Below, in pieces: positions 1 through 29,624 of a stretch of 29,624 bases of DNA. The stretch covers positions 8,843,233 through 8,872,856 of the forward strand of contig NW_002060943.1 of the NCBI RefSeq assembly GCF_000150275.1, given 5' to 3'. Made by a program: the position numbers and the translations under genes. Source of the stretch: Trichoplax adhaerens. Its lineage: Eukaryota > Animalia > Placozoa. Under the pieces are notes generated by a model, which did no database searches, was not told where the DNA came from, and saw only the letters and a list, made by a program, of their open reading frames with translations. Position 1 is the stretch's first letter. Every line of letters starts with the position of its first letter.

Positions 1-1039
1 GGTGAATAGTATAAAATCCACTGGTTAAATGATAATATCAAGATTGAAACACTAATCTAGAACTCCAACGATTTGACAGCGACATGAACAAATGTACGTA
101 CAGTACTGTCCCCAAATTTTATTACAGTCGTTGTCGCCTGCTATCAATTAATGCGAGCAGCAGCAGCAGCATCAGTATCAGTCTCTATTGCGTCAGCAAT
201 GAATAGAAAGCTCTTAGTCTAACCTAATTGCAAAAGCACGAATTATGGAGAACGCAATATACGTCCATGACAGTAACATACTACTTGAATTTGGGATTAA
301 AAAAGAAAGCACCTTTTGTTTTACATGCATGCATTGTATTTCAGTGATATATCATAGCTCTCTTCACTTCATCATTAGGACATTGCAGCAAGAATGTTTT
401 TGCTATCGTACTATAAGCAATCCATGTAAAAAATAAAAAGCGAATACCCTCCATTCTATTATTAGGCTGTTGAGAAGCAGGAAATCGCTGACTCGCTCTA
501 TGCTATTTGGTAATTTCCATCAAGATATAAAAGCATAGCGAAAAATCAAACCGTAATACCGTTAATGCCAGTACTGGCATTTGTCTTAAACTAACAGTAA
601 ATACAATAACCTCCATGATTCAAAATAAGATCCTACGTGTCTTGATACATGTAAAGAATCGGATGCGGTCGCATCGTAATTGGAGTATAATACCGTCAAT
701 AATAACCAAATTGTACATATCGGTAACGGCATTGAAAATCTTCTTTAAAAAAAGAGTACTGTAACAAGCCAATTTTACTTTTACAGCTACAATTGTATCG
801 CTATTTCTGTGATACTAACCGCCAAGAATCAAAATCTTTGGTTTGTTGCAGTCTTGCATGGTAGACCAAGCTACTTTCAGAGTTGAATGTTAATTTCGAC
901 ACTGTTGTGTTAGGGCATAAACTGAACCGAGTTGGCGATATTTCGATTTGATTATTTTGAGCTTGATTTCTATTCAAACATGCTGTACAGTATGTAGAGT
1001 ACAAGTATCGAATTTTTCATATCAGATTCAGGGCCAAGC

Positions 1040-1465
1040 AAGAAGCATTGGACAAAACCACACGGGTTTAGTCTTTTCTCTAACATCAAGTCTACTGCAC
1101 AGTGCAGTACAGTACACAGTACAGTACAGTAAGTATTCTCGTTTTGGTATTCATCAGACAACCCACATGGGTTGTCTCTTTTCTCTAAAATCAAGTATAC
1201 AGTGCAGTACAGTAAGTATTCTCGTTTTGGTATTCATTTGACAACCCATGTGACTCTAAATCAAGTATACAGTGCAATACAGTAAGTATTCTCGTTTTGG
1301 ACAACCACATGAGTTTAGTCTCTTCTCTAAAATCAAGTATACAGTAAGACAGTAAGTACAGTATTCTCGTTTTGGTATTCAGTGGACAAAACACCCGGGT
1401 TTACCCTTTTCTCTAAAATGAAGTACAGTATTACTGCAGTGCACAGTAAGTATTCAGGGTGTAGA
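1040..1465. repeat. Tandem repeat of a ~73-bp unit, about 5 copies. Each unit carries ...acaacccacatgggtt..tctcttttctctaaaatcaagtatacagtgcagtacagtaagtattctcgttttggtattcat...
   Basis: Direct reading. Near-identical units start around 1061, 1150, 1225, 1295 and 1370, each ending in gtaagtattctcgttttgg. Confidence 0.8.
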
Positions 1466-1589
1466 AATTCGATCTAGATTTAAAAAAAACAGATAAAATG
1501 ATCAAAACTTTAAGCAGATATACAGTTTTATGGGTTTTATTCGAAAATAAATCATAAAAATATTCACTGACTTATCTAGAAAGAAATTC

Positions 1590-2070
1590 TACACCTTGTA
1601 AGTATTCTGGTTTTGGGCAAAATACATATAGTACATGTACTGTACAGTGTACAGTACGTAGGTTTAGTCTTTTCTCTAAAACAAGTACTGTACACTGTAC
1701 AGTACAGTACAGTATTCTGATTTGGGTATTCAGTGAAGTACTGTACTGTACTGTACAGTACAGTACGGAGAACTCTAGACATGTACTGTACAGTCCTGTA
1801 CTGGACGGTATACAGTACTGTACTACAAAGTGTACAGTACAGTACAGTACTGTACAGTAGGATCCTTTTCCAAACCGATAAATCAGCACCTACAGTACAG
1901 TACTGTATTTTAGTTAAGCCGGCATTTTGTTCCCAAATCCGCTCCATTTTTATATTTAACTTCATATTAAAGAATTGGACACCAAAAAGATCACGCTGTA
2001 CTATATGTACAGCAAGTGCACATCTTGTCATCGGCTTGCCTACAGTACAGTACAGTACATGGCTTGTGAT
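1590..2070. repeat. Degenerate (GTACA/TACAG)n pentanucleotide satellite, rich in perfect palindromes such as gtactgtacagtac
   Basis: Runs such as gtactgtactgtactgtacagtacagtac (1738-1768), tgtacagtacagtacagtactgtacagtag (1836-1862) and ctacagtacagtacagtac (2040-2058). The spurious six-frame ORFs here encode YSTVQ-type repeat peptides. Confidence 0.85.
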
Positions 2071-2409
2071 GCACTCAAGTTGGATGTGTTACTTTATATA
2101 ACACTAGTGCAAACTCCCGTCGCTTTGCTGACGGTTTACGATAATGTGCTCATTTAACAGATAGTATTACCATTTGATAGACCTGTCAGATTAAAATAAA
2201 ATTAATAGTACAGTATAATAAGATTAAATTGATGAGATGGGTCACGAGCGAAATATTTCAATCGATTGAAGAACTAGAATATCTTGCACTTCATTAGGTT
2301 AAGCACCTCAATATCGCGACGTATATTTAAGGGTAAATTCTAGCATTTAATGAAATACAGTATGAAGATTATATACGTACACTACGGGAATGTAATCATA
2401 CTTCTTGTA

Positions 2410-2600
2410 CTGTAATGATTAGTTCAATCACACTACCTACGGCAATTAGTGTGGACAAACGAATAGTGTAGGTTCCTAATTAGTGTTAACCACGTTAAAT
2501 ATGGTATTACCCAAAATGTGCTAACGACCCACACTAAATATGATATTACCAAAAATGTGCTAACTACCCACACTAACTGCCGTGCCCAGAGTCAGTGTTG
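2410..2600. repeat. Cluster of CACACTA / TAGTGTG heptamer motifs (at least 6 occurrences), including a ~41-bp direct repeat (about 2500-2581) and a small hairpin cacactacctacggcaattagtgtgg
   Basis: Read directly: ccacactaaatatgatattaccaaaaatgtgctaac occurs twice with minor changes. An inverted heptamer pair sits at 2419-2445. Confidence 0.6.
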
Positions 2601-3034
2601 GCTGATTTTAATACAACTATGCTACGAAAGTACCGATATTATCAAGTCGTTTTGCAAAATGGTTTCAACATTTGCAAATAATGAAACAAAATAAAGATTT
2701 TTCTAGCCTAATAGTAAATTGTCATTATTTAAGTTGTAATACATCAGTTTCAAGTAAAGCCTGCAGGACATACACCATTCGAAGAGCTTTATTTCGCATT
2801 CTGTGAGGGCTTAGTACGCAATTACTATTATCAGCTGATACATGCACTTAGCGCCAACTCACCACCAAGGTACAGAATTAACGTCGCTGCCACTTATAGC
2901 ATCTGCTACTTATTGTATTACACGAGTGTCCAGAGATATTCGAAGAATTTCAAATAAAGCAATTGAACTTCCAACTATTTACAACGGAATGTATCTTGCA
3001 TTCTATTGCAACTGCAATTGCAGCGATTAGAATT

Positions 3035-6974
<3,940 letters not shown>

Positions 6975-8119
6975 TTGAAAAATACTCTATACAATTGTAC
7001 ATGGTAACCATTTGTATTATGTAGCAGACTTATTTATTGCGTTTTTACGGTTATCAGGCTTGCTGCTGTATATTAGAGTGGTATGTTACAGTTTTAGTAA
7101 GGTGACAAAAACAGACATCAACAGGTTGTAGTAGTATTTATGCAATAGAACGACTAACAAATTTAATTGGATGAATAAATGAGGTATCTGTTATTAGTTT
7201 CCATGCATGTGGCTTTGTAACAGTATATCATTCTTTATGAAACGATGGCAACTGCAAAGTATGAAGCAGCAGAATCCGTAGGTCACATTCACTTACAATG
7301 CAATTCTAACTTTTATTCAGAATTAGGAGTAGTGTCGCATAGCCAAAAAAAAGTAGTACTAGGAAGTAGATCTAATTGTTTACGTGTATTAGAGGTCTGG
7401 TATTTGGGTTAAGCGACGACAAAGAGTTACTGGCATACGTACAATGTGTGTTGTTAACAACAATATGACATATACAGTACAGTAGTGTATGCTTGAATTC
7501 AGCGTCATCAAATAAAATTTAATTTAATATACTAGGAGTCAATATCGGTGGTATACCGTACACTATAGACTATCATCATTTGCATCATATCGATGTAAAT
7601 TTACAATGAACAACGCTGCAGTAAATATTCATGTGAGAATATTAGCTTGATCGAGGTAGCCCTCCCTTCAGGCTATACGCGTACTGTTCAGAAGCTGAGC
7701 TCTCTTTACTAAATGTTGCAGCTAAAATATCTTACACTGGATTGTGCCGAGTGCTAATTACATCCTGCTTGCTGTCTAGCTATAAGCTGGGGAAAAATGA
7801 TATCTATCTGCTTTAATACCACATTCTTATTGATTGACAGGTTAACTTGTAAATCCCTCTAGGCTGTCATTCACTTTGTATACTGCACTGAGTAGTTTTA
7901 TAAAATGGTTGGTTTGATAACTTAGCGATCTGCACTATACTGTACAGTTATTGCAGCATAGCAATTGCCAGTAAACAATGTGATCTCTTTGTTACACCAA
8001 GATTCTACGGCATACAGCTTTTTTATCGATACATCTGTAACAGCTCTGTTGTGTATTAAATAACGAACCTTCTGTCAGTGATGGACTTTCCACTTCATCC
8101 ATGCTGGCTTGTGATTTTG

Positions 8120-8175
8120 TGGGGGGGCTAGCATTTAGCATCTAGCATTTAGCAATAGCATTTAGCTTGCTAGAG
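8120..8175. repeat. G-tract (gtgggggggc) followed by a (TAGCATT)n-like tandem: gctagcatttagcatctagcatttagcaatagcatttagcttgctag
   Basis: Read directly. Confidence 0.7.
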
Positions 8176-8204
8176 GAGGAGGAGCACACGAGGATTTACA
8201 ATTT

Positions 8205-8360
8205 AGAGTACAAGTACTTTACAGTACAATGTACTGTGAAGGTATACAGTACCAACCCGTACTGTACTGTACCGTACTTTGTATTGTAGACGTTATTACA
8301 GGCCCACTATCAATCTATTGTACTGTACAGTCTACTGTACTGTAATAGTACTGTAGTAAT
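8205..8360. repeat. (GTACA/TACAG)n palindromic satellite patch just upstream of the TEP1-like start
   Basis: gtacaagtactttacagtacaatgtactgtgaaggtatacagtacc...gtactgtactgtaccgtac...tgtactgtacagtctactgtactgtaatagtactgtag. Confidence 0.8.
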
Positions 8361-8563
8361 AATAACACTGGTGTGTGTCATTGAAATGACGTAATTTACT
8401 GAGAGTAAAGTGAAGTGAATTCATTACACTGACGCTTGCCGTCTGAGTGGTACTGTACGACTCGTATCAAGCGGTCGGTATCCACGCAACCTATCTGCTG
8501 TGTCGGCGATCAAAATAAGATGGACGTTCTTTTTCGCCTATGAAAATCTCAATATAACCAACT

Positions 8564-8717
8564 ATGTCTGAAAGTAAAGCGAATACTAGTGGAAGTTCAT
8601 TGACTGCTAATAGGAATCTGTTGAGTACAACTGGTGTTGGACTTGATAGCGGCAGTTCCACAGCATTATCGAGTAATCTATTGTCCACAAAGTCTACTCT
8701 ATTGACCACCGTTGAAG
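8564..8717 (+). CDS. TEP1: TEP1-like exon 1: MSESKANTSGSSLTANRNLLSTTGVGLDSGSSTALSSNLLSTKSTLLTTVE(A)
   Basis: This is the first in-frame ATG. Its 51 codons plus 1 nt phase correctly into the acceptor at 9027-9028 (ccatacag|cc). An untranslated upstream exon cannot be excluded. Confidence 0.6.
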
Positions 8718-11700
8718 GTACTGATTGAGATACGAGTTAATGGAACATGCAATACTTTCCATTTATCACATAGTATGTAGTTAGAAAGATACTAGACGAT
8801 CTTATGAAATAGTTGCTTTCTATCCATGATAAATAATAATTAAACAATGTATCCGTAATTCTTTATAACGAATATTTTAGAGATTACAACGTCTAATAGC
8901 ATCGTCTAGTAACGCCTTTGCGCTAGAGCTTATAAATAAAACAAGGATACCTTTGAAGTCTTGGATCCAACATCATAATAGGATAATGCAATAGACTGAT
9001 TGCTTGATTTTATTATATTTCCATACAGCCAGACAAAGTCGCCAAAATGCAGCTATGGCGAAATCACATCCAACACCGATGAGCAATCTGTATTCATTGG
9101 CTAATCCTAATCTTAAATTTACCAGTTTAGGTGGTACTCCACAAAGTATGCATGTATCCACGATCAGTTCAACCATGAAGGTAAATACTGAATTGAATAA
9201 ATTAACTCATCCTACACCTGCAGTTGCCAACTTATCACAGCAAAATAACTGGACCATGGGACAGTCAACTGCAGCGAAGAAAACTAATTTATTAAGCTCA
9301 AATATGAACAAGCGTCACTGTAGCGGTCACGCTTTAACCAACTATCAATTGCAACAAAGTACCAGTATTAAACCGAAAACGCTTAGGACTCTCTCCAGTA
9401 TAGATAATACTAAGAGCCAAATTGGTGATGTTACCATTGGGAAACAAGTTACCAATGATGATCAAATATTAAATGATCGATTAAGGTTATTATCTTCTCA
9501 TACAGTTCATACCTACTTATTATTAAGGATAGTGATAGATAATAAATGGTATAATACCTTAAATTGCGCCGTCAACATTATATTATGATATCAAATTAAT
9601 TTCTATAATATAAAAACAGTGATATTAAATATATATATATATATAAATATATTTATATTCTCTATCTTAAGCTAATTGGTAATGTCAGTACTACAGTAAT
9701 ATGATCGATTAAATGGTGTTGTTGTATTAGTTCAATGATGTACGTACACTTTAACCTATATTTAGGAAATCCAAAATTAATCAGTAAAATTACGGTCAAT
9801 GTGCATTGCTGCATATCGAAAATTTGGCCCAAAGTGATTATTTTATTTTTTACATTTTCATGCCTCCTTCGATAGCAACGTTGTCGACGAAGAAGAAATG
9901 ATTCCAACTCCGGAATACGATCTTAAGGATTGGAAAAGCACCTCTGAAGATGATTTTGACGCAGAGGATCATATGGAAAAGCTCTATGCACCACCCAAGA
10001 CTAGTTCAGATATTAGTAACTTGAAGGTTATATTCCCTTTTTATCGCTTAACCTTTGCTTACCGTTATAGAAATAAATCGCATGTCAGTCTACTACAGCA
10101 CAGCGTATGTCAATAATAAATAAATATACCAACACTATACTATACTGTATATAGCCATTAATATCAATTTTTTTTAATTTTCTAGAAATGCTTAATCAAC
10201 GCTGCTTCCTCGTCATTGATTGGCTCTCCTGATTTTAAAAGTAGAAAAGATTTCACCAGGCGGCAGCTGAAATTTTTAGCTAACAAAATCCAGATTTATG
10301 ACCCAGAATTCATTCTTAAAGTACGTCTTACATATATTGTATCCCTACTCAAACTGCTCTCTACCTATCAACTCAACTATTAATACACGCCATCGAATAT
10401 GTCCTATAATGACTGTTATACAACAGATCTAAAATGCGTAATATATTATTACATAATTTTGCTTAAATGCTATATTACAAAAATAATCTAAGGTCCTTTT
10501 TAAATTTCTTTGAAGGTTTCGTTGTATACACGCCAAGAGTTAGGAATACGTACTGCTGCTAATTTCTTATTGGCACTGGCAGCTAACATTCAAGCTTGTA
10601 GACCTTATCTGAAGAAATACTTTTCTACAATAATTAGACTACCATCGGACTGGATTGAAGTTGCCGAATTATACCAGGTACAATAATCTCGTATAATTAT
10701 GCGAAATATTATTTTCAGACTATTATACTGTACGTGCAATATTATGTTTTCTGATTTTTATCCGTAATAAATTTCTATTCTATTTTTAATCCTGGCCCTC
10801 TTGAAATTAGTCACTACATGATAAAACTATAAGGATAGGATCTTTACCTAAGGCTCTACGGAAGGTCATGGTAGATAAATTCGGTGGCTTTGACGAATAT
10901 CAGTTGGGTAATGCTATAGATTAGGATGTAGTAATATACAAAAATTCTCAGATAATATAATTGTAATATAACAGTACGCTTGTGTATATATTTGATAGCT
11001 AAATATAATAGACAAAAGAGAAAAAAATCAAGCCAGAATAAGAAAACGGATAAAACTTCACAGTTGGATCAAGCGGAATCAAATAATTACGCCTCAGAAT
11101 TCAACGATATTATTTTCAGTGATGACTCCGAAGACGAAGAAGAAACAGTTCAAATGATGTTTACCTTAAAACAGTTAATTCGAAAATTGCATATAATCCA
11201 GCCAGCTGAACATGTTATGGCATTAATTGGAAAAAAGTAATATATACAGTAGATTGCGAGCACATGTAACACTGTAGTAAAAGTAAATAATAGAATCAGT
11301 TTTACTGTTGTAAATTTTTTCTGTAACTACATAATAATCTGTGATACCTGTCCACTAGATATCCTGTAGACTTAGAAAGTTTTCATAAGAGTGGCTTGTC
11401 TGGTATTTGGAATTCGGTAAGACACTTTCTTATTCTTGTTAATTATGTAACATATAATATGCATAAATTACTTATTCATGAATATTACATATACACGTAA
11501 CAGGAACGAGCTAACAAGCGAATGAAATTACCAGTTCCTGAAACTTGGGAAACGCAGTTATCATTGCATGGTAATAAAGCTTCAACATGGGAAACTCTAA
11601 TTGGTAAGTCATTAAGATTAGCCACAGGACATATACGTTACCTTAGTTTACAGCATCTTTGCATAATATGACACTAATGGCATTCATGTTTAGTGCAATG

Positions 11701-14700
11701 CGTAATCACTTAGCAACACCTATGTGATCAATTTTGTGATTATTTTAGAGCACCAGAAGTTACCATTTATAGCCACTTTAAGGAATTTAAGAAATCTAAT
11801 TAAGGCTGGGATCAGCGACAAGCATCATAACCGGATTATTCGTAGACTTGAAAATGAAGTAAAGAGTATTTTATCCCCTTGTTTATATACAAATTATTCA
11901 CGAAATAACGGATTTCAATTAAAATAATGTTGATTGATACCTGATTGGTTAACTGATTAATTTTTAGAATTCAGTTATCAACAGCAAATTATTCCCTTTT
12001 CGTTTCTTTACGGCTTTTGAAGCTATCAATGGATATGAAAAGACGTCGCAAGGTATAGTTATTTACGTCCTCAAAATTTATCTACGATACTGAAATATCT
12101 AACGGCTGTTATCAGAGATATAAGTGTCTTTTGGGATAATGGTTCTTATTTATTCATATACATTTTTGTTGGCAAATATTTTGAAGCTGGAGAATCTGGT
12201 AATCGCTTTAACAGGAAGTTTAAAAAATCAAATACGAAAAAAAAGAAACAGGTTGAGATGTAAGTAGATGTTGGTAATCTGTTTAACTAGCATTGCTGAA
12301 TATGAATAAAAATTACTTTTTAACTTCACCTTTAGGCAAAAAACGGTTTCTGAAGCGCTTCTCAAACGATACAGGGAAGCATTAGATAATGCTGTAAAGG
12401 TAGCTACAAATCACAACGTTGCTCCTATTTGTGGCTCAACCCTCATTTTATGTAATGTTGCTGACGTGATGAAGATTCCTTGTACTGCAGCAAGAGGTCT
12501 TGGTAAACCTAGAACGGTAAATTTACCTTATCACGAATTCTTTAAGCTTCATCATAAGCGTTTACCAAATAGGTAATCTGCTTACCACTATGATTGCTGA
12601 TGAGATATCTGTACTTTATTAGTTGCTAGAAGTTGGCATTTTGTTAGGCTTAATGTTCAGATACTCCTGCGAACAGTCTGAATTCATCATTTATGCTGAT
12701 AACTGGAAAAAGATTGACGTATTCAACACTAATAGCATTCTTGAAAATACCGAGTCTATCTGCACGCTAGTTGAAGTTAGTGAATATCACACGTTCTTAT
12801 TTTAATACCCCTAACAGTATAATTGTATACAGCAATGATGTCGATATCTTTCTTTGATTTTACTACAAAGAAATCAATGATCACTACAAGTCCAAACGGA
12901 TTCCCTGAACAAGAAATGCTGAAATATCTTAAAGACCGAATTCAGGTGTTTAGCAAGCCATTCATAGTCTTTTTATAGATGAGCTATATTTATTTAATAC
13001 GCTGTCGTTTATTTTCAAACGATACTATTTGGCTATTGTAGCTTGACAACCTCATTCTCCTTTCGAATGGATCAAGCGAAGTGCCTAATCACAGCGTTAT
13101 GAATAGTTTTCTAACCAAATATAGAAGAGTAGTAAATCCGAATCTACTTTACGTTAATGTGAATTTAAGCGGAAAAGTAACTGGGTGAGTTATATATATT
13201 TAAATGCAGTCAGTATTGCAATCTTAATCATTAACATAATAATTCGATATATTCTTACTGTTTATAGATTTGATAGAAATAAGAAACTCAGCCATGAAAA
13301 TGATGTTTACGTTACTGGGTTTAGCGACCAAATCTTAAAGTTAGTACTTTATAGCCAATATTATTATACTAAAATTGAATTCCTTTGTTGATGTCAGTAC
13401 TTCCTGTTAATAAGTATACTGCTTACCATAATTATTATTCATACTACTAAATTTTTAAGTAAAGTCGAAACTTTTGATGCGTTTTCAGTCGTTCAGAAAT
13501 TACTTTGCATCTACAATAAAATATTATTTTTATTCATCATTATAAAAAGAAATAGCTTTATTATGTTGTATTTGTCTAAATTTATTATTTAGAAATATTT
13601 ACATCTGCTTTTTATACGTATACGTATTTTATAATAGATTTGTGGCTGATAGAGGAGGGGATGGACAGTTAATCAACGTGGAGAATATTGATAATGCTTA
13701 TAAACTGAAATCTATCAAGATACCTAATGTAATAGGGTTTTTAATGAATAAAAGTAGATCTGAAAAGCTCTCTTGCTAATGTAATATCATTATCTTATAA
13801 TTTGATCAGGCTATCTCAAGTGTTGATAAAAGTGAGGACAAATCGTATGGTATCGGAACTTTTGATATGTTTTTACCAAGGTCTTTAAAATCTGTCTTTA
13901 CGATAATTCTGCATTATCAGCTCCATAGATCATTCCCGAAACTACAACATTCTGATGTAAATTCCCTACATTTTTAGGTGGAAAACCGTTCGTGTTTTCA
14001 TATCATCTACGTTCTTAGATATGCATGGTGAAAGAGATATTTTAACAAGGTATGTTTTTCCGGAGTTACGCGCAAGATGCCAGCGTCATTTTCTGAATAT
14101 TTTTGAAGTGGACCTTCGTTGGGGTATCAACGAAGCTGACATACAACATAATAGGTAAAATTTAAATACAAGCGTTATAATAAATATAGTAGTAGCAAAT
14201 TAAAAGATAGTATACAAATACTGAATTAATTCATCAATTTTTGTTTACAGTATGCTCGAATTATGTTTAACTGAAGTCCAACGAAGTGATTATTTTATTG
14301 CTATACTTGGTCAACGATATGGTTGGTGCCCTAAAGAGTATGAAGTTCCACCAACTAGCGAATTTGATTGGGTAAGAAACTATCCGCCAAATAGGTCGGT
14401 GACCGAGCTAGAAATCCAACAAGCTATATTCAATAACCCATCCGAAGCAATTCGAAAATGCTTTTGTTATATCAGAGATAACACTTTTGAGAGGTAAGCA
14501 GATAATGAAATGTTTTATCAATTTATGATCTCTGCTTATGTTACAAACGATAAACTCTTACACATCGTCGCAATATCGATCTTAGATTTCTGTTCTTAAT
14601 TAACTGGATCTAATATAGTTTTTCATTTTTCCGTTCTAAGTGATATACCTAAGAACTGGCTATTACAATTTGTCGATGATTCTGATATTGCAAAGGAGAA

Positions 14701-24689: not shown

Positions 24690-27600
24690 CTAGAGAAAGG
24701 CATACACAACTTATTAATATACAGTATAGTCATCCATGCAATCTTCAGGGTTGTTAAAATACTAGATTCACTCTTGCTTCAATCTTAAACTTGCCTGCTT
24801 CAATCTAAATTGTGATGCAAACCGTCCAGCAGTATTTCTGATTAAGCTACCAAAGGAAAAGAAACTGCCGCCATACCTTTAACAAAATGTACAAATTTTA
24901 GTCATAATTATAAACATTCCCTTGATTCGAATACTAGTAAACATCATATAATGTATAAGATTTTACGTTTTCCTAATATATGCCCAATTAGCACGAACGA
25001 AGTCCCATGCGAGAGGCCTGCCAACCAAGTTATTGGCAATGTAACCAATAACAACAGTAGAATCTTGGGAACGAACTTTAGCAGGATCAATGGACCACCT
25101 TAAGTACCTACAAACAGTTCAATAATTTTTTGAATGTTTAGTGTACGAGAATTAAGTTAATTAATCATTGCAATTGGTAAATCCATCATCAGAAGTCACA
25201 ATGTACCTATTCAGAATCCACGGTTCCTTTGAATATGACAAAGCATCTAATATAGTTCGTTTTTCGGAAGCGACATTCGTTTTATAGAAGTAATTATACA
25301 GGAAATCCCACTCTGCGATACCTCCATTAGCTATACCAAAACGGTATACAACCGCCTTCAAGTTCGGTTTTACGCTAATGTTGAATAGACGATTGATCTC
25401 ACTATCCCCGCTTTGCAAAAAGTCACCTTGACTATGCAAGTATTCTGTATTTCCAGGTAAAATTAAATATCAACATTAACTTACGCATTATTTGTGGGGT
25501 CCGCCATAAAGCGACGGAAAAGCAAAGTTGCATTATCTAAACATGGCTTGTATCCAAATCCACAACCAATAGTTAAGGCCGACATACGCAATAATCTGAT
25601 TAAATTTGATGGCTTATATCAATTATTGAAATTATGGTAATTTTATAATTTTAAGGTAGTAATTAGTATGTTCAGTTTTTAAAGCTTACTATTAATACAT
25701 AATTATAGTAAAAAGTTAAAAATACTCACTTCTGAGTATGACTCCCTTTGTCTTCAAAGCCAATCGTGTCCAATAAAGGCTTTAATTGCTTCAAGTAATA
25801 TTGCTAAATAATAGGGTATATAAATAAAAGCTCATAATAAGCTTATCACATTCATAATGTGAGATTATTTTATTATAGTTGTATAATTAAATATATGCGT
25901 CTAAGTATACATATCTGTCATTTACACTAACCGAAAAGTAACCGTAGGATGAACGATATGATATGATGGATCCAATAGCGCCAAGTACAGAGTTTGCAGT
26001 CCTCCAAGGAACATAGCTTCTTTCTTTCGTAAGATACTTTGTTGTGCCAAATGCGATGTCGAGTACTTGGAGACTTCAAGGGTTCATTATAATTATCGAT
26101 CAGTCCCTTATTACCTTGCAAGATTAAAAGCGTCATCAAGTAGATTGGAGAAATCTCTTTTTGATAATGCCTGTCACGCATACGGAAAGCAACGATCAGT
26201 ATTTCATGAATATTTCAATACGTTATAAGCACATATGTCAAACACTATAAAATCAATCAACATTTTTTAAATGCACGCCATCATTATTGGAAAAACTTAC
26301 CGGTTGTGTTTTCTGCATTTCCTGGATGAGGAGATTCCAATTACTTACTGGATAGTTAACTCGGTAATAGCCATAAGCATCTTTGTTGGCCTTCAGCCAA
26401 GTACCAGCTGGCCAAGCTATATTGAGAGCTATTTAGGAATTTAAAATTACATAATTACCAAACTTGTTGTAAAGTACAAAATACTCACACACAACATTAG
26501 ATTTTAGATCGCTACAGTACTTGCAAAATACTTTTAATCTATCTAACTATTTATAATCCACATATGCATGAACGTAGCTTACTGGAACTCATGTTAACCA
26601 TTGCACTTCGAATTGTGTTCGGCGAATTTCCAAGAATGTATTTAAGCGGGATATTCCACTTGTATCTATTAATTTAAAGCAATTAGCCAAGTCTAGCTTT
26701 CTGATAAGCTTACGCGGATCAAATTTTATTCATCTTTAATAAATGTAATTAGAGATACTACTAATAATAAATAAATATTATCATACCCATAGGGTGACCT
26801 GAATTTTGAGGTTGCTGGATCAACCTCGGGATTTTTATTATTGGGATCCAACAAGAAACGTTTTTGTGAGAGTCGAGCTTGAGAACCTGTATTCGTGATA
26901 GTAACGACAGGAAATCCCATTTGCAGTGTCCAAGTATCCATAACATCAGTAACATTTATCCTGTAAGAAATGGCCTTAAATGTTGCCATAATAATTCGAT
27001 CAATGATGTGCTACGGGCAATTAACTACAGAACTTTATGATAGTGCTTGTAAATCATTAATATACATATCCGATTAAATTTTACCTCCGATAAAGTTTGC
27101 CAAAGATCTCGAGTTACAGCATTCCGATATTCGAATTTTTTTAAGTATCTCTACATTTAAGAAAAGTAAACGTACGATAAAGAGATAATCTAAAAACTTT
27201 TAAGCCATCAATGTGCAATCAGTTTTAGAATATATGTCATACCGAAATGCCATTCTTGAAATCCAAATTACCCATCATATCTCTCATCATTCTAATGATC
27301 GATGCACCCTACATTATAATTAAAAGATTACTTACTAACTTCTATTACAGTACCAACGTTTCAAAAAAATTAAAATATCCACAATTCAAAAATAGGTTTC
27401 AAAGAGAACAGACCTTCGCGTAAGAAATTGTGTCGAAAACTTCATTAATTTCGTCGGGATGATAAACAGTAACTTGGACAGGATGTGAAGTTACAAATGC
27501 ATCCAAAGAGAAGGCGCGCTGTACGTCGATAGGTACAAATTGATCGAGCTATTCAAACAAAGAGCACAACAATTGTAAATTTTTAGCAATATAAAACTAT

Positions 27601-29103
27601 AGGGAAATCACGTATTATCTATCCACTGTGGTGATCATCATTCTCTAATTATTGGGGAAATTTAAAATTATGTATTACCATTTCCCATGTAGGTTGATAA
27701 TGATCAGTGCCGAGATATTCCATGAAACTAGCAAAGCCTTCGTTAAGCCAAAGATCATCCCACCACTTCATAGTGACTAAATTACCAAACCACTACATGT
27801 TCAAATAGAAATTGAATAACTTAGTTCACAACAAGAGAGTAACGTAGGAGCTCATATCAATAATTTTTATTAACCATATGAGCCAATTCATGAGCCACTA
27901 CATAAGCAACACGTTGCTGATTGTTAGCTGCAGAGACATTTGGATCATATAATAAAGCAGTTTCGCGATAGAGAATTAAACCCCAATTTTCCATGGCCCC
28001 AGCAGCAAAGTCAGGAACTGCTACCATGTCTATTAGTTATTAAGGTGGCGATAGGTATCAAGCGATTAGCAAAGCAAGAATAATGAAATGTATCAAACAG
28101 CAAACTAATTACCGCATTATCAAGCATTACCTTGTTTCGGCAATGGGAAAGGAATACCGAAAAAATCTTCGAAGTAATCAGTTATATTAACACCACCAAT
28201 TAAAGCGAAATTGCCCTGATTGATAGTATCGGTAGTTGCCCAAACCCTTATCTAGATCCAATTTTAGTAAAATTTAGCTCCGCTGAGAAATTTTTAATTA
28301 ATTTTAAATTGTATAAACAGGCAACATGAAACATAAAGCTGTTTACTATTTATGTTAACATACCGGTACTCTGTTTTTGGTCATCATTTCGATGTAAGTA
28401 AAATCGGCTAACACAAATGCAAGTAAGTACGAACTCATCCTAACACTGGCTGTAATAAATTGAAATATCGATCGTTAAGTACAGTTTCTATTTTAACAAT
28501 AATAAAACAACGTATGCAAAGACTGAAATTTAATTACCAGGCTACATCAATGGTCAATGTATCAAGGTGACAATACAACCTGCAAAGTCTTTCTTTGTAC
28601 TGTACTACGCTAGATATGAAGTATCGTTCACTAAACTTACTGTTGTAGTCATATCTTCTAAAACCAGGGCGATTAGGTATTGTAACATTTCTTTGAATTG
28701 GCATATTCCATAGAACGCTCGTATAATTTGATTGAGTAATGATTGTTGCTGTAAAATTGGCCTTCAATTCAGGCTCATCAAAGAGAGGTATAATCTTACG
28801 TGCGTCAGTTGGTTGACATTGGCTAGCTGCGATATTTCTAAATTGGAAAAAATAACATTGCATAAAATTTTAGAAATGCAACAAATTTACTTCACAATTG
28901 TTAGGATTTACAGCAACACATTGACGTAACGATTGCTTCCCCCTCAATTTTTTTTTGAATTCCGTCATTTCGATACTCGATTAACAAATTTAAAGTAACC
29001 TATCGTGCCGTTCGCATTCGCAACCCTACCCATCAAATACGACATAAGTAATTTCCCCTGCTTTAAAATAAACTCCATATCTAAAAATGAAGAGCCGCTT
29101 GTG
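24546..29103 (-). CDS. Gene span of an M1-family zinc aminopeptidase (aminopeptidase N / ERAP / PSA-like). It is multi-exon. The 5' exons were not found and are probably beyond 29103 or off-window.
   Basis: GAMEN and HEXXH-X18-E motifs. The exons are collinear with ERAP1/APN from the FYRS.Y...ARK..PCFDEP region through the C-terminal ERAP1_C-like domain to the stop. Confidence 0.9.
24795..24876 (-). CDS. Aminopeptidase exon: (T)[27 protein letters not shown], followed by a GC-AG intron
   Basis: Matches ERAP1 ELGSSSIAHMVMGTTNQFSTRTRLEEV. The only frame-preserving donor is gcaagt (GC at 24794-24793 on the minus strand). Confidence 0.7.
27679..27792 (-). CDS. Aminopeptidase exon: [38 protein letters not shown]
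   Basis: Carries the third zinc ligand, Glu in LNEGFA, exactly 18 residues after HELAH. It is 38 codons, in phase 0. Confidence 0.9.
27875..28029 (-). CDS. Aminopeptidase catalytic exon: [52 protein letters not shown]
   Basis: GAMEN exopeptidase motif and HEXXH zinc-binding motif. Both are hallmarks of gluzincin M1 aminopeptidases. Confidence 0.95.
28364..28449 (-). CDS. Aminopeptidase exon: (T)[28 protein letters not shown]
   Basis: Matches the conserved MSTYLLAFIVSEFDYVE block of M1 enzymes. Confidence 0.85.
28641..28826 (-). CDS. Aminopeptidase exon: (A)[61 protein letters not shown]
   Basis: Matches TQFEPTdARkaFPCFDEPa.KAtF.itl, the S1 pocket region of M1 peptidases. Confidence 0.85.
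29000..29103 (-). CDS. Aminopeptidase exon: (x)[34 protein letters not shown](A). This is the most upstream exon I can identify.
   Basis: Collinear with PSA/ERAP tGtL.idF.Ge..dkmkGFYRS.Y region. About 100-150 N-terminal residues must lie further upstream. Confidence 0.6.
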
Positions 29104-29149
29104 CTACAATAATGATCACAACATTTGTTTTGGCACATGGCACTACGAC

Positions 29150-29560
29150 TGGTGTTGACAACGCTAAACCGTAGTACAGTACAGTATAGTGAATTATTTA
29201 CAGTACAGTACTTTGCGCGATTGTAATTTCGAAACTGGCCAATCAAATTCAGCTTCCAATTTACGTCACAGAGAGGCTGATTTGATAGATTGTTATTCCG
29301 TCGAGGACACGTTTCCTGTGGTCATGTAACCAGCATTCGGTGCGCACTTTTTAGAGCTCCAGTAGTAGGAAAAGGATTACAGCACGGTACTGTACACTGA
29401 GTGTACAGTACGGGCCTCATTTTAGAGCTCCAGTAGTACAGTACAGTACTGTACAATCATAGACTACTACAGTACAGTACTATATGTACAAAAAACACTG
29501 TAGACTGTAGTCCATGGTACTGTACTGTACAGTACAGTACAGTACTGTAAAAAAGACTTC
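29150..29560. repeat. (GTACA/TACAG)n palindromic satellite block with an embedded ~70-bp higher-order unit. The 19-mer ttttagagctccagtagta occurs at 29349 and 29420.
   Basis: tgtactgtacagtacagtacagtactgtaaaaaa (29521-29554) and many shorter runs, read directly. Confidence 0.85.
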
Positions 29561-29624
29561 TCCGATAGGGCAATACGGTACAGTGGAAAACTCTCTTTAA
29601 AATGAGAGTCTGGTGAATCAGCCG

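Follow-up and report, generated by a model that had tools for sequence, protein, structure and literature searches.

Genes and repeat zones of the window

The stretch of Trichoplax adhaerens DNA that was analysed (29,624 bp, hereafter the window) has a G+C content of about 33% and a compact gene layout. A PRMT3-like gene on the minus strand (ATG near 8102) and the TEP1 gene on the plus strand (ATG at 8564) have divergent start codons, and an aminopeptidase gene is encoded on the minus strand near the right end. The gene called TEP1-like in the earlier note is that of telomerase-associated protein 1 and not of a thioester protein, with a DUF4062 domain in the window and TROVE and Beta-prop_TEP1_C domains in the orthologous contigs described below. 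No convincing open reading frames were found in 1-3800, and no RNA gene accounting for the repeats in this part was detected (no Rfam or tRNA match in the whole window).

The 8-mers of (ACAGT)n, counted on either strand, numbered 205 in the window, whereas 100 dinucleotide-preserving shuffles gave 5.6 on average and at most 17, and the 24-mer GTACWGTACWGTACWGTACWGTAC was matched five times in the window and not once in the 100 shuffles. The pentanucleotide motif is thus present, far above chance, at the places where the earlier note had reported it. With diagnostic 8-mers, (GTACA)n and its reverse complement (GTACT)n were located in three non-coding zones, 985-2059, 8205-8458 and 29173-29549, within which the density of GTAC was 13 times higher than outside. 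The first zone had been given as 1590-2070; the motif is there, but the true left edge lies further left, at 985. The term satellite, used for these zones previously, wrongly implies continuity, since the arrays consist of many short runs of 2-6 units with degenerate or unrelated sequence between them, and the diagnostic 8-mers cover 571 bp, or 1.9% of the window. The number, length, orientation and spacing of the arrays are irregular. Small patches that had been noticed in introns do exist at 7473-7486 and 28597-28608 but are merely 2 to 2.5 units long. The features are as follows.

985-1455, zone 1a: all arrays in ACAGT orientation on the plus strand (8-mers, self-alignment)
1046-1156, 1157-1240, 1241-1300, 1301-1385, 1386-1455: five tandem higher-order units of zone 1a, one ACAGT core each (alignment)
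1116-1131, plus strand: perfect ACAGT run in zone 1a, a row of the table of Wang et al. 2010
1456-1597: MITE-like insertion, 25-nt imperfect terminal inverted repeats, 84% complementary
1598-2059, zone 1b: about nine short (GTACW)n arrays of mixed orientation, the centre of the earlier note
1636-1706: inverted repeat, arms 1636-1657 and 1685-1706 (22 nt, 100% complementary), 27-nt spacer, -28.5 kcal/mol, z -8.8
1697-1714, 1738-1756, 1832-1850, 2041-2059: perfect runs in zone 1b, in the published table
1743-1766: 24-nt perfect palindrome GTACTGTACTGTACAGTACAGTAC, where the fifth base of the unit changes from T to A, predicted hairpin of -12 kcal/mol (z -4.5)
7473-7486: small patch, 2.5 units long, within non-coding sequence of the PRMT3-like gene region
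8205-8458, zone 2: mostly ACTGT orientation, arrays 8214-8244, 8259-8278, 8319-8355, 8451-8458
28597-28608: small patch of two units in the intron that immediately follows the Peptidase_M1_N exon, 32 bp past the minus-strand splice donor GTAAGT
29173-29549, zone 3: mixed orientation, arrays 29173-29211, 29376-29411, 29435-29484, 29504-29549
29435-29449, 29527-29545: perfect runs in zone 3, in the published table
29517-29540: second copy of the 24-nt palindrome, hairpin -11.9 kcal/mol, z -4.0

Identity of the repeat family

The repeat family and its gene association are already known. Wang, Zhang, Meyer and Bao (2010, Biol Direct 5:18, PMC2871265) described ACAGT as the dominant microsatellite of T. 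adhaerens, concentrated near gene starts, with 5,624 loci (78% of all pentanucleotide repeats), of which 54% lie no more than 1 kb, and 85% no more than 5 kb, upstream of a gene. The second pentanucleotide has 302 loci, which gives a ratio of about 19 to 1. Translation (ribosomal-protein), protein modification and kinase genes were enriched among the associated genes, and the authors already considered that a transcription factor might bind the repeat. Their catalogue holds perfect runs of at least 15 bp only, with both orientations pooled, and the gene association was tested without a random or intergenic control (PMC2871265).

A perfect tandem ACAGT/ACTGT run of more than 12 bp, in practice at least three units, defines the family (Wang et al. 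2010), and the window contains seven such runs of 15-19 bp and four of 14 bp. The first and last positions of the seven runs of at least 15 bp are those of seven successive entries in Additional file 5 of Wang et al., from scaffold_1 8844348-8844363 through 8872759-8872777, once a single offset of 8,843,232 is applied, which places the window at scaffold_1:8,843,233-8,872,856 of T. adhaerens. On run length and catalogued position, therefore, these loci had been catalogued before, and it is virtually certain that the arrays seen here belong to the ACAGT family listed in that table. The distances given there from the listed arrays to the gene 5' end are 3.07-4.78 kb, on the upstream side. Zone 2 does not appear in the table because no perfect run in it reaches 15 bp. 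As a discovery, the observation repeats published work: the repeat is real and striking, and had already been described. Added here are the GTAC-based unit, the palindromic A/T switches, the higher-order repeat, the lack of shared flanks, the turnover at two loci and the occurrence of long arrays in metagenome contigs.

Repeat unit, higher-order repeat and palindromes

In the three zones, 39 of the 76 GTAC-to-GTAC gaps were exactly 5 bp, and the base 3' of GTAC was A in 45 cases, T in 28, G in 4 and C in 2, so that the fifth base of the unit is A or T in 92% of units. Random substitution of A is not expected to give a pattern in which T far exceeds G; the most suitable description of the unit is the 4-bp palindrome GTAC with A or T as a fifth base, written here as GTACW.

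The arrays of zone 1 are embedded in a higher-order repeat (1046-1735) with units of 60-110 bp, each having an ACAGT core. Alignment of the five units in zone 1a showed conserved flanks and cores that differ in length. The fifth unit is split by the MITE-like insertion, on either side of which stands a copy of a 10-bp direct duplication, GTAAGTATTC (1446-1455 and 1598-1607), and the higher-order unit continues past the insertion in 1598-1735. The insertion is not a member of the repeat family, and its termini carry no GTAC arrays. Zone 3 has a direct repeat of 19 bp, TTTTAGAGCTCCAGTAGTA, present in two copies 71 bp apart.

The sequence GTACTGTACAGTAC is a perfect reverse-complement palindrome, as the earlier note had it, and longer ones exist too. 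Inside the arrays there are two perfect palindromes of 24 nt and eight more of 12-14 nt, and the window as a whole contains 34 of at least 12 nt (mean 13, maximum 23 in shuffles). Inverted repeats with arms of about 10 bp or more and a short spacer were found at 1743-1766, 29517-29540 and 1636-1706. In the last of these an irregular GTGTAC/GTACAC unit is common to both arms, which points to a duplication in inverted orientation and not to slippage at two places independently. Each of the three arrays of at least 24 bp in the window has one palindrome-making A/T switch (TTTAA, AAAT, TTAAA), as compared with 25 of 215 metagenome arrays of at least 24 bp (Fisher p = 0.002), the comparison being one of three arrays with a set of mixed, unknown origin. 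Arrays with a strand switch were predicted to fold into stems of about 8-13 bp with energies of -5.8 to -12 kcal/mol (z -3.4 to -4.5), whereas single-orientation arrays, namely all of zone 1a and 8255-8282 in zone 2, folded no better than shuffles. The cruciform potential ascribed to the arrays is thus real in those with a switch and in the 22-nt arms (-28.5 kcal/mol), but it is modest.

Position relative to genes

Zone 2 occupies the roughly 420-bp gap between the divergent start codons of the PRMT3-like and TEP1 genes and lies within 360 bp of both. Zone 3 is placed 310-690 bp 5' of the first recognisable aminopeptidase exon. No N-terminal aminopeptidase exons were recognisable in 28864-29624, and zone 3 was therefore treated as probably intronic; it is likely to be located in a 5' intron, given the inferred 5' end of JGI gene 20166 about 700 bp beyond the end of the window. 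Zone 1, the largest cluster, has its nearest annotated 5' end 3.0-4.0 kb away. It is located downstream of the PRMT3-like gene's 3' end, with zone 1a starting about 2.4 kb past the last recognisable exon of that gene. The suggestion of a dispersed promoter-proximal repeat accordingly fits zones 2 and 3 and the 54% and 85% of Wang et al., but not zone 1.

Comparison with a relative and with metagenomes

Contigs from Logan (SRR30664516, SRR30664517, SRR30660616) and ENA (ERZ27263980) were found to be collinear with 8564-19891 and 22542-28846 of the window at 60-69% nucleotide identity. From the collinear alignment through introns at this identity, we infer that they come from a divergent placozoan. 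Arrays were compared at two loci of this one relative, for which the available sequence 5' of the genes was 317 bp and 1,017 bp long. The relative has one motif 8-mer in front of the TEP1 ATG, compared with 18 in the window, and three in front of the aminopeptidase exon, compared with 53. In a global alignment of the upstream regions only the coding starts aligned, and the non-coding sequence was too diverged to place the arrays. Conservation of the arrays at orthologous positions, as would be expected for an insulator, was not seen at these two loci in this relative. Such near absence at two orthologous loci indicates that the arrays probably turn over fast between placozoans. The protein search yielded no PRMT3-like orthologue for the other side of the divergent promoter, and an exact-sequence look-up of two window ORFs returned no record for either.

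Arrays of (GTACW)n with at least five units were also present in more than 120 metagenome contigs, which are unrelated. The description of the repeat as genome-specific can thus be kept for its abundance but not for exclusivity. A JGI contig of 2,993 bp with a weak TEP1 match (P0002) was considered as a candidate for a metagenome locus of the same length with ACAGT arrays (L004), and was rejected since its peptide is not encoded in L004.

Origin and possible function of the arrays

The explanation we favour, and regard as moderately probable, is that these are mutation-driven ACAGT microsatellite arrays with a GTAC + W unit that are tolerated beside genes. Replication slippage would lengthen and shorten the arrays, as suggested by the general behaviour of microsatellites and by the variable cores of zone 1a. 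Since GTAC is self-complementary, one strand of an array can fold back on itself, and hairpin-templated strand switching or inverted duplication could then turn runs of GTACA into GTACT, producing perfect palindromes and inverted array pairs. This hairpin or inversion step is partly shown and seems quite likely, on the basis of the switches in all three long arrays, the 22-nt inverted repeat and the better folding of switch arrays. The arrays would arise and persist mainly in non-coding DNA beside genes, with fast turnover. Given this turnover and the tolerance of non-coding DNA, any regulatory effect would more likely be collective and weak, marking gene starts, keeping them open or insulating them, than specific to single arrays. 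The excess of one pentanucleotide by about 19 to 1 speaks against the mutation-driven view; it is hard to obtain by slippage alone and calls for a motif-specific mutational bias, which is what we propose, or selection. The enrichment of translation and protein-modification genes and the change of predicted contacts upon motif insertion in a Micro-C model would fit a real function. Loss of individual arrays is compatible with function combined with turnover of binding sites.

An insulator or promoter role is plausible. The arrays could be cis-regulatory or architectural elements bound by a predicted GTAC-binding placozoan protein, probably a dimer, that gives insulation or promoter contacts, a possibility that we take as the first rival but as less likely than not. 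The Chimaera network, trained on T. adhaerens Micro-C data, recovered repeating ACAGT de novo, and in-silico insertion of the motifs found was significant and altered the predicted contact maps (Nucleic Acids Res 2026, PMC12817080). The shares of ACAGT loci within 1 and 5 kb upstream (54% and 85%) exceed a Poisson expectation of about 10% and 43%, which is our own rough estimate from 11,500 genes in 104 Mb (figures from PMC2871265). Ribosomal-protein and kinase genes are enriched near ACAGT, and the loop-forming GP1 genes of Kim et al. are housekeeping and translation genes as well (PMC12221973). Zone 2 exactly fills a divergent promoter, and the preference for A or T as the fifth base would suit a binding site. 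However, the literature searched contains no binding protein or experiment for ACAGT, the network may have picked up something correlated with gene starts, which the same paper reports as insulating in T. adhaerens, and neither the journal nor the preprint text of the Chimaera paper states which contact pattern (insulation, fountain or loop) is tied to ACAGT (PMC12817080). An insulator-like role is only suggested by the model. The uncontrolled gene association of Wang et al., the loss of arrays at the two loci of the relative, the distance of zone 1 from any annotated 5' end and the irregularity of the arrays also weigh against it. More doubtful still is a combined version, in which (GTACW)n arrays and especially their palindromic switch points would be the platform of a putative architectural protein setting promoter insulation or hub contacts, with sites made and lost by hairpin-driven mutation.

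The remaining explanations fare much worse. A derivation of the arrays from a mobile element, as its remnants or internal repeats, for example from the Mutator family with loop-anchor terminal inverted repeats, with dispersal by transposition, is very unlikely. Zone 1 does hold the MITE-like insertion, whose target duplication of 10 bp has a length typical of Mutator-like elements, and the higher-order repeat of zone 1a is of a kind carried by some non-autonomous elements. Mutator insertions occur at about one third of placozoan promoters, their terminal repeats carrying a loop-anchor motif that is conserved across four species of placozoans (Kim et al. 2025, Nature 642:1097, PMC12221973), and ACCGT/ACGGT, one CpG transition from ACAGT, is the fifth commonest pentanucleotide (PMC2871265). 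Yet the zones, once their microsatellites were masked, shared no sequence (the best cross-zone match in a short-word BLAST was a 13-mer, E = 0.14), and the remnant of a mobile element suggested by the earlier note was therefore rejected for the window. At the edges of the three zones there are neither terminal inverted repeats nor target duplications, and the repeat is broken up by the MITE-like element, not carried on it. The CpG variants GTACGG and CCGTAC occur three times each in the window, too few to support decay from ACGGT. The transposon motif is given in the Chimaera paper as repeating ACGG, distinct there from ACAGT (PMC12817080), and the ACGG repeats ACGGACGG and CCGTCCGT, a proxy based on this later description of the loop-anchor motif, are absent from the window. 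The transposable-element content of the genome is reported as 0.13% (PMC2871265). It is similarly hard to credit that the functional feature is the DNA structure itself, with cruciforms formed under transcription-driven negative supercoiling being recognised or excluding nucleosomes. The excess of palindromes, the 24-nt ones occurring twice, and predicted hairpins of up to -12 kcal/mol together with the spaced inverted repeat, all better than shuffles, would fit, but arms of 12-13 bp are barely long enough for a cruciform to extrude, many arrays have a single orientation and fold no better than shuffles, and A/T switching in a repeat built on GTAC accounts in full for the palindromes as a by-product. 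An action in RNA has the least to recommend it and is extremely improbable. The ACTGT orientation would be transcribed as (UGUAC)n, a cluster of UGUA, which is the CFIm polyadenylation-enhancer motif, and mixed-orientation arrays between genes, dense in UGUA, could help to terminate read-through from both sides in a compact genome. TGTA is present in every ACTGT unit, the zones lie between genes, and zone 1 is downstream of the 3' end of the PRMT3-like gene, zone 1a being ACTGT on the strand of that gene; but zone 1a is some 2.4 kb away from the last exon, zones 2 and 3 are at 5' ends, and ACAGT is rare in ESTs (14 loci, PMC2871265).

Placozoan genomes are very compact and nearly free of transposons; no CTCF-type system has been described in them, and their promoter-promoter contacts number in the thousands (PMC12221973). 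One pentanucleotide that makes up 78% of its class and lies beside gene starts is an obvious candidate for part of the sequence code of this architecture. The GTAC unit, the palindromic switch points, the lack of transposon flanks and the rapid turnover turn the description into concrete hypotheses, which can be addressed with Micro-C and ATAC data that are publicly available and with the published genomes of four placozoans.

Comparison with known systems

Hairpin-forming microsatellites (CAG/CTG, CGG) and the correction of quasipalindromes by template switching (Ripley-type mutations) are known processes. They share with (GTACW)n a self-complementarity that allows intrastrand pairing and is expected to favour slippage and to perfect imperfect palindromes; the pattern in the window is a T-run followed by an A-run. 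The known cases differ in being trinucleotides or unique quasipalindromes with measured mutation spectra.

The ACAGT repeats of Wang et al. and the arrays of the window share genome, motif and loci, seven arrays being rows of the table. The 2010 table omits zone 2 and most short arrays, the words palindrome and hairpin do not occur in the paper, and zone clustering, the higher-order unit and a cross-species comparison are given only here. The Chimaera motif is the same in the same species and ties the repeat to three-dimensional chromatin, matching the insulator-like idea, but the result is in silico, without loci, protein or experiment. The motif of the Mutator terminal repeats resembles the arrays in being a short repeated motif near placozoan genes; it is found at housekeeping promoters as a proposed site of an architectural protein (PMC12221973). 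It differs in lying within transposon terminal repeats, in being described in the Chimaera paper as repeating ACGG and in being conserved in four species, while the ACAGT arrays have no such termini and no ACGG and were not kept at two loci. The function proposed for the arrays would be analogous to that of CTCF, BEAF-32 or M1BP sites in other animals, and if the hairpin-renewed platform were true, it would represent a self-renewing insulator code in an animal without CTCF.

Repeat unit and extent of the arrays

Numerous short GTACA runs, together with GTACT runs as their reverse complement, were present at 1590-2070. When (ACAGT)n-diagnostic 8-mers were counted on both strands of the whole window, 205 were found, whereas dinucleotide-preserving shuffles averaged 5.6 and never exceeded 17, and a 24-base (GTACW) pattern, W being A or T, matched five times in the window and not at all in the shuffles. 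The motif was clustered in three non-coding zones, with two trivial patches elsewhere.

985-2059, zone 1
8205-8458, zone 2
29173-29549, zone 3
7473-7486, two-unit patch
28597-28608, two-unit patch

The earlier note had described a GTACA/TACAG repeat at such loci, and this was confirmed; its extent for the first locus, 1590-2070, was too small. GTAC density in the zones was 13 times that in the rest of the window, half of the GTAC-to-GTAC gaps within zones were exactly 5 bp, and the base 3' of GTAC was A in 45 cases, T in 28, G in 4 and C in 2. The repeat unit consists of GTAC and a fifth base, A or T, and what looks like a "strand switch" is therefore this base changing between A and T.

Relation to the published ACAGT family

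ACAGT dominates the microsatellites of the placozoan Trichoplax adhaerens, its 5,624 loci making up 78% of all pentanucleotide repeats (the runner-up motif has 302); the 1-kb stretches upstream of genes hold 54% of the loci and the 5-kb stretches 85%, a role as a transcription-factor binding site was suggested, and every locus was tabulated in Additional file 5 (Wang et al. 2010, Biol Direct 5:18, PMC2871265). All seven perfect runs of at least 15 bp in the window matched rows of that file with a single offset of 8,843,232. The window is therefore scaffold_1:8,843,233-8,872,856 and its arrays had already been catalogued, so that their membership of the published family is essentially certain.

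Perfect runs in the window and their scaffold_1 positions in Additional file 5
1116-1131, 8844348-8844363
1697-1714, 8844929-8844946
1738-1756, 8844970-8844988
1832-1850, 8845064-8845082
2041-2059, 8845273-8845291
29435-29449, 8872667-8872681
29527-29545, 8872759-8872777

The literature search found one further publication on the repeat, Chimaera (NAR 2026, PMC12817080), a network trained on the Micro-C data of Kim et al., whose de novo motif search in T. adhaerens returned "repeating motifs ACGG and ACAGT", ACGG being ascribed to a transposon. The feature is thus striking and was correctly observed, and it has been known since 2010. The words palindrome and hairpin do not occur in the text of Wang et al. 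(2010, PMC2871265), and the array anatomy (unit, switches, inverted repeat, folding, higher-order units and MITE-like insertion) had not been described before. These additions are small and lead toward a genome-wide test, not to a discovery.

Palindromes, higher-order units and a MITE-like insertion

Each array of at least 19 bp carried one A/T switch (TTTAA, AAAT, AAT or TTAAA), and this makes perfect palindromes.

1743-1766 and 29517-29540, identical 24-mer perfect palindromes, GTACTGTACTGTACAGTACAGTAC
1842 and 29441, 14-mer perfect palindromes
1636-1657 / 1685-1706, inverted repeat with 22-nt perfect arms
1456-1597, MITE-like insertion of 142 bp

An irregular GTGTAC unit common to both arms of the inverted repeat indicates an inverted duplication and not two independent expansions. 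As single-stranded DNA, the switch-containing arrays formed hairpins of -5.8 to -12 kcal/mol (z -3.4 to -4.5) and the spaced inverted repeat reached -28.5 kcal/mol (z -8.8), whereas pure arrays had no folding advantage over shuffles. The cruciform potential proposed earlier is real, though limited in extent: it was seen for switch arrays and the inverted repeat, and not for pure arrays. Outside the array zones, an 18-nt perfect palindrome with AGTACT at its centre (AATGCCAGTACTGGCATT) was seen at 564-581.

A minisatellite of five or six tandem units of 60-110 bp, with no copies elsewhere in the window, occupied 1046-1735. Its unit (approximately GACAACCACATGGGTTTAGTCTTTTCTCTAAAATCAAGTA-[ACAGT core]-AGTATTCTCGTTTTGGTATTCA) had conserved flanks and ACAGT cores of varying length. 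The MITE-like element splits this higher-order array; it had 25-nt imperfect terminal inverted repeats (CAGGGTGTAGAAATTCGATCTAGAT / ATCTAGAAAGAAATTCTACACCTTG) and was surrounded by a 10-bp target-site duplication, GTAAGTATTC, at 1446-1455 and 1598-1607. Target duplications of 10 bp are typical of Mutator-like elements. A single MITE family, of about 20 copies, has been reported for the T. adhaerens genome (Wang et al. 2010, PMC2871265). In zone 3, an exact 19-bp direct repeat (TTTTAGAGCTCCAGTAGTA; 29349-29367 and 29420-29438, 71 bp apart) ran into a GTAC array at each copy, a hint that zone 3 too may have a local higher-order unit resembling that of zone 1. To the right of zone 1, a 39-bp sequence is tandemly duplicated in the intergenic stretch 2496-2576 (2.1 copies that are 92% identical).

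Genes around the zones

Genes were mapped from Pfam matches and ORFs.

about 3800-8100, minus strand, PRMT3-like gene (PRMT_C, C2H2 finger)
8564-23200, plus strand, telomerase-associated protein 1 (TEP1; DUF4062 in the window)
about 25100-28863 and beyond, minus strand, M1 aminopeptidase

A thioester protein was ruled out as the identity of the "TEP1-like" gene by DUF4062 and by TROVE and Beta-prop_TEP1_C, found on L125 and L122, the orthologous contigs in a relative. The gene's 5' part contained an (AT)15 run at 9629-9658.

The earlier note had placed the repeat next to gene 5' ends. This held for zone 2, which occupies the ~420-bp gap between divergent start codons at ~8102 (minus, PRMT3-like) and 8564 (plus, TEP1, confirmed by alignment to the relative), and for zone 3, which lies on the 5' side of the first aminopeptidase exon that could be recognised, 310-690 bp from it. 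It did not hold for zone 1, which lies between genes on the downstream side of the PRMT3-like gene; the gene assigned to it by Wang et al. (PMC2871265) has its 5' end 3.07-4.00 kb away, and no RNA genes or convincing ORFs were found near the zone. The aminopeptidase exon covers only positions 116-165 of Peptidase_M1_N, no earlier exon was recognisable as far as the window end, and the published table implies that JGI gene 20166 begins ~700 bp past that end. On this basis zone 3 is probably within a 5' intron. Adjoining zone 2, TAGCATT is repeated in tandem (7/14-bp unit, 5.6 copies; 8129-8166) where the PRMT3-like gene presumably has its 5' end.

The motif in a relative and in metagenome contigs

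Protein searches of ENA (ERZ27263980) and Logan (SRR30664516, SRR30664517, SRR30660616) assemblies gave ORFs 81-86% identical to window exons. Their contigs were collinear with the window across exons and introns, at 60-69% nucleotide identity overall, and kept the convergent TEP1/aminopeptidase arrangement; judged from these alignments, their source must be a divergent placozoan.

Collinear contigs of the relative (window positions, nucleotide identity)
L125, 8564-19891, 60-65%
L122, 22542-28846, 65-67%
L001, 13034-16702, 69-79% (the 79% being reached in short blocks of conserved sequence)

The 317 bp upstream of the TEP1 start codon held one motif 8-mer in the relative against 18 in the window, and upstream of the aminopeptidase exon there were 3 in 1,017 bp against 53 in 761 bp. 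The relative was mildly enriched overall (14 in L125, 1.6 expected), and no array with more than two GTACs occurred in its contigs. The arrays at these two loci are therefore lineage-specific, with fast turnover.

The repeat had also been called genome-specific; in the sense of being exclusive to Trichoplax this did not hold, as five consecutive GTACW units were found in at least 120 JGI metagenome contigs. Among the matches listed, most had long single-orientation arrays and a G+C content of 35-63%, and many came from a few sample series (Ga01233xx, Ga0136643, Ga0131853, JGI20163-JGI24700). Many (e.g. L068, L049, L120, L033) carried 10 or more such arrays per 1-2 kb, so some other organism also has an ACAGT-rich satellite. 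In contig L091 the arrays had a periodicity of ~57 bp and their A/T patterns recurred (e.g. TAAATTAA, present in two copies), and L103 (10.4 kb, 34% G+C) had them at both ends. Among arrays of at least 24 bp picked by the same W-tolerant pattern, a switch was borne by 3/3 in the window and by 25/215 in the metagenome contigs among the matches listed (Fisher p = 0.002, with small n). The speciality of Trichoplax is the dominance of the motif and possibly also the mixed orientation of its arrays.

Origin and possible function

A mutation-driven repeat is the favoured mechanism. Replication-type slippage would change array length; the self-complementary GTAC core could fold back, plausibly promoting expansion and, via template switching or inverted duplication, producing the T-run/A-run palindromes and inverted pairs; and arrays would persist where harmless, in non-coding DNA adjoining genes. 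By calculation from ~11,500 genes and 104 Mb (Wang et al. 2010, PMC2871265), a random position is expected to fall in the 1 kb upstream of a gene in ~10% of cases and in the 5 kb in ~43%, and a random intergenic position would be nearer still. The upstream bias of ACAGT is real, if smaller than a first reading of the published figures suggests; these were given with no random or intergenic control (PMC2871265).

The arrays had alternatively been read as remnants of a mobile element. In a short-word comparison of the zones with each other, made after masking the microsatellite, a single 13-mer (E = 0.14) was the sole similarity between zones, all significant matches being internal to zone 1; no terminal repeats or target duplications bracketed any zone, and ACGG repeats were absent from the window. 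This reading is not supported for the window, and a transposon origin of the arrays is very improbable. The window showed no CpG depletion (779 CG seen, where base composition predicts ~838). This fits little or no CpG methylation and speaks against an origin of ACAGT from ACGGT by CpG decay. It is equally hard to credit a cruciform-dependent function or an action of the arrays at the RNA level (UGUA), each having only a slim chance of being right. That a dedicated protein binds the arrays and gives them an insulator or promoter role is possible, if rather unlikely, and is given this weight because a purely neutral view is opposed by the 19-fold excess of ACAGT over any other pentanucleotide, by GO enrichment of ACAGT-associated genes and by the recovery of ACAGT by the Chimaera network (PMC12817080). 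Placozoans have thousands of promoter-promoter loops with a loop-anchor motif within Mutator terminal repeats, tying this superfamily to their promoters (Kim et al. 2025, Nature, PMC12221973). The promoter-proximal, insulator-like reading of the earlier note is a guess that mirrors published suggestions.

Follow-up and report, generated by a model that had tools for sequence, protein, structure and literature searches.

What does Trichoplax adhaerens encode in the stretch of DNA examined here? The window, by which we mean the whole of the 29,624 nucleotides that were analysed, has a eukaryote-like character: about 33% GC, with short stop-free stretches set between AT-rich spacers. When the open stretches of the plus strand between positions 8564 and 23648 are crudely concatenated, Pfam recognizes TROVE (E ~1e-100), DUF5920, DUF4062, NACHT and WD40, together with both of the propeller families that bear the name of TEP1 (telomerase protein component 1, also vault p240), a minor vault protein that is also associated with telomerase. 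TEP1 is described as a component of vaults in metazoa and amoebozoa (PMC3762200). The question is whether these pieces belong to one gene or to two neighbours, and whether the product keeps the NADase activity of its human counterpart. Our answer to the first part is that 8564-23648 is very probably one gene, intact and subject to purifying selection, namely the placozoan orthologue of TEP1; the second part calls for more caution. We begin with the gene model.

Gene model

The final model (model 5) is a dynamic-programming gene model, refined with a profile of homologues and with two orthologous contigs. The gene finder worked with codon log-odds, fixed GT-AG PWMs, consistent phases and a lower limit on exon size, gave a frame-specific bonus for homology, and returned a first chain of 58 exons. 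A TEP1 profile built from 18 homologues served to remove three stretches of retained intron from this chain (exons 8, 9/10 and 12) and to re-set its last exon. For exons 18, 19 and 37, the boundaries first chosen differed from those conserved in one of the contigs, L002, and the conserved ones were adopted. A self-trained version of the gene finder, which cut the region into 135 micro-exons, was dropped as over-split.

The two contigs come from independent assemblies: L002 from Logan (SRR30664516, 12,143 bp) and L001 from ENA (ERZ27263980 k141_468340, 3,921 bp). Their DNA is 81% identical between them, and that of L001 about 69% identical to the window; at the protein level both are some 75-78% identical to the TEP1 of the window. 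They appear to stand for two further placozoan-like lineages, met in environmental or SRA data, at a level of divergence which, going by published placozoan distances, would fit different placozoan genera.

The model runs from ATG to TAG over 57 exons of 44-457 nt. Its coding sequence of 7,725 nt, stop codon included, gives a protein of 2,574 aa. The introns are short (64-390 nt, median 110), and all 56 of them are of the GT-AG type. The donor consensus is AG/GTAAGT, a T-rich tract stands ahead of the acceptor AG, and exons have 37.6% GC versus 28.2% in introns, figures that were taken on model 4 and change negligibly in model 5. Homologues aligned by tblastn gave 867 HSPs within 8500-23700, every one on the plus strand. 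The initial annotation, which saw here an AT-rich, invertebrate-like genome (it is placozoan), had placed both ends of the gene exactly. Its single-strand, phase-consistent chain for one protein of 'about 2,500 aa' agrees with the present length; its 'forty-plus' exons and some 44 introns were too few.

Comparative support covers exons 1-42. All 39 exons that could be tested in L002 (4-42) have the same length there, with AG..GT at both ends, and not a single stop interrupts 1,692 codons, at 75.2% amino acid identity. The 13 exons covered by L001 (16-28, linker exons included) likewise keep length, frame and AG..GT boundaries, free of stops. Exons 1-3 are collinear in L002 but fast-evolving, with amino acid identities of 56%, 39% and 72%. 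Exons 43-57 rest on Pfam and on the alignment of homologues, and here two junctions, 45/46 (20805/20870) and 53/54 (22507/22597), are uncertain by about 10-15 aa. A scan of JGI metagenomes for an orthologous C-terminal contig brought back one unrelated WD protein, 21% identical. Shorter alternative isoforms of TEP1 may also exist.

The gene is complete, as seen from its conserved MSE.. start with an in-frame stop upstream, from the match to the C-terminal propeller family that reaches its stop codon, and from the different, unrelated genes that bracket it, each of them on the opposite strand (Table 1). An ATTAAA poly(A)-like signal is found beyond the stop, at 23662.

Table 1. Features of the window (positions counted from its first nucleotide; exons and residues numbered as in model 5)
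Feature	Residues	Position and exons	Strand	Basis or remark
PRMT3-like gene		~3830-6990	-	N-terminal C2H2 zinc finger, then SAM-dependent arginine-methyltransferase core
Initiator ATG		8564-8566	+	In-frame TAA 6 nt upstream, 8555-8557; MSE.. start kept in L002
S/T/N-rich low-complexity N-terminus	1-244	8564..9996; exons 1-3: 8564-8717, 9029-9485, 9876-10026	+	No Pfam family
TROVE domain	245-638	9997..12429; exons 3-13	+	Pfam PF05731, E=1.6e-103, profile positions 11-440 of 442
TROVE exons 4-13		10186-10320, 10516-10677, 10811-10907, 10999-11236, 11359-11416, 11504-11603, 11749-11858, 11968-12052, 12187-12259, 12336-12516	+	
DUF5920 / vWA-like module	671-839	12632..13710; exons 14-18: 12623-12775, 12871-12945, 13042-13184, 13268-13339, 13638-13728	+	Pfam PF19334, E=3.9e-8
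Linker, TROVE half to STAND half	840-869	13711..13978; from the end of exon 18 through exon 19 (13810-13880) to the first base of exon 20	+	Splice sites conserved
DUF4062 / TIR-like NADase domain	870-1086	13979..14959; exons 20-23: 13978-14154, 14251-14493, 14641-14754, 14842-14968	+	Pfam PF13271, E=3.5e-15
SVTELE motif with E982		14396..14413	+	E982 equivalent to human catalytic E1008
NACHT NTPase core	1126-1262	15187..15948; exons 24-27: 15079-15255, 15342-15511, 15595-15745, 15928-16203	+	Pfam NACHT, NPHP3_N, AAA_22
Walker A P-loop GKKGCGKT	1138-1145	15223..15246	+	Read from sequence; GKsGCGKT in L002, GKnGCGKT in L001
Walker B-like IIFIDGLDQ	1228-1236	15662..15688	+	Read from sequence; IIVIDGLDQ in L002, ILIIDGLDQ in L001
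Winged-helix and APAF1_C-type helical domains	1263-1640	15949..18011; exons 27-35	+	APAF1_C, weak HTH_NWD1
Exons 28-35		16326-16458, 16567-16762, 16900-17012, 17105-17193, 17272-17386, 17464-17528, 17733-17776, 17888-18065	+	
WD40 array, first part		18039..19876; exons 35-42	+	Matches to Pfam WD40 and propeller families; in L002 same exon lengths, with AG..GT; pN/pS 0.22
Exons 36-42		18351-18446, 18535-18659, 18810-18959, 19097-19208, 19321-19440, 19527-19625, 19714-19876	+	
WD40 array, second part		20131..23648; exons 43-57	+	Beta-prop_TEP1_2nd (aa 1965-2211), Beta-prop_TEP1_C (aa 2502-2572)
Exons 43-50		20131-20219, 20389-20534, 20678-20805, 20870-20976, 21086-21223, 21382-21511, 21640-21698, 21776-21898	+	
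Exons 51-57		21996-22081, 22188-22263, 22362-22507, 22597-22716, 22854-23166, 23311-23415, 23529-23648	+	
Stop codon TAG		23646-23648	+	Beta-prop_TEP1_C match reaches profile end just ahead of it
M1-family aminopeptidase gene		24549-28869	-	GAMEN and HELAH motifs; Peptidase_M1 6e-60, ERAP1_C 2e-43

Domain architecture and family identity

The modules follow one another on one chain: low-complexity N-terminus, TROVE, DUF5920/vWA-like module, linker, DUF4062/TIR-like domain, NACHT, winged-helix and APAF1-type helical domains, WD40 array. This is the order of TEP1. The initial annotation had recognized TEP1 in the succession TROVE, DUF4062, NACHT and WD40, and an HMM search of the conceptual protein matched the domains that it listed; it had overlooked the DUF5920/vWA-like module and the APAF1-type helical domain.

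The matches are all far beyond chance. TROVE is covered almost from end to end; its exon boundaries are kept in L002 (pN/pS 0.22). The module directly after it scores 33.6 bits for PF19334 against a cut-off of 27 and is conserved in both contigs. NACHT proper (PF05729) passes narrowly, with 26.8 bits for a cut-off of 26.7 (E=5e-6), and NPHP3_N more easily (34.3 bits versus 24.8, E=3e-8). In the helical region, where the exon boundaries are again those of L002, APAF1_C is matched at aa 1489-1616 with E=3.4e-8 and HTH_NWD1 weakly. The WD40 array makes up the last 900 or so residues (about aa 1650-2574). It contains the families that are specific to TEP1: PF25047, Beta-prop_TEP1_2nd, at 177.7 bits (cut-off 89, E=3e-52), and PF25048, Beta-prop_TEP1_C, which extends to the C-terminus, at 167 bits (cut-off 32, E=9e-50).

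The closest named relatives in the databases, in a one-directional search, are all called 'telomerase protein component 1' and are 39-49% identical to the Trichoplax protein. They are invertebrate models (Plakobranchus, Elysia, Branchiostoma, Solemya, Stegodyphus), collinear with it from TROVE to the WD array; these come from bilaterians and many are partial, whereas the present gene is placozoan. Human TEP1 (2,627 aa) is of similar size and shares with it TROVE, the DUF5920/vWA-like module, the DUF4062/TIR-like domain, NACHT, the helical region and a WD40 array with TEP1-specific propellers, as well as the catalytic glutamate and the Walker motifs. Identity to primate fragments is, however, only about 30%, and the Trichoplax gene, with its 15 kb and its 110-nt median intron, is very compact when compared with the mammalian one.

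The N-terminus is another difference. Mammalian TEP1 begins with the TEP1_N 30-aa repeats (PF05386), whereas Trichoplax has an unrelated S/T/N-rich region, and a Pfam scan of aa 1-244 for that family came out empty. PF05386 is confined to the mammalian entries among the database relatives listed, and is therefore lineage-specific rather than family-defining. The residues that occupy the position of the mammalian repeats (8564-9996) keep short, recurring NLLS[TS]-like motifs: NRNLLSTTG, SSNLLSTKS and TNLLSSNMN.

More distant systems share parts of this design. APAF-1 likewise combines a STAND NTPase with an effector domain, a helical domain and sensor propellers of the WD40 type; it differs by its CARD effector, its NB-ARC NTPase and its lack of an RNA-binding module. 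According to the literature, the bacterial antiphage NADase Swarozyc (KpSwz) and the bNACHT/Avs proteins have in common with TEP1 the TIR-like DUF4062 fold, the catalytic glutamate and an NAD+ depletion that depends on oligomerisation, in an architecture and a cellular context wholly unlike those of the Trichoplax protein. The initial annotation had invoked kinship with prokaryotic Avs/bNACHT proteins. A direct PADLOC scan of the protein did not detect it: no bNACHT or Avs model was matched, with marginal hits to PDC-S27 in the P-loop region (E=3.4e-5) and to AriA (9.4e-4), so that the idea is a matter of literature.

The TIR-like domain and the NADase question

DUF4062 is a family of TIR-like NADases, active in human TEP1, which hydrolyses NAD+ and NADP+ inside vaults, where it is located on their central axis, at shoulder level. 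E1008 is catalytic, R908 and R976 contribute to the reaction, and activity increases with protein concentration (10.64898/2026.05.01.722283, a 2026 preprint).

The Trichoplax domain matches the structure of the human one (PDB 11gz_A, 'Telomerase protein component 1') over the entire 220-residue chain, with E=1.8e-62. We mapped the human active-site residues through a gorilla fragment that carries human numbering. The catalytic E1008 corresponds to E982, invariant in the 14 TEP1 sequences aligned; the SVTELE motif around it is also that of L002 and L001. R976 corresponds to R950, again invariant in the TEP1 alignment. By contrast, of the three arginines that line the active site in the human protein, two have given way to other residues: R908 to L882 and R954 to S928. 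In the comparison with L002, constraint on the protein is strongest in the TIR-like and NACHT cores, with pN/pS of 0.15 each. Because the catalytic glutamate and the equivalent of R976 are kept, and because these cores are the most constrained, the domain is likely to be a functional NADase.

There is another way to read these replacements. The gene might be a true orthologue of TEP1 and yet have, in placozoans, a TIR-like domain of weak or no catalytic activity, used chiefly for oligomerisation or as a scaffold. Among the mechanistic alternatives this is the principal one. All three placozoan-like sequences have L882 as a fixed residue; the R908A mutation lowers the TIR activity of human TEP1, and its human paralogues NWD1, NWD2 and NPHP3 display no NADase activity in vitro (10.64898/2026.05.01.722283). 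The effect of R908A implies that NADase activity in Trichoplax TEP1 could be weak, or regulated differently. Against a domain reduced to a scaffold stand two invariant active-site residues and a constraint that is the strongest in the protein. Furthermore, leucine occupies the R908 position in three other non-vertebrate TEP1s, so that this position is variable within the family, and R954 falls within the variable BB loop. We regard a weak or inactive domain as rather unlikely.

What might the protein do? By homology to mammalian TEP1, its TROVE half would bind a small, structured RNA, that of vaults and/or of telomerase, and would help to position the protein inside MVP vaults. RNA binding, residence in vaults and NADase activity are results obtained with human TEP1, for which a switch model is only a proposal (10.64898/2026.05.01.722283). 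Trichoplax is reported to encode MVP, the Major Vault Protein, and vault, Y and telomerase RNAs are not known from it (PMC2655684). That placozoan TEP1 would be an active, signal-gated STAND switch, housed in vaults and depleting NAD+, is a tentative proposal, possible rather than probable. Were it true, the fusion of TROVE, TIR-like, NACHT and WD40 modules and its NADase function would already have been present in a lineage that branched off early among animals, such as Placozoa; an experimentally simple animal, with few cell types and a compact gene, could be used to learn what vaults sense, and the TROVE domain could become a bait for placozoan vault and telomerase RNAs.

Some consequences are closer at hand. 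In placozoans the entire TEP1 fusion, with the catalytic glutamate of its TIR-like domain, is conserved under strong purifying selection, which supports an early-metazoan origin of the vault-associated NADase. In addition, given the reported MVP, a defined TROVE module provides a handle for finding the vault or telomerase RNA of Trichoplax.

One gene or two

Could a gene finder have chained two adjacent genes, a TROVE-only gene of the Ro60/p80 kind (8564 to about 13400) and an NWD1-like DUF4062-NACHT-WD40 gene (13978-23648)? Both halves have stand-alone counterparts. TROVE-only proteins of about 650 aa occur in many eukaryotes (P0051-P0067 among the database matches, for example), and NWD1 has DUF4062, NACHT and WD40 without TROVE (10.64898/2026.05.01.722283). 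Moreover, the linker between the halves is poorly conserved, with 47% amino acid identity and a pN/pS of 0.73.

The details of the junction speak against such a split. Exons 17, 18, 19 and 20 are spliced in frame: in the model GFSDQILK/FVADRGGDGQLINVENIDNAYKLK... is followed, after some 25 linker residues, by RWKTVRVFISSTFLDMHGERD, and the translation tracks the consensus of homologues almost residue for residue. Exon 18, past the proposed point of separation, thus encodes the TEP1-specific FVADRGGDGQLINVENIDNAYKLK, which is that consensus, only about 25 residues ahead of RWKTVRVFISSTF. Between the halves there is neither an in-frame stop nor an exon that begins with ATG, and a mere 250 nt or so of non-coding DNA; with exon 18 ending at 13728, exon 19 at 13810-13880 and exon 20 starting at 13978, no room is left for a terminator and a promoter. 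The splice sites of the linker (AAT/gtaata and gatcag/GCT) are those of L002 and L001, and in these two diverged relatives the linker exons have exactly the same length and phase. A weakly constrained segment that keeps length and phase is as expected of a flexible tether, and this is how we would interpret the linker.

Homologues lead to the same reading. In many of them a single chain includes both halves. The profile of 18 homologues gives an alignment of one domain, at 1,635 bits, from the N-terminal region ahead of TROVE into the WD array, and spider TEP1 gives a single HSP over aa 440-2300. The propeller families of the WD array are specific to TEP1 and are not those of NWD1.

Comparison with the would-be neighbours tells where the likeness ends. 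Ro60 (TROVE2), Tetrahymena p80 and other TROVE-only proteins have the same RNA-binding module of TROVE and a vWA-like domain (PDB chains of TROVE domains match the Trichoplax protein weakly, E=1.3e-4). They are, however, stand-alone proteins of about 500-700 aa, whereas the Trichoplax frame goes on from TROVE and vWA, through the conserved linker exons, into DUF4062-NACHT-WD40. NWD1, NWD2 and NPHP3 similarly have DUF4062 beside a NACHT NTPase. An APAF1-like helical domain goes with these, as do WD40 repeats in NWD1 and NWD2, and the Trichoplax protein matches NPHP3_N and HTH_NWD1. Yet all three proteins lack TROVE, which in Trichoplax is joined in frame upstream of DUF4062, and the WD propellers of Trichoplax belong to the TEP1-specific families.

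Two separate genes, the outcome that the initial annotation had named as fatal to its proposal, therefore failed at the level of sequence, and we consider them very improbable. On the evidence of the reading frame and its relatives, 8564-23648 is one gene, predicted to place the TROVE and STAND halves on a single polypeptide.

Selection, and absence from placozoan protein sets

That single gene has left little trace in protein resources. Word-indexed searches, with the TROVE-NACHT part as query and then with the N-terminal and WD parts, returned no placozoan TEP1. Neither did exon 27 when it was searched exhaustively against 1.84 billion representatives, where the best match was a 92-aa ORF fragment from a metagenome, 85% identical. 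The only close matches to any exon of the gene are such fragments, 92-94 aa long, on metagenome or SRA contigs (P0229, P0398). A length limit of about 2,000 aa was ruled out as the reason, as proteins of 2,300-3,100 aa were returned. In a literature search, no description of a placozoan TEP1 was found. In the placozoan protein sets searched, TEP1 thus appears to lack an annotation, which suggests an annotation gap in the reference placozoan proteomes.

An exon-level model of TEP1 for Placozoa, an early-branching animal phylum, with exons 1-42 checked comparatively, fills this apparent gap. The family and its architecture are not new, with orthologues widely annotated in animals, and what is known of the TEP1 family is unchanged by this gene.

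Might the gene instead be missing because it is a decaying, non-functional copy, all the more since the product of the adjacent Trichoplax gene does occur in the resources searched? This is barely credible in the face of a 7.7-kb coding frame unbroken over 57 exons with canonical splice sites, of catalytic and P-loop motifs intact in three lineages, and above all of the selection signature, dN/dS being 0.117 at a dS of about 1.2 against L002, with a strong bias towards the third codon position (310, 188 and 670 mismatches at the first, second and third), which in our estimate effectively refutes a pseudogene. Identity to L002 is 77% in exons and 53% in introns. This signature agrees with the frame of the model, and it counts as a further line of evidence for one gene rather than two.

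Genomic neighbourhood

Within the window (1-29624, both strands), Rfam reported no family at gathering score, hence neither vault, Y or telomerase RNA nor another known small RNA beside TEP1; a tRNA scan was empty, and a tandem-repeat scan found nothing associated with the TEP1 gene.

Downstream, an M1-family aminopeptidase gene is placed tail-to-tail with TEP1, the two stop codons lying about 900 bp apart. Its best match is Trichoplax adhaerens TRIADDRAFT_20166, with clean exon HSPs that are 96-100% identical, an orthologue or the same gene; its 5' end may extend past 28869. This degree of identity assigns the window to T. adhaerens or to a lineage almost identical with it, hence to a placozoan. 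Upstream, a PRMT3-like gene stands head-to-head with TEP1. The two have in common an upstream region of about 1.6 kb (6990-8563), which may be a bidirectional promoter.

Repeats are met in several places. There are tandem arrays with a 70-bp unit (2.8 copies, 1157-1358) and with a 39-bp unit (2496-2576). Short tandem repeats of the GTACAGTACT type are found at 1098-1131, 1737-1859, 8202-8235 and 29517-29549, and more generally around 900-2100, that is, at sites that include the DNA just upstream of the TEP1 start and the end of the window. They read '...YCTVQYSTV...' in several frames and on both strands, and have the look of a microsatellite or repeat element that is dispersed and specific to this genome.
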